Of a DNA stretch of 64,000 nt, positions 1 through 64,000 are shown in pieces; the first letter of the stretch is position 1; every line of letters begins with the position of its first letter. The DNA lies in NCBI GenBank assembly GCA_965263355.1, contig CBDHHL010000032.1, positions 2,368,001-2,432,000 on the forward strand, given 5' to 3'. The translations under genes were made by a program, and so were the position numbers. Under the pieces are notes generated by a model. The model had not been told where the DNA came from, made no database searches, and saw only the letters and a list, made by a program, of their open reading frames with translations. This DNA comes from Leptolyngbyaceae cyanobacterium (lineage in GTDB: Bacteria > Cyanobacteriota > Cyanobacteriia > Phormidesmidales > Phormidesmidaceae).

Positions 1-1
1 T

Positions 2-76
2 GAGCGTTATGGACGATTGCATACCATATTAAACCGTGCCTATGCAGATGCCTGCGATGACTTCGCAATGGGTTAG
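2..76 (+). CDS. 3' end of an unidentified ORF entering from outside the window
   Basis: Open frame ERYGRLHTILNRAYADACDDFAMG* ending at TAG 74-76. Confidence 0.35.
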   Translation, partial: ERYGRLHTILNRAYADACDDFAMG

Positions 77-78
77 CC

Positions 79-171
79 TATGCGATGGCCAGTGGCACGG
101 ATAATCACGCTCGGATCGCATTCAATATTCTGAAGTTAATTGATCATCATTTTGGTGACTCATCTAACTGC
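79..171 (+). pseudogene. Short internal fragment of a Uma2-family endonuclease
   Basis: YAMASGTDNHARIAFNI matches the Uma2 N-terminal motif (YAMAGGTxNHxxIAxN); similarity stops where GGCACTGG starts at 172. Confidence 0.6.
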
Positions 172-320
172 GGCACTGGGCGATGGATGGGATCGAGCAT
201 TTTGTCATCACCAGTTTCTCAATCCCATCACCGGTCGCCCAGGCTCATTTCAGGCGACTGGCCAGAGAGCGCATCATAGAAGCCTGTACGGTCTCGCTTT
301 TAGCCTGGTAACACATAGCA

Positions 321-458
321 GGCACTGGTTCCGTGTAATGGGAAAAATGCCTGAAAGGCCTATAGAGTAACGATTTTAGCGATCTTCTTCTAGATCGGCT
401 GTATCCCTTGCATTACAAGCGTTTTGGCTGAATCATCCCATCAGGCGGAACCAGTCCC
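321..458. mobile_element. Imperfect palindromic MITE-like element
   Basis: Left end GGCACTGGTTCCGtgtaATGGGA vs reverse complement of right end GGGACTGGTTCCGcctgATGGGA; related GGCACTGG...GATGGGA end at 172-190. Confidence 0.5.
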
Positions 459-621
459 ATCAAAACTGTTTTTGTGTTTATTAGAGAATTTAACTGGTAG
501 CCAGTATCCAAACATAGGTAAGGGCTAGCTACCAGCGATCGCAAATTCTTACGTTGTCAGGCAAGCATTCTGATGTTAAAGCTTGTCGACTAAAGACTAC
601 AGACTAGATAGGTTTATGGCC

Positions 622-753
622 TCAATCTACCTTGACTCGCGTTGTCAAGATTGCCATCACCTCATTGGGCCGCCCCGTGGCCAACGGACGACTCCAATCA
701 TTAGGCTCCGCATAGTTGAGCTTAAACAGCAGGGCAATGGTATTTGGCACCGA
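622..753 (-). pseudogene. C-terminal fragment of a small conserved cyanobacterial hypothetical protein
   Basis: Manual translation SVPNTIALLFKLNYAEPNDWSRPLATGRPNEVMAILTTRVKVD*; in-frame stop upstream and no convincing start. Confidence 0.45.
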
Positions 754-799
754 TGCTAGAATTAATAAGAGCTTTATTCTGCCTGGGACTCAAGCTGCC

Positions 800-1411
800 A
801 TGACTAGTATGCAGATTAAATCCGATTTAACCCCTTTGACAGTGGATTTGTCATCGCTGATGACCCAATCCAGGATGACGGAGGAGCAGTTTTATGCCTT
901 TTGTCAGTCAAATCGAGATTTGCGCATTGAACGGACAGCGACAGGTGAAGTAATCGTTATGCCTCCAGCATTTTCAGACACCGGAAATCGAAACCTTAAA
1001 ATTGCTCAGCAGGTGGCAAATTGGTCTGATCAAGATGGTACAGGTGAAGTGTTCGACTCAAGTTCAGGGTTTACCCTACCGAATGGTGCCACTAGATCGC
1101 CTGATGTTGCTTGGGTAAAACTGGAGCGATGGAATGCGCTTTCTAAAGAGCAGCAAGCCTCATTTGCGCCCATTTGTCCTGACTTTGTTGTGGAGTTGCA
1201 CTCTGCCAGCGATGTCCTAAAAACATTGCAGGAGAAGATGGAAGAATATATCGACAACGGTGCAGAATTAGGGCTACTCGTTGACCGCAAAAATCGTAAC
1301 GTATATGTATATCGCCCTGGTCAGTCGCCTGAAATTTTGACAAATCCTGATAGCATTAGCTGCGATCCGGAATTATCCGGCTTCTCACTCCAGATGGCCA
1401 AAGTTTGGTAG
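800..1411 (+). CDS. Uma2 (DUF820) family PD-(D/E)xK endonuclease
   Basis: RIERTATGEVIVMPP, GFTLPNGATRSPDVAW and PICPDFVVEL motifs; ATG at 800 (or 809) is more plausible than TTG at 716. Confidence 0.9.
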   Translation: MTSMQIKSDLTPLTVDLSSLMTQSRMTEEQFYAFCQSNRDLRIERTATGEVIVMPPAFSDTGNRNLKIAQQVANWSDQDGTGEVFDSSSGFTLPNGATRSPDVAWVKLERWNALSKEQQASFAPICPDFVVELHSASDVLKTLQEKMEEYIDNGAELGLLVDRKNRNVYVYRPGQSPEILTNPDSISCDPELSGFSLQMAKVW

Positions 1412-1529
1412 AAAGTATTTTCAGTAGTCAACCAGCCAAGCTTCATCATTAAAGTCCATGCCTGAGATTCCTATCTCCAGCCAAGCAGACCTGCTCAAAA
1501 AACTGAGAAGTCAGTTCCCCATATCGAGC

Positions 1530-1795
1530 AATTCAGCGTAGACAGTATCGAGCAATATAACGAAGGTCTTGGTTTGCTCAAATCGAAAAAATACCATAAG
1601 GCAAAGCAAACGTTCAAAGTGCTTATTTTGTCTTCCCCTGACGATTTTATTGGGTATGAAGGATTGGCACTTGTCTATAAAGCCCAGGGCAAAACTGCTG
1701 AGGCACTATTTCTAATTGGCGAAACAATCAGGCTAGCTCAGCCTCACCTTGAAAATGGCTCCATGGAAATTGAAATGAGGTTGCTGTTTTGCTAA
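1530..1795 (+). pseudogene. TPR protein fragment
   Basis: YNEGLGLLKSKKYHKAKQTF...GYEGLALVYKAQGKTAEAL TPR pattern; no proper start; collides with the NACHT fragment. Confidence 0.5.
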
Positions 1796-2554
1796 CCCTA
1801 TAAAGTCAGTTGCCAATGCTCCCAATTCTGCAGCAAATTTATAGGCGACAAAAAACTCTAACAAAGATCGATGAGCTGGAGTATAGTCTCCTTCAGCATT
1901 ACGAATCAACATCGTTTGACTCATCATGTCATGATGCCAATGATCAAGATCTTTTTGCTCTTCAACGGCAGGACCAAAGAGCTTACGAATGCGATCCGGA
2001 AATTCGCGGTAATTAATGCTCATGCGATCTGTCGAAAGCATCTCCCAAGAAAGTTCGCACATGCAATAGAGCTTGTCTGCCATTGACGTAAACGTGCGTT
2101 CAGCTTTAATATCACGTTCCATTTTGTGTTGTACTGCATAGAGATACACTCGTGACATGTCTACCGGTTTGCCTGCCTCGATATCTGGTAGAGCCTCCAA
2201 AACTAACTCTGTTAGTACTGGACGACGAGCCAGGTCTAACAATTGAGGGTTACCCATAATTTGCTCAACAGTGACTGACTGAGCTTGGTATGATAATACT
2301 TGCTGAATCTGTTCGTCGTTAAACTTCTCTAGTTCTAAGATTTCAAACTGAGGCGTCTCTCCCGTCAAATCTTTAGTGGAAGCTTGTAATTCCGCATTGA
2401 GCAAAGCACGGCCTTCCTTAGCTTCTGAAAAATGTTCTGTGCGACAGGTAAGAATAACTTTTGCACCAGGAACTACAACTTTCGCCAGTTCCCAGAAGTT
2501 GTTGATCATCTGTTGACGATCAACACGAGCTGCCATTTCATCAAAGCCATCGAA
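1790..2554 (-). pseudogene. Internal fragment of a NACHT (STAND) NTPase
   Basis: Starts at Walker B FDGFDEMAARVD; has VILTCRTEHF and AHRSLLEFFVA; Walker A and C-terminal repeats are absent. Confidence 0.8.
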
Positions 2555-2861
2555 CCAACCTAGTCTACATCAGCTAGGATAGATTCTGTGAGTTTGGCTG
2601 CCGCATCCAAAATGTCAGCCACAAACTAGGGATAGGTTGAGGTTACCCATCACGGCTCTCCTGTTCTTGAGTCTGGCCCATGTATTCAAAAGTAAGGTAT
2701 CCCTTTATAGCAGCTAATCTGATGACTTAAAACTTTGGTTTACTTTCTTTTAATGAGCTTATATTCCCTACCATTTTTGATAAAAGGTAAGGTGGTGGTG
2801 TTAAGACGCAAATATGGCATAAGCCCTTTACTGGGCAGAGTTAATTAAGGTTGGAGTAGCG

Positions 2862-5800
2862 ATGAGACGGTTCAATTTAGATAAGCGCTTATCTTCTCGA
2901 TTTGGGTTAGTTCTGCTAGGAGTATTGGGGTTCGACACTGTCACTCTTGAGATGGTCAATGCCCAGTCTGTAACATCGGCTCAAGATGGGACCGGAACCG
3001 TTGTCGTTCAGAATGGACAGCGCTTTGATGTTGATGAGGGGAGCTTATCGGCAGATGGGAATAAGCTGTTCCATAGCTTTCAATTGTTTCAGCCTAGCAG
3101 TGGGGAAACCGTCAATTTTTTGGCAGAGCCGTCCATCCAAAATATTTTTGCTCGCATTGTTGGTGGTGATCCAGCGGTGATTGATGGCCTGATTCAAGTT
3201 TCAGGCAGTCAGGCTAATCTTTTTTTGATGAATCCAGCGGGGGTAATCTTTGGGCCTAATGCAAGGTTAAATCTACCGGCAGCCTTTACAGCTACCACCG
3301 CCGATGGTATCGGCTTTGGGGCAGATTGGTTTAATGCCGTTGGTAGCAATGATTATTTATCCTTGGTCGGGAATCCGACTACGTTTGCATTTACCCAGAG
3401 CCAGCCTGGTGTTGTTCTTAATCAGGGGGTGTTGACCCTATTGCCCAACCAGACGCTAACGTTACTGGGGGGCACGGTGATTAATACTGGCACGCTATCG
3501 ACGTCTGGGGGACAGATTACGATCGCAACCGTCCCCGGCAAGCAGCTTGTCCGTATGAGTCAGGCAGGGCGATTACTAAATCTAGAATTTACTGAACTCA
3601 CACCTCAAAATTTGGCCACAAATAGGCTGCATTTTTCACCGATCATGTTACCAGAGCTGTTGACTAGTGGTGTGATCAATGATGCGAGTCAATTGGTTGC
3701 TAACACTGATGGTACGGTCAGTCTAAAAGGGTCAACCTTAGCAGTTCCCACTGAACCTGGTACGACCATAGCATCTGGCACCATAACTGTTGCCGACACA
3801 ACTGACACTGGTGGCAATATCACAGTACTGGGTGATCAAGTGGCTGTGCTACAGGCTTTTCTGGATGCATCTGGCACCGATGGTGGTGGTCAGATTCTGG
3901 TGGGAGGCGATTATCAAGGGCAAGGGATCACCCCTCGGGCGACGCAGACATTTATTGGTCAGGATGTTGCGATCGCAGCCGATGCCCAAACCCATGGCGA
4001 TGGAGGGCAAATCATCGTTTGGGCTGATGACACCACAGAATTTTGGGGTCAAATATCGGCAACGGGGGGGGTAAATAGTGGTGATGGCGGCTTTGTTGAA
4101 GTCTCGGGCAAGGAGACTCTCATTTTTCGAGGACTGGCTGATGTGACAACGTTAGCACCGGGAGGTGTCCTTGGTACCCTATTGCTAGACCCAGACGATA
4201 TTCGTATTGTTAACGGCACTGGGGGAAGTAATGATGGTGAGCTGACGGACGCTCAAATATTGTCTGATGATGGAGAAAAAGAGTTTACCCTATCGGAAGT
4301 TACATTAGAAAATTTACTGAGTACAGCTAACGTAGAACTACAGGCTAACAACAATATTATTATTGAAGATCTCTCTGATAACCAATTAACCTTTACTCCA
4401 GGTACTGGTTCAATTACCTTAAAGGCGGATAGTGATCAGAACGGTGTTGGTGACATCACCATGGCTGATAATAACGACACCATTTCAGCAGCCGGACGTT
4501 CTGTTGAATTTACAGGGGTAAATCTACAGTTGGGGGATATTACCACAGCGTCGGAAACAAGTGGTAATATTAGCCTGATCGCAACTCAAACCGTCAATGC
4601 TGCTAATTTAGTCACTCAGTCGGCCCAGGGCTCTGGGGGCAATGTCACAATTACTGCTGGAGATAACATTACCGTAGGGAATATTCTGACCGATGGTACT
4701 GCCAGCAGTGGCAATGTTAGTCTCACTAGTTCAGGGGCAAACAGCAATATCACAGCGGGAAATATTTTAACTGAGGCTACTAACGGTGTTAGCGGTAATG
4801 TGACCCTAACGTCTACCAACCAGGTTATTGGAAACGTAACCGGTGATTTGGTGATTAATGGAGAGGAAGTTGTGAATGAGTCTGATCCCCCGCCTGTTGA
4901 AGAATCTGAGGACTTTGAAGAGAACTTTGACGAGGGTGATGAGGACTTTGACACATTTGATGAGGACTCTGATGTACTCGAAAATGAAACGGATGAGTCT
5001 GACGATAATACCGTAGGTTTTGAGGATGATTCAGAGGAGTTTGGTGACGACGAAGAGTTTGGTGACGACGAGGAGTTTGAGGATGACGACGAGTTTGGTG
5101 ACGACGAGGAGTTTGAGGATGACGACGAGGAGTTTGAGGATGACGACGAGTTTGAGGATATCCCAGATCAGGTTGTTAGAACTGCTTTAAGCCGTAACAA
5201 TGCCAATGCTGCCCTGAAAGCGGTTGAATTACAACGTACCCAAGAGTTTGTTAACTATTTTGGACGTGATCTAGGCGCAACCGAGTTAACGGTACCCCAG
5301 ATTCAGCAGTTGCTTACCCAGGTGAGCACTCAAATTGACAATCAGTCTGTGATTGTATATGTCAAAGCACCAAATCTCTCGATTAGTTCTTCTACCACAG
5401 TTGCGTCTCCATTAGAGCTTTTAATTTTCACATCATCAGGAGAACCCGTGAATTTAACGGTTCCTGATGTCAGCCGGGAAGAGCTGTTTCAGACGATAGG
5501 ACGGTTTCGCAATACCCTAATTACGTCGGCTCGCCGGGGGTCTAAAAGTTATTTAAAGTCTTCTCAACAGCTTTATCAATGGCTGATTAAACCCATTGAA
5601 GATGAATTGGGCTCTGAATCCATAGACACGATTTTATTCTCCATGGATTCCGGATTAAGGAGTTTACCGATTGCAGCGTTGCACGATGGCCAACAGTTTG
5701 TGATCGAAAAATATAGTGTGGGTATGATGCCATCTCTGGGGTTGGTAAATACACAATATCAGCCCCTGGACGATGGGCAGGTACTTGCCATGGGGGCCAG

Positions 5801-6443
5801 TGATTTTCAGGTATTACAACCCCTGCCAGCTGTGCCGCTTGAACTAGAGACGATTGATCAATTATGGGCAGGGCAAGAGTTTTTAAATGAAACCTTTACT
5901 CGTGAGAATCTAGTCCAGCAACGACAGAAAACTCCCTTTCAAATCATCCACCTGGCCACCCATGCAGAGTTTAATCCAGGGGGGGCTGACAAGTCCTACA
6001 TTCAGCTTTGGAATGAGCAACTGAATTTAGATGATGTTTATACTCTGGGCTGGGATGCACCAGCAGTTGATTTACTGGTGCTCTCTGCCTGTCGTACCGC
6101 TGTGGGTAATGCGGAGGCTGAATTGGGCTTTGCGGGTTTGGCAGTGGCTGCTGGAGTGAAATCAGCCATGGCTAGTCTTTGGGCGGTAGATGATGTCGGC
6201 ACCTTAGCCCTGATGAGTGAGTTTTATCATCAGTTGAGGAACAATCGGGTAAAGTCAGAGGCGTTACGTACTGCCCAGTTAGCAATGCTAACGGGGGAAA
6301 CTCGCATTGAAACGGGGCAGTTGTTTAGTGGGCAAGAACAGTTTGCGGTGACACTGCCGCCGGAAATCCCGATTTCATCGACTGCAGATTTATCCCATCC
6401 GTATTACTGGTCCGGTTTTACTATGATTGGCAGTCCTTGGTAG
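2862..6443 (+). CDS. Filamentous-haemagglutinin N-terminal (TPS) domain + CHAT (caspase-like) domain protein
   Basis: Signal-like N-terminus; LFHSF and NPAGVIFGPNA TPS motifs; CHAT IIHLATHA, LVLSAC and HPYYWSGF. Confidence 0.92.
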   Translation: MRRFNLDKRLSSRFGLVLLGVLGFDTVTLEMVNAQSVTSAQDGTGTVVVQNGQRFDVDEGSLSADGNKLFHSFQLFQPSSGETVNFLAEPSIQNIFARIVGGDPAVIDGLIQVSGSQANLFLMNPAGVIFGPNARLNLPAAFTATTADGIGFGADWFNAVGSNDYLSLVGNPTTFAFTQSQPGVVLNQGVLTLLPNQTLTLLGGTVINTGTLSTSGGQITIATVPGKQLVRMSQAGRLLNLEFTELTPQNLATNRLHFSPIMLPELLTSGVINDASQLVANTDGTVSLKGSTLAVPTEPGTTIASGTITVADTTDTGGNITVLGDQVAVLQAFLDASGTDGGGQILVGGDYQGQGITPRATQTFIGQDVAIAADAQTHGDGGQIIVWADDTTEFWGQISATGGVNSGDGGFVEVSGKETLIFRGLADVTTLAPGGVLGTLLLDPDDIRIVNGTGGSNDGELTDAQILSDDGEKEFTLSEVTLENLLSTANVELQANNNIIIEDLSDNQLTFTPGTGSITLKADSDQNGVGDITMADNNDTISAAGRSVEFTGVNLQLGDITTASETSGNISLIATQTVNAANLVTQSAQGSGGNVTITAGDNITVGNILTDGTASSGNVSLTSSGANSNITAGNILTEATNGVSGNVTLTSTNQVIGNVTGDLVINGEEVVNESDPPPVEESEDFEENFDEGDEDFDTFDEDSDVLENETDESDDNTVGFEDDSEEFGDDEEFGDDEEFEDDDEFGDDEEFEDDDEEFEDDDEFEDIPDQVVRTALSRNNANAALKAVELQRTQEFVNYFGRDLGATELTVPQIQQLLTQVSTQIDNQSVIVYVKAPNLSISSSTTVASPLELLIFTSSGEPVNLTVPDVSREELFQTIGRFRNTLITSARRGSKSYLKSSQQLYQWLIKPIEDELGSESIDTILFSMDSGLRSLPIAALHDGQQFVIEKYSVGMMPSLGLVNTQYQPLDDGQVLAMGASDFQVLQPLPAVPLELETIDQLWAGQEFLNETFTRENLVQQRQKTPFQIIHLATHAEFNPGGADKSYIQLWNEQLNLDDVYTLGWDAPAVDLLVLSACRTAVGNAEAELGFAGLAVAAGVKSAMASLWAVDDVGTLALMSEFYHQLRNNRVKSEALRTAQLAMLTGETRIETGQLFSGQEQFAVTLPPEIPISSTADLSHPYYWSGFTMIGSPW
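5034..5159 (+). repeat. Coding tandem repeat (18-21 nt units) encoding EEFGDD/EFEDDD
   Basis: Repeated GAGTTTGGTGACGACGAG / GAGTTTGAGGATGACGAC. Confidence 0.9.
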
Positions 6444-6506
6444 GCTACCACGGCCCCCCCATGTCACCCTATACCTTTCACAATCCTGCCATCTCCCCTG
6501 TGGTTT

Positions 6507-6544
6507 CCCCGGTAGGGGCATTACATGAAATACCTCTACCGGGG
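6507..6544. repeat. REP-like palindrome (GTAGGGGC...CCCCTAC family)
   Basis: CCCCGGTAGGGGCATT-acatga-AATACCTCTACCGGGG; related copies at 40771-40847, 42851-42878, 43180-43207 and 52372-52406. Confidence 0.75.
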
Positions 6545-6701
6545 GTAGGAAATCCATAAACGCTCTTGGGATCACTTGTGTATACCTCGTAGCCTTGGCA
6601 GAGGAAAGGGTGGCACTTGGAAAATAGGCTGTTTAAGTAATCGCAACTATGCAGGTGTAGTGTAGTTTACGGTTAGGCCGATTACTAAGGTTGCCCTCTC
6701 G

Positions 6702-7751
6702 ATGACGTTGATGACATTGAACGTGCCCAGGTGTTTTCTCAAACAGGTCATACCAAACGCTACACCAGCTGATGCCCCTCCCCGCTCCCTAGGCCTGGGG
6801 AGAATCAGATACAAAAGCCGCAAGCTTGCCCTGGGGCTGGTTCTTTCCCTGGGGTTAATGTTGCTTGACCCCAGTTTAGCCCCCGCATCTGCCCAGGTCT
6901 GTTTTTTTTGGCAAGCCTGTGCGCGACGACGGGGACAGGCGTCTAACACCCGCTCGGGGGGCAAACGCACTGGCTTGATCCGGGGAGGAAATAACCCGGC
7001 TGTGCCCTATGTGATTACCCCTCGTAACACATGGGTTGGCCAACTACCAGACCGGGTTCGCTGGCATGCGGTTGAAGGCACCAAGCGCTATACAGTCCGC
7101 CTATGGTACTGGACCTATGGCCGCAATGCTCCTAGCTCGGTGCTATGGGAAACCACAGTTGATGGGGCAATTAATGAAATCGATTTTCCCACTGTGTCTC
7201 TGGAACTGGGGGGATACTACTCCATTGAGGTGATTACGGATGGTGGGGTATCGTCTAATCTGGATGAAGGGGCTTATTATGCTGGGTTCCAATTGTTAGC
7301 ACCGGAAGATTATGGGCTGTTGCGATCGCACTTAACCCAGGTCAACACCGATAATACATCTGTTTCAGCAGAGGAAGCCACCCTAGCTACAGCTGGAGTC
7401 TATTTCTTAGATGAACTATATGCCGACGCGTTACAAATTTTAGAACCCCTGGCCTTAAGTCCAACTGCCTCTGACTTAGTTTATATAGCCTTAGGGGATA
7501 CCTACAGTGAAACCGGTTTAAATCAGTTGGCGATGACTGCCTACAAGCAGGCCTTAAACATTGCACTAGCCCGGAATGATTTGCTGAGTGAAGCGACCAT
7601 TCGAGTCAAGCTAGCCAATCTCTATTTAATCTTGGAAGACATTGACCAGGCACGACAATTACTATTAGATGCCCGTCAGGTCTATGTTCAATTAGGCGAT
7701 CAATTAGAAATCTCATTACTAGACCGTCGGCTTGGGGCATTAAGTAGATGA
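6702..7751 (+). CDS. Exported protein with C-terminal TPRs (CHAT-associated type)
   Basis: Hydrophobic signal ending ASAQ, PYVITPRNT..RW beta region, TPR helices at the C-terminus; true start uncertain. Confidence 0.7.
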   Translation: MTLMTLNVPRCFLKQVIPNATPADAPPRSLGLGRIRYKSRKLALGLVLSLGLMLLDPSLAPASAQVCFFWQACARRRGQASNTRSGGKRTGLIRGGNNPAVPYVITPRNTWVGQLPDRVRWHAVEGTKRYTVRLWYWTYGRNAPSSVLWETTVDGAINEIDFPTVSLELGGYYSIEVITDGGVSSNLDEGAYYAGFQLLAPEDYGLLRSHLTQVNTDNTSVSAEEATLATAGVYFLDELYADALQILEPLALSPTASDLVYIALGDTYSETGLNQLAMTAYKQALNIALARNDLLSEATIRVKLANLYLILEDIDQARQLLLDARQVYVQLGDQLEISLLDRRLGALSR

Positions 7752-8012
7752 ATTTAAATTTGATTAATCCGGAACTATTTGTATAAAGGCAGTATACCTG
7801 CGTAGCCGCTAAATCATACGGAATAGTTTTGGTGTACCCCAAAATCTCTAAAACAGATGCTGCTGTTACTGAACTTCTTAATCGTCAGGCAAACCAGAGT
7901 CGTCTACATGTTGTAGCTGTTATCCCCATTGTTAATTTAAAGCCTTAACTACAGAAAGTAGTTAGGGTCAAAAATCTACCGATATAACATTACGAGCTAA
8001 ACTGGTAGCCCT

Positions 8013-9734
8013 ATGACCGTGGACAATTGCCTTAAATGTGCATCCATTTGTGAGGAAACTATTCTCCAACATTTAGTCTTTCGAGGCTATACCATCGTTG
8101 AGCAGCTCAGTACATGCCAAAATACTGGCACCTATATAGTCAGAGATAATCGAGAATCCGAGGGATTTTACTGCTTAGTACGTGTATTACCGCTAGATAA
8201 TAGTGACGAACCAATTTTAGAATTGGTTCAGCCCACGCCTAATATCTTAGCCGCCGCCCAACTCCTGGGTGGGTTTCAAGTAGACAGCTACAGCTATCTT
8301 ATCCGACAATATATTCCTGGGCAGCCCTTGACCTGGGAAATTCCCAATCGGGTAGGCTGGAAAGAGCCTCAGGTAATTGACTTACTGCGGTCAATTTTGA
8401 AAATCCTGGCACAATGCCATCAGGCAGGAGCTGTCCATGGCAATCTTCACCCCAACAATCTGATCCGTCGACCCGATGGCCAACTAATTTTAACCGATTT
8501 TACCGGTAATCAAGGATATTATCACCAAACATTGAGGCATCATAAAGTCGGCCTCAAAAGCAATATTTTAGGACTCTTAGAACATTCTGCCTACGCAGCT
8601 CCTGAACAATGGCAAGGGTCCCATCAACCCACCAGTGATATTTATGCCCTAGGCATGTTGGGGCTACAGTTTCTCTTGGGTCGTCAGACTTGGACCTCTG
8701 AAGAACAGCTCAATCAGTTGCTCAGCACGTTGCCCTGTCAGCCATTGGTAAGTATGCTTAAGCGCATGGTTAATAGGGTACCCGATCAGCGCTATGTCAA
8801 TGCTCAAATAACATTATTTGCCCTAGATAATATTCAACTCAGCAGCCAATCACGGCAAGCTCCAGTGTTGGTAGAACAACAAAAAACAGAACAACAAAAA
8901 ACGGTTATAAAAGAATCTGTGGCATTCCCGTCCATTGAGTCAGCAACAGACCTGGTCTGTTGCAATCCCATGTCTGCTCATCCAGAGCTGATGGATACAG
9001 AGACTTTAGTTCTAACCTCTCCTATATCACTCCAAAAAGTCTCAGTAGAAGACTTAGCCCAGCCAACAATACTACAGCTGACTAACCCAAGTCCTGTATC
9101 GGCTACTGTTAAAGATGCAACAAAAACATTGCTGTTGGCTCCTGAGTTACCTAAGAAACCACCTGGTTTAAGTGTATCTCGCGTTAAGTGGAGCCCAGCT
9201 GTTTTAGCACTGACTGCAGGGGTAGGTGGTGGCGTTGCTCTCTACCAAAACTGGAGCCATCCTAATCAAGACACAACCCCCGCAAGCAGTATTTCATCTA
9301 CGTCCGGCAAACCTGTGCACAGTAACCAAGACGCCATTCCTATACCTGTACCAGAAGCATCCACAGACTTTGATGTAGGCCCCAATTTTAGTCGGACTCA
9401 AATCGATCATTACTTTACCCAAGCTTATTATCATGCTAAAGCAAGGAACTTTTCCAAGGCTCTAACTTATTTGGAGCAGGTGCCTCAGCAAAACGAACGC
9501 TACCTGGAAGCCCAGGCAAAGATAGCTGAATATAGCAAAAAGCGAGAAATAAAGGCTCAAGTAATATTGAACGAAGCGTATAAATGGGCTGCTGTGGCAA
9601 ACTTTGAACAGGCCTTAATCTACTTGCATCAGATACCTACCCATACAAAAGTCCATCGCACCGCATTAGAAAAGATTTCAGAATATCGTAAAAAACAAGA
9701 GTTACAAGCAGCAAATCTATTAATTCTAGGGTAA
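8013..9734 (+). CDS. Hanks-type Ser/Thr kinase-like protein (probable pseudokinase) with TM segment and TPR-like C-terminus
   Basis: YAAPEQ and SDIYALG present; catalytic loop reads HGNLHPNN and DFG reads DFT. Confidence 0.8.
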   Translation: MTVDNCLKCASICEETILQHLVFRGYTIVEQLSTCQNTGTYIVRDNRESEGFYCLVRVLPLDNSDEPILELVQPTPNILAAAQLLGGFQVDSYSYLIRQYIPGQPLTWEIPNRVGWKEPQVIDLLRSILKILAQCHQAGAVHGNLHPNNLIRRPDGQLILTDFTGNQGYYHQTLRHHKVGLKSNILGLLEHSAYAAPEQWQGSHQPTSDIYALGMLGLQFLLGRQTWTSEEQLNQLLSTLPCQPLVSMLKRMVNRVPDQRYVNAQITLFALDNIQLSSQSRQAPVLVEQQKTEQQKTVIKESVAFPSIESATDLVCCNPMSAHPELMDTETLVLTSPISLQKVSVEDLAQPTILQLTNPSPVSATVKDATKTLLLAPELPKKPPGLSVSRVKWSPAVLALTAGVGGGVALYQNWSHPNQDTTPASSISSTSGKPVHSNQDAIPIPVPEASTDFDVGPNFSRTQIDHYFTQAYYHAKARNFSKALTYLEQVPQQNERYLEAQAKIAEYSKKREIKAQVILNEAYKWAAVANFEQALIYLHQIPTHTKVHRTALEKISEYRKKQELQAANLLILG

Positions 9735-9750
9735 ATCATATAAACAAGGC

Positions 9751-10677
9751 TTAGTAGCTATGGGTTTGAATCACCATCTGCATCGTTTCCAACAAACTTT
9801 CTGCCGCTGAGCTAAGGGTATATCTGGGATCGGTGGCGAGAACAACCTTATGAGTCAAAGAAATGTCTGATAACTGCTTAACGACCATTGAACCATTTTC
9901 CAGATCCTTTTGCACTTGGGAGAGTGGAAGAAATGCTACACCACAATTAGATAACAAAAATTGATGAAGTGATTGACAACCACTCACTTCAACAGTTTTC
10001 CCTATCTTAATTTGATGAGTACGATATAGTTTCTCAATAATATTACGAATGCCAAAATCAGTCTCTTGGCGAGGAACAATCAGAGCCTGACGGCTCATAT
10101 CATTCCAGGTTAACTCTTTAATTGAAGCTAAAGGGTGAGTTGAGGCGACAACCAACAATAAAGGCTCTTCATACAGCTCTTCAAACTTAAATATTTTGAC
10201 CGGTACCGGTAGCGAAAAAATAGCTAGGTCGATGGTCTGATTTTGCAGACCTCGGACCAGATCATCTGTAGGACACTCGATGATTTCTACACACAAATTA
10301 GGATTCTTTTGATAGGAGAGTTTTAGAATCTCTGACAAATAACGTTGAGTATTGAAACAAGTTAGTCCAAGTGTTACTTTACCAACTAAAGCTTGCGCTG
10401 ATTGAACAGCCAAAGACATGCCTGCTTCAATATTCTGCAATGCAGTGTGGCAATAGGAAATAAATGCTTCACCGGCCTGACTCAAATAGACCTTATTGGA
10501 ACGACGATGCAATAGTTGAATGCCAACAATTCGTTCTAGCCGCTTAACCTGTTGGCTCACTGTCGGCTGAGATAAGTTTAAAGCAGCAGCGGCATCTGTG
10601 AAGCTGCCTCGCTCTGCAACTTCGATAAATGCAATTAATGCAGATGTTTCAAGATGACTGAGCTTAGACCTATCCAT
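9751..10677 (-). CDS. LysR-family transcriptional regulator
   Basis: FIEVAERGSFTDAAAALNLSQPTVSQQVKRLE HTH; 308 aa. Confidence 0.95.
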   Translation of the reverse strand: MDRSKLSHLETSALIAFIEVAERGSFTDAAAALNLSQPTVSQQVKRLERIVGIQLLHRRSNKVYLSQAGEAFISYCHTALQNIEAGMSLAVQSAQALVGKVTLGLTCFNTQRYLSEILKLSYQKNPNLCVEIIECPTDDLVRGLQNQTIDLAIFSLPVPVKIFKFEELYEEPLLLVVASTHPLASIKELTWNDMSRQALIVPRQETDFGIRNIIEKLYRTHQIKIGKTVEVSGCQSLHQFLLSNCGVAFLPLSQVQKDLENGSMVVKQLSDISLTHKVVLATDPRYTLSSAAESLLETMQMVIQTHSY

Positions 10678-10879
10678 TAAACAGCAAGAAATGAACTGAG
10701 ATAATTAACTCCCCTCCAATCCAACAATTAGAAAAGAAAGAATATTAGCTCAAAATAAGGTTAACTCCTCAGGGTAGAAATCAAAATCCAGATACTAGGC
10801 CGCAGGCCACTACTGACTTTTGATACTTGACATTAGATTTTCCATCTAACTAAGAACTATTGACCTAAATTGAGACCCG

Positions 10880-10925
10880 AAAAACAAATCTAAGCAAGAA
10901 CCTAAAAAGTCCTTGCTTAGATTTG
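10880..10925 (-). terminator. Intrinsic terminator after fmdB
   Basis: 14-bp stem CAAATCTAAGCAAG/CTTGCTTAGATTTG followed by a T-run on the minus strand. Confidence 0.7.
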
Positions 10926-10970
10926 AACTGCTGTACTAAGCAAATAAGGGGATTCAAAGGCAGTCGAATA

Positions 10971-11261
10971 TCACAATCTTTCTGTAGAATGCGCAATCAT
11001 CCAAGGTCTCCCCCCCTGTACACTCTGATTTCTAGGAGAAGAAGGAGCAGACGCTTGACGACGCTGAACTAAACGTGGTTCAGATGTTCCTTTTATCCTT
11101 GAGGTTAAGCTAGTACTATTTAGGCTAATGTTAGGCGCAGTAAAAATGCGCTTAGCAATGACATTACATTGAGGGCAAGGCATGGGGCTGCTAACCTCTG
11201 CCATCTTTCTCCAGGTTTCAAAATCACCACAGTCGAAGCAGGTGTAGTCGTACAAGGGCAT
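10971..11261 (-). CDS. fmdB: FmdB-family zinc-ribbon protein
   Basis: MPLYDYTCFDCG...CPQC and C-terminal RPWMI; directly after the formamidase. Confidence 0.9.
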   Translation of the reverse strand: MPLYDYTCFDCGDFETWRKMAEVSSPMPCPQCNVIAKRIFTAPNISLNSTSLTSRIKGTSEPRLVQRRQASAPSSPRNQSVQGGRPWMIAHSTERL

Positions 11262-11273
11262 TTATTATCAACC

Positions 11274-12479
11274 TCAAACAGGTAAAATATCTTTGTCAAA
11301 GATTGCAGTAGGCAACGCTAGGGTACAGCAGGCATTAGGAATATCTACAATGCCACTGACACGCCCTTCTACAGGAGCACAGCTCAATAACAAATAAGCT
11401 TGCTCTCCTGTGTATCCAAACTTTTTCAGATATTCAATGGCATTGAGACAAGCCTGTCTATAGGCAATATGAACATCCATGTAATACTGCTTGCCGGAAA
11501 ACTCATCAACTGAAATCCCTTCAAATACCAGATACTCAGAATATTGAGGTTCAACGGGACCGGGTTTAAAGATTGGATTGATCATGCCATATTTCTCTAC
11601 ACCTCCCTTAATGATGTCCACATGTAGGTCAATGTAGCCAGACATCTCAATGGCACCGCAGAAAGAAATCTCGCCATCACCTTGAGAGAAGTGAATATCT
11701 CCCATAGAAAGCTTAGCTCCCTCCACATAAACAGGGAAATAGATGCGAGTCCCCCTAGAAAGGTTCTTGATATCACAGTTTCCGCCATGCTCTCTGGGAG
11801 GTACTGTGCGTGCAGCTTCAGCAGCTACTCGATCATAGTCAGAGGAAGGTAATTTACCCAAAATAGCGTTGGTTGGGTTAGGTAAAGCAGCTAACACAGG
11901 TTGATCACCTGATAGACCAGCACCGTAGGTACGCAAGTCAGGTGCAGTATTCACCAATTCTGTTTCTCGCTTATTCCACTTCGCCAACAGCTCATGGGAG
12001 GGCGCACAACCAATTAAACCAGGGTGAGTAATTCCAGCAAACTTAACACCGGGAATGTGCCGTGAAGATGTATAGATTCCTTGAAAATCCCATATTGCCT
12101 TAGCAGGTTCAGGATAGTGATCGGTTAAAAAACCACCCCCATTCTTCTTGTCAAAGATACCCGTAAATCCCCATTCATCCCCTTGAAGTGCACCAATATC
12201 AACCAGATCAACAACCAGGATATCTCCAGGTTCAGCTCCATTGACCCAGATTGGTCCGCTTAGAACGTGTACAACTGTTAGATCAACATCTCGAATATCG
12301 TCTGGACTATCATCATTTTTAATCTGACCGTCTGTCCAGTCTTTACACTCAATGCGAAAAACGTCTCCCGGATTTACAGAAACTACTGCAGGAATTTCAG
12401 GATGCCACCGATTATGACCAGGTAACTCTTGCTCCGCCATGGACTTAGTTAGATCCACCTTAAATAGAGTTTCAGGCAC
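11274..12479 (-). CDS. fmdA: Formamidase (FmdA/AmdA family)
   Basis: HNRWHP, ARTVPPREHGGNCDIKNL, GDIHFSQGDGEI, SGIVDIPNAC. Confidence 0.95.
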   Translation of the reverse strand: MPETLFKVDLTKSMAEQELPGHNRWHPEIPAVVSVNPGDVFRIECKDWTDGQIKNDDSPDDIRDVDLTVVHVLSGPIWVNGAEPGDILVVDLVDIGALQGDEWGFTGIFDKKNGGGFLTDHYPEPAKAIWDFQGIYTSSRHIPGVKFAGITHPGLIGCAPSHELLAKWNKRETELVNTAPDLRTYGAGLSGDQPVLAALPNPTNAILGKLPSSDYDRVAAEAARTVPPREHGGNCDIKNLSRGTRIYFPVYVEGAKLSMGDIHFSQGDGEISFCGAIEMSGYIDLHVDIIKGGVEKYGMINPIFKPGPVEPQYSEYLVFEGISVDEFSGKQYYMDVHIAYRQACLNAIEYLKKFGYTGEQAYLLLSCAPVEGRVSGIVDIPNACCTLALPTAIFDKDILPV

Positions 12480-12847
12480 AGTGTTATCTCCTTTACCAGT
12501 TAAGTTGTTTACGTTAAGTCAAATCAGAATCAAATACTCTAAAATATCGGCCATTTATGGTATTTTAGAGGACTTTAAAAACCTTAAATATATCCAAAGC
12601 AAGAACTAAAATTTCTCCACCGGAAAAACTCAGACTCCAAATATAGGTAAGGCTTATCAGGTTCAGAAAACTATCTATGACAAACTGCAGCATCAGAATA
12701 ATCCCTTCTAGTGCCGCTTTCATTGGTAACGTAAGCATGCACCAGACCCAAACCGAAAAAAGAAACTCTCGTAGAGATACAGGCAACTTCAGCCATTGCG
12801 AAACAGCTTGTGAGCCTGTACTTGGGTAAACTATTCATTCGATTGGA

Positions 12848-12889
12848 ATGATAGTTCTATTTAGAGCCAACATATGTAACAACTGCTAC
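12848..12889 (-). promoter_or_regulatory. Canonical NtcA-activated promoter upstream of fmdA
   Basis: Perfect GTA-N8-TAC (GTAACAACTGCTAC, 12876-12889), 22-nt spacer, -10 TATCAT on the minus strand (12848-12853). Confidence 0.75.
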
Positions 12890-13111
12890 CAGACAAAAAA
12901 ATGCCCGTATAAACACTGAAAACTCCCAAAAACCTAATTTAGCCACAATTAGGGCAGCAGTTTAAGCCGGTACAGTTTAACCTCAAATAGAAAACCAGAA
13001 CTCAAGCATCAAAAAACCGCAAGAAGCTGAATTTAGACACCTAAATTCTGATGATTTCTCCCTTTGAGAAAATGCACCGCCTTGAATCGGCAACTATTTT
13101 AAGCTGGAAAC

Positions 13112-13864
13112 TTAAACAGCTAGATAGCGGTGTAGCAAAGCGTCTGTTAATTGCTCAGTTGCACCTTTTTCAACAATTGCGCCTTTTTCCATGATGAAAA
13201 ACCTTTGAGCAAGTTTACGGGCAAATTCAATTTTCTGCTCTACAACGATAATTGTGATGCCCTTCTCCTGATTAATCCGCTTCAGGGTTTCTTCAATTTC
13301 TTGAACAATAGAAGGCTGAATCCCTTCCGTCGGCTCATCTAGAAGCATAATTTTAGGGTTACACATCACCCCCCGAGCAATGGCAAGCTGCTGTTGCTGA
13401 CCACCACTCAGTAATCCTCCCTGACGGTTTAAATGCTCCTGAAGCATGGGGAAGAAATCAAAAATTTCACTGGGAATGCGATCGCCCTTTTTCCCACTCG
13501 CACTAAATCCCATCTTTAGATTATCCAACACAGATAAATACGGAATGATTTCACGCCCTTGGGGAATATAGGCAATTCCTTTTCTAGCTCGTTTAAACGT
13601 CGGGATTTTAGTGATATCGGTATCATCAAAAACAATGCTTCCCTTTGATAAGGCGTTTAATCCAATGATGCTCCGTAAAAGTGTGGTTTTACCGACTCCA
13701 TTACGACCCAATAGACAAACAATTTCCCCCTGCTTAACGGACATATTCACATCAAACAAGACAGGAGTTTGTCCATATCCAGCCGTAACATTAACCATAT
13801 CGAGTAATGGTTTGGCAACAGTCATTACGTCACTTACTTTAGGCAGCGGCTTTAATTGTTTCAT
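13112..13864 (-). CDS. Urea/short-chain amide ABC transporter ATP-binding subunit (UrtE-like)
   Basis: GRNGVGKT, LSGGQQQQLAIAR, LLDEPTEGIQPSIV. Confidence 0.9.
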   Translation of the reverse strand: MKQLKPLPKVSDVMTVAKPLLDMVNVTAGYGQTPVLFDVNMSVKQGEIVCLLGRNGVGKTTLLRSIIGLNALSKGSIVFDDTDITKIPTFKRARKGIAYIPQGREIIPYLSVLDNLKMGFSASGKKGDRIPSEIFDFFPMLQEHLNRQGGLLSGGQQQQLAIARGVMCNPKIMLLDEPTEGIQPSIVQEIEETLKRINQEKGITIIVVEQKIEFARKLAQRFFIMEKGAIVEKGATEQLTDALLHRYLAV

Positions 13865-14639
13865 GACCTAGATAGACCTCTATCACTTTAGGATTACTTT
13901 GGACTTCTTCTACCGAACCTTCTGCCAAAACCTTGCCTTGGTGCAGTACAACAATTCGTTCAGCAATTTGCTTGACAAATTCCATATCATGTTCGATAAC
14001 TACCACTGAATGAGATTTAGAGATACTTTTAATAATCTCACCAGTCATGTAGGTTTCATCGGCTGTCATACCAGCAGTCGGTTCATCCAACAAAACAATG
14101 GACGGGTCCTGAGCCAACACCATGGCAATTTCAACCCATTGTTTTTGGCCATGGGATAAAGACGAAACCTGGTCAAAAGCCTGATCTACCAAACCTGTTC
14201 TGGATAAAACATCAAAGATTTTACCCTTTTTGGCCTTGGTTAATTTTGCAGTGATTGAGGCCCAGATACCATGGGTGCCTTTGAGGGCCAACAGAATATT
14301 GTCAAAAACGGTTAGTTCGTTGTAGACATTGGGGTTCTGAAATTTGCGTCCAATCCCCATACGGGCAATAACATGGGGGCTATTATTGGTAATATCTTTG
14401 CCATGATAGTAAATATGCCCCGAAAAAACAGGGGATTTACTAACAATGGCATCCAGCAATGTACTTTTCCCTGCGCCATTGGGGCCAATGATGGTAACAA
14501 TTTCACCATCATAAACATCCAGACTAACCCCACTTAGAGCTTTAAAGCCTGAAAAAACAACATTTAAATCTTTGACAGATAAGACTGCTTCCATCTTGGT
14601 ATCCATCTTTGCATCTTTGACAGATAAAACTGCTTCCAT
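13839..14639 (-). CDS. Urea/short-chain amide ABC transporter ATP-binding subunit (UrtD-like)
   Basis: GPNGAGKS, GRKFQNP, LSHGQKQWVEI, LLDEPTAGM. Confidence 0.9.
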   Translation of the reverse strand: MEAVLSVKDAKMDTKMEAVLSVKDLNVVFSGFKALSGVSLDVYDGEIVTIIGPNGAGKSTLLDAIVSKSPVFSGHIYYHGKDITNNSPHVIARMGIGRKFQNPNVYNELTVFDNILLALKGTHGIWASITAKLTKAKKGKIFDVLSRTGLVDQAFDQVSSLSHGQKQWVEIAMVLAQDPSIVLLDEPTAGMTADETYMTGEIIKSISKSHSVVVIEHDMEFVKQIAERIVVLHQGKVLAEGSVEEVQSNPKVIEVYLGHETIKAAA

Positions 14640-14659
14640 GGGAAAATCCTCTCAGTGAG

Positions 14660-15766
14660 CTAATTCTTTACCACATCCGGTGTTTTTAACAGTTTTGGCT
14701 TAGATAGGTTTGCCAAACTAAACTGCTTAGGCAGCAAGCTCATCAATCCATTTGGAATAAATAGCACAACAACCAGCAACAAAATACCTATCACCAACTG
14801 CCAATCTTGAGTCACTTTTTCAGCATAGTTCTGGACCTGTCCCAAAATAATGGCTGCTAGCAGAGGTCCAACCAGAGTGCCTCTACCACCAATCGCTACC
14901 CAAATAACTACCTGAGTACCAAAGGCAACAGCTAGATATACCGGGGAAATAAACTGGTTTAAGGGTACAAATAACCCACCAGCTACGCCTGCCAGGGCAG
15001 CTGATAGGGTCCAGATAAAGATTTTAAACTGAGCCACATCGTAACCAAGAAACGCAATGCGTTTTTCATTCTCATTGATGGACCGCAGAATCAGCCCAAG
15101 GTTAGATTGGGTCAACCACCAGCTCAAAGCCAAAACAAAGACCGTATAGGTCAAAATCATAAAATACAGCCCAACAGGTGGAATCTCAGCTCCAAAAAAG
15201 CTTAACTTGCTAACGTCGGTAATGCCGTTTGTGCCCCCCGTGTAAGCCTGCTGACTGACGAAAAAGGTAGTCAGTGCCGAAGAAATTGCCAGGGTGATAA
15301 TGGTGATATAAACACCGCTAACCTTAGAGCGAAAAATGAAATATCCTATGATATAGGCAAATAATGCAGGCACTGCAACCGTTGCAAACAGGGCAATTGG
15401 AAAATATTTAAGCGGGGCGATAAACCAGGGAAGCGCCTCTAAACCATTCCAAACCATAAAGTCAGGCAGTTCACCTCCATAGGTATTGGAAGCCGCAGAA
15501 AGATTTAGCTTCAGGTAATAGGCTGAAGCATATCCACCTAAGGTAAAGAAAACTCCATGGGCAAAACTTAAAATACCTGTAAATCCCCATACCAGGTCTA
15601 GAGAGATACCTAGCGCACCAAATAACAACAGCTTAGACATTAACGAAAGCTGAAAATCCCCAAACACAAAGGGCAAGATGATAAATATCAGCAGTGCAAT
15701 GCCACTGATGGCAGCTAACTTTGTTGGAAAAGATGACTGTTTATATCCCATGACTGCGTTTGCCAT
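14660..15766 (-). CDS. Urea/amide ABC transporter permease (UrtC-like)
   Basis: LDLVWGFTGILSFAHG, LPDFMVWNG, VIWVAIGGRGTL. Confidence 0.9.
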   Translation of the reverse strand: MANAVMGYKQSSFPTKLAAISGIALLIFIILPFVFGDFQLSLMSKLLLFGALGISLDLVWGFTGILSFAHGVFFTLGGYASAYYLKLNLSAASNTYGGELPDFMVWNGLEALPWFIAPLKYFPIALFATVAVPALFAYIIGYFIFRSKVSGVYITIITLAISSALTTFFVSQQAYTGGTNGITDVSKLSFFGAEIPPVGLYFMILTYTVFVLALSWWLTQSNLGLILRSINENEKRIAFLGYDVAQFKIFIWTLSAALAGVAGGLFVPLNQFISPVYLAVAFGTQVVIWVAIGGRGTLVGPLLAAIILGQVQNYAEKVTQDWQLVIGILLLVVVLFIPNGLMSLLPKQFSLANLSKPKLLKTPDVVKN

Positions 15767-15820
15767 GACCTACCTCCTAATAACTTGTTCAACTAATGTT
15801 TGACTTCTTCTAAAGGGAGG

Positions 15821-16828
15821 CTATGTGCGTTTTTGAATCGAAAACAAGCCTTCAGGTCGATATCGAATTAATACAATCACAGCTGCCAGCACAATTACCC
15901 TGGCGAGGGGATCGTTGAGTATGAAGGCAATTACAGCATTGGCCTCGCCAATCAAAAGAGAACCTGCCAAAACCCCAATTAGCTTGTCGACACCACCTGT
16001 AACCACTACCATCCAAGCATCAACCAGATAATCTTGTCCCATGGGAGGAGCCACCGTTTTGAGGGCAGAAATTACAGCCCCTGCTACACCCGCTAACCCA
16101 CAGCCATAGGCAAAGGTACCCATGTCCACCAGTTTAGTATTTACCCCAAGACATTTAGCCATGTCACGATTCTGGGTCACTGCTCTAATCTGTCGCCCCC
16201 AGGAGGTTTTATAAAACAAATACATGGTTAACCCCAGCAGGACTAATGCCACCGCGATGATAAACATACGGTAGTAAGAAATAGAAATCAGAGCACCACC
16301 AGCATCGTCAGATAACAGTGGCAGGTTGCCAGATAGGTAAGGAGGGGCTTTTACATACTTAAGCTGGGCTGTGAAGATTAACTTGACCACACCCTGCAAA
16401 ACAATACTTAGTCCCCAAGTTGCCAATAACGTTTCTAGAGGATTGCCATAAAGTCGACGAATAATCGTCAATTCCACCACAGCTCCAATAATGGCCGTGA
16501 TCAAAAAGGCAAATGGAATAGTCATGAGCAAATCCATCCCAAAGGCATCTTGCAACACAAAGGTTACATAGGCCCCTAACATAATGAATTCGCCGTGGGC
16601 CAGATTGATAATACGCATGACCCCAAAGGTAATTGCTAGGCCCAAGCCTGTTAGCAGCAAAATACCGACAATACCAATGCCATTGAGGGCTTGGTTAAGT
16701 AGGGTGACAATATCGAATCCGCCAGTTGCAGCTTCAGCTTCTTCCTGGGCTAGCAAAAAGGTAGATAAAAAAACTGAAGATGGATCAAAGGCTAGCATGG
16801 GAAAAATCGTAGGGTAAAAAGAAACCAA
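15821..16828 (-). CDS. Urea/amide ABC transporter permease (UrtB-like)
   Basis: GLAITFGVMRIINLAHGEFIMLGAY, PLETLLATWG; start may be ATG at 16798. Confidence 0.9.
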   Translation of the reverse strand: MVSFYPTIFPMLAFDPSSVFLSTFLLAQEEAEAATGGFDIVTLLNQALNGIGIVGILLLTGLGLAITFGVMRIINLAHGEFIMLGAYVTFVLQDAFGMDLLMTIPFAFLITAIIGAVVELTIIRRLYGNPLETLLATWGLSIVLQGVVKLIFTAQLKYVKAPPYLSGNLPLLSDDAGGALISISYYRMFIIAVALVLLGLTMYLFYKTSWGRQIRAVTQNRDMAKCLGVNTKLVDMGTFAYGCGLAGVAGAVISALKTVAPPMGQDYLVDAWMVVVTGGVDKLIGVLAGSLLIGEANAVIAFILNDPLARVIVLAAVIVLIRYRPEGLFSIQKRT

Positions 16829-16864
16829 TAAAATTGGAAATTCCGATGGGCGTTGAAAAAATGT

Positions 16865-16960
16865 GCTAGCTGATAAATCTTGCTTATATCCATAAAGAAA
16901 TTCTCACGGGAAGCACCGAGATGAGAACCCTTAAAGCATAATCAATCAATATCAGCTAGC
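16865..16960 (-). other. Intercistronic stem-loop between binding-protein and permease genes
   Basis: GCTAGCTGATA/TATCAGCTAGC outer stem with inner TTCTCA/TGAGAA. Confidence 0.55.
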
Positions 16961-16986
16961 TGTTTAATTGTGTTGTCCGCCAAAAA

Positions 16987-18345
16987 TCACAAGAAAACTG
17001 GTTCTAGATCCTTACCGGTCTCTTTGGTAGGATCACTCCGATCATCAGGGATTGGATGTTCACACACACGACCTTTATAGAGAGTCTGACTCCAGGCAAT
17101 AGGTTTGACGGCAGCATCTGTAGCAAACACAATCTCAGCCTGACCATCCTCCTTCCATTTACCAATACGGGAATAGAGGTAGGTATGGTAGTTGTCTGGA
17201 TCAATTTTGACCCGACCCTGGGGGGCATTAAATTCCTGGCCTCGAGTTGCTTCTCGAATATTGCCTGGAGTTAGCTCGCCACCATCTTCCAGAATCTTCT
17301 TCATTGCTTGAGCCATAAAGAAGGTTTGAAGATAGGCAGCTTCCATTACCCCATTGGTGACACGCCCTTTACCAAACATAGCCTTAAATTGCTCTACAAA
17401 TGCTTTGTTTTCAGGGGTATCAACCGTCTGGAAGTAGTTAAAACTGGTGTAGTGACCGGTAGAGTATTCAGGTCCCATGGCCTGAATTTCCTCTTCAGTG
17501 GTTGGATAGGCCATGATTGGAATATCGTCAGATGTAATGCCCGCATCCTTAAACTGGCGGTAAAAGGCTGGAATACTGTCACCCACCAGGTTACTTAAGA
17601 CAAAGTCAGGCTTCGCTGCTTTGATTTTATTGATGATGGTAATAAATTCTGTGGTACCCAGAGCTGCATACTCGTCCCCGACAACAGTTCCGCCAGCTTT
17701 CTCTAGCTCAGCCTTAGCAATTCGATTACTTTCCTTGGGATAGATGTAGTCGGAGCCAATGAAGAAACCTTTGGGACCAAAGTTATCGTAGCAGTAAGGG
17801 ATGGAGTCTGTAATCTGCTGGTTCGGAGCTGCGCCAGTGTAAAAGACGTTTGAGCTGCATTCATTCCCTTCGTAATAAACAGGGTAATAAAGAATGGCAT
17901 CTTTTTCCTCGAAGACAGGAAGCACCGATTTACGACTAGCTGAGGTATAGCATCCAAGGACACAAACCACTTTATCTTCATCAATCAGTCGCTTTGACAT
18001 CTGGTTGTAAAGATCCCAGTTAGAGTCAGGATTAACAACCACCTTTTCTATCTTTCTACCAGCAATACCTTCGCCATTAGCTTCCCATGGCCCGGTACCG
18101 GTGTTGATCTGCTCAATTGCCAAAAATGTTGCATCCTGTAGGGACTTTTCAACAATGGCAATAGTTCCTGTAGTGGAGTACATCACACCCACTTTAATGG
18201 GATTTTCGCCCAGGTCGGCCGATTCAGACGGCCCACTACCTCCACCAGTACATGCAGCAACAATGCTGCTACCCACAGCCAGAGAACCGTACTGAATAAA
18301 TTTTCGACGATTCAGACTTGTATCAGAAACGTGGGGCTTTGCCAT
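16987..18345 (-). CDS. Amide/urea ABC transporter substrate-binding lipoprotein (UrtA/FmdD/AmiC family)
   Basis: Tat-like NRRKFI plus lipobox VAAC; GCYTSASRKSVLPVFE, YPVYYEGNECS, YTGAAPNQQ, GSDYIYP. Confidence 0.9.
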   Translation of the reverse strand: MAKPHVSDTSLNRRKFIQYGSLAVGSSIVAACTGGGSGPSESADLGENPIKVGVMYSTTGTIAIVEKSLQDATFLAIEQINTGTGPWEANGEGIAGRKIEKVVVNPDSNWDLYNQMSKRLIDEDKVVCVLGCYTSASRKSVLPVFEEKDAILYYPVYYEGNECSSNVFYTGAAPNQQITDSIPYCYDNFGPKGFFIGSDYIYPKESNRIAKAELEKAGGTVVGDEYAALGTTEFITIINKIKAAKPDFVLSNLVGDSIPAFYRQFKDAGITSDDIPIMAYPTTEEEIQAMGPEYSTGHYTSFNYFQTVDTPENKAFVEQFKAMFGKGRVTNGVMEAAYLQTFFMAQAMKKILEDGGELTPGNIREATRGQEFNAPQGRVKIDPDNYHTYLYSRIGKWKEDGQAEIVFATDAAVKPIAWSQTLYKGRVCEHPIPDDRSDPTKETGKDLEPVFL

Positions 18346-18650
18346 AACTCTTATCTACCTAAATCACAAGTTCAAACAAGGAAAACAGAAGCATCGATCT
18401 GCGCTCGTCCATTTAATTCACTGGAAGACTTCCTTAAAAATCAAAGAAGGAAACAGAACATTAGATTTAGATTATCCAGAGGACGCGATCTTGATCGACG
18501 CGGAACAACAGGCACAGGAATAATCTCAGGGAGCCTACACTCTTCCTACTGCAAACACCGTAAGAAATATTAAATAAAATCAATAACTTCCTACAAGAAA
18601 TCACAGAAAAATAGGGATTCTACCTTGACCTGTATCTTCTTATCTTTAAG

Positions 18651-18691
18651 AGCATAGAGCAGTCTCGTATGACTTTTGTTGCTTTGGATAC
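18651..18691 (-). promoter_or_regulatory. Putative NtcA-type promoter for the transporter operon
   Basis: Minus strand GTA-tccaaagc-AAC (5/6 match), 21-nt spacer, -10 TATGCT. Confidence 0.5.
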
Positions 18692-18896
18692 GAAAAGGTC
18701 TCCTTAGAAAGAAAATGTCATGATTCCTTGTCATTCAACACCTTTTCCAAGTCTTCTCTATCAAGCATAGATTTAACGGCGGCTCCAAAATAATACTATC
18801 AAACCTAATAGCACTAGTTTTTTGGGGCCTTTTTTCAAAGAGGAAGCAAAGAGTATTATTGCGTTTACCAATGCCGCTATTGCTTGTCACAATAGT

Positions 18897-18937
18897 GTAT
18901 CTGCTGTTGCATTTGAATTGAAGGATATGCTTAGGAT
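18897..18937 (+). promoter_or_regulatory. Putative NtcA-type promoter for amiE
   Basis: GTA-tctgctgt-TGC (5/6 match), 21-nt spacer, -10 TAGGAT. Confidence 0.5.
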
Positions 18938-19119
18938 AGCTAAGCTGTATTTTGAGACGACACGATGTTCGAAGCCAGAATTGTGGCTGATTTTGGAAAT
19001 AGCACTGGCAGGTTTTGCAATGCACGTCGCTGAATCTATCAGAATGTATTGAGACTACTAGGCTGTTGTTAGATAGATGCTTTTGGCTAAGACAACTCGA
19101 AAAGTGGGAGTTAGTTTTT

Positions 19120-20211
19120 ATGGCAGTTCATGGTGATATCTCCTCTAGTAATGACTCAGTAGGGGTAGCTGTAGTTAATTACAAGATGCCGCGATTACAT
19201 ACTCGCGAAGAGGTACTGGCAAACTGTAAGACTATTGCCGATATGATCGACGGCATGAAAGTGGGGTTGCCAGGGATGGATCTTGTTATCTTCCCTGAGT
19301 ATTCAACCCATGGCATCATGTACGACTCTGAAGAAATGATGGAAACAGCTTCCAGCATTCCAGGGTCTGAGACTGATATTTTTGCTGAGGCTTGTATTCG
19401 TAATAAGGTTTGGGGGGTGTTTTCATTGACGGGTGAACGTCATGAAGAACATCCCAAGAAGGTGCCTTACAACACTCTGATCTTGATGAACGATCAAGGT
19501 GAGATTGTGCAAAAGTATCGCAAAATCATGCCTTGGACTCCCATTGAGGGGTGGTATCCAGGCAACTGCACCTATGTAGCCGAAGGTCCTAAAGGTCTGA
19601 AGATCAGTCTAATTATCTGTGACGATGGTAATTATCCTGAGATTTGGCGTGACTGCGTTATGAAGGGGGCCGAATTGGTAGTCCGTTGTCAGGGATATAT
19701 GTACCCTGCTAAGGAACAGCAAATTATTGTTTCTAAGGCCATGGCCTGGATGAATAATACTTATGTTGCTGTGGCTAATGCCTCTGGTTTTGATGGTGTT
19801 TATAGCTACTTTGGACATTCTGCAATTATTGGGTTTGATGGCCGCACTCTAGGGGAATGTGGAGAGGAAGAAAACGGTATTCAATATGCAGCGTTATCTA
19901 AGTTTGCCATCCGTGACTTCCGACAGCATTCTCAGTCCCAGAATCACCTGTTTAAGCTCTTACACCGTGGCTACACTGGCATGATTAATTCGGGTGACGG
20001 TGAAGAGGGTATGATGGAATGTCCTTACGAGTTCTATCGTGAATGGATTCTAGACCCTGAGAAAACCAAGGAAAAAGTTGAGGCATTAACGCGTTCTACG
20101 GTTGGGACTGAAGAATGTCCTATTGAAGGGATTCCTAATAAGAACTCTAAAGTACCTGTGGTACCTACCAAGAAATCGGAACCAGTTACGGTCACCCAAC
20201 CTGTCTCCTAG
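19120..20211 (+). CDS. amiE: Aliphatic amidase (nitrilase superfamily)
   Basis: [55 protein letters not shown] at 19120. Confidence 0.95.
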
Positions 20212-20225
20212 AGATCTGGATATAT

Positions 20226-20265
20226 AGCAAACGTCCTGAGTCTTTGGGACGTTTGCTTGGTTTTT
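20226..20265 (+). terminator. Intrinsic terminator after amiE
   Basis: AGCAAACGTCC/GGACGTTTGCT stem followed by a T-rich tail. Confidence 0.7.
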
Positions 20266-20704
20266 GGCATAACTTAAACCCTGACATTTTCTCAAAGCAA
20301 GTCTAGAGGTCTTGGCGCGAAATATAGTTATTATATTGTTGCCTATTCATAACAGAATTAAGTAACACTTTTATGGACTTTAGGATATATTGTTGTCATT
20401 AACGATTCACACAGCCTATGCCTAGCATAGGCTTTTTATTTGCTTATACTTGTTTTGTGTCATTGTCTCTATGCAACAAATCAAAGTTGTCATTATCAGT
20501 CTGTCAGCTATTGCCATATTTTATGCCTAATCAGTTTCACAAGGAGAAATGGTTTTGCAACGTCATCGATCAGGTTCTCTTTATATGAAATACTAAAATA
20601 CGAGAATGATAATCATTCTCATTTTGTGCCAGCATATACATACTCATCCCTTCTGCTTTCCTATAATACTTTTCATAAATCACCATTCTTGGGAGAAATT
20701 CGAT

Positions 20705-21748
20705 ATGGGTAGTACAGGAAGTGTTAGTTCATGGTCGGAGTCTCTTCTGGTTGCCATGATCCAGTATCCGGTTCCAGTTATCACTGGTCCAGAAGATATT
20801 CAGACTCAGGTCAAACAGATTTGTAAAGCTGTTGACAACACTAAAGCAGGTTATCCCGGTCTGGATCTGATTGTGATGCCGGAGTACTCTACTCAAGGGC
20901 TCAATACGAAAATCTGGACATATGACGAAATGCTTTTGACAGTAGATAGTCCAGAGATTGATCAGTTCCGGGCAGCTTGTGAGCGTAACAAAATCTGGGG
21001 AGTCTTTTCTCTTATGGAGAAAAACGATGTACCTGGACTGCCACCCTTTAACACTGCGATTATCATCAATGATCAAGGAGAAATTGCCCTTCACTATCGC
21101 AAATTGCAGCCTTGGGTGCCGATTGAACCTTGGTATCCAGGAAATTATGGGATGCCCGTATGTGATGGACCTAAGGGTTCTAAACTAGCGGTTTGTATTT
21201 GTCATGATGGGATGTTCCCTGAATTAGCGCGAGAAGCGGCCTATAAAGGGTGTAATGTTTATATTCGCATCTCTGGATACTCCACTCAGGTCAACGATCA
21301 GTGGATCTTGACAAATCAAACAAATGCTTGGCAGAACTTGATGTACACCATCTCCGTCAACTTGGCGGGCTATGACGGTGTGTTCTACTACTTTGGTGAA
21401 GGCACTGTGTGCAACTACGATGGCAATGTGATTCAGCAGGGCCATCGTAATCCTTGGGAAATTGTGACAGCTGAATTGTTCCCTAAAATGGTGGATGAAG
21501 CCCGTAAAAACTGGGCTCTTGAAAACAATGTCTTCAATGTTGGTTGCCGAGGCTATGTAGGTAAACCTGGTGGAGAGCGTGAAAATTACCTGACTTGGGT
21601 GAAGGACTTGGCTGAAGGAAAGTACGAGTTGCCCTGGGATAAGGACATCAAGATTAGAGACGGTTGGGAATACTATCCTGATGGAATCAAGCTAGGGCCT
21701 CTGCCAACAGAAGAATCTGCAAAGACCTTGGTGGGCGCTAGTTCCTAA
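20705..21748 (+). CDS. amiF: Formamidase (nitrilase superfamily)
   Basis: MGSTGS start, [38 protein letters not shown] at 20705. Confidence 0.93.
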
Positions 21749-21777
21749 ATCTGTTACTTCACTTACTCTTGAGCGGA

Positions 21778-21808
21778 TCCCCCACAGGCTCAGTTTGTGG
21801 GGGAATTT
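21778..21808 (+). terminator. Hairpin/terminator after amiF
   Basis: TCCCCCACA/TGTGGGGGA stem. Confidence 0.6.
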
Positions 21809-22102
21809 AATTAAGTTCCCCTATTGTATTAACAAATACACTGAGCGTACCTATAACACCTATCAAGAAATCAGAACTAGTTACAATCATTCAGCCTGTT
21901 GCTTAGAAAGTCTAGTGTAAGTCATCAAAAATTTGATGGCTTTTCAACGTATTTCTTTGCTAAGACCTATACTTATTCTGGACCTGCTAACTTTTGTCGG
22001 CTCAGTTTTTTGTTTTCTGCCCTTAAGCTATATCCACATCAAGGTCTATCGCTGAAGTCTCAGTTGTCTTCTCACCATATATGGCGTCTAAATTAGTTTA
22101 TT

Positions 22103-22111
22103 TGCTAGATT
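22103..22111 (+). promoter_or_regulatory. Extended -10 promoter element
   Basis: TG-c-TAGATT placed so transcription would start at ~22117-22118, the first bases of the closing stem below. Confidence 0.5.
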
Positions 22112-22116
22112 AGAGC

Positions 22117-22204
22117 AGCCACTTGTGGGACTTCAGTGTGACTTCCGACTTCCATCTGTAAAATGGCACTAGCTAGTTGCGCTTCCTTTCCCCAAGTGGC
22201 TTTT
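22117..22204 (+). ncRNA. Candidate structured small RNA (Y-RNA-like topology) upstream of the vWA gene
   Basis: 5' AGCCACTTG-(T bulge)-GGGA pairs with 3' TCCC-CAAGTGGCT, then TTT; inner AGTG/CACT and CCAT-CTGTAAA-ATGG hairpin. Confidence 0.55.
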
Positions 22205-22228
22205 GGGTAAATAGGTATAGTTACAATT

Positions 22229-23683
22229 GTGACAGTTGATTGGGCAAAGCGACTTGAACAGGTTGCTCAAGAAGATTTAGTAATGTTTATCAATGCTTGT
22301 CTGACTTGCACTGGACAGCGAGAATTTTATGACGATGCCTATGGTCAGAAAGTTTCCCTTGATTTTCTCCATGACTATATCTTAGGGAACTATCGTCTTT
22401 TATATTGTAGAACCTTGGCGGCAGGCATTAACCATTTCAACCAGATGCAGATCGTTTTGAAGCTATTGGCAACGGGAAAGCAAACCCAGGCTCATCACCG
22501 TGCCGAAGAGAATCAATTAATTACTGCCACGCTGCACAATTTACCCTCCCAGCGTGCATGGAAGTTGCTGCAACAAATTCGAGAACGCGGAATTAACAAT
22601 CGCCGAGCACGAGCAATTGCCAAACAATATTTCACTACCCGAGGGGATCTTCTAGCATTTCATGCTGTAAAATATCGTTCCAAGCTACGGGCAATTGCTA
22701 CCCATAACCATCTTAACCTTAATCAGCTCAGTGCTGACGTAGGTCATGAACTAGGGGATTTTTTATTTCGCCATTGGCCAAAACAGTTCCAAACCCCCTT
22801 ATTTGAAAAGTTTCGTAAAGGGTTTTACAGTGCTAGTAACATTTATGAATTGCCTTTTACCGTTGCTGAAGGATTAGCCGTTAAACACAATATTCCACGC
22901 GGACGCTTTCTTCAGACTATTGAAGGTCAAATGACCGCAGGTGAGAAACTGCGCCTTCAAAATAGTGCCAGACAGGCTAAGACTCAACTCGATCTAGATC
23001 CGCAAAAACTCTCTCTCACGAAGTTAGCACTCTATGCTCTAGCCCTCGATATCCAGACCCGTAAGCAACATCAGGATGAGTTAGAAAGACTCTTGCAAGC
23101 CAGTGCTCGTAAAGCCTTACGGAAAGCCCCACTGCGATTAGGAAGAGTAGCAGCCGTGCTAGATCGCAGTTATTCTAGCTCCGGCTCGTCTGAAAAACGA
23201 CGACGACCGTTGGGCATTGCATTGGCTGTGCATTATCTTTTGCAAGCAGCGTCACGGAACTATCGGCCATTTTGGACAATAGCAGCTCCTGAGCCCCTGT
23301 TAGTCACACCCTATGGACAAACCAATTTGGTAGATCCTATGTTGGCAGCCCTTGACTGGCAACCAGAGTTGATTTTAATTATTTCAGATGGTTGGGAAAA
23401 CGATCCGCCGGGGGGCGTAGCTGAACTTTTGCGGATCTATCGGACTAAATTAGATCCACAGCGACAAATTTCCATTGTCCACTGTAATCCTGTTTTTAAC
23501 GCCGATGATTTTACCCTTAAACATTTGAGTTCCCTGGTACCAACGGTTGGTTTACGTGAAGCAGAAGAGTTGCCAGTGGTGTTAGAGTTTGCCCGATTTG
23601 CAGAAGGTACTGCTTCCTTGAGTGAGCTGGAAACATATTTAGCAGGTCGAGTCCAGGCTCTTTTAGCGTCGGCCCATTTGTAG
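22229..23683 (+). CDS. Helical N-terminal domain + C-terminal vWA protein (Ro60/TROVE-like layout)
   Basis: MIDAS motif VLDRSYSS...GQTNL...IISDGWEN; basic helical N-terminal ~300 aa. Confidence 0.7.
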   Translation: MTVDWAKRLEQVAQEDLVMFINACLTCTGQREFYDDAYGQKVSLDFLHDYILGNYRLLYCRTLAAGINHFNQMQIVLKLLATGKQTQAHHRAEENQLITATLHNLPSQRAWKLLQQIRERGINNRRARAIAKQYFTTRGDLLAFHAVKYRSKLRAIATHNHLNLNQLSADVGHELGDFLFRHWPKQFQTPLFEKFRKGFYSASNIYELPFTVAEGLAVKHNIPRGRFLQTIEGQMTAGEKLRLQNSARQAKTQLDLDPQKLSLTKLALYALALDIQTRKQHQDELERLLQASARKALRKAPLRLGRVAAVLDRSYSSSGSSEKRRRPLGIALAVHYLLQAASRNYRPFWTIAAPEPLLVTPYGQTNLVDPMLAALDWQPELILIISDGWENDPPGGVAELLRIYRTKLDPQRQISIVHCNPVFNADDFTLKHLSSLVPTVGLREAEELPVVLEFARFAEGTASLSELETYLAGRVQALLASAHL

Positions 23684-23696
23684 GAGTATAGTTCTA

Positions 23697-24857
23697 ATGG
23701 CTCGGAAAGCTCCACTTCTGGAAGAAATCTCCCTTAAAGGTCTAGAAATTGCCCCGTCTCAGATTTGGGGAAACATTCGTCTGGTTCCCCTATTGCGCCA
23801 ACGGGTGCGGTCAGATTTACGTTTGTTCAAACGTGACTACCAGAGCGACATGACAATGGTCTCCATTGATAAAGATACTCGCTATTTCTCCTGTATTCCC
23901 CACGGCTTGGTCTTGCATTGGAGTGAGGATGGCCAGCCGGTAGTCGCCACAGGAGGACAGCTACTCACTGAAGGCAAGGTAAATAATATAGCCTCCTTTA
24001 AGGTACAAATGTTACAGCGCATGGTGAAACGCGAAACCAAACAATCACTCAGGCTTTTACCGCTCCATTTAGCCATGGAGGGATTTCTGAGTCTATTTTT
24101 TGGCGGGCCAACGGTGGCATGGCAGAGTTATTCAAAACAAGCCTTATCCAGCGGACTGTCGCCTCGGGTTGAATGGTCTATAGGTGGACGAGCCATCGCC
24201 CAATTTGACAATGCCTTACGACTGTTTGAAATCCATGATCGGCAGGTTGGCGTTTTATTGTTTGTGTCTGAAATGTTAGTTTCTGCGTTTGTAGTCCCCA
24301 CACCAGAGGATTACCGAGCCCTTCATCTTAGTTTGCTGGAAGACTTTTATGGTGAAACCTTTCTTTATTACGGGCTTTATGGTGGCACCAGTGTATTAAA
24401 TGTTGAGATTGATGCGGCACAGGTGCATACGCTTAATGACCTCAGGGTAGCACTTACCCAGGTGCGGGCAGATTGGGCTGCATTTCAGGGATTTATGGCC
24501 AGTAATCTGCTCAATGTGCCACTGCAATCGAAACGAATTTATCGAGCCGGGCCGTTTAGCTTACAGCGCTTTATGACAGCTCTGGATCCCAAGCAGCAGA
24601 ACTACATTGGCGAAGCAATTCTGGATAATGATAACCAGCTTCAATACCTCAAGATTTATGGCCTTTCAGCAGCTCAAACAAAACGAGCTTATTTACTTAA
24701 ACAAATGGCTATCCATGATTGGAATCTGGAACGTACGGCTCAATCACAGAATGACACCCTAGCTCAGTTTATTTATCGACTTGAAAAAGTAGGCTTTGGT
24801 TACTTAGTCAACAATCAGTTGCGGGAACAAGCCGCCAAAGAACGTCGTCTGACTTGA
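23697..24857 (+). CDS. ARPP-2-like protein with possible C-terminal Fis-type HTH
   Basis: GLEIAPSQIWGNIRLVPLLR N-terminus recalls proteins annotated ARPP-2 (from memory); 13 nt after the vWA gene with AGGAG RBS. Confidence 0.6.
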   Translation: MARKAPLLEEISLKGLEIAPSQIWGNIRLVPLLRQRVRSDLRLFKRDYQSDMTMVSIDKDTRYFSCIPHGLVLHWSEDGQPVVATGGQLLTEGKVNNIASFKVQMLQRMVKRETKQSLRLLPLHLAMEGFLSLFFGGPTVAWQSYSKQALSSGLSPRVEWSIGGRAIAQFDNALRLFEIHDRQVGVLLFVSEMLVSAFVVPTPEDYRALHLSLLEDFYGETFLYYGLYGGTSVLNVEIDAAQVHTLNDLRVALTQVRADWAAFQGFMASNLLNVPLQSKRIYRAGPFSLQRFMTALDPKQQNYIGEAILDNDNQLQYLKIYGLSAAQTKRAYLLKQMAIHDWNLERTAQSQNDTLAQFIYRLEKVGFGYLVNNQLREQAAKERRLT

Positions 24858-24933
24858 GTTAGACAGATGCACTGCGCAGACTATATGACAGAATTAGGCT
24901 TGAGCTTTCTGAGGAGAATAGTGGTGTAGTCAG

Positions 24934-26088
24934 TTAACTTGCTCCTAGGGTTCCAACTGAACTATTTTGACTCAAAAGAACCGCCAATTCTGTTCGCTGT
25001 TGGCTTAACTGGGTATCCATTTGGGCCAGCATGTTATGTTGAATAACTTGTATTTGACGGAAATGGGCTAAATCAATCAGTTCCTGGAGCAAGTTATAGG
25101 ATTTTTCATCGAATTCATCACCAACGTTAGTAATGTAGTTAGCAAGAACATTTTGGGCAATTTGACGTAGCTGGTCCAGCTCCTGGGTGTACTGGTCGTA
25201 GAGGACTTCGAGCTGGGGGTTGTCTATGACGGGCTTGCTATATTCGAGGGCGATTGCCTCTTTGAGATTGTTGAGTTTCAGGCGATTGATCTGGTAAGTT
25301 GTATCCGTATCTAGTAGGTTCGCAACTTGTTCGACATCGTCGGGATGGATGTCTAAATAGGTAGTCAAATGGGCTACCCGCTGATTTAATTGCTTGGAGT
25401 TCTCCTCTAATTCTGCCTGACGATTGGCTAAATCAGCACTACGATGAGCCAAAATAGCTTGATGTGTGCGCAGCTGATGTACTTGCGCTGTTTGAAACTG
25501 CTCCCCTTTAAGGGCTTGGTCTACTCGTGAGCTATGGTCTACCCGTGAGCTAAAGGATGCCGTTGTTTGAGACGCAGCAATTGGGGGAGTCACAACGGTG
25601 GTGACAGATTCCGATTTTTCAGACTGCACTACTGTCTTGTCTGATGTCAAACTATCTGACTGATGCCATAACCCCGTTTTCACATGTTGCATCAGAGCGC
25701 CCGCAGAACATACTGCCGTTGCCCCGATCACAAGGGTAGTGTAGTAATAGTGGGATAGGTTGGAGGACGGTTCCGAGATGGTTAGATTATCCGTCCAGTA
25801 AACAGAGCGAGATTTACCAAGTTTTCTACGTTGGTTCTTCTCTTTGTATTGAATGTTGGGATACTGAATGTTGGAAGAAGGGATTACACCATCCAACATT
25901 AGCCTCTGCAGGAGTGGGGTTTGGTCAGCCGGTTTGCACAGAGAAGACATAAGCTGATGAAAATAGGAACTGCCTCGTTGTAATAGATTTACAGGCTTTT
26001 CAGGGCAGTATCCGGAAAAATCTGAAAAGGTAGCAAGAAATAGAATAGGTTGTTTGAAGTACGGGCTTTTCTCCGTATAATTTAACAC
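24934..26088 (-). CDS. Hypothetical single-TM coiled-coil protein
   Basis: Long ORF, hydrophobic LVIGATAVCSAGAL segment, Q/E/L-rich heptads; true start probably downstream of the ORF start. Confidence 0.55.
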   Translation of the reverse strand: MLNYTEKSPYFKQPILFLATFSDFSGYCPEKPVNLLQRGSSYFHQLMSSLCKPADQTPLLQRLMLDGVIPSSNIQYPNIQYKEKNQRRKLGKSRSVYWTDNLTISEPSSNLSHYYYTTLVIGATAVCSAGALMQHVKTGLWHQSDSLTSDKTVVQSEKSESVTTVVTPPIAASQTTASFSSRVDHSSRVDQALKGEQFQTAQVHQLRTHQAILAHRSADLANRQAELEENSKQLNQRVAHLTTYLDIHPDDVEQVANLLDTDTTYQINRLKLNNLKEAIALEYSKPVIDNPQLEVLYDQYTQELDQLRQIAQNVLANYITNVGDEFDEKSYNLLQELIDLAHFRQIQVIQHNMLAQMDTQLSQQRTELAVLLSQNSSVGTLGAS

Positions 26089-26155
26089 TCGCAGAGGATG
26101 CAGATGTCTGGGTAGTAGCGCTCAGCCAGAAGCGAGGTATCGGGGACGAAGACCA

Positions 26156-26746
26156 TTACCATCCACCAACATAGAGAGATTTGACGGTTCCTGGATTATA
26201 TCTTTGTCGAATCTCTCCAAATTTGACTTCATCGATAACGTCTATGTTGCCACCATCGTTCACGGTGTAAACCCCGGTTTTATAACATTCAGCAATTGCC
26301 AACATCATGTTAGTCAAGCTTACAAACGCCAGACTGACAGAATAGTCATCGCTTATGTGGAAAATAGGTGCCGTGGCTATTGGTTCTTCAGTGCCTTGGA
26401 CGGCAAAGTATTCACCCTCAAAGTCGAACAATGGAAATAAATATGACGGTTCTTCATCCTGTTGTCGTATTTTCAGTAAGGCATCATCATTGATATTGTC
26501 TGAAAACTCACAGGCGCTGTTTAGGTCGAGAAACGATAAATATCCAAACACTGAACTGTATGTCTTATCGCCATTACGCCATTGATATAGTTCATAGACT
26601 TCTTGAGATACTTGAAAAGGCAGTCTATTTAGCTTTTCTGCGATGACGTCGGCAGGTAAACCGGGTTGAAAACCAGCGGCAGCTGTTGGTTGGTGTTCAC
26701 CTAACCAATTGAGAATACGGTCAAGAGCATTGATTAGTTCTGTCAT
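26156..26746 (-). CDS. SMI1/KNR4 (SUKH) family protein
   Basis: [33 protein letters not shown] at 26746. Confidence 0.8.
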
Positions 26747-26927
26747 GCAACGTGTATAGTGCAACAACTCGGATAAAATAAGGAGAGTAATGGATACAAA
26801 GTGAACTACTATCTAGGGTATCACTAACAAACATAATATCCAGCGGTGTGTTTGAAATGCTTGGCCGGGGCTGAATCGATGACGAAAAATGTTTTAAGAT
26901 TTGTTGTACCGACTGTGATTTGTAAGT

Positions 26928-27461
26928 GCCAGAACCAGTGGGACATTCCACCTGATATTCGTCACCGAGATAATGGTGGAACTTTTGCAAAGATTCCACC
27001 AGCAGATAGTTGACTGGGAACCAGATAGGGCCACGCCAATTTGAGTTGCCACCAAAGAGCCCGGTACTTGATTCTGCGGGTTCATAATCCACTCGATGTT
27101 CACCGCCATCGGTATAGAACACATAGGGGTGCTCGTGATGATAGCGAGAGAGGGCACGAATCCCATTGGGAGCTAAGAATTCAGTTTCATCCAGCATTTT
27201 TTCAAGAATGCGCTTGAGCTTATCGGGACGAACAATTGCAAGTAGTCGCCGCTTACCCATACCATTCTCTACAAATGAAGGTACATTCTGGCTCAGATTA
27301 GGGCGATTAGTTTCGAACCATTCCAGACGTTCTTTAAAGCCCGGAAGTTTGTCGAGCAATTCGGGTTCTAACGTTTCGGTCGCAAACAGGGGAATCAGCC
27401 CGACCATGGATCGTACTTTTAGCTTCAAGCGTTCGTCATTGGGCAGATGCAGTACATCGTA
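26928..27461 (-). pseudogene. Internal fragment of a GH63/MGH1-like glucosidase
   Basis: [47 protein letters not shown], ends at ECPTGSG. Confidence 0.85.
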
Positions 27462-27970
27462 TTTTTAAGCTGATTGGCGGGCTCCACATTATTGGCAGTG
27501 TAGTCAAAAACAACCTGTCCATCACTGTTGTAAGAAATCCCGTTTTCGAGACGGGGTAAATCTTCACTTTGCAGCCAAAAATCTAGGGAATGGGAGGCCA
27601 TTTCTGCATGGGTCTTGCCGGCAAGGGGTTCTGGGGACTCTAGTTTCATCATGTCCTCATTGAGCTTACCCAACATTTGAATCAGACCCATGGGATACTT
27701 AAAGGCGTCATCTCCCCAATAGTAATCGGCCAGGGCAAGCGTCTTTTCAAAGGTGGCATCATTGGGGGTTTTGCTAATGGCAATCAAGGTGGCATTGTTG
27801 TGGCCCATAAAGTTGCGCCCCACCAATCCGGTAGAATTTGCTAGGCCATTGGGGTGTTTTTCTTGTTGCGATCGCAAAAACAACAGTGCTGATCCCAGCG
27901 CCCCAGCGGCCACCACCACATAGTTAGCCCGATATTTCACGGTCTCTCCAGTGTCTGTTTTGACAATCAC
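27462..27970 (-). pseudogene. Internal fragment of a GMC oxidoreductase
   Basis: VVVAAGALGSALLFLRS..HPNGLANSTGLVGRNFMGHN, SEDLP; lacks the FAD-binding N-terminus and the C-terminus. Confidence 0.85.
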
Positions 27971-28156
27971 GTTAAAGGGTGTGCGCTTGACATCGCTAAT
28001 CAAGTCGCCAAGGGAAGCCACTCCAAACAGTGCCCAGGTTAAAGGCTGATAAGTGGGATTTTCCACCCGTTGGTTATAGCAATAACGGACCAACGCAAAG
28101 AAATCATCGACGGGAAAATTGAGGCTTTGGACGCTATCAATTTCGTCAATAACGAA
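27971..28156 (-). pseudogene. Internal fragment of a cyanobacterial AAA_35-like ATPase
   Basis: Manual translation FVIDEIDSVQSLNFPVDDFFALVRYCYNQR...LFGVASLGDLISDVKRTPFN (Walker B region). Confidence 0.8.
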
Positions 28157-28356
28157 ATCACCGATGATTGGCTCGGGGACACCACTGCTGGCAAGATGGC
28201 TTTATGGCTGTAGGTGACCTGACCATTGCGATGGGTCCGGATTGAACAACACGGACAGCTCACCTCTTGCGAACTATGGTATTCGGTGCCATCTAGCGCG
28301 ACTAGTAGATGCTTGCTGAGCACCTCAAACCCACGCAGATAGTTCTGCTCCTCTAA
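28152..28356 (-). mobile_element. Internal fragment of a DDE transposase (ISNCY-like)
   Basis: LLVALDGTEYHSSQEVSCPCCS..H.NGQVTYSH. Confidence 0.75.
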
Positions 28357-28512
28357 CTACTGAGCACACTTGAAGCCATAACGACTATCTTGCCCAAGGC
28401 AAGACCCATCCGAATGAGTTGACTGTACCCGATAGGGTTACGCTTTGCACGACTCGATTGCTAGCTCCAGGATACTGATTTCTGTTCTTAAGTTGGAATT
28501 TGGAATTGCTGC

Positions 28513-28746
28513 ATAAATATCTAAACCATCGAGTTTGTGAAAGGTGATGCACTGTACCCGCACTCGCTGTAAAGATTCACCCTCAACCGTAACCTCAAAA
28601 AACTGGTCTTGTCCGCCACGTAGTACGCCAGCGTCAGAGACAACAGCCGCAGTAAACGTTGCTTCAGCTGTCGGTGCAATAGCTCCTACGGAGGTAACCA
28701 TTGCGATCGCAACTAGGCTATTCATTAACAAGCGTTTCATTTCCAT
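28513..28746 (-). pseudogene. N-terminal part of a secreted protein (DUF2808-like), apparently truncated
   Basis: Signal peptide ending TAEA, beta-rich start; frame continues into unrelated sequence after ~28513. Confidence 0.45.
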
Positions 28747-29051
28747 CTCCAGCTTTCTTCAATAGTATGAATTGGGGAACAAAACAAAAGGGCTGTCTTA
28801 TTCCTATTCGGATTGCATCTCGGTAATGAGTGTAGATAATCACTCGGCTGCTGTCTGTATGAAAAAATTGTAGGTTGCATCAGACGGAATCGTAGAAGAT
28901 ACGACTTTTTTATACAGACAGCTATTGCATAATTTGCATTAGTTTTGCATCATTATCTTGCATATGCACGTATATGCTGACATAGCTCTGGCACGGGCAG
29001 ACGCTCTGTGCGATCGCCTCTAAAGTATGTCTGCACTGAGCTTTGTAAATA

Positions 29052-29164
29052 AGTACTTATGCAAAATTAATTACAAACTCTTCTCCAAACCCTGCTAGTA
29101 TTTTTTCAACCTCTGCGACCAGAGTTTCCCAATTCTCATATGCAGAGCTATCGAGCCACTGATA
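29052..29164 (-). mobile_element. 3' end of an IS630-family transposase gene with IS right end
   Basis: Manual translation YQWLDSSAYENWETLVAEVEKILAGFGEEFVINFA*; followed by AGTACT end and TA. Confidence 0.7.
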
Positions 29165-29185
29165 TAGGACATCAGCAATGCAAAC

Positions 29186-29287
29186 TTACTTAATAAACAG
29201 CATTTCCTGATAAGTGGGCAATGGCCAAAACTCATCCGAAATTTCACCGTCTAGAGCATCTGCATACTTGCGCACCTCATCCATTAA
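29186..29287 (-). pseudogene. glnN: C-terminal fragment of glutamine synthetase type III
   Basis: Manual translation [33 protein letters not shown], the typical GSIII C-terminus. Confidence 0.8.
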
Positions 29288-29381
29288 CCAGCAAACTACC
29301 GCTAGCAAGAAATGGGTGGTTATAAACGACGACTATCGATATGTTTATCAGGTGTGCGAAACCCTAAGCTAACGCAAACCT

Positions 29382-30245
29382 ATGGATTCATTGATAGATG
29401 TCTCAGCTAAGGATCGAAAAACCTATGAGCGCATGGCCAAAGCGATCTCATTTATTCGTCAGCATCACTTGGAGCAGCCTAGCTTAGCCACCATTGCCCA
29501 GCATGTAAATCTGAGTGAATATCACTTCCAGCGGTTGTTTACCCAATGGGCAGGCATTAGTCCCAAACGGTTTTCCCAGTATTTAACCCTGGATTACGCA
29601 AAATCCAAACTTGCTGAAGCCAATAATCTTTTAGAACTAACCATAGAGTCAGGTCTATCAAGTCCTGGGCGTCTTCATGACTTATTTGTGACATTAGAGG
29701 CGATGTCGCCCGGCGAATACAAGTCTGCAGGGGCTGGTTTAAAGATTCGATACGGTATCCACGATACTCCCTTTGGAGCCTGTCTAATCGCTATAACTGA
29801 CCGTGGTATCTGTAATCTACATTTTCTTAATGACATAAATAAACAGCTAGGCGAACAACAGTTACAAACAGAATGGCCTAATGCCACCATTATTTATAAG
29901 CAACAGGCAACGGAGGATATTTGTGACCAAATTTTCCATACCTCTGAACAATCACCGCTCACTCTCCATATCAAAGGAACAAACTTTCAAATTCAGGTAT
30001 GGCAGGCGTTGTTAAAAATTCCTTTGGGTGGATTGACCACCTATCAAGGGTTAGCAGAGTCCATTGGTAAACCTACCGCAGCCCGTGCTGTAGGAAATGC
30101 TGTAGGGCGTAACCCTGTAGGATATCTGATTCCCTGCCATCGAGTCATTCGTGGTTCGGGTGAGATTGGCGGCTATCGCTGGGGTTTGGAGCGTAAAACT
30201 GTTCTTTTAGGTTGGGAAGCTAGTCAGATCGAGGCACAATCATGA
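29382..30245 (+). CDS. AraC-HTH / methylated-DNA-protein-cysteine methyltransferase (Ada-like, no Zn-binding N-domain)
   Basis: HFQRLFTQWAGISPKRF; GTNFQIQVWQAL; LIPCHRVI active site. Confidence 0.92.
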   Translation: MDSLIDVSAKDRKTYERMAKAISFIRQHHLEQPSLATIAQHVNLSEYHFQRLFTQWAGISPKRFSQYLTLDYAKSKLAEANNLLELTIESGLSSPGRLHDLFVTLEAMSPGEYKSAGAGLKIRYGIHDTPFGACLIAITDRGICNLHFLNDINKQLGEQQLQTEWPNATIIYKQQATEDICDQIFHTSEQSPLTLHIKGTNFQIQVWQALLKIPLGGLTTYQGLAESIGKPTAARAVGNAVGRNPVGYLIPCHRVIRGSGEIGGYRWGLERKTVLLGWEASQIEAQS

Positions 30246-31141
30246 AACTGTCGGATATTTGTGAACTGTTACTGCTGGCAGCTCTATGGGGTGGCTCATT
30301 CTTGTTTATGCGAATTGCTGCTCCTATTCTCGGTCCCGTCTGGTTAATTGAGTTTCGTGTTTTATTAGCTGGCTTAGTTCTATTACCTGTGTTGGCTAAG
30401 TTAGGCCTGTTGGCAGAAATGCAACGTCAGTTCATCCCTTTGTTAATTGTGGGGTGTCTCAATTCAGCTATTCCATTTTTGTTATTGGCGTTTGCCTCAG
30501 TCTCTTTACCCGCAGGCTTTACGTCTATCTTAAATGGTACAGCCCCCCTCTTTGGCACAATTGTCGCTTTTATATGGCTACATGAGAGACTTACACCTGC
30601 ACGAATGTTGGGGTTTGTTCTAGGATTTATTGGCGTTGTCATCCTGGTCGGGTGGAAGGCGATTGACACAACACCTGGTTTTTTGATCGCCATAGTTGCT
30701 GCTTTGTCAGCTGCGTTAATGTATGCCATTGCGGCTCCCTACATTAAGAAAAACCTGGTTGGCGTTTCTTCATTAGTTGTCACCACAGGCAGCCAACTGG
30801 GGGCTGCTTTGGTCATTATTCCGGCACTTCCCTTTACTGTTCCCCAGCAAATACCATCTGTCGGTGTGGCCATATCTGTTCTGGCCTTAGCTGTTTTATC
30901 GACAGCCTTTGCCTATATCCTGTATTTTCGGCTGATTCAAAACGTGGGTTCCACTAAGGCGTTGACGGTGACCTATTTGATTCCGTTATTTGCCATGCTA
31001 TGGGGAGCGATTGTGCTACGAGAAGTGGTAACCCTATCTATGATATTTGGGTGTGGCCTGGTGTTGCTGGGCACTGCTATAGCCAATGATTTGTTCAGCC
31101 ATATCCGCCAAAAGTCTCCCAAGTCAATTGATCGTCAATAA
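30242..31141 (+). CDS. DMT/EamA family transporter
   Basis: ~10 TM segments, LWGGSFLF, STAFAYILYFRLI; ATGA overlap with the upstream gene. Confidence 0.92.
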   Translation: MKLSDICELLLLAALWGGSFLFMRIAAPILGPVWLIEFRVLLAGLVLLPVLAKLGLLAEMQRQFIPLLIVGCLNSAIPFLLLAFASVSLPAGFTSILNGTAPLFGTIVAFIWLHERLTPARMLGFVLGFIGVVILVGWKAIDTTPGFLIAIVAALSAALMYAIAAPYIKKNLVGVSSLVVTTGSQLGAALVIIPALPFTVPQQIPSVGVAISVLALAVLSTAFAYILYFRLIQNVGSTKALTVTYLIPLFAMLWGAIVLREVVTLSMIFGCGLVLLGTAIANDLFSHIRQKSPKSIDRQ

Positions 31142-31194
31142 TATATTGAAAGCCCTTAAACTTAAGGTTTACCGTTAGCAACGAGGACTCTCCA

Positions 31195-31716
31195 GTGCAG
31201 TTTGTTCCATGTACCTACGACGCCCATGCAGCCGCAATTTTAGAAATCTTCAACGAGGCCATTGTCAACTCAACTGCACTTTATGATTACAGGCCTCGTA
31301 CCTTAGACAGTATGGTCCAGTGGTTTGAGGCTAAACAGAATGGTGATTTTCCGGTAATTGGGGCAGTTGACGATAGTGATTTTTTGTTAGGTTTTGCTAG
31401 CTATGGGACATTTCGAGCCTGGCCTGCTTACAAATACTCAGTTGAACATTCTGTGTATGTTCATAAGGATTGTCGTGGGCAGGGAATTGGCTACGCCCTG
31501 ATGCAGCAGCTGATCTCAACGGCTGTTGAGCAGCAGTATCATGTCATGGTTGGTGGTATCGATATTGATAATTCGAGTAGTATTGCCCTTCATAAGAAAC
31601 TGGGGTTTGTACATGTAGGAACTATTCAACAGGCTGGATTTAAGTTTGATCGCTGGTTGGATCTTGCCTTTTATCAACTGTTACTCGAAACACCAACTCA
31701 CCCAGTTGATGGTTAA
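31195..31716 (+). CDS. GNAT acetyltransferase (phosphinothricin acetyltransferase/YncA-like)
   Basis: FRAWPAYKYSVEHSVYV, RGQGIG, GFKFDRWLD. Confidence 0.9.
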   Translation: MQFVPCTYDAHAAAILEIFNEAIVNSTALYDYRPRTLDSMVQWFEAKQNGDFPVIGAVDDSDFLLGFASYGTFRAWPAYKYSVEHSVYVHKDCRGQGIGYALMQQLISTAVEQQYHVMVGGIDIDNSSSIALHKKLGFVHVGTIQQAGFKFDRWLDLAFYQLLLETPTHPVDG

Positions 31717-31729
31717 CTTGATTAGAACT

Positions 31730-31767
31730 ACATATTCATACTATATGTCACATATTCATACGATATG
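31730..31767. repeat. Two-copy 18-nt direct repeat (20-nt period)
   Basis: ACATATTCATACtATATG / ACATATTCATACgATATG. Confidence 0.7.
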
Positions 31768-31912
31768 CCTAGAAATCAGCGGAATTTCAATCAAAATTCT
31801 TAATATAAGAATGTTATAGGAACTTTTTTGTAAAAATAAACGTTATTCGATTAGAGGTCTTGGTTTTCAACAAGGAGAATCGTGGGCTTGAGTTGTTTGT
31901 GCTAGAAAGTAG

Positions 31913-33757
31913 ATGATTGTTGAGGAGTTAACGTCAGTTCAGATCCCCTCTCATCCAGGTAAACGATTAGGGGTGGTTAGCCGTGTCAAACGATGGTTTT
32001 GGCTAACCTCTTTTGGCGGACGTCTGTTTTGGGTAATTATGTTGGGTACCTTGGCTGGCATGGGTAGCATGGCATTTCTGTTTAGTGAAATGCTGAGACG
32101 CCAGGCTGAGGATCAAGTGCGTAGTAGTATTGATAGTAAGGTTAATGCAATTGCATCTGTGACTGAATCAGCGGAAACCTTAGCTTATAGCCTGGGAGTC
32201 AGTGCCGTTACTTTAAATGAGCGAAAAGCTCAGTATGCTGACACGTATCGAGAATTAGTTTTACAACTTTTTGAGCAACGTCCAGAATTTGTAGTGGGTT
32301 TAGGATTAGGCCAGGCTAAAAATGGCATTATTGAAAATCAACCCTGGTTATTTCCCTATTATTCTGTAGTGAAATCTTCAGGAACAATAAATCCTGATGA
32401 AGACACTATTCGCTATGAAAATTTAGCTGATAATGTCGGTGAGTTTTATCCAGACAGTAAACGTTACCAGATATATTTTGCTCCTCAAAAGAATGTCTGG
32501 ACTGCACCTTACTCAAAGGACAATACGCGTCAGCTGACTTACTACTATCCTCTATTTAATAAAGATGGCCGCTGGATAGGAACTACCCTGGTAGATATTG
32601 ATACAACCTATTTAAGCAAGCTGCTAGATGATGACGTTTTCCAAAAAGCTGGAAATTTTTTATTGCTGACCCGCTCAGGGCTGCTGATTGCGGATCCGAC
32701 CAATCCCTTTACTAAAGTCGAAAACTATAAAAATATTGCAGGTATACCATCAATTCTCAAACAGCTTGACCAGAAAGAATCAGGCTTTTTTAGGGGAGAC
32801 ACTGGTTATTGGGCTTATGCCACAGTACCTGGAAAAGACTGGGTATTGTTGGGGTTTGTTCCCCATGGGGCTATTTTTGGGCGAATTGTCAAGACAACTG
32901 CGTTAATCACAGGCATTATCGGCCTCTTAATAGCGCTTGTGATTTATTTGGCGATTCGGAAACTAAACCAACGCATTAAACCTATCCTGCTTCAGGCAAA
33001 TCAGTTTGTTGATAATGATGAAACGCTGATGGCATCATTTACTCGTCACGATGAGCTGGAACAGTTATCGTTGTCATTTTTTAATATGCTCAATCAGCTT
33101 AACCAGCACCAGAAGACGATCTATGATCAAGCGGACATTATCGCCCAGAAAGATTTGCATGCCGATCAAGTAACCGAGAAATTTTTGACCTTCACAACGC
33201 AGGTTGTCGGAGATGCCGATAAACAGCAGGCACTAATTAAAAATATGCAACGACAACTGACTGATCAAGTTAATGATTATCAGTCAATCAATAGTCAATT
33301 AAATGCATTATTCACCCTAACTCAAATGTTAAGGAGGTTTCTGGAAAGCATTCCCACAGAAGCGGAAGCAGCCCGATTATTTGATTCCTTGGACCAGTGC
33401 ATGAGCCAGCTGACAGAAGTTTTGGAAAATTCTAGCCAAGCAAGTCAAGTGAAGGCTCAACCCTTAATGACTCGACTAATAACAGATATAGCTAATCTTA
33501 AGGTTTATTACCGACAGCAATATGTCTTGGAACAGCTACAACTTCAAACAAATAATATTAGTGAAGTTCGACAGGCCACGATCAATAAGTCTGAAGCAAT
33601 GGTGACCGCTGTTGCGGGTAATGACCAGATTTTGACGGAAATTGAGACCATTACCAAGACCCTGACTCGAGATGCTCAGCAGCTGTTGGATACGCTATGG
33701 GGAGATCTTCAACAGACAGATCTTCTTGAGTTAATCAGTCCTAAAATACCCCAGTAA
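31913..33757 (+). CDS. TM-dCache-TM-HAMP protein with degenerate MCP-like coiled-coil tail
   Basis: Two TMs, WTAPY/YYYPL Cache motifs, DELEQLSLSFFNML HAMP; no MCP hairpin or kinase motif. Confidence 0.7.
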   Translation: MIVEELTSVQIPSHPGKRLGVVSRVKRWFWLTSFGGRLFWVIMLGTLAGMGSMAFLFSEMLRRQAEDQVRSSIDSKVNAIASVTESAETLAYSLGVSAVTLNERKAQYADTYRELVLQLFEQRPEFVVGLGLGQAKNGIIENQPWLFPYYSVVKSSGTINPDEDTIRYENLADNVGEFYPDSKRYQIYFAPQKNVWTAPYSKDNTRQLTYYYPLFNKDGRWIGTTLVDIDTTYLSKLLDDDVFQKAGNFLLLTRSGLLIADPTNPFTKVENYKNIAGIPSILKQLDQKESGFFRGDTGYWAYATVPGKDWVLLGFVPHGAIFGRIVKTTALITGIIGLLIALVIYLAIRKLNQRIKPILLQANQFVDNDETLMASFTRHDELEQLSLSFFNMLNQLNQHQKTIYDQADIIAQKDLHADQVTEKFLTFTTQVVGDADKQQALIKNMQRQLTDQVNDYQSINSQLNALFTLTQMLRRFLESIPTEAEAARLFDSLDQCMSQLTEVLENSSQASQVKAQPLMTRLITDIANLKVYYRQQYVLEQLQLQTNNISEVRQATINKSEAMVTAVAGNDQILTEIETITKTLTRDAQQLLDTLWGDLQQTDLLELISPKIPQ

Positions 33758-33797
33758 GCTGCACTGAATAATATGCATGGGGTAATCATTAGCTATT

Positions 33798-34250
33798 TTA
33801 ACGATGGAGGTTATGGATAACCCAATAGCTGATGGATAGGGATATGATTGCGATCGCAAGTCCAATTAAATTTATCCCTGACACTTTTCCCAGGTCCAAA
33901 ATAATAATTTTTCGAGCCACAGCAATTAGCGAAGTTACAATTACTAATTCAACCTGAACCACATGTTTTTTCAGGTAAGCTGTAATGTTTTCAAGGATTT
34001 CGAGGGCGATTAAAACACTTAAAAATAAACCAAAAATATTTTGAAGTATGTCAACAAAAAAGCCTTTAGGACTCGGATTAAAGAGTGCTGTTGACAAAAA
34101 TAGAATAAGATCCACCATAATTACCACAATTACAATCAACATCGCTATTGAGAGTAATTTTGAGACCAAACTTTCAAACTGATCGATACCTGTTGCAAAC
34201 CCTTCATCACTTGAACGCCAGCGAATATAACGCTTAAATCGCTTCAACAT
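33798..34250 (-). CDS. Phosphate-starvation-inducible PsiE family membrane protein
   Basis: LIALEILENITAYL, VELVIVTSLIAVARKIIILD. Confidence 0.88.
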   Translation of the reverse strand: MLKRFKRYIRWRSSDEGFATGIDQFESLVSKLLSIAMLIVIVVIMVDLILFLSTALFNPSPKGFFVDILQNIFGLFLSVLIALEILENITAYLKKHVVQVELVIVTSLIAVARKIIILDLGKVSGINLIGLAIAIISLSISYWVIHNLHR

Positions 34251-35301
34251 TAATTTTTAGACTAAACTGCTTGAATAATTTAGTCTAAATCTCCGGTGAA
34301 ATATTTTTATGTCAGTTTACTCAGGCCAGAATTTTTTGAGGATGAAGAGCAATGTCAATCGAACCTTCATTTGTTAAAAAATTAAATTTAAACTTAAGGA
34401 ATACTAAGTTGTCTTTTTACTTAGAAACATCACAATCTGAGGAGAGGCAGCGTTTCTAAATCACGTCCAAGTTGAAACCTGGAGCTTCCTCTACGGCAAA
34501 ACTACAGTTCTGGAAGTGGTCAAGGTTTAAACAATAATGCTTTGAAGTAAAGGTTGATATTTTCTTCTCAAATAAAAACCTATATTAATTTACTTGTAAT
34601 TAACTTGAGTCTGTCTGAAGTAGAAATTATGATCAACAATAATTAAATTGATAACTAAGTAGATGATGGGCTTAAGTCTGTTTAGTGTAAATGCTTAAGA
34701 TTTAAAGCCTATATGCTTAGTTTTGTTTAGACGGGAGTTGTATTCTTTGTTCAAAGAATACTGTTGGCAGTTATGATCTTGTGGCTATTTTTTGCTTTTT
34801 TCTCAGGCCTTATCTTTATCGACTACCAGTTTAATGACTGGGAATCTGAATCTATAAAGCAAACTCCTATAGCTGTCCATAGGCCTGAGCAGCGACCTTA
34901 GTATACCAAACTATCTTTTTGCAAATACAAGTGTTTGCTCGACTGTAAAATATTGACTCTCCTCAGCTGTCACTTCAAGCTGAGGATAACAAGGATATTA
35001 AATAACACATTACTTTTAAATCAGTACCTATCGGAAGTATCAACGTCAAGCGGGACGATTTTCTCGATAATAATGTAGGGTTTGGAATACTCTTCGAGAA
35101 TATTAGGGGCGAACGCGAAAGACAAGGCTCTACAAAATGCACACCCTTCTCGAATTCCGACTTTCGAATTCCGCATTCTGACTTAGCCGAAATTTCCCGA
35201 AGTAAGTTGAGCCCCCCCATCGGTATTGAATGTTGACTTGTTTTGAGCGCTGGGTACTTTAATGTACAGGCCGCTGCAAGCAGCAAACATCCTAGGGTAA
35301 A

Positions 35302-37698
35302 ATGATAATATTGGGCAGAAACACATCGATAGGGCATGCAGTGTTCCTGACTGTCCTCCTGTTGAGGCTGTTTCAGCCTAAAGCTGCAAAAGCGCAAGTC
35401 ATCACCCCAGCTAACGATGACACGGGTACAACCGTTACTCAAAATGGAGAATTCTTTGATATCAGTGCGGGCAGTTTATCGACAGATGGCCATAATCTTT
35501 TTCATCATTTTCGCACATTTCAGCTTACCAGCGGCCACACTGCTAACTTTTTAGTCGACCCATCAATTCAGAGAATTTTTGCTCGTATCGGTGGAAATAA
35601 CAATGCGTTTATTGACGGTAAATTACAAATTTTAGGTGGTCAGGCTGACCTCTTTTTACTAAACCCTGCCGGAATTATCTTTGGCCCTAATGCCATTTTA
35701 AACCTGCCTGCTGATCTCACAGTCACAACTGCAAGTCATATTGAATTTAAAGATGGTAGCTTTAATGCGTTTGGCACCAATAGCTATGGCACATTAATAG
35801 GCAGTCCTACTGCATTTGCATTTGGCCAATTAGGTACCATCCACAACGAAGGAGACTTAACACTACTCCCTGGTCACTCCCTGACACTATTGGGAGGCTC
35901 AGTTATTAATACTGGAAACCTGACAGCGGAAACTATCCAAATTAAAGAAGTTTCCGAAGGAGAGATTATCCAAGTGAGTCAAACGGGTTCTTTACTGAAT
36001 CTAGAATTTTCTGGAGACGTGTTTCAAGGAGACTCCACTGACGGTGACTTGACAACACTGCCTGCCCTTCTAACTAATAATCATGATGTCGAGCATGCAA
36101 ATCAAATTTTCACGGCTCCTGATGGTCAGCTATTCTTAACTGAGTCATCTTCGCCTACAGGCGTGACAAAAGACAGTGCGGCAGGAAATACAACAGCCCC
36201 AGATTCTCAATTCTCCTACCAAAACCAAGAATCTGGTTTGCTGTCTTCTGAACAAGATATACTCTCAAATAATAATTCTATAGAAGACGAAGCCTCGTCC
36301 TCTGAGAGAGAGATATTTTCAAGTAATCGCGCTATAAAAGCCGAAGCCCTGTCCTCTGAGACAGATACTGAAGTCGAATCAGACGAAACTCATCGTCCAC
36401 CACCGCCTGGGATTGCCCAACATCATTTCCATCGCACTGTTTTAAATACGGTCAATGCCAGTGCTGCACTAGAAGACGCTGAAGAGCAGCGTAACCTAGA
36501 CTTTTCTACTTATTTTGGCCGTAACCTGCAGGCAAAAGAATTAACCTTACCGGAAATTCAACAATTACTGACTCAAGTCGAGTCGGCAACTGGTAATCAA
36601 TCAATTATTGTTTACACTAAAGCCCCAAAACCATCGACAGACATAACCCAACAAGCTTCCACAAAGCTTGAACTCCTAATCTTCAAATCCAGCGGTGAAC
36701 CAATCAATTTAGAAATTTCTAATGTTAGTCAAGACGATCTTTTCCAAACCGTTGAACAATTTCGTCGGGCGTTAATTTCCTCATCAAGAGTAGGCTCTAA
36801 ACGCTATTTGCCGTCTGCCCAACGGTTGTATCAATGGCTGATTAGCCCCATTGAGGATGAGCTAGGCTCAGACCAAATCAATACCATTCTGTTTTCCATG
36901 GATTCAGGTCTACGTAGTCTGCCGATAGCTGCTCTACATGATGGTCAACAGTTTCTGATCGAAAAATACAGTGTTGGCATGGTGCCTTCCCTGGGGCTAA
37001 TGCAACCTAACTATCACCCCCTCGACAAAGCCCAAGTTTTAGCCATGGGAGCCAGTTCATTTACAGACTTACAACCCTTACCTGCAGTACCTACTGAGCT
37101 GGAGCATATTGGAAAACTATGGCCAAGTAGAGGTTTTCTCAACGAAATGTTTACACGAGAGAATCTTATCAATCAACAGAAGCGCGCACCTGCCCAAATT
37201 ATCCATCTTGCTACCCATGCTGAATTTAATCGAGGTAATGCGGACCAATCGTTTATTCAACTCTGGGATGAACAGCTTCATTTAAGCGATATTCACACCC
37301 TTGGTTGGGATCAACCGACTGTAGATCTATTAGTTCTCTCTGCCTGTCGCACGGCTTTGGGCAATACCAATGCCGAAATGGGATTTGCTGGCTTAGCCGT
37401 GGCAGCAGGGGTAAAATCAGCCCTGGCCAGTCTTTGGGCTGTCAGTGATGTGGGCACCCTGGCCTTAATGACCGAATTTTATCACCAACTGCAGCAGAAC
37501 CAAGTAAAGTCGGAAGCATTGCGAGCTACTCAGTTAGCTATGCTCAATGCTGAAATCCGGATTGAATCAGGTCAATTACTTGGCAACGTCACTCGCAGTG
37601 CAGTAACACTCCCCTTTGAACTGAGTCAGTTAGAAAATGTTAACTTTTCTCATCCTTACTATTGGGCTGGTTTCACCATGATTGGTAACCCTTGGTAA
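35302..37698 (+). CDS. Second TPS-domain + CHAT protein (shorter paralog)
   Basis: NLFHHF, NPAGIIFGPNA; CHAT IIHLATHA, LVLSAC, HPYYWAGF. Confidence 0.92.
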   Translation: MIILGRNTSIGHAVFLTVLLLRLFQPKAAKAQVITPANDDTGTTVTQNGEFFDISAGSLSTDGHNLFHHFRTFQLTSGHTANFLVDPSIQRIFARIGGNNNAFIDGKLQILGGQADLFLLNPAGIIFGPNAILNLPADLTVTTASHIEFKDGSFNAFGTNSYGTLIGSPTAFAFGQLGTIHNEGDLTLLPGHSLTLLGGSVINTGNLTAETIQIKEVSEGEIIQVSQTGSLLNLEFSGDVFQGDSTDGDLTTLPALLTNNHDVEHANQIFTAPDGQLFLTESSSPTGVTKDSAAGNTTAPDSQFSYQNQESGLLSSEQDILSNNNSIEDEASSSEREIFSSNRAIKAEALSSETDTEVESDETHRPPPPGIAQHHFHRTVLNTVNASAALEDAEEQRNLDFSTYFGRNLQAKELTLPEIQQLLTQVESATGNQSIIVYTKAPKPSTDITQQASTKLELLIFKSSGEPINLEISNVSQDDLFQTVEQFRRALISSSRVGSKRYLPSAQRLYQWLISPIEDELGSDQINTILFSMDSGLRSLPIAALHDGQQFLIEKYSVGMVPSLGLMQPNYHPLDKAQVLAMGASSFTDLQPLPAVPTELEHIGKLWPSRGFLNEMFTRENLINQQKRAPAQIIHLATHAEFNRGNADQSFIQLWDEQLHLSDIHTLGWDQPTVDLLVLSACRTALGNTNAEMGFAGLAVAAGVKSALASLWAVSDVGTLALMTEFYHQLQQNQVKSEALRATQLAMLNAEIRIESGQLLGNVTRSAVTLPFELSQLENVNFSHPYYWAGFTMIGNPW

Positions 37699-37703
37699 CC
37701 TCA

Positions 37704-38912
37704 CTAATCACACCTACGTTCGCTACCGTCTGGCATAATTGCACCACAAAGATTAGTGCGAATATCAAAATTAATGCCTTCTAGGGTTGCTTGTTGAAGA
37801 TTAGCACCAGCCAGATTAGCGCCAGAGAAATCCGTAAAACTCAGATCGGCTCCTTGAAAATTAACACCGCTCAGGTTGCTGTTAACAAATTTGACCTGGC
37901 GCAAATTACTACCACTCAGGTCAGTGCCCCTTAAATCCAAATTACTCAGGTCTGACCCCGCTAAATCAGAGTTGATCAGTCGGATGCCAGCTGGCATCAC
38001 ATCTCGCAATTGGGAGGCTGCAAATTGAGTGTCTGTAAAATCAGCACCTTGAAGATTGGCCCTAGTAAGATCAATGCCATCGAGGGTAGCTGCGCGAAAA
38101 TCAGCTACGAGAAGATTGGCCTTGCGCAATCGAGCATCGGTTAAATCTGCCTGGGTTAAAAAAGCGCCTGTCAGGTCGGCTCGGGTTAAATCGACTCCAA
38201 TGAGAATAGCACTGTCAAGGTAGGTCAGTGCCAGATCAGCCTGGTTTAAATTGGCTCCAGAAAAATTAGCTAGACGAGCATCAGCAGCTCGCAAACTACC
38301 GTGCTGAAATTGGCTTTCTGATAGATTAGCTCCTTGCAAATTGGCAATAAAAAAGCTGGTTTCGTCTAGGTGAGCGTGATTAAAAATACTGTCGCTCAAA
38401 AATGTTCCTTCAAAGCTGGAACCAGTCAGAATTGCTCCGGTCAAATCAGCGCCACGGAGATCGGCTCCATCTAAGTTAGCCCCTCGTAAATCTATGCCAC
38501 GCAGATCGTGCTCACCTAAACCATGGGTCACTAGGTCCCAAACCAGCCGCCAACGGTCATCAATAATTGTCCGTTGGTCTAAATTAGCATTGGCCAATTG
38601 CGCCCCTTCTAGCTGTGCTCCAAACAGGTTGGCATTGCTGAGATTGGCATTGCGCAGGTCGGCTCCACTCAGATTAGCCTGAAAAAGAAAGGCTCCCTGT
38701 AAATCAACACCGTTGAGATCCGCGCCTGCTAAGTTAGCTCTTCGCAGATTGGCCTGTTGTAGAAATAGACCGCGTAAGTCGGCAGCTCGCAGATCACAGC
38801 GAGGACATTGGCGAGTTTCTTGAAGTTGTTTGAGATCCTTTTGGCTAAAGGCATAACCGGGTAAACCGGTAAGTGATAGAAATACTGCCAGACCGATTAT
38901 TAAAGGTTTCAT
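37704..38912 (-). CDS. Exported pentapeptide-repeat protein
   Basis: Signal peptide, CPRCDL start, A(N/D)LxG repeats, LCGAIMPDG end. Confidence 0.92.
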   Translation of the reverse strand: MKPLIIGLAVFLSLTGLPGYAFSQKDLKQLQETRQCPRCDLRAADLRGLFLQQANLRRANLAGADLNGVDLQGAFLFQANLSGADLRNANLSNANLFGAQLEGAQLANANLDQRTIIDDRWRLVWDLVTHGLGEHDLRGIDLRGANLDGADLRGADLTGAILTGSSFEGTFLSDSIFNHAHLDETSFFIANLQGANLSESQFQHGSLRAADARLANFSGANLNQADLALTYLDSAILIGVDLTRADLTGAFLTQADLTDARLRKANLLVADFRAATLDGIDLTRANLQGADFTDTQFAASQLRDVMPAGIRLINSDLAGSDLSNLDLRGTDLSGSNLRQVKFVNSNLSGVNFQGADLSFTDFSGANLAGANLQQATLEGINFDIRTNLCGAIMPDGSERRCD

Positions 38913-38980
38913 AACAAAAAAATTCTATCTACCCTAAGTTGCCCAATTCCTTGCCAAGATCCCGGGATTCTTCTTAAATC

Positions 38981-39018
38981 CCCGAGTACCAAATTTTGGA
39001 CAAAATTTGGTACTCGGG
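38981..39018. repeat. Perfect 18-bp inverted repeat with 2-nt spacer
   Basis: CCCGAGTACCAAATTTTG-ga-CAAAATTTGGTACTCGGG between divergent genes. Confidence 0.9.
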
Positions 39019-39072
39019 CTTCTCCTGAGAATCTGGGAATTGAGTAGGGCACTCTAGCTGCACAGACAAAAA

Positions 39073-40770
39073 TTGATGTATATCATGTCGCTTCTGTGGT
39101 TCAATCGCTTGATTTCTAGTCTTGTTCTCAGCACAGCACTCGTTTCCATTTCTCCTGTGCTGGCTCAACCGACCGCCTTTGATGCATTAGAAGATATTAC
39201 GTATTGGAGAGATTTGTGTCGTCTGCAGGCGGCAGCAGGTGAGTATGAAAAGGCTCTGACAGCCTGTGAACAGGCTATTGCTCTAGAACCAGAAAATCCT
39301 GATATTTGGGCCCAACATAGCGGTATTTTGGTAAACCTGAAAGCGTTTGCGGATGCGATCGCATCCGCAAATCGAGCCCTTACCTTTGATCCTGAGAACT
39401 CCCTGGCCATTGTCTACCAATGTGTGGCCTACACAGGTCTAGGCGAAAGTGAAACCGCCCTGGATAAATGCAACAATGCATTAAGAGTTAATGGTAACTG
39501 GGGTAGCGAGAACCCTGCGTTAGCATGGTTCTACCGTGGTGAGATTTTGGCCCAGGCAAAACAGTATGAGTTAGCCCTGGTGGCCTATGAACGTACGCTG
39601 TTGCAAGAACCAGAAAATTCGCTAGTTTTAACCCGCCAATGTGAAGTCTATGTAGCCCTTGAACAGCCTCAAGGGGCTCTAAAGGCCTGTGAGTCGGCCC
39701 TGGCAATGGACCAAAACTGGGGGGACATAGGACCTGCCCTTGCCTGGACCTATCGAGGGCAGGCCCACACCCAGCTAAGCCAGTATGACCCGGCCATTTT
39801 TGCCTATGACCAGGCCATTGGCTTTGACCCCACAAACGCTCTTACCTGGGCGGCCCAGGGGCAGGTACTAGAGACACTGCACCGTGATCAGGAGGCGTTG
39901 GTTTCCTACAACCAGGCGGTGGCTATTAAGGCGGATTACTCTCTGGCACTGTTAGGGCAGTGTGCGTTACTCAATCGGCTGGGTAGCTATGAACCGGCGT
40001 TAGCGGCCTGTGATGCGGCCATTGGGGGCGATGGCGACTGGGGTAACCAACCCCTGGCTAGGAGTTGGAATGAACGCAGCATTGCCCTAATGGGGACTCA
40101 ACAATATGAAGAAGCCCTGGCTTCGATTAATCGAGCGGTGGGGATTCAACCGGACTATGTGGCGGCCCACAACCACCGGAGTACAGTTCTTTGGTATTTG
40201 GGACGTTACACAGAAGCCCTGGCCGCCAACCAGCAGGCGCTCAACCTGGACAAGACCTATGCCCCTGCCTGGTTTACCCGAGGGATAATTTTTCGGGCCA
40301 CAGAACAGTACCCCCATGCGCTGGCGGCCTATAACCAGGCGCTGGCGTTAAATCCTTTTAACGACTGGGGCTGGACAAATCGTAGTCTGGTGCTTTGGGA
40401 ATTAGAACAATATGGCGAAGCGTTAAACTCTGCAGACCGGGCAATTGCCCTGAATTCAACATCGGTTCAGGCCTGGTACAACAAGGGAGTGGCCTTGTCT
40501 GCAATGGGGGAATATGAGGGGGCGATCGCAACCTATGACAAAGTCCTCACCCTTGATGCCGCCCATGCCGAGGCTCTAACTGGACGCGGCATCGCCTGGT
40601 TTCATCTGAATGACCATGCAGCCGCTACTGCCGATCTAGAAGCAGCTTTGGCCCTGAATCCTGATGATATCCTTGCCCAAGATACGTTAACAGCATTGGC
40701 AAGTACCCAAATAGAGTCCCCAGCTGCTGCTGAGACATTGCCAGTACCGCCCCCACCTCCACCCTATTAG
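39073..40770 (+). CDS. Exported TPR-repeat protein
   Basis: Signal peptide ending VLAQ; many TPRs (AW..RG..L..L.QY..AL.AY..A); Pro-rich tail. Confidence 0.92.
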   Translation: MMYIMSLLWFNRLISSLVLSTALVSISPVLAQPTAFDALEDITYWRDLCRLQAAAGEYEKALTACEQAIALEPENPDIWAQHSGILVNLKAFADAIASANRALTFDPENSLAIVYQCVAYTGLGESETALDKCNNALRVNGNWGSENPALAWFYRGEILAQAKQYELALVAYERTLLQEPENSLVLTRQCEVYVALEQPQGALKACESALAMDQNWGDIGPALAWTYRGQAHTQLSQYDPAIFAYDQAIGFDPTNALTWAAQGQVLETLHRDQEALVSYNQAVAIKADYSLALLGQCALLNRLGSYEPALAACDAAIGGDGDWGNQPLARSWNERSIALMGTQQYEEALASINRAVGIQPDYVAAHNHRSTVLWYLGRYTEALAANQQALNLDKTYAPAWFTRGIIFRATEQYPHALAAYNQALALNPFNDWGWTNRSLVLWELEQYGEALNSADRAIALNSTSVQAWYNKGVALSAMGEYEGAIATYDKVLTLDAAHAEALTGRGIAWFHLNDHAAATADLEAALALNPDDILAQDTLTALASTQIESPAAAETLPVPPPPPPY

Positions 40771-41085
40771 CGGTAGGGGCATAACTTTGTGTCGCCCTTA
40801 GAGGTATGACCTTACAGCGCGTAACACATGCAATGCCCCTACCGGGGGGAACCACATTATCGCTGTTCATAAAATCCACTGTGGTATTGTAGGGAAAAAT
40901 TCGTAAAGATTCAGCACGGATTTTCATGTTGAAAAAAGGCCCCTAATTATAAGGGTTATGAGGAAGCATCTACTGCGAACCTGAACTTTCGATTCCCCAT
41001 CCAAGGGACCGGTTGATTTTGAAACGGTTCAAGTGCGCTCAGCAATATGGGCAAATGACGTTTCTTTTTCATCGAAGTGGTAGAT

Positions 41086-42729
41086 TCACTTACTAGAGTG
41101 CCAAATTTTAATGGTCTGGTCTTTACTACCACTAACCAGCGTTTTACCTAAGGCATCCAGACCTAGGGTCAACACCCAGTCTGAGTGATCCCTTAGCGTT
41201 TGACGTAATTCTCCTGTACGGGCATCCCATAATTTGACGGTGTTGTCCGTACTACCGCTGGTGATTGTCTCTCCGTCAAAGGCGACGGTTACAACTCGAT
41301 CGGTATGTCCTTCCAGGGTACGCACAGGTTCACCGGTTAACAAATCCCAAACTTTGAGCGTGGTATCCCAGCTGGCACTGACTAATTGTTCGCCATTAGG
41401 GTGGAGTGCGATCGCACGCACCGCATCCCCATGGCCCTGCAGCCTATGTAAGTTCTCTCCAGTCTCTAGATCCCAAATCTTAATATCGCCATCGGCTCCG
41501 CCACTGACAATGTGTTTACCATCGGGAGTAATCGCCACGGCCCAACAGGGTCCAGCATGCCCCGAGAGACTGTAGCGCAGCCGACCAGACTGGAAGTCCC
41601 ACACATTAATTTCACCATCGTAGCTGCTACTCACGAGGGTTTGGTTATCCTGAGCGATCGCCACTGACCAGATCGTTGCCCGATGGCCATCAAAGGTTTT
41701 GAGCAACTGGCCGGTGGCCATATCCCAAGCTTTTAGGCTCATATCGCCGCTACCGCTTACTAGCATGTCGCCAGAAAGATTAATCGCTAAGGTCCGCACC
41801 ACATCCGTATGGCCTGACAGCACACGAACAACCTCATTTTGCTTAAGGTTCCAAATCCGGATTACATGGTCGTAGCTACCACTGACCAATGTGCCTCCAT
41901 CAGGGGTCAGGGCAACGGTCCACACAGGTGCCAAATGTTTGGCAAATGTATGGATTAACGAAAACTCTGGATTTTGGCTGGAAACACTTGCCCCATACTC
42001 AGAAGCATCCGCGACCTCTTGAGAAGATAACTGAGGCATCGTCGAGGGTACTGTCAGCAGGGAATACCCCCCTAGCAGGGCAAATACCGCCGCCCCGCCC
42101 CAGGCCATCCAAGTTAGTTGAGACCCCTTGCTTGCCCGTCCACGAGAAGCCGTTTGTTGATCACCTTGCGCAGGGATTGACCATGTCTGACGTGCTGGCT
42201 GAACAAAACTAATAAAGCTAGCCGACGATGTAAACTCACCCGTGGAAGGATAGCGGTTTCGATAGCCATGCAGGAGATATAAATATCGACAGACCGCATT
42301 ACTAAATTTTGTTTCAGGGCTGATCTGCCAATCTTCAATGCAGGCCCCTGTCAATTGAGCCGTATCAAACCCTGTTCCAGAGACACAGGAGCGAACTAAA
42401 ATTGTCTGGCTGAGGTTTGCCTGACTGAGGTTCGCCATATATAAATTCGCATCCGTCAGATCGGCAGCCCCTAGATTAGCCTGACTTAGATAAGCTTGGG
42501 TGAGTTTTGCAGCCCGAAGATTCGCATGTGCCAGGTTAGCGCCAATCAGACAGGCTTGGGTCAAATTAGTCTGCTCAAGATTGACACCATCTAAACGGGC
42601 TTCAAATAGGTAAGCTCCACTTAGATTTACCCCACTCAGGTCTAACGGTAGGTCAGGATGCTCCCCTCGCCAATCATTCCAGTAATCTACCCCTTTCTCA
42701 AGCAAGGCAAGATGCTGATGGTTTGCCAT
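41086..42729 (-). CDS. Pentapeptide repeat + TM + WD40 protein
   Basis: GVDYWNDWR and pentapeptides; LTGACIEDW; about seven GH...WD repeats. Confidence 0.92.
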   Translation of the reverse strand: MANHQHLALLEKGVDYWNDWRGEHPDLPLDLSGVNLSGAYLFEARLDGVNLEQTNLTQACLIGANLAHANLRAAKLTQAYLSQANLGAADLTDANLYMANLSQANLSQTILVRSCVSGTGFDTAQLTGACIEDWQISPETKFSNAVCRYLYLLHGYRNRYPSTGEFTSSASFISFVQPARQTWSIPAQGDQQTASRGRASKGSQLTWMAWGGAAVFALLGGYSLLTVPSTMPQLSSQEVADASEYGASVSSQNPEFSLIHTFAKHLAPVWTVALTPDGGTLVSGSYDHVIRIWNLKQNEVVRVLSGHTDVVRTLAINLSGDMLVSGSGDMSLKAWDMATGQLLKTFDGHRATIWSVAIAQDNQTLVSSSYDGEINVWDFQSGRLRYSLSGHAGPCWAVAITPDGKHIVSGGADGDIKIWDLETGENLHRLQGHGDAVRAIALHPNGEQLVSASWDTTLKVWDLLTGEPVRTLEGHTDRVVTVAFDGETITSGSTDNTVKLWDARTGELRQTLRDHSDWVLTLGLDALGKTLVSGSKDQTIKIWHSSK

Positions 42730-43247
42730 GGCACCACATTTGTAGACACACTAACGCCTCCTAGGACTTCACTATAAAGCAAGCAATTTTCTTAAAGATA
42801 GAAGTGATACTAAAGCCGGATTGATTAATCCCGATTAAACTGCATCAGCCCGTAGGGGCAATCCCTTGTGGTTGCCCTATGATATCGAACGTAGGCAGCC
42901 AGGATTTCCTATCAGACGTCAGCAGTTTATCTCACTAAGATTGCCTGGTTTAAGTGAATACCCCTGACTGATAACAATCAGCGTCTACAGTAATACGTCT
43001 ATAGAGATAGATCAGATTTAAATCGCTCTAAAGGGAGCTAGAGTTTGGAATTCGGAGTTCGGAATACCCTTTTCCTTCTGACTTACGTACTATTAGGTCG
43101 TCCAGAGGACCTATTCTGACTTCCGAATTCAGTCCTAGTCGAGATTTCTTAACTCAAGTTGATACCCCAATGCCCAGTGGGTAGGGGCATTGCATGTAAT
43201 GCCTTTAGGACATGGATAATAGTTCATGCTATTCAAATGCAAACGTC

Positions 43248-46200
43248 TTAGATTACCTTCTCTGCCCCAATCAGTTGCTTCAACTTTGTCAAAAGCTCCT
43301 GCTCGTTATAGGGCTTTGAAAAATACGCCGTTGCGCCTAAATTCATTGCTAGCTTACGGTGCTTTTCACTACTGCGAGAGGTGAGCATCAGAATGGGTAA
43401 TTCCTCATACGCCGGTTGCTCCCTCAATTCTTCGAGAACGCCATAGCCGTCAAGACGAGGCATTTCAATATCGCAGATCATGGCGTCTACCGTTAGACCA
43501 CCGACCAGCTTATCTAACGCTTCTCGGCCATCCTTAGCTTGCTCTACTAAATAGCCAGACCGCTCCAGGGTAGTAGCCATATAGCGGCGAGCATGGATAG
43601 AATCATCCACCACTAAAATTTTGGCCGTATTGGAGCGTGAAGAAATGGCAGGGACAGCTGACTGTGCAGGTTCTCGCTCCGGCCCTGCGACGATCCATTC
43701 CACTAGCTGAATCGGTTCAATCAGGGGCACAACACGACCATCACCCAAGACTGTCACCCCACCAAATCCAGGGGGTAATGGGATAGGGCTAGCCACTGGA
43801 CGGATGGCAACTTCTTGTTCCTGCCAGAAGCGATCAATCGTAAGACCGTAGCTACTACGATCTTCGCCCACGACCACAATCATGGGACAATTAATCAATG
43901 GCTGACCGCTCATGGCCAGTGGTCTGGACTCCATGGCCCAGTGCTCTTCCAAGCGCACCAGGGGAATATCTTCCCCTTTCCAAACCATGGACGGTTCAGG
44001 CATCTCCATGGCAGGTGTTTGGATCACTTCCTGTACCGCATCGACGGGCAGGGCAAAAATGGACCCATTACGCTCTAACAGCATCACCCGCAAAATAGAC
44101 AGGGATAGCGGAATGGTAATGGTAAACGTGGTGCCTTTGCCAGACTCAGTTAAGACCTGAATATCGCCCTGGACTTCTTTTAAGTTGGTGCGTACCACAT
44201 CCATCCCAAACCCACGACCGGATAGCTCGGTCACCTGGCCACTGGTGCTAAAGCCAGGTTCAAAAATAAACGACAAGAGTTCTTGCTGCCCCATGGCATC
44301 AACTTGCTGGGCTGGGAGATTGTATTGGCGAATGCGATCGCGAATCCGCTCCAAATTAATACCACCGCCATCGTCACTAACGGTGATCACGACTCGGTTA
44401 CCACGATTAACAGCCCGCAAGGTAATGGTTCCCACCGCAGGCTTCTGCCGCAGACGACGGCTTTCAGGAGTTTCAATGCCGTGGTCAAAGGCATTACGCA
44501 ATAGGTGCATCAATGGATCGCTAAGCTGATCCAAAGCAAACTGCTCCACTAAAGTTGTCGCCCCTTCAAGCTTCAGTTCCACAGGTTTGCCATACTGGAC
44601 CGACCAGTCGCGTACCACCCGAGGGAAACGCCCGACAATCTCTTCAAACGGTCGCATCTGGGTCTGGGTAATCCGATTTTTAAGGGTCCGACTGGTATAG
44701 TTAAGGCCACTAACAGCCTGCCCCATCTCATTTAGACCCAGCTCAATGTCACGGCTCACCTCTTCAAGTTTGACAATGGTCTCCATATGCTCCTGGGTCA
44801 GCAAATGGAGCTGGGAATAACGATCAAATTCCAGGGCGTCGAGTTCTTCAGGGGCGGCAACAGCCCAGCCCATACCATTCTGGCTAGCGCCATTCACACG
44901 AGTGCCATCACCGGCAGCATTGGCCATACTGCCCCCTGCGACAACGGCCCCCTCCGTCGAAGCCCGGTCATACCAGTGACGCAGCTCTTTATTAAACGAC
45001 GCCAGGGCCACCATCCGCTCCTGCATCAGTACACTAAATGCCTGCAGCTGTTCTAACTTTAGATTGACCTCATTTCGGTTAACAATTAAGGTCTCAAAGG
45101 TACTGTTAATTTGCTTTAGCTGGTCAACCGATAGGCGCACGGTTGATGTTTTTTGGGTGCTCGGTACCGATGGCTGAGGCGGTTCACGCAACGGGACTAG
45201 TGGAATCGCGTCCTGGGCAATTATGGTCTCACTGGCTGCCCCTGATGGCTCCTCCTCCAATGTCTCCGGCACTCCACCATGGGTAAGCTCAGCTGGCTCA
45301 ACGGTTTCTAGCTCTAGCGGTAGCGCTGCAAATTGTGCCTGCAGAATCTTTAAATCGACTGGCTCATCTAACGGCGTCTCAACCAGTTCCCCTAAATCAT
45401 CAGCGGGTAAATCCTCAGGAATTTCCAGGGTTGCTAACTGGTCTTGCAAATAGTCAATATCGTTCCCCTGTTGCTCAAGCGCTGGTTCAGCCAAAAGCTC
45501 CGGCAGGGGCAGCTCAGCTGAGTCTCCTAGTTTCTCATGGGGCGTCTCTTTTAGGGGTTTTAATTGAGTCGGCAATCGTTCCGTCCGACCCAAAAGTACG
45601 AGAGAATGACTCCGCTGCCATGCTTTCATAGCCTGCTGGGCAATCTCACTAATGGTGTCAGGCTGGGCAAACGCACATTGCTTTTGCACTGTTTCACACA
45701 GCGATACAAAGGGGTCTAACTGGGCCATCAGGCCAAACTCAGCCATCTGTCTGGCCGTGTCAATCATTGCCTGTCTGAGGGGTTCGCCCTCAAGTTCAGG
45801 TAGTTTTTGCCCTAACTCTTCTAGGGTATCTTCAACACTGGTGGTAAAAATAACAACATCGAGATTAGTATCATTCTCTTCTGACAATAATCGCGCTTCA
45901 TCTTCGGGGGTGAGATCCCCTAAACGCTTTTTCAGCTGTACAAAAATAGGGTCAGCATGGTTTGTTAGCCAGTGGGGGGCAATGGGCTGCTGGTCATGGT
46001 AGTGTTGTCTGGCTGTGCGTAAACAATCCACACCTTGTAACAACAACGTTTCCAGATGGGTATCCACCGCCAGCTGGCGGGCCCGCAGAATCTTAAACGA
46101 GTCTTCGAGATTGTGGGCCACCTGAGCAAGCACATCAAACCCCATCATGCCAGCCGTTCCTTTGACAGAGTGCGCGGCCCGCATGGCGATATCGATTTGG

Positions 46201-46316
46201 CTGGCTCGATCGTCCGCTATCTTGAGACCTAACAAGACAGTTTCAATCTCGCTAAAGTAGGTTTCCGCTTCTGACAAAAAGGTCAGTCGAGCCTGTTGCT
46301 CTTTGTCTAATGTCAT
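43248..46316 (-). CDS. CheA-like hybrid kinase (Hpt-dimerisation-HATPase-CheW-REC)
   Basis: RAAHSVKG, HLLRNAFDHGIE, GFSTSGQVTELSGRGFGMDVV, CDIEMPRLDG. Confidence 0.95.
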   Translation of the reverse strand: MTLDKEQQARLTFLSEAETYFSEIETVLLGLKIADDRASQIDIAMRAAHSVKGTAGMMGFDVLAQVAHNLEDSFKILRARQLAVDTHLETLLLQGVDCLRTARQHYHDQQPIAPHWLTNHADPIFVQLKKRLGDLTPEDEARLLSEENDTNLDVVIFTTSVEDTLEELGQKLPELEGEPLRQAMIDTARQMAEFGLMAQLDPFVSLCETVQKQCAFAQPDTISEIAQQAMKAWQRSHSLVLLGRTERLPTQLKPLKETPHEKLGDSAELPLPELLAEPALEQQGNDIDYLQDQLATLEIPEDLPADDLGELVETPLDEPVDLKILQAQFAALPLELETVEPAELTHGGVPETLEEEPSGAASETIIAQDAIPLVPLREPPQPSVPSTQKTSTVRLSVDQLKQINSTFETLIVNRNEVNLKLEQLQAFSVLMQERMVALASFNKELRHWYDRASTEGAVVAGGSMANAAGDGTRVNGASQNGMGWAVAAPEELDALEFDRYSQLHLLTQEHMETIVKLEEVSRDIELGLNEMGQAVSGLNYTSRTLKNRITQTQMRPFEEIVGRFPRVVRDWSVQYGKPVELKLEGATTLVEQFALDQLSDPLMHLLRNAFDHGIETPESRRLRQKPAVGTITLRAVNRGNRVVITVSDDGGGINLERIRDRIRQYNLPAQQVDAMGQQELLSFIFEPGFSTSGQVTELSGRGFGMDVVRTNLKEVQGDIQVLTESGKGTTFTITIPLSLSILRVMLLERNGSIFALPVDAVQEVIQTPAMEMPEPSMVWKGEDIPLVRLEEHWAMESRPLAMSGQPLINCPMIVVVGEDRSSYGLTIDRFWQEQEVAIRPVASPIPLPPGFGGVTVLGDGRVVPLIEPIQLVEWIVAGPEREPAQSAVPAISSRSNTAKILVVDDSIHARRYMATTLERSGYLVEQAKDGREALDKLVGGLTVDAMICDIEMPRLDGYGVLEELREQPAYEELPILMLTSRSSEKHRKLAMNLGATAYFSKPYNEQELLTKLKQLIGAEKVI

Positions 46317-46324
46317 TGTCTTGT

Positions 46325-48745
46325 TTAACCTTCAACCTTGAACTGCTCGGCGGATGCCTGTAGTTCTTGAGCAACTTGAGCGGTGTCCTTAATTGCCTGG
46401 GCCACCTGGGCAGAGGTTTGAGACCGTTGTTCAGACGCCTGGGTCGCTTTTTGCATCAGTTCGGTTACCGCCTTGGATACCATGGTCTGGTTAATCGTAG
46501 AAACTGAAATATCTTGCATCAGCTGGTTGATTTGCTCTGATTTAGCCAGTACTTTTTCTAACTGCTGCTGGGTAATTTTTACCCGTTGGCTACTGTCAAC
46601 CACCTGAGCCGTACTGGTTTCAATGGCAGCGACTACCTCCTGGGTCTCGGTTTGAATTTCCGCCACAATCTGAGCAATCGTCTTTGTCGCCCCCGCCGAT
46701 TGTTCCGCCAGGGCACCCACCTGTTCCGCAACCGCCGTAAAGCCCTGACCCAGCTCGCCAGCGCGGGAGGCCTCTACGCTAGCATTCACCGCTAGTAGGT
46801 TTGTTTTTAAGGCGATTTCATCAATCAGACTGACGGCCTGGGCAATTTTCTGGGCCGATTCCCCTAAACGCTTAATCTTTTTAGCGGTTTCGCCAACGGT
46901 GGAACGCAGTTCCAGAATACTCTCTGCGGTTTCTCCCATGGACTGGGAGCCAGCCTGGGCCGTGGCGTAGGTATCGTTTGTTAGCGTCGAGGCCTGACTC
47001 GCGTTGTCAGCAACAGTCTGAATAGATTGGTCCATTTCTTCCACAGCCACCATTGTTGACTGTAGCGATCGCACCTCTTCCACGGCCTGCTGTGCCAGGG
47101 TACGGATTTGGTGCTCGTTAGTCAGCAAGGACTGACTTACCTGGCCCGTAGACTGTTTTACATTGACGGCAATATCCCGCAGGTTTTCAATAATGGCATT
47201 GAACAAGTCAGCCACAATGCCCACATCCCCAGGAATAAGTTTCGCCCGTACGGACAGATCACCATCTGCGGCATCGCCGACGTCTTCCATCAGCGCCGTG
47301 ATCTCATTTTCTAAGGTCTCCCGTTCCTGCCTTTGTTCCTCAGCGACCTGTTTTTGCTGGTTAATCAAGGATTGGATTTGGTCCAGCAGGTTGTTAAAAC
47401 TTTGGCCTAAAATTTTTGTCTCACGGGTACCCTCTAGAGTGGCACGGGTATCCAGGTCTCCGGCGGACGCTTTTTGGGACGTGGTGGTGAGGATTTGTAG
47501 GGGAGCAGAGAGCTGGCGGGCAAATACCTGGAGCAAAATAGCAACGGTTACACCCAAAACTAACGCGGTTACCACAAAAATAATCAACAGGTTGCGTCCG
47601 GCTGAATTAATTTCAGCGATGTCCACTGATGAGATCGCAACCCAAGGCACATTTGGCACCGTAGCGACACTGTATTCTCGACCGCCAGACTTTAACAGGG
47701 CGATTAAAACTTCCTGCCCTGAACTGGTGTTAATCCGGTCTAACTCAACTAAATCTACCGGTGACTGTTGAGCTAGCGCTTGCTTAATTGTGTCAAGACT
47801 GTCCTCCGTCCGACCCAGTTGACCGTATAGCATTTGCACAAACTGGGCCACGGGCTCCCCACCATCAATGTTACTCTCACCGAGGGTTTCCTGATCGACA
47901 GTCGTACTAGCCTCTGAGGTAATGGTTGAAAATGCAAGTAGGTTTCGGGTATCCACCACCTGCACCTTTTGGGACCCCGAAAGTGCTGTTGTCAGATAAA
48001 CCTCAAGCCGTTCATTGAGAGTAGACAGGGGGAAAAGGGCTTTCATTACCCCCAAGAATTCATCAGGGTTATTGGCTGGGTGAATGGTCTCGGCAATCGG
48101 TAACCCTACCGTATTAGAGGATTCATCAAACTCCACAGGCTCAACATATCGAATTGATTCTTTGGCCCCTTGCCACCAGGCCTCATCCCGCTGAACAAAA
48201 TCCGAGGTGGGATTGCTGTAAGCCACGTTCAAACCATGGCGTTCGGTAATAAAGATCTCTCCCAGACCTTCCACCAGGGCGACATCGGCCAGATACTGAT
48301 TGAGTTCTTGATTAGGTTTAAGTAATTTCGTCTGGCTAAACTGCTGCTCTAGGGAGTCAATCGGCTTATCGGCCAAACCGCTTTCTTCAACGTCTTTATC
48401 AGCCTGACGCACCGTGTTCAGAATAGTCGGACTAATTAATATCCCTTCAATAATTCTAAAGTTATCTTCTACAAAAACGTTGGCCGCTTCACTGGCCAGG
48501 ACTGACTCCTCTTTTAACAAGAGTAGGGCAGCGTTTTGTTCCGATCGACGGCTAACCAAAATCGCTAAACCACTGGCCACGGCCAATGGCAATAGGGTAA
48601 TGGGTAAAAGCGTTTGCAACAGCTGCCTGCTGAGGGGGCGTCCCTCGGTAGCATTTGTTGCCGAATTACGTAAGTCTTGCCTTTGAGGTTTTGTAGTCTC
48701 TTGAGACTGACGTTGATCGTTGAGTGGATATTGCTGAGCGGTCAT
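46325..48745 (-). CDS. Methyl-accepting chemotaxis protein (dCache, HAMP)
   Basis: TSDFVQRDEAWW Cache motif; TNLLAVNASVEASRAGELGQGF hairpin. Confidence 0.93.
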   Translation of the reverse strand: MTAQQYPLNDQRQSQETTKPQRQDLRNSATNATEGRPLSRQLLQTLLPITLLPLAVASGLAILVSRRSEQNAALLLLKEESVLASEAANVFVEDNFRIIEGILISPTILNTVRQADKDVEESGLADKPIDSLEQQFSQTKLLKPNQELNQYLADVALVEGLGEIFITERHGLNVAYSNPTSDFVQRDEAWWQGAKESIRYVEPVEFDESSNTVGLPIAETIHPANNPDEFLGVMKALFPLSTLNERLEVYLTTALSGSQKVQVVDTRNLLAFSTITSEASTTVDQETLGESNIDGGEPVAQFVQMLYGQLGRTEDSLDTIKQALAQQSPVDLVELDRINTSSGQEVLIALLKSGGREYSVATVPNVPWVAISSVDIAEINSAGRNLLIIFVVTALVLGVTVAILLQVFARQLSAPLQILTTTSQKASAGDLDTRATLEGTRETKILGQSFNNLLDQIQSLINQQKQVAEEQRQERETLENEITALMEDVGDAADGDLSVRAKLIPGDVGIVADLFNAIIENLRDIAVNVKQSTGQVSQSLLTNEHQIRTLAQQAVEEVRSLQSTMVAVEEMDQSIQTVADNASQASTLTNDTYATAQAGSQSMGETAESILELRSTVGETAKKIKRLGESAQKIAQAVSLIDEIALKTNLLAVNASVEASRAGELGQGFTAVAEQVGALAEQSAGATKTIAQIVAEIQTETQEVVAAIETSTAQVVDSSQRVKITQQQLEKVLAKSEQINQLMQDISVSTINQTMVSKAVTELMQKATQASEQRSQTSAQVAQAIKDTAQVAQELQASAEQFKVEG

Positions 48746-48801
48746 AATGGCGTTTAACTCTCTCAAATTACCAAATAATCAATAAACGTAAACATTAAAA
48801 A

Positions 48802-49401
48802 TCAATGATCTGTTACCAATTGATGCTTGCCAATGGCCTCAGCACTTAAGACGAGCATCGGTTTACCATCCTGAAAAACCTGACCACTTAAATAAGGGTG
48901 TAAATCAGCCTCAACTTCATAAACTGGAGAGATAATATCTGCCAAGGAAAGTCGAATAGAACCGCGAATCTTAGGAACAACTAGCCCCAGAAAAAGTTCA
49001 GTGTCAGCCTGTACCTGTACAGTCTCCATCGGTAATGCCCGAATGACCACTACCTCGTAATATTGAGAGGATTCTAATGCCACCGGCACCCCCAATAGCC
49101 GGGCCAGGTTAACGGCCCAAAAAACATGACTTTTGGCACTCATGAGACCCAACACATGGGATGGCATATTAGGCATTGGTGTTACCTGCTGAGGTGACAC
49201 TAATAATGTTTCCTCCACCCAACTTAATGCGATCGCAATCGTTAAGTCCGAGGTCAGTTGTAAACGCAAAAATTGTTCCCCTGAAACAGGCTTGGGGTTA
49301 AATAATTCAGGTAAAAGCTGCTGCAGTCGATCTGCAGGTTTCAAGCCCTGAGAGATTTCCATAGAAGATGATTGCATAGTTATCTCATAAACCTTGTCCA
49401 A
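48802..49401 (-). CDS. CheW-like coupling protein
   Basis: VTPMPNMPSHVLGLM...FWAVNL; cluster position. Confidence 0.9.
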   Translation of the reverse strand: MDKVYEITMQSSSMEISQGLKPADRLQQLLPELFNPKPVSGEQFLRLQLTSDLTIAIALSWVEETLLVSPQQVTPMPNMPSHVLGLMSAKSHVFWAVNLARLLGVPVALESSQYYEVVVIRALPMETVQVQADTELFLGLVVPKIRGSIRLSLADIISPVYEVEADLHPYLSGQVFQDGKPMLVLSAEAIGKHQLVTDH

Positions 49402-49407
49402 GGTTTA

Positions 49408-49773
49408 CTACAGGGTGGCAAAGCGGACGGCCTCAACCAGTTGATCTGCAGTGAAGGGCTTCACAACATATCCAACGACACCCTGCTTCTTTGCCCAGCT
49501 TTTATCCATCTTGCGGCCTTTGGTGGTGCAAGCAACAATGGGAATATCTGCTGTAGATGGATCTTTCTTAAGCTTACGGCAAAGCTCTAATCCAGTAATA
49601 TCGGGCATTACCAAATCAGTCACAATCACATCTGGTCGATCGGTTTGAACCTTGTCAAAGGCTTCCAACCCGTTTTCAATCGCCGTTACCATGTAGCCAG
49701 CCTCTTCCAGATAATGGCTAATTAAGTCCAGCTCAGATTTAACGTCATCGATTACCAATATTTTCTTAACCAT
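49408..49773 (-). CDS. Single-domain CheY-like regulator (PilH/PixH type)
   Basis: ILVIDD, DLVMPDITG, DKSWAKKQG, VKPF. Confidence 0.92.
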   Translation of the reverse strand: MVKKILVIDDVKSELDLISHYLEEAGYMVTAIENGLEAFDKVQTDRPDVIVTDLVMPDITGLELCRKLKKDPSTADIPIVACTTKGRKMDKSWAKKQGVVGYVVKPFTADQLVEAVRFATL

Positions 49774-49882
49774 TTTACCCAATCCTGTTAACTGCAATTA
49801 ATACTTCCCTACACAGGGCATTTCCATAGACCAGAATGATTTAGCTAGAATCACTGCTCACCACTAACTACTCACCACTGAC

Positions 49883-51364
49883 TTAACTAAAGCTTGAACT
49901 GGGTTCCAAATAGGTCTCCAAGATTTTCAACAGTTGTACTTTAGAAAATGGTTTTTCTAAATAGTCAGTGGCACCGGATGATTGAGCGGTTGCCTTATTT
50001 AAAGGGCTGGCATTACTGCTAATCATAATAATGGGAACATCTTTGAACAGATAGCTGCGTTTCAAAATCTGGCACAGAGAATTGCCATTAATGCTGGGCA
50101 TCGAGACATCCATCAATACCAAATCGGGTTTCATCGCACAGATTTTAGATACAGACGCCACTGGATCGATGACCGTTTTAAGGTCAAAACGCTCTGGGTC
50201 AAGATAGCTGTCAATCTGTTCTAGCATTGCCTGACTGTCGTCAATGCAAATAATTAGATATCGCGACTCAGACGGACTAGTCGCAGGGGATTTACCTAAA
50301 CTAGGGGGCTGAGCTAAATTCTGGTCGTCTAACTTATCAGACTGCGAATGCTGCCTGGTTAACCCCTGGGGAGACGATAAACGATTGTTAGTCTCTAATT
50401 TACTAATGGCGGATGGCTGTTTGTTGATCACCCCTCCATTAGTGACCGATGAAAAATTATTGGCAGACAGATTATTCGTCGATGTGGCCGAATAATTATT
50501 AGTAGGCCGCTTACGCTTGACAGATTCTGGCGTAGGTTGTTCAACCTTAGCGGGGGCCGTACTTAAACCCTTAGGCGGCAGCTTTGCCCCTGGCAACCAG
50601 GGCAAACGATCCAGAGGTTGCACGGGAGGCCACAGCTTAATAACTCGATGCTGAATATAGGGGTAGAGCAGCTTTGCCAATTTGGCCTCATCTTGTTTAA
50701 CCGATTGAGCGAGCTGACGGAGGGTAGCGCCCTGCATTAACCTTGCCAATGCTTCTAACATTGGTTGCGATAGTAATCCCTGGGGCACAGACTGATAAAT
50801 GTCGTTAGGGTTTTCGCAGTAGGGCCTTTGGAAAGGAGAGTAAATGCGATCGCAAACAGGCTGCCAGACCCGCAACCGCCCAGCAAGATACTGTAGCAAG
50901 GCAGAAATATGGGCACCATTAGCCGTCGCATGCCACAGTTCCTGGGGAATTGGATGCCAGTTCACCATAGCAGAATCTAAGCTCAAAAGAGATTCAACGG
51001 CATCCTCAGTTAACTTGACCAGGACTTTTCCAGCCTGTTGTAATGTCAATGCATTATGCTGCACCAAGGCACCCACAACCTGGCTGGTCCAGTTGAGCGC
51101 CTCTAAACCATGGGCGTCACCCTTGCGTCTATAGAGATATTGAATTAAACGCCAATATACAGGTAACGCTGTCTCATAGCCTAAACCAGGCAATACAGTG
51201 TCCAAAGTTGTTAAATACTGTAGTGAATGCGCCGCAAACACCACCTGCCCATCAACAATATCAAGGCACCATTCAACATCCTTACCTTGAATATGAACTC
51301 GGCCATTTTGAGAAGTTGCAAGCGTCTTACGTAAAAAGGAAATTATCTCAAATTGAGAGTACAT
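49883..51364 (-). CDS. PatA-family response regulator
   Basis: N-terminal PATAN-like region (IYSPFQRPY), C-terminal REC (CIDDS, DVSMP, EKPF); first gene of the taxis cluster. Confidence 0.88.
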   Translation of the reverse strand: MYSQFEIISFLRKTLATSQNGRVHIQGKDVEWCLDIVDGQVVFAAHSLQYLTTLDTVLPGLGYETALPVYWRLIQYLYRRKGDAHGLEALNWTSQVVGALVQHNALTLQQAGKVLVKLTEDAVESLLSLDSAMVNWHPIPQELWHATANGAHISALLQYLAGRLRVWQPVCDRIYSPFQRPYCENPNDIYQSVPQGLLSQPMLEALARLMQGATLRQLAQSVKQDEAKLAKLLYPYIQHRVIKLWPPVQPLDRLPWLPGAKLPPKGLSTAPAKVEQPTPESVKRKRPTNNYSATSTNNLSANNFSSVTNGGVINKQPSAISKLETNNRLSSPQGLTRQHSQSDKLDDQNLAQPPSLGKSPATSPSESRYLIICIDDSQAMLEQIDSYLDPERFDLKTVIDPVASVSKICAMKPDLVLMDVSMPSINGNSLCQILKRSYLFKDVPIIMISSNASPLNKATAQSSGATDYLEKPFSKVQLLKILETYLEPSSSFS

Positions 51365-52330
51365 AGCATTCCTAGGCTTTGATAAACATTCCGATGATAG
51401 GTTCACCTTGAGCCTTCCTCAATGAGAATACGTTCAACTGTTATTCAAAAATTTGCTTGGGTTTTAATGCTGTCACATGTTTGCCTAAGCGTCCCCGGCG
51501 CTTACTATTAACTGACACCTCAGGGCTTAACGAAACAGAATAAATACGTAGACTGCTTTGTTATTGTTTTCCCATCCTTATTCTTAGCAATACAATTTTT
51601 TCCGACAAATTCTTGTCTTAATCTAAAGACAAGATATTATCTAGAAAATATTAATACGTTAAGACCCATGATCAACAATTTGAGGACAGTCCAAAATGCT
51701 AATCAAACCAGGCTTTTAAGCAGTCAAAACCAGATCTTGATTAAGCAAAAAGATATTAGCCGTTGCTGATTTAGAGGATGAACCATTTTGCAAGAATGCT
51801 GTAGACCATCATTCCCTAGAAAAGTTCATGGTTTGGATCAGCCACGCCATAAATTAAATACATAAACTCTTCTCCCTGCAAAGAAGAAGAACCATAGTTA
51901 GTTAAATTTCACTGACAACTTTTCTAAACTCACACAAAGCTGAACGATCCCTCGACAATGGTATGCACACCCAGCAATCTCATGTAAAACACACTTGACC
52001 TAAAATCTATCGTTTCTTCTAAGGTAGAACAAATACTTTAGATATAGAACTGTCCAACAGTGAGACTAGCTAAATAGGATTGGAGTTGAGTAGATATGCA
52101 CCAAGCTTGATAAGCTCTGACAAACTTTCACATTTGCTATATCTAGTTTAAAGAATCAATTGAAAAGTCATATATTGCTCGGCTCAAGAATTCTAAAGAC
52201 AGGATTAATTTTTTATAAACAATCCCCCCATTGGATACCCGTATGTAATGCGTATATCACGCAAATACAGCGTTTCCCGGTTGAGATGGATACAGCCTAG
52301 TTATGTAGGCTACCGAGGTCATACCAGTGA

Positions 52331-52351
52331 TCGAAAATCGAAAATCGAAAA
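52331..52351. repeat. Heptamer tandem repeat (TCGAAAA)x3, STRR-like
   Basis: tcgaaaatcgaaaatcgaaaa. Confidence 0.7.
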
Positions 52352-52447
52352 TTGCGTTTATGGCTGTTCTACCCCGGTAGGGACATTGCATGAATGGCCC
52401 CTACCGTAGGTTGCGCCGTAGCCCTTACAGCGGAGAGCAAAGTGTAT

Positions 52448-54352
52448 TCAAGGCGTAGGAGCAGCGTCATAGTCCTGCAAATACTGTTCAAATGCTTGAT
52501 TTAGCTGCGTTGTTTCTCCTAACCAATAGGCCGTTAGCGCATGGCCAAAGGCCCAGGCATTTTGCTCGGGTGAAGCGTCATTGTTCAGCAGCGTTGGCCA
52601 TAGCACCGCCAAATCAAAGGAACTATTATCCTTTGCTAGCAGGTTAAACAGGTCATAGGCCAGTTGGAGCTTGCCAATGACTACCGGGGCCTGCTCCACC
52701 GGAATTTTTTCGATTAATACCGTCGCTAACAGGTCTGAGCCCGTCATCATGCGGGAGATATAGCGCAAAATTGGGCTTTTAAGCAGTTCGGTTACCCCCT
52801 GGGTGGTGGTCATTTGAAAGCTATATTGGTCAATTAGTTTAGCTGCCGCTGTGGCCAGGGCCGATTGATTGGTCAAAAATCGAGCCAGTCGATATTGTTT
52901 GGCGTTACCTAGGGTTTCGACTAACTTGAGGGCCAGGGCATCATCATTCCAGGCGGTGCGATCGCGATCATAGGTAACCAAGGGCATCACAGTCTCAGCC
53001 GACTGGTCCAGGGTTTCGACTCGATAGGCAACAGCGTCTCGGATAGAGACTTCCTTTGGACGCTGACCAGTTTGCCAATCATAGGGCGGTTGCCATTCTC
53101 GCACCGGGCGTAGTCGATCCACCTGGGTGACCACCACCACCGTCGGCGGCGGTTGCACCGTCGCTTTGAGGTCATGCAAAAAGGTCTTATCACTTTGTAG
53201 GGCTGGGTCCAGGGCCGGTGTCGCCAGTACCAACAGGTCTGCCTGGGCAGCCTGATCCAGCACCAACTCCCGAAAATCTCCCCGTTCAATTTGTTCATAG
53301 CCAGGGGAATCGATCAGAGTCAAGCTTTCGCCCGTATCCAGTTGCCAGCTATATTGCTGCAGTTTGTCCGTACTGGGCAACACATCCACCGCCGCCAAAT
53401 CCGTCTTAAACAGCGTATTGATCAGACTACTTTTACCCGCCCCCGTCCGGCCTACCAACATCAAAGAAATCGGCGTTTGTTCAACGGTTTCGGTTGGGGT
53501 AGCCTGGGCTAAAATCGATTGCAGCGTGGCTGTTTTAGCCCCGTTATCTAACACCTTTGACTGCTCTGCTGCAAAAATCGCTGGCAGGTTATCGCCACCA
53601 TAGAGCGCTACTGTCTGCTGAGCCAGGTTGCGCAGCGCCATTTCCCGTAGCAGCTGACTGAGGTTGACCAGCAGTTGCTGATTTGCCTGGGTAGAACTTT
53701 TTTGACTAGCGGCCTTGGCTGCCGCCGCCGCTGGATTAAGCAACCATTGGGCCCAGTTCCAAACCCGCCATAGCTTACCCATAGAGGGTTCCAACTTGCG
53801 ATAAATTTCATAGGCTTCGTAGGCCTGCCCCACGGTCACCTGATTGAGCACCGGAGCAAGTTGGGTCATAGCCCGATCCATATCATCCACCGTCCCTCGG
53901 ATTAGTCCATAGGCCTGAGTGACATATATATTGAGCAAGGGATACTTAACGTCGGGATGGTAATGGTGAGCCACCGTTGCCACCACAGTTTGACATCGCT
54001 GCCAAAAGGCAGGCCAATCGTCCCAGACCGGTGGATCCTCGCGGGCTGCTGTCAAAATTGGCTGTAGCGCGGCTTCTAGTACTTGATTATTGGCCCCGTC
54101 AGCTGTCACAGTCGTTAACTCTGCCCGTACAGCCTGAACGATGCGCTCAATCTCGCGGGGTTTTGTCCAATGCACCAGCAGCCACCGCCAGCCCACAAAT
54201 ATAAGTAAAATGACCGCCCAAATCCAGGTCAACCCCCAGGTATGTAGCTGAAGTCCAGCCAAAATCATGACAAAAACGACAACCATTATTAGCGGCAGCA
54301 CCAGCACTATCCACTGCCATCGTTTTAGCTGCACCATCGTCGTTTGCCCCAT
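52448..54352 (-). CDS. Membrane-anchored P-loop GTPase (Era/YcjF-like)
   Basis: Two N-terminal TMs; GRTGAGKSS, DSPG, TQVD. Confidence 0.85.
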   Translation of the reverse strand: MGQTTMVQLKRWQWIVLVLPLIMVVVFVMILAGLQLHTWGLTWIWAVILLIFVGWRWLLVHWTKPREIERIVQAVRAELTTVTADGANNQVLEAALQPILTAAREDPPVWDDWPAFWQRCQTVVATVAHHYHPDVKYPLLNIYVTQAYGLIRGTVDDMDRAMTQLAPVLNQVTVGQAYEAYEIYRKLEPSMGKLWRVWNWAQWLLNPAAAAAKAASQKSSTQANQQLLVNLSQLLREMALRNLAQQTVALYGGDNLPAIFAAEQSKVLDNGAKTATLQSILAQATPTETVEQTPISLMLVGRTGAGKSSLINTLFKTDLAAVDVLPSTDKLQQYSWQLDTGESLTLIDSPGYEQIERGDFRELVLDQAAQADLLVLATPALDPALQSDKTFLHDLKATVQPPPTVVVVTQVDRLRPVREWQPPYDWQTGQRPKEVSIRDAVAYRVETLDQSAETVMPLVTYDRDRTAWNDDALALKLVETLGNAKQYRLARFLTNQSALATAAAKLIDQYSFQMTTTQGVTELLKSPILRYISRMMTGSDLLATVLIEKIPVEQAPVVIGKLQLAYDLFNLLAKDNSSFDLAVLWPTLLNNDASPEQNAWAFGHALTAYWLGETTQLNQAFEQYLQDYDAAPTP

Positions 54353-54671
54353 CACGTTTCCCAATTTAAGTATGGTCTTAAAGCCGAAAAAGGGGAAACA
54401 GCTACAATGGACGCTCTTGTCATTCAATGATCTCATTTTGGCTTGAACAGTTCTCTCCTGAAACGCTACGTTAAGAAGAGACTCTGTATGATGAGAGACC
54501 GGCTGCTAGGACACTAAACGCTTTTTCTGGAAGGGCTTGGGGAATTTCTAAGTCACCGAAGATAAGTGCGATCGCATACTTCTCAATCAAAAATTGTTGT
54601 GTTTTCTAGTCTACTGCCACTATAGACAGTGGCGGGACGCCGGAACGATTATGGCTTCTCTGCATTAGACA

Positions 54672-56450
54672 CTAAAAAAAGGAGTACTGTAGCGTGAAAT
54701 AGAGACCGTTTTCTTGCAAAGAATCGCGATCATCTGCTTCAGAAATCAATGGAATCCCCCAGTCCAGACGAGCCGTCAGATCCCGCTGACGCAACAACAG
54801 GCCCACACCAACACTCGCCAACGGGTCAGGAGCATCAGCATCAATGTTCCAGCCATAACCCGCATCCAAAAACGGAGTAATTTGAAGAAGCCGACCATTT
54901 TCGCGATCGCGCCACACCGGCAAACGCACCTCCGCCGCCGCCAATACCCCACTATCAGTCGACAAAAAATTCTGACGATAGCCCCGCACCGTAGACTGGC
55001 CACCAATACTGAGCTGTTCCAAATTCAACAAAGGCTCAGTCGCTAGCTGAGCACTGCCCCTAAGCAACAATAATGTATCCGGCCTTAACACACGTACCCA
55101 TTGCGCCTGCCCCTGCCACGAAAAAAACCGACTATCCGGCACATCCCCATCATTAACAGTGGCATCCAGAAAATCAAGCCCCACATTAAACTGCGACCTC
55201 AGCGCCAACACCTGCTCAGGACTACGCCGAGTCCACTCCTGAAAAAACCTTAAAGCAGATACCTGCGTACGCCCCTCATCATCGGCCCCCAACGACAGCG
55301 GCGTAGGCCCAATATTATCAATCCCCAGAGACGTTTGAGACCGTTGATGGGACGCCGTTAAGCCAATGGCAATTTCCTCCGTTGGCGTCAAGTGCAGCGG
55401 ATGCCTTAGGGTCAGCTCATAAAAATCAGAATCAGAATCAATATCCAGAACATCAAACGGCTCCTCGATGACATCATTGTCCGATTGATTCACCGCCAAC
55501 TTGAGCGTACTACCATGGGGACTGAGCGGTATCGTATAGTCAGCATCAAAACCATTACTACCGCTGGTTAGGGTATAGCCAATACTTAGACTATCCCCCA
55601 GCCCCGTTAAATTCGCTTCAGTGGCGCTCAATTGATGGCGCACAGTACCCACACTAGGAGAGCGGTTATTATCCAAGATATAGGTCATCCCAAAGCTATC
55701 TGCCTCAACCACATCAACAACCAGACGATTCATTCCCGGTTGAGGACTGGCCTGTAAATCAGCCGAAATAGTTGTCACCAGCGGGTCAAGCTGCAGCAGT
55801 TGTAATCGCTCCACCAGATCATTCACATTTAACGGCGCTGTAGCACCCAACGCAATACGGCTACTGATATACCCTGGCTTTAGACGACGGGTACCCGTCA
55901 CCACAATTTCTGACACACTACCCTCAACAATCTCCATTTGCACCACCCCCTCAATGATTTGCTGAGGTGGCACAATCGCTCCCGATGTAGCATAGCCATT
56001 ATCTATGTATAACTGGGTTACCGCTGAGCGTGCTGCAGCAATATCCGCAAAGGTTCGAGACTCTCCCGTAAACTCAGCTGTCAATGCCTGTAAGGTTTCA
56101 TCATCAAAGGCAGTATTTTTGATAAATTCAAACCGTTGAATCACAAATGTAGCATCATCCGTCGGCAGATCAGGCTGACCCGGCAGATCTGCAGGCGGGC
56201 CTAACAGTTCATCAGCCGGGGGTAATTCTTCCAGAGGCCGGGGCTCAGGTAGCGGCTCAGGCTGAGGAATAACAGTATCTTGAGACGGGGGTAATTCGAC
56301 AGGAAGCGCCTGCGCCCTGACCACCCCTGCATTACTTAACCATAGAAAGCAAAAAATACTGACCGGACCAATCAACCAGCGGCTTAATACTTCTTTACCC
56401 GTATCATTCGCTTGTTGAGCCTGCAAACAGCATGATTGATACACGTTCAC
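54672..56450 (-). CDS. ShlB/FhaC/HecB (TpsB) secretion/activation outer-membrane protein
   Basis: POTRA-like YIDNGYATSGA, GGQSTVRGY, C-terminal aromatic GLYFTLQYSFF. Confidence 0.92.
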   Translation of the reverse strand: MNVYQSCCLQAQQANDTGKEVLSRWLIGPVSIFCFLWLSNAGVVRAQALPVELPPSQDTVIPQPEPLPEPRPLEELPPADELLGPPADLPGQPDLPTDDATFVIQRFEFIKNTAFDDETLQALTAEFTGESRTFADIAAARSAVTQLYIDNGYATSGAIVPPQQIIEGVVQMEIVEGSVSEIVVTGTRRLKPGYISSRIALGATAPLNVNDLVERLQLLQLDPLVTTISADLQASPQPGMNRLVVDVVEADSFGMTYILDNNRSPSVGTVRHQLSATEANLTGLGDSLSIGYTLTSGSNGFDADYTIPLSPHGSTLKLAVNQSDNDVIEEPFDVLDIDSDSDFYELTLRHPLHLTPTEEIAIGLTASHQRSQTSLGIDNIGPTPLSLGADDEGRTQVSALRFFQEWTRRSPEQVLALRSQFNVGLDFLDATVNDGDVPDSRFFSWQGQAQWVRVLRPDTLLLLRGSAQLATEPLLNLEQLSIGGQSTVRGYRQNFLSTDSGVLAAAEVRLPVWRDRENGRLLQITPFLDAGYGWNIDADAPDPLASVGVGLLLRQRDLTARLDWGIPLISEADDRDSLQENGLYFTLQYSFF

Positions 56451-56741
56451 TCCCTATTGCTCTCAAGGACTAGACAACCCCTCATAAATCCAGGGATATC
56501 CATTATCAGGTCCTTTAGCCTCAGAATAGGGGTGTCTGTTAGTAAAATACAAAAAAAAGAGATATTTTTTGATGGAATGATAAATATCAAAGGGTTCAAC
56601 CGGAAAAGCCTGAAACGTTCCGCTTTATTAAGTTTTGGTCTAGCTACACTTTTTGAAGCAAAGACTATATCGGTCGAAGGCTCCCCTAGCCCCCCAATTC
56701 TGAGGGCATAGATAACTGGTAACTTCTTTACCAGAAATGGC

Positions 56742-56782
56742 CTTAGTGCCCTCTTAATCTTTTGATAACCCTTCTTTAAATA
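56742..56782 (+). promoter_or_regulatory. Pho (SphR) box upstream of phoX
   Basis: 11-nt periodic octamers CTTAGTGC, CTTAATCT, GATAACCC, TTTAAATA resembling PyTTAAPyPy(T/A). Confidence 0.6.
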
Positions 56783-56975
56783 TCAAAAGGGATAAGTTTT
56801 AGGCTAGTGTCTCCTTGGTCAAAATATAGTATTTTAGGGGTTTTCACGCACTAAATACCCAAATTGGTACCAGAGAGACCATGACAAGTACTCCCCGTTA
56901 ACGTTGTGGGTTTTCTATGGAAAATTACAGCGCTGAATGGGGTCAGAGTCAATTTACGTTTGAGAGAGGGGCGTA

Positions 56976-59204
56976 ATGAGTTTAAATCGCAGACATTTTT
57001 TGGTGTTTCTAGGGGCCAGTGCAGGGGCCGTTGTCCTCGGCCCAGTGGGTCAATCGAACTCCGGGCAATCAGGATTAAAATTCTCCATGCCATTTCAAAC
57101 AGGGGCCGCTAAGGCTGCTGGCCATGCCAATCCCCTGAGTTTTGATCCGATCCAATTGCCAATTCCCTTAGAGGTAAATGGCATTGCCCCATCAAACCAG
57201 GCTGCGGCCTATGGCACCTTTGCCGTACAGGATGACATTGTTGTTCCCGAAGGCTTTACCTACGATGTAATTGCGGCCTGGGGTGACAAAGTAGGGGATT
57301 CTCGCTTTGGTTACAACAATGATTATCTTTCTTTTGTTGAGACCGCCCCTAATGAGGGATTCCTGACGGTTAACTTTGAGTATGTCAGTGGCGACACCTG
57401 GATGGAAACCTATGCCCAGGTGATCGGGAGCACGCTGCCATTTGACGATGTTAAAGCTGCCCTAAGCGATGCTGATGGGGAAACAGATGCCTTTTCAATG
57501 GCAGATGGCGATCCGTTAAAGCAAAAGATTACTGCGATCGCAAAAGAGGCCCTCACCGATCTGGGTATGGGGGTGATCTCAGTTAAGCGTAATGACGACG
57601 GGCAATGGGTTCGCACCTTCTCCAGTGCCGACCGCCGCATCACAGGCCTATCGGGTCTGGATACCCCGTCTCGCCTGCTCAAGGCAACAGGTCCTGCCAC
57701 GGTTATCTTTAAAAAGCCCAACAAGATGGGCTATGACGACGGCTATGGCGACAAGATTGTCGGTACTTTCCAAAACTGTGCGGGCGGTACGACTCCCTGG
57801 GGCACTGTCTTTAGCGCCGAAGAGAATTTCCAAAGCCAGGTGCCTGAACCGGTAATGGCCGATGGCTCTGCGATGGATCCGTCCACCCGTCCCTTCTCCA
57901 TTGCGGTGGATATGGACGGCAGCGGCAGCGTCATGGGGTTTGCGGGCAATAAGTATGGCTGGATGGTGGAGGTGGATCCCGCCAATCCTAATGATTATGG
58001 GACTAAGCACACCTGGCTAGGCCGGTATCGCCATGAGGCGGTCGGGTTCCACGCAGTAGCGGGCAAAAAGCTGGCGGTATATTCGGGGTGCGATCGCAGA
58101 GGCGGTCACCTCTATAAGTTTGTCAGCCAGGGCACCGTTCTCGATCCCACGGCCAAGGTTAACTCCAGACTACTAAGTGACGGCATGCTCTACGGTGCCA
58201 AGTTTAATGCCGACGGTACCGGTAAGTGGATTGCCCTCAAACCAGACACCCCAGTGGATCCCGTGCTACCCAGCACCGTGTTTGGCAAAAAAGGTGTCGG
58301 CATGATCAAACTACCGAACCCAAACCGGGAAGTGGGCGGTGTGATCAAGGTGACTAACGACATTATCGCCAAGGCCTTTGCCTCAAAATTCAACACCCTG
58401 GGGGATTTCTACAAGGGGAGTACCACCGAGAAGCAAGGGGCGATTCTAATTGACGCCCACTACGCCGCCAATGCCGCCGGAGTAACCACCACCGCCCGTC
58501 CCGAGGATACTATCGTCGGCCCCGACGGCACCCTCTTTATTGCCTTTACCTCAGGTACTCCCGGTGGCGACGGGGGTCCCGACAAGGAAGTGTTTGTTGG
58601 CCCTAACGGTGAAGCCCCCTACGAGTTTGGCTGGATTATCAAACTCCAGGAAACCGGCAACGACCCCGCTGCCATGACCTTCAAATGGTCTAAGTTTGCC
58701 CTGGGCGGTGAGCCAGCCGATGGGGGTATGGGTTTCGCTAACCCCGATAACATCGAGCTAGATCAGGCCGGTAATGTGTGGATGGTGACCGATATGTCCA
58801 CCAGTAAGCACAATCAGGCCGTTCCCAGTCGGATGAAGGATGGAGAGCCCGTCAGTCTGGGTGATTTGCGCGGTGTGTTTGGCAATAACTCAGTCTGGTT
58901 TATTCCCACCTCAGGTGCCGATGCGGGTAATGCCTATCCCTTTGGCATCGGTCCCATGGAGAGTGAGTGTACCGGACCTTACTTGACCAACGATGAAGAA
59001 AGCCTCTTCTTAGCCGTACAACATCCCGGTGAGAAAAATGGTGTGCGCAAGGATGGGGCCTCTGAAGTTCGTGATTTTGCTATGAAAACCACCACAGGTG
59101 AAGAATTCATGCAAAAACGGACGGTGCCCATTGGATCTAACTGGCCCGGCAAAGGATTAAATGATCCGGCCAAACCTGCCGTGGTTGTGGTTCGACGAAA
59201 GTAG
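56976..59204 (+). CDS. phoX: PhoX-family alkaline phosphatase (Tat-exported)
   Basis: NRRHFL Tat motif; FGYNNDY, NCAGGTTPWGT...EENF, GRYRHE, RPED, NPDN, VQHPGE. Confidence 0.93.
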   Translation: MSLNRRHFLVFLGASAGAVVLGPVGQSNSGQSGLKFSMPFQTGAAKAAGHANPLSFDPIQLPIPLEVNGIAPSNQAAAYGTFAVQDDIVVPEGFTYDVIAAWGDKVGDSRFGYNNDYLSFVETAPNEGFLTVNFEYVSGDTWMETYAQVIGSTLPFDDVKAALSDADGETDAFSMADGDPLKQKITAIAKEALTDLGMGVISVKRNDDGQWVRTFSSADRRITGLSGLDTPSRLLKATGPATVIFKKPNKMGYDDGYGDKIVGTFQNCAGGTTPWGTVFSAEENFQSQVPEPVMADGSAMDPSTRPFSIAVDMDGSGSVMGFAGNKYGWMVEVDPANPNDYGTKHTWLGRYRHEAVGFHAVAGKKLAVYSGCDRRGGHLYKFVSQGTVLDPTAKVNSRLLSDGMLYGAKFNADGTGKWIALKPDTPVDPVLPSTVFGKKGVGMIKLPNPNREVGGVIKVTNDIIAKAFASKFNTLGDFYKGSTTEKQGAILIDAHYAANAAGVTTTARPEDTIVGPDGTLFIAFTSGTPGGDGGPDKEVFVGPNGEAPYEFGWIIKLQETGNDPAAMTFKWSKFALGGEPADGGMGFANPDNIELDQAGNVWMVTDMSTSKHNQAVPSRMKDGEPVSLGDLRGVFGNNSVWFIPTSGADAGNAYPFGIGPMESECTGPYLTNDEESLFLAVQHPGEKNGVRKDGASEVRDFAMKTTTGEEFMQKRTVPIGSNWPGKGLNDPAKPAVVVVRRK

Positions 59205-59266
59205 AAACGTGACCACAGGAGTGTTTTGGCCACGAATACCCATGGTCAAAACTCTTCTAGCATTTA

Positions 59267-59410
59267 CACGACTTGGAAGGTTACGAGCAGAGAAAAATAA
59301 AAGCCTTTATTTTCAATGGTTCTGAAAAATCGAAATCATCAGATTTTTGCTATCGCTGAACGTGGTTGCGCCGTTTCAAATTTTCTTTCGTGATAACCTT
59401 CCAAGTCGTG
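59267..59410. mobile_element. 144-bp MITE with 17-bp perfect TIRs and 6-bp target duplication
   Basis: CACGACTTGGAAGGTTA ... TAACCTTCCAAGTCGTG flanked by CATTTA at 59261-59266 and 59411-59416. Confidence 0.85.
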
Positions 59411-59614
59411 CATTTACCCTTTCTGAAGGGCCTGCTAGCGAATTCAATATTTCTACATGTCGATGTACGAAATAATTTGTCAGCAGGCCCTTTCTGCAAG
59501 ATAAGACTTCCCGGTAGGCGACTGGAACAGCAATGATCAAACCTACGTCTAGGTGGGTAGGCTAGCTCCATCGCTTTACTCGCGATTATTTTTTCAAGGG
59601 CCCCTGTCTATTCC

Positions 59615-61288
59615 ATGTTGACTCAGCCTGTAAATATCTGGCTCCAAGTCGGACTCAAAATCAGTGGTGCCATTGGAGTCGCTATTCTTGTTGTTGCCTG
59701 CACCTATCATTACTTGTTTCCGAAAGGAAAAATCATCAATCGGACAAAAATTACCCTGTTAGATGAATCTTCTCTTGATCACCGTTTGGTTGCCCAAACA
59801 GATACAGGCAAGGTATTAGGATATCGTCATCCCAAAGGGGTGTTACGCTACTCCAGTATTCCATTTGCGGCACCGCCCGTCGGCAAACAACGATTTCAAC
59901 CCCCTCAACCCATATCCCCTTGGTCAGGGGTATTAGACACACGCAAACCAGGTCCAAGCTGTATTCAGCGGGTCACCAAGGACAACGAGGCATCCCTGCA
60001 TACACAATCAGAAGATTGTTTGTCACTAACGGTGACCACCCCAAATTTAGATAATGCTAAACGTCCAGTCATTGTTTGGCTCCACGGTGGGGGGCTGACG
60101 GCGGGAGGAAACCATCACTCCACCTACGATGGTGCCAACTTTTCAGCCCGTGGCGATGTTGTATTTGTTAACGTGCAATATCGGTTAGGCATCTTAGGAT
60201 GGCTAGATGTCTCCTCGTTGGGGGAAGACGATGTTCAACAGTCTAGTCAGACCGGACAGCTGGATGTCATCGCAGGGTTAGACTGGGTACAGCGAAATAT
60301 TACTCAGTTTGGGGGAGATCCAAATAATGTCACGTTGATGGGAGAGTCGGCAGGGTCTCACCTGGCAGTTTCACTGTTGTTGCATGCTGAGGCTCAATCT
60401 TTGTTCGATAAAGTGATTTTGCAAAGTGGCGTCCATTCTGTTTGGCAAATACCCGTGGATCGCCATGAGCTGTTGCAGCTAGTCTTAAAGCAGGCAAATG
60501 TCGATTCATTGGCAGGGTTGCGTCAAGTTGATGCCAAAACGATACAAAACATTGAAACGCAGATTAAACAGTTTGCCCTGTCCAAAGGGCTAGCCGACCC
60601 TATGCCCTGGTACAGCATTAGAGGGATAACCAACCAAGACTTTGAACGGGCTGCCCACAATGGTAAACCAGTGTTACATGGCACCCTAAAAGATGAATAT
60701 CATTTATTTATTCTCTCCTACTCTGGTCAAGCCCCCCATCGTCAGTTTGCAGATGCGTATTTGGGTGGTTTAGGCCTTGATTCTAGCCAAATAGATACAT
60801 TGGTTACCCAGATAAAACAATCGCTACCCCATCGACAAGAGCATGATCTACTGGTCGATTTGGCCAGTGCTATCCATATGCATTATCCCCACTCAATTGT
60901 TTCAGAACAGTATGGCGCGATCGCACCTGTCTACACCTACTTAATTGATTGGGCTGCGCCCAATTTTCCTGAGCTTGGGGCCATGCATGGCCTAGATTTA
61001 CCCCTTGTCTTTGGCAATTTTGACGCCTGGTCTTGGGCGTTAGGGCGTACCCCTCCCCAACCGTTATCTAACGACATACAAGACGCCTGGATAGCCTTTG
61101 CAAGAACGGGTAATCCAAACCACGATAACCTGCCAACTTGGCCAGTTTATGACAAGGAGAATCGCTCTACCATGCAGTTTGGTGATACTTACCAGGTAAT
61201 CAGCGATCCACTGGAGTGGGTAAGAGGTGTGGGAGCAACAATTGACAATCTCCCTCAATTTACTATGGGCAATACCATGACGCCCTAA
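59615..61288 (+). CDS. Type-B carboxylesterase/lipase with N-terminal TM anchor
   Basis: SEDCLSL, WLHGGG, FGGDPNNVTLMGESAG, AMHGLDL. Confidence 0.93.
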   Translation: MLTQPVNIWLQVGLKISGAIGVAILVVACTYHYLFPKGKIINRTKITLLDESSLDHRLVAQTDTGKVLGYRHPKGVLRYSSIPFAAPPVGKQRFQPPQPISPWSGVLDTRKPGPSCIQRVTKDNEASLHTQSEDCLSLTVTTPNLDNAKRPVIVWLHGGGLTAGGNHHSTYDGANFSARGDVVFVNVQYRLGILGWLDVSSLGEDDVQQSSQTGQLDVIAGLDWVQRNITQFGGDPNNVTLMGESAGSHLAVSLLLHAEAQSLFDKVILQSGVHSVWQIPVDRHELLQLVLKQANVDSLAGLRQVDAKTIQNIETQIKQFALSKGLADPMPWYSIRGITNQDFERAAHNGKPVLHGTLKDEYHLFILSYSGQAPHRQFADAYLGGLGLDSSQIDTLVTQIKQSLPHRQEHDLLVDLASAIHMHYPHSIVSEQYGAIAPVYTYLIDWAAPNFPELGAMHGLDLPLVFGNFDAWSWALGRTPPQPLSNDIQDAWIAFARTGNPNHDNLPTWPVYDKENRSTMQFGDTYQVISDPLEWVRGVGATIDNLPQFTMGNTMTP

Positions 61289-61335
61289 CTCCTAACAGTG
61301 GGAAAACCATCCCACTTTAAGTGTTACCCTCAAAA

Positions 61336-63846
61336 TTATATGATCAGCGGTTGCGGATAGCTAACCGTATAGCCTTGGGCATAGTCTATTCCAAGGGTTT
61401 GCACAGTTTTTAGAACAGTCGGAGTTTCAACATATTCGGCAATTGTTTTTACCCCCATTACATGGCCGATATGATTAATCGATTGCAGCATGGCATATAA
61501 AACCTTGTCCGTAGGTGATTCTCTAACAAAGTTACCGTCAATTTTAAGATAGTCCACTGGTAAATGCCTGAGGTAGCTAAACGAAGACATCCCACTACCA
61601 AAGTCATCTAGGGCAAAAGAACACCCTATTTTTTTAAGTTCAAGAATTAGGTCAGCTGCTTGTTGGAGATTTGAAATCGCTAGTGTTTCAGTAATTTCAA
61701 AACAAAGTTTAGCAGGATTAATCGGGCGTTGTTTTAGCTGTCGCTCTAAAAAGCCCAGAAAAGTCTCATCGTTTAGGCTGGCACCTGATAAATTTATGCT
61801 GTAGATCGTATCGTGGGTTTGAGGATTGCATGATAGGTAACCGAAGAAGTGCTCGATTACCCATCGGTCAATTCGAGGCATCAAGTTATAACGTTCTGCT
61901 GGTGGTAAAAACGCCATAGGCGGTGTGACTTGACCTGTCTTTATATCAGGTAAACGCAAAAGAATCTCACAGAGATTTACCTTGTTCTTGGGGCCAGAAC
62001 ATACTGGCTCAATGGTTTGATAATACAGTTGAAATTGATTCTCATCCAGAGCTTCGGTGATACGCAAAAACCACTGACTTTCCTGGGATTGGCGGGTAAT
62101 ATTATCATCGTCAGAATGATAAACTTGCACCCGATTGCGGCCTTTGTTTTTAGCAATATAACAGGCTGCATCTGCCAGCTTCAAAATCTCTTCACTATTT
62201 GTGTGGTTAGTCGTTATCGGTACAATGCCAATGCTGACACTGACATTAAAAGCTTTGTCATCATATGAAAATCGAAATGATTGTATGCTACGGCAAAAGG
62301 AATTCGCTATTTCCGAAGCACGACCCAGGTCGCAATTGTATAGAAGTAGGCCAAATTCATCTCCCCCTAGTCGGGCTAGCACATCTGTCTGTCGAATCTG
62401 GCCTTTCCAGATAGCAGCAACCTGTTGTAAGAGTTGATCACCTGCAGCATGGCCACAGGTATCATTAACAGCCTTAAAGTGATCTAAGTCCAGATAGAAC
62501 AGCATATGCTGCGTCTGGTTAGGAAAGAATTCCTCAACCACCTCATTTAGACACTGCATAAACTTTTGACGATTAAATAAATGTGTTAGTGAGTCATGGG
62601 TAGCTTGCCAGGTCAGCTGTTTAGATCTACCCTGCTCTTCCGTAACATCATGAAATACAAGAACTGTTCCTAAAATTTCTCCGACATCTGATCGTATGGG
62701 AAAGGCTGAATCACCGATGGCATATTCTTCACCGGTTTTAGAAATTAATGTGGGGTGGCTACTTATACTAGTGGGTTGTTTTTTTTCGATGGCTTGAAGA
62801 GCTGGGTTTTTTAGCGGGGTGCGTGTAGTACTGTCTACAATAGTACATACCTCTGAAATCGGTTTTTGTTTAGCATCTGTAGCTCTCCAGCCAGTTAGCT
62901 TCTCAGCGACAGGATTAAAGTTTTTGATTAGCCCCTGTGCATCAGTGGTAATCACCGCATCGCCAATAGAATGCAAGGTAATTTGAGACAGTTCTTTTTC
63001 TTTGTAGAGGTCACATTCTAATAATTTTCGTTTGGTGGTGTCCGTTTGGGAACCTGCTATGCGATAGGCAACACCGTTTTGATTCCACAGGGCCATGCCT
63101 CGGGTAAGCATCCAGCGGTAATTCCCATCCGCATGTAACATGCGATACTCACAGATAAACCTTAGCTGCTGGCCCTGTAGATGTTGCTGCAATAGTTGTT
63201 CAAATTTTAGTCGATCATTGGGATGAATCCGCGATAGCCATTCTCTAGGGCTGGCGCTGAGAGCTTTATCAGATAGACCCAGGAGAGTTTTCCAGCGACG
63301 AGAGTAGAAAATTTGGTCAGTTTTCAGGTCCCAGTCCCAGATGCCATCTTTAGAACCTTCTACAGCCAAATCATAGCGCTCTTTGCTAGTATTCAAATTT
63401 TTGGTAAGTTCCGTACGCTCAATGGCATATTGGATACTCTTGGCGAGTAAATTGCCTACATCAACGTATCCTAGATTTTTTAAGCGGTATGGAGAGAACG
63501 TATCGGCTTTTACAAGGTAATCCTGGGCACCCTCTTGGAGAGCGGCTAATGCGACATTTTGATCTTGAATTCCGGTGAGTACAATAACAGGTATGTTAGG
63601 GAGAATAGTTTTGATTTGTTTAACTAACCCAACCCCTTGTCCGTCAGGTAGACACAGATCTAACAACACCACATTAAATCGATTGTTGGCCTCTAGAATC
63701 TCAACTGCTTTCTTAAAATACTCAACATGACATAACCTTGTTTTCATAACCTCAGATGCGGTTAGCAATGTCTGGAAAAGCTTAGCATCTGCTGGATTGT
63801 CTTCAATTAGCAATGCGTCTATATCTTTTACCATGGGTTTGATCAT
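61336..63846 (-). CDS. REC-PAS-PAS-GGDEF-EAL c-di-GMP signalling protein
   Basis: LLIEDN/LLDL REC, DGIWDWD PAS, RLGGDEF, EILLR, ALDDFGSG, KIDG. Confidence 0.95.
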   Translation of the reverse strand: MIKPMVKDIDALLIEDNPADAKLFQTLLTASEVMKTRLCHVEYFKKAVEILEANNRFNVVLLDLCLPDGQGVGLVKQIKTILPNIPVIVLTGIQDQNVALAALQEGAQDYLVKADTFSPYRLKNLGYVDVGNLLAKSIQYAIERTELTKNLNTSKERYDLAVEGSKDGIWDWDLKTDQIFYSRRWKTLLGLSDKALSASPREWLSRIHPNDRLKFEQLLQQHLQGQQLRFICEYRMLHADGNYRWMLTRGMALWNQNGVAYRIAGSQTDTTKRKLLECDLYKEKELSQITLHSIGDAVITTDAQGLIKNFNPVAEKLTGWRATDAKQKPISEVCTIVDSTTRTPLKNPALQAIEKKQPTSISSHPTLISKTGEEYAIGDSAFPIRSDVGEILGTVLVFHDVTEEQGRSKQLTWQATHDSLTHLFNRQKFMQCLNEVVEEFFPNQTQHMLFYLDLDHFKAVNDTCGHAAGDQLLQQVAAIWKGQIRQTDVLARLGGDEFGLLLYNCDLGRASEIANSFCRSIQSFRFSYDDKAFNVSVSIGIVPITTNHTNSEEILKLADAACYIAKNKGRNRVQVYHSDDDNITRQSQESQWFLRITEALDENQFQLYYQTIEPVCSGPKNKVNLCEILLRLPDIKTGQVTPPMAFLPPAERYNLMPRIDRWVIEHFFGYLSCNPQTHDTIYSINLSGASLNDETFLGFLERQLKQRPINPAKLCFEITETLAISNLQQAADLILELKKIGCSFALDDFGSGMSSFSYLRHLPVDYLKIDGNFVRESPTDKVLYAMLQSINHIGHVMGVKTIAEYVETPTVLKTVQTLGIDYAQGYTVSYPQPLII

Positions 63847-64000
63847 GGCATTTGAGAACTAATAAATGTCTTATGATAAATTTGCATTGTATTAGGTTTA
63901 GTCGCCAGTTAGAACAATATGCCGCGAGACGTTAGGCCATACAACTTAGCTAGCTACGCAATACTTCAAGTTGTGACAGAGTGTAACCAGAACTCATGGG

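Follow-up and report, generated by a model that had tools for sequence, protein, structure and literature searches.

A candidate three-part ribonucleoprotein cassette combining a covarying small RNA, a predicted Ro60-like ring protein and ARPP-2

The window analysed here, a single stretch of 64,000 nucleotides of cyanobacterial DNA, contains a compact cassette that we read, with a probability of about 0.55, as encoding a three-part ribonucleoprotein (RNP): an RNA of ~85 nt, a Ro60-like ring protein (ORF1) to which this RNA likely binds, and ARPP-2 (ORF2) as the predicted dedicated partner. Taken separately, we consider it quite likely that the RNA binds ORF1 and somewhat more probable than not that ARPP-2 belongs to the same particle, while RNA-end surveillance as the job of the particle is a tentative proposal. 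An earlier note had drawn attention to this arrangement; its observation is confirmed and its interpretation as a whole is partly supported. The features of the cassette are as follows.

22103..22111, + strand: extended -10 promoter element, from sequence and homologue spacing; the predicted start is the first base of the RNA
22117..22204, + strand: structured RNA element, ~85 nt, from fold, covariation and column conservation
22229..23683, + strand: ORF1, 484 aa, GTG start, divergent Ro60/TROVE-like protein from predicted structure
23697..24857, + strand: ORF2, 386 aa, ARPP-2 from the PF22549 profile match

The window sequence reads TGCTAGATT (TGcTAGATT) at 22103-22111, taken in the earlier note as an extended -10 with a start at ~22117. 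A generic sigma-70 scan reported no site at this position; across homologues, 79 of 115 distinct upstream sequences have a TAnnnT beginning 19-23 nt ahead of an invariant G, for which control windows further upstream give a background rate of 6.7% (maximum 15.8%). The element is thus borne out by sequence and by homologue spacing, the latter suggesting a transcription start at ~22117-22118. ORF1 starts 24 nt past the RNA and is separated from ORF2 by a gap of 13 nt, in agreement with the tight two-gene operon that had been described.

For the region 22117-22205, the predicted fold has an energy of -33.9 kcal/mol (z -4.61), a stability matched by none of 200 shuffles. Its ends pair in a 13-bp stem, P1 (22117-22125 and 22127-22130 with 22189-22201), which leaves U22126 bulged within a conserved G-Y-GGRACU and is followed by UUU. 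Further in lie P2 (22135-22142/22176-22183), a conserved UUCCG (22143-22147) and the P3 hairpin (22152-22166). The ~88-nt fold with a 13-bp stem and a bulged U therefore stands as first noticed, and 83 of 85 family members have a C or U at the bulge. The trailing UUU holds in the window but not across the family (12/85), where the tail is pyrimidine-rich (73% C/U) and not U-rich; with a terminator-like U-run in 11 of 85 members, a conserved U-tail or a terminator role for P1 was ruled out.

A conserved, covarying upstream structure was looked for in homologous loci and found in two separate alignments. Specifically, in a held-out MAFFT alignment of 67 sequences (the window and 66 copies left out of model training), 16 of 21 pairs showed compensatory change and 94.7% of cells were paired, compared with 40-47% in slid controls, and double-sided changes numbered 157 against 36 in shuffles, a value reached by 0 of 500 shuffles. 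P1 was 96.6% paired in the held-out alignment, with 7 of its 11 pairs compensatory. The Rfam comparison proposed in the earlier note for Y RNA and YrlA gave no match to the window RNA, even at permissive E-values, and the RNA is a member of a family without Rfam match.

This RNA family is closely linked to ORF1. Using a model (R1) trained mostly on cyanobacteria, the RNA was found upstream of the ORF1 gene in 71 of 80 held-out distant metagenome loci, plus one cut copy, and in 68 of 77 genome loci, the latter being mostly the training set. Among 150 Cyanobacteriota genomes, it was present in 17 of the 19 bearing ORF1 and in 0 of the 131 without ORF1; the 15 matches, in 13 genomes, were every one directly upstream of ORF1, and four more appeared with filters off. 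Two loci, L025 and L037, gave no RNA match despite 5 kb of upstream DNA. Tandem copies occur in L045 (three) and in L049, L050, G287 and G299 (two each). The spacer between RNA and start codon, determined for 153 copies, ranges from 4 to 1247 nt with a median of 30 nt (≤60 nt in 117 copies and >150 nt in 24). In a plasmid homologue (24% identity), an apparently equivalent P1/P2/UUCCG frame, missed by the model and recognised by eye and from the fold, surrounds an insert of ~110 nt (z -4.3). R1 does not detect the long Alkaliphilus element.

ORF1 is predicted to be a divergent Ro60/TROVE-like protein with a toroid fold and a vWA domain. Its AlphaFold (AF2) model (pLDDT 96.7, pTM 0.94) gave in Foldseek a best 12 matches that were all Ro60/Rsr/TROVE (best E 1.2e-7, TMq up to 0.64), and in VIA Z scores of 18.6, 16.9 and 14.0 to 1yvp_A, 9l5y_B and 2nvo_A, respectively, over 408-421 residues. 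The alignment to 1yvp_A is a whole-length match (421 residues, rmsd 4.6), and vWA-only structures scored at most 12.6, under the Ro60/Rsr rows. The Ro-like toroid that had been suggested thus passed structure comparison, and ORF1 also matched TROVE clusters of Atlas at 0.93. The model comprises a helical ring (~5-299, with NNRRxR and AVKYR..HxH motifs), a vWA domain (~304-441) and C-terminal helices. The basic N-terminal region and intact MIDAS claimed from sequence were both recovered: residues 1-300 hold 43 K+R against 27 D+E, and D312-S314-S316/T365/D387 is intact, with D312, S316 and D387 kept in 97/97 family members, S314 in 95/97 and T/S365 in 96/97. At the level of sequence, Pfam, NCBIfam and PDB searches gave no match to the window ORF1, including to TROVE (PF05731) and vWA_Ro60 (PF25045); the vWA_Ro60 profile was found in 3 of 100 ORF1 relatives (best E 0.036), and hhalign of ORF1 with canonical Rsr gave a probability of 2%, covering the vWA portion only, without recovery of KY..H. 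By eye, AVKYR..H159xH161 of ORF1 resembles AVTKY..RLSH187 of Ro60 and AVKY..RKAH of Rsr, being 4 residues shorter, and it is conserved across the ORF1 family (K148 95/97, Y149 97/97, H159 95/97, H161 70/97). In Ro60, the H187S change is described in the available text of PMC11277228 as abolishing Y-RNA binding.

The ARPP-2 label given in the earlier note proved correct, with ORF2 matching PF22549 over the full model length (E 2.3e-105, 352 bits against a cut-off of 27; domain at residues 11-285). The remaining C-terminus (~322-367, window ~24660-24797) is likely a Fis/NtrC-type helix-turn-helix (HTH). The HTH_8 profile was found in 11 of 88 ARPP-2 members at a weak best E of 0.0033, and Fis/NtrC HTHs were the top VIA rows for ORF2 (46 residues, rmsd 2.1), with a Z of 5.0 that is a weak score on a model of pLDDT 62. 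That model is poor, with residues 44-126 under 50; Foldseek returned nothing for it at E 0.001 or better, VIA yields the small HTH only, and Atlas gave no usable match beyond PF22549. An alignment of 56 diverse ARPP-2 sequences showed a would-be recognition helix that is variable and not basic, no cysteine column above 30/56 and thus no invariant cysteine, and invariant residues including R119, E178, Q183, D205, Y206, H210, E306, Y317 and Q327. ARPP-2 belongs to the same superfamily as ARPP-1 (PF20208/DUF6569), described in the available part of Iyer et al. 2022 (PMC9503650) from ARG-centred systems and from HIRAN-, WYL- or deacetylase-linked gene pairs, beside a 3'-end-binding HIRAN domain and a WYL domain; the ARPP-1 profile weakly matches 82 of 88 ARPP-2 proteins, and hhalign of ARPP-2 with an ARPP-1 protein downstream of a distant ORF1 homologue gave a probability of 94%. 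An absolutely conserved cysteine (and glutamine) is described for the predicted enzymes of the ARPP-1 type, whereas ARPP-2 is without the cysteine and has the extra likely HTH. No TROVE or RNA association is named for ARPP in the part of PMC9503650, with one supplement file, that was covered.

ARPP-2 nearly always adjoins ORF1, in keeping with the dedicated partner first proposed. Of 77 genome loci, 72 contain it, and in 71 of 80 metagenome loci it lies immediately downstream, with no more than 197 nt available in the other nine; it is missing from L001, L013, L015 and L061. One single record, P0150, shows an ORF1-ARPP-2 fusion without the last helix of ORF1, in which a frameshift is possible. 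A predicted ORF1-ARPP-2 complex scored 0.56 against 0.00 for the best control, with runs agreeing in at least 77% of contacts and a partner pLDDT of at least 63; this is weak support. Of 157 solved complexes, 116 attain this mark, as do 2 of 215 mismatched pairs; only 18 of the 157, but both mismatches, do so with a score of 0.60 or below.

Y RNAs and YrlA are discrete RNAs of 80-130 nt whose genes lie on the same strand as a Ro gene, no more than a few kb away. The closest Ro systems are Xenopus laevis Ro60 (1yvp/2i91), Thermus phage phiLo Ro60 (9l5y) with Yrl1/2, Deinococcus radiodurans Rsr (2nvo) with Yrn1 and PNPase (“RYPER”), and Salmonella rsr-yrlBA-rtcBA. Ro60/Rsr and, as predicted, ORF1 have in common a ring of helices that is closed by a vWA domain bearing DxSxS..T..D, and further likenesses are the adjoining same-strand RNA of ~85 nt, its end-paired stem with a 5'-strand bulged pyrimidine, a CCG(A)A-like conserved core and, as judged by eye, a similar KY..H helix motif. 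ORF1, however, shares only 10-13% identity with Ro60/Rsr, has a shorter ring and lacks a TROVE or vWA_Ro60 Pfam match, and its fixed partner is ARPP-2, whereas known Ro particles have PNPase or RtcB. The likeness to Y RNAs raised in the earlier note holds for architecture and the adjoining gene but not for sequence. The Ro-binding sequence given for Y RNAs in the available text of PMC4201824 is GGUCCGA / GNCGAA(N)G near the 5' end; GNCGAA is present in 0 of 85 RNA copies, which instead conserve the internal UUCCG (CGAA in 43/85; CCGAC in the window copy), and the copies lack the tRNA-like T and D arms of YrlA as well as a conserved U-tail. The cassette RNA has two invariant elements where Y RNAs have one and, judged by sequence, is not a Y RNA. 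YrlA and YrlB, as described in the available parts of Chen et al. 2014 (PMC4201824) and Wang et al. (10.1101/312249), likewise lie on the same strand beside a Ro-type gene and share a plausible two-module layout of protein-binding stem and effector module. Unlike a cloverleaf, the cassette RNA is a rod of three helices, in which the GUUCRA T-loop motif occurs in 1 of 85 copies and for whose window copy ARAGORN made no tRNA call.

In the three-part RNP that we favour, a single promoter would give one transcript of RNA, ORF1 and ORF2, from which cleavage, followed by trimming back as far as the base of P1, would free the RNA, there being no conserved terminator. Binding of the RNA would take place on the basic outer face of the ring, where the AVKYR..HxH helix, the motif counterpart of Ro60 K170-Y171..H187, would recognise either the bulged G-Y-GG stem, which is placed as in Y RNAs, or the inner UUCCG, whose sequence is Y-RNA-like. 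The remaining invariant RNA element, together with direct protein contact, may keep ARPP-2 on the ring. By analogy with other Ro particles, the pore may accept, under stress, 3' ends of damaged or misfolded RNAs and hand them to ARPP-2, the small RNA serving as tether and gate for this delivery. We favour this reading because of the predicted Ro60 fold of ORF1, the covariation of the RNA and its linkage to ORF1, the adjacency of ARPP-2 in a fixed RNA-ORF1-ORF2 order, the P0150 fusion, the conserved KY..H motif, the reported HIRAN and WYL neighbours of ARPP-1 and, weakly, the predicted complex. Counted against it are transcript contigs that run into ORF1, the absence of GNCGAA from the 85 copies, a KY..H correspondence drawn by eye, the lack of a nearby RNA-repair or nuclease gene (none was conserved among the recurrent neighbour clusters scanned), an ARPP-2 without invariant cysteine, and the loci without RNA (L025, L037) or without ARPP-2.

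The main rival, which we regard as unlikely, is that the RNA is a cis-acting leader, with ORF1 and/or ARPP-2 binding the mRNA in autoregulation. In every case the RNA precedes ORF1 in the same orientation, immediately after the promoter element and at the short median spacing given above, and the scarcity of terminator-like U-runs also fits a leader, as do RNA-seq contigs that extend from the element into ORF1. Such contigs from two studies start inside the element of the cultured Acaryochloris marina MBIC11017 (L019), which carries the entire cassette (X9 from 4912, X12 from 4943); X2 is a single 30-kb contig and X7 also spans upstream DNA. The 14 runs, eight of which were mapped, are assembled contigs throughout, which cannot show ends or levels and in which uncovered stretches carry no weight. 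A leader could possibly act as a switch, with GGG pairing alternately with the 3' CCC (P1) or with the inner UUCCG, and each pair between Y12-A16 and U34-G38 is indeed complementary in 79-85 of the 85 copies. This pseudoknot or switch, although compatible with the sequence, is not supported, since the alternative helix shows zero double-sided change, whereas P1 has it, changing from G-C to A-U in 7 copies. Inspection of the spacers by eye revealed no expression platform (terminator or Shine-Dalgarno pairing). Tandem copies, long spacers and the frame of the plasmid homologue with its insert favour an independent RNA over a switch. End-pairing that closes the whole molecule is typical of stable RNAs and also counts against a leader. 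Position 5' of the gene is, moreover, shared by M. smegmatis YrlA, which lies 5' of its own Ro gene according to the available text of PMC4201824.

Less probable still is an anti-phage or stress effector in which, by analogy with RNA-antitoxin systems, the RNA would keep ring and ARPP-2 inactive and its loss in infection would free ARPP-2. The spread of the cassette is patchy (ORF1/cassette in 17-19 of 150 Cyanobacteriota genomes and in 6 of 251 genomes in the phylum of L067, a Nannocystaceae genome), copies are found on five plasmid records, the RNA can be in tandem, and some Nostoc loci lie near helicase, methylase, ParE-like and T4SS genes; ARPP-1 is described in conflict systems in the available part of PMC9503650. 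PADLOC 2.0, however, returned 0 families for four proteins at E 0.01, the proteins, at 38-60% between distant groups, are well conserved and not fast-evolving, most neighbourhoods are ordinary and unrelated, and some loci are without RNA or adjoining ARPP-2. The two patterns used detected no relative of ORF1 in viral contigs. The presence of a conserved third gene was ruled out, no cluster beyond ORF1 and ORF2 spanning distant groups in a survey that also scanned 31 ORFs.

The least likely alternative is that the ring senses damaged RNA ends and the ARPP-2 HTH regulates transcription, for instance of canonical rsr/RNA-repair genes, which would suit the HTH resemblance and the separate canonical TROVE gene found in 13 of 17 cassette-bearing against 17 of 133 other Cyanobacteriota genomes (odds ratio 22) but is opposed by the variable, non-basic recognition helix, by the weak HTH scores and by a co-occurrence for which genome size and kinship are confounders and which is weak in the second phylum, that of L067 (2/6 against 18/245, p 0.07).

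A bolder extension of the three-part RNP, about which we are doubtful, would make it a separate ancient branch of Ro RNPs whose own class of two-handle-rod RNA couples the ring to ARPP-2. GGG might then switch between P1 and a pseudoknot with UUCCG, and ARPP-2 would be an effector that is neither nuclease nor ligase but an RNA-end-modifying enzyme or damage sensor, gated by the RNA switch and working beside canonical Rsr.

The trio of RNA, Ro-like ring and ARPP-2 was not found in the literature searched; the Pfam comment of PF22549 may already mention the gene pair. In two 2026 preprints on new bacterial RNAs, TROVE, ARPP, vWA and Rsr are absent from the main text, and their supplements could list the RNA. 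Bacterial Ro particles vary in the effector tethered by Y RNA, and most effectors are unknown, according to the available part of 10.1101/312249. In the present cassette, the likely effector is encoded in the operon itself and the RNA represents a new family with strong covariation, so that what Ro rings hand RNA to becomes a testable question with three small parts. The cassette also offers an initial way into the ARPP-2 family and indicates that Ro-like proteins and their RNAs reach past detection by Pfam TROVE and Rfam. ORF1 homologues are also present in the cultured strains Nostoc PCC 7120 and Trichormus variabilis ATCC 29413.

The fold-back RNA, its promoter and the two-gene operon proposed in the earlier note were all recovered in the window. 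The RNA is an 88-nt element (-33.9 kcal/mol, z -4.61, 0/200 shuffles as stable) with an end stem of 13 bp in which U22126 is bulged and after which UUU follows, and the ARPP-2 label holds for the second gene, ORF2. The features are as follows:

22103-22111, + strand: extended -10 element (from sequence)
22229-23683, + strand: ORF1 (open reading frame)
23697-24857, + strand: ORF2 (open reading frame)

Rfam and ARAGORN searches gave zero matches within the window. The closest named homologue (86% identity) is from a Leptolyngbyaceae genome, so that the region appears to be of cyanobacterial origin.

The element is a genuine RNA family. A conserved element was seen by eye upstream of 77 ORF1 homologues and detected in 68 of them; seven of the nine loci without it have ≤369 nt of upstream sequence, and L025 and L037 are true misses. 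The covariation check suggested earlier showed it to be conserved and covarying across homologous loci in two separate alignments. From 61 copies RNAalifold predicted three nested helices, in which 15 of 22 pairs show double-sided change, and a covariance model trained on these copies was tested on 80 metagenome loci, some of them near-duplicates, gathered with a distant, mostly GC-rich ORF1 protein set. It found full matches in 71 loci and a cut copy in one more, each on the coding strand a short way upstream of ORF1; of the misses, seven have ORF1 at a contig edge and one (L174) is without explanation. When the window was aligned by sequence alone with 66 copies outside the training set, the same structure emerged, with 94.7% of cells pairing (40–47% in slid controls), compensatory changes in 16 of 21 pairs and 157 double changes vs 36 in shuffles; 0/500 shuffles reached the observed value, a figure that is not a p-value since the shuffles ignore kinship. 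Over 85 distinct copies (89 minus three antisense or spurious rows and one duplicate), positions G11, G14, C17, U34, C37, G38 and C122 are invariant. They make up two handles, one within the end stem (G-Y-GGRACU) and one internal (U(U/A)CCG). The end-stem GGG is complementary to the inner UUCCG in 79–85 of 85 copies per pair, with no covariation, and this putative alternative pairing is at most a lead.

A plasmid homologue of ORF1 (24% identity; Alkaliphilus sp. B6464 plasmid NZ_CP058558) is preceded by a ~180-nt structured element (L083:5294-5473, z -4.3) with a large insert and an apparently equivalent frame of end stem (P1), inner helix (P2) and UUCCG; the covariance model gave no match to it. 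This long element and divergent ORF1 suggest a wider clade with longer RNAs beyond the present family. The gene after this homologue is intermediate between ARPP-1 and ARPP-2, and a TerD gene lies upstream.

The RNA is closely tied to ORF1. Among 150 Cyanobacteriota genomes, with no more than 28 candidates scored per genome, 15 matches were found in 13 genomes, each immediately 5' of ORF1; the 131 genomes that lack ORF1 had no match. Repeating the search with filters off, leaving out G313 (a weak match), detected the RNA in four further ORF1 carriers and, in G271, which has a partial ORF1, no more than a 10-bit fragment. A -10 hexamer occurs at a constant distance from the RNA in 79 of the 115 upstream sequences (background 6.7%), and transcription therefore likely starts at the first base of the RNA. 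The RNA lies 4–1247 nt from the start codon (median 30; 153 of 154 copies, including tandem copies and some repeated places). Five genomes carry two or three tandem copies; at L045:4573-4958, L049:1819-2094, L050:4653-4927, L201:3086-3299 and L202:1366-1578, two or three non-identical copies in tandem precede one ORF1. At L091:1356-1450 (- strand), an RNA with a degenerate 3' strand runs into an N-terminally truncated ARPP-2 gene, ORF1 being absent from the surrounding 7 kb; this looks like a deletion remnant. In 17 loci, most of them from filamentous cyanobacteria (L055:4336-4698 and relatives), the RNA is immediately preceded by an unknown ORF of 120–150 aa with no Pfam match.

The sequence libraries searched gave no identification of ORF1, a family of at least 1508 proteins (678 representatives at 50% identity); UniRef labels some relatives "TROVE domain-containing" and Atlas gives TROVE clusters at 0.93. 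The AF2 model (97-row alignment; pLDDT 96.7, pTM 0.94) predicts helices over residues 5–299, a vWA domain and closing helices, and bears out the suspected Ro60 fold: Foldseek returned 13 matches with E ≤0.001, the best 12 of the 13 all being Ro60/Rsr/TROVE, and VIA-align placed RNA-bound Ro60 (Z 18.6 over 421 residues) ahead of every vWA-only protein. Conservation extends to the MIDAS and to two basic motifs, NNRRxR and AVKYR..HxH. The second motif is similar to Ro60 AVTKY170-171..RLSH187, in which H187 is required for Y-RNA binding (PMC11277228); this similarity was seen by eye, and profile comparison did not confirm it. On the predicted model, ORF1 is a divergent Ro60, one by structure but not by profile match.

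ORF2 has a likely Fis-type HTH at residues 322–367. ARPP-1 is described as having an invariant cysteine (PMC9503650), which is missing from ARPP-2, but many invariant polar residues are kept. ARPP-2 is present in 72 of 77 genome loci, and in the metagenome set it comes directly after ORF1 in each of the 71 loci that extend far enough to contain it; one record, possibly a frameshift, is an ORF1-ARPP-2 fusion. Co-folding of ORF1 with ORF2 scored 0.56 vs 0.00 for the best control, a mark that 116 of the 157 solved pairs and 2 of the 215 mismatches attained; at 0.60 or under, however, it was attained by just 18 of the solved pairs along with both mismatches. Contacts agreed to at least 77%, and the partner's pLDDT was 63 or more. 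The result lends weak support to a direct contact between the modeled proteins. The neighbor clusters scanned contained no conserved third gene and no RNA-repair gene. In Nostoc loci, additional genes such as XisI, XisH or an unknown ~250-aa ORF (L021:1802-2137, L025:6484-6894, L033:6569-7324) separate ORF1 from ARPP-2, with a helicase, methylase-like and ParE-like ORFs and a T4SS coupling protein nearby.

The proposed likeness to Y RNA stands for position and shape but not for sequence: GNCGAA occurs in 0/85 copies and a tRNA-like domain is absent, and for this reason the RNA should not be filed as Y RNA or YrlA. It is a new family carried by a variant of a known Ro60-type system. The literature searched, for preprints their main text, held no account of the RNA or the trio, and ARPP was discussed there only in PMC9503650, in the passages searched without TROVE; the pairing of ORF1 with ARPP-2 may already be on record elsewhere.

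We favor, at a probability of roughly 0.55, a particle in which the RNA, released by cutting of the operon transcript, would bind the ORF1 ring and tether ARPP-2 while the ring pore would take up damaged RNA ends, a tether-and-gate logic borrowed from Ro60/Y RNA work (PMC4201824, 10.1101/312249 and PMC12135203). In Acaryochloris marina MBIC11017 (L019), covered by 14 RNA runs, all assembled contigs, one contig begins at 4912 (X9) and one at 4943 (X12), within the element (4896-4990), and both extend into ORF1. The contigs weakly suggest that the element belongs to the operon transcript, and they are equally compatible with the presence or the absence of a released small RNA. That the RNA is instead a cis-acting autoregulatory leader is judged improbable, that it restrains a defence effector more doubtful still, and a transcription regulator sensing RNA damage has the slightest chance. 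A canonical TROVE gene, separate from ORF1, occurs in 13 of 17 cassette-bearing vs 17 of 133 other Cyanobacteriota genomes, a comparison in which genome size and kinship are confounders; in a second phylum the counts are 2 of 6 vs 18 of 245, a weak difference. In A. marina a separate canonical TROVE gene (L082, G003:C1:2209996-2210724) lies ~21 kb from the cassette.

Upstream of the cassette in the window, a strong terminator-like hairpin (21778-21804, -20.5 kcal/mol) closes an amidase gene, and a weaker hairpin with a U-run (21978-22011) lies ~100 nt before the promoter. The region 13839-21748 holds what were judged from sequence to be branched-chain/urea-type ABC transporter genes, divergent from two carbon-nitrogen hydrolase genes (PF00795 match at 20606-21748). 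Downstream, an SMI1/KNR4-like ORF (26156-26767, below cut-off) is followed, up to 28746, by short ORFs that give the impression of glycosidase, oxidoreductase and transposase fragments.
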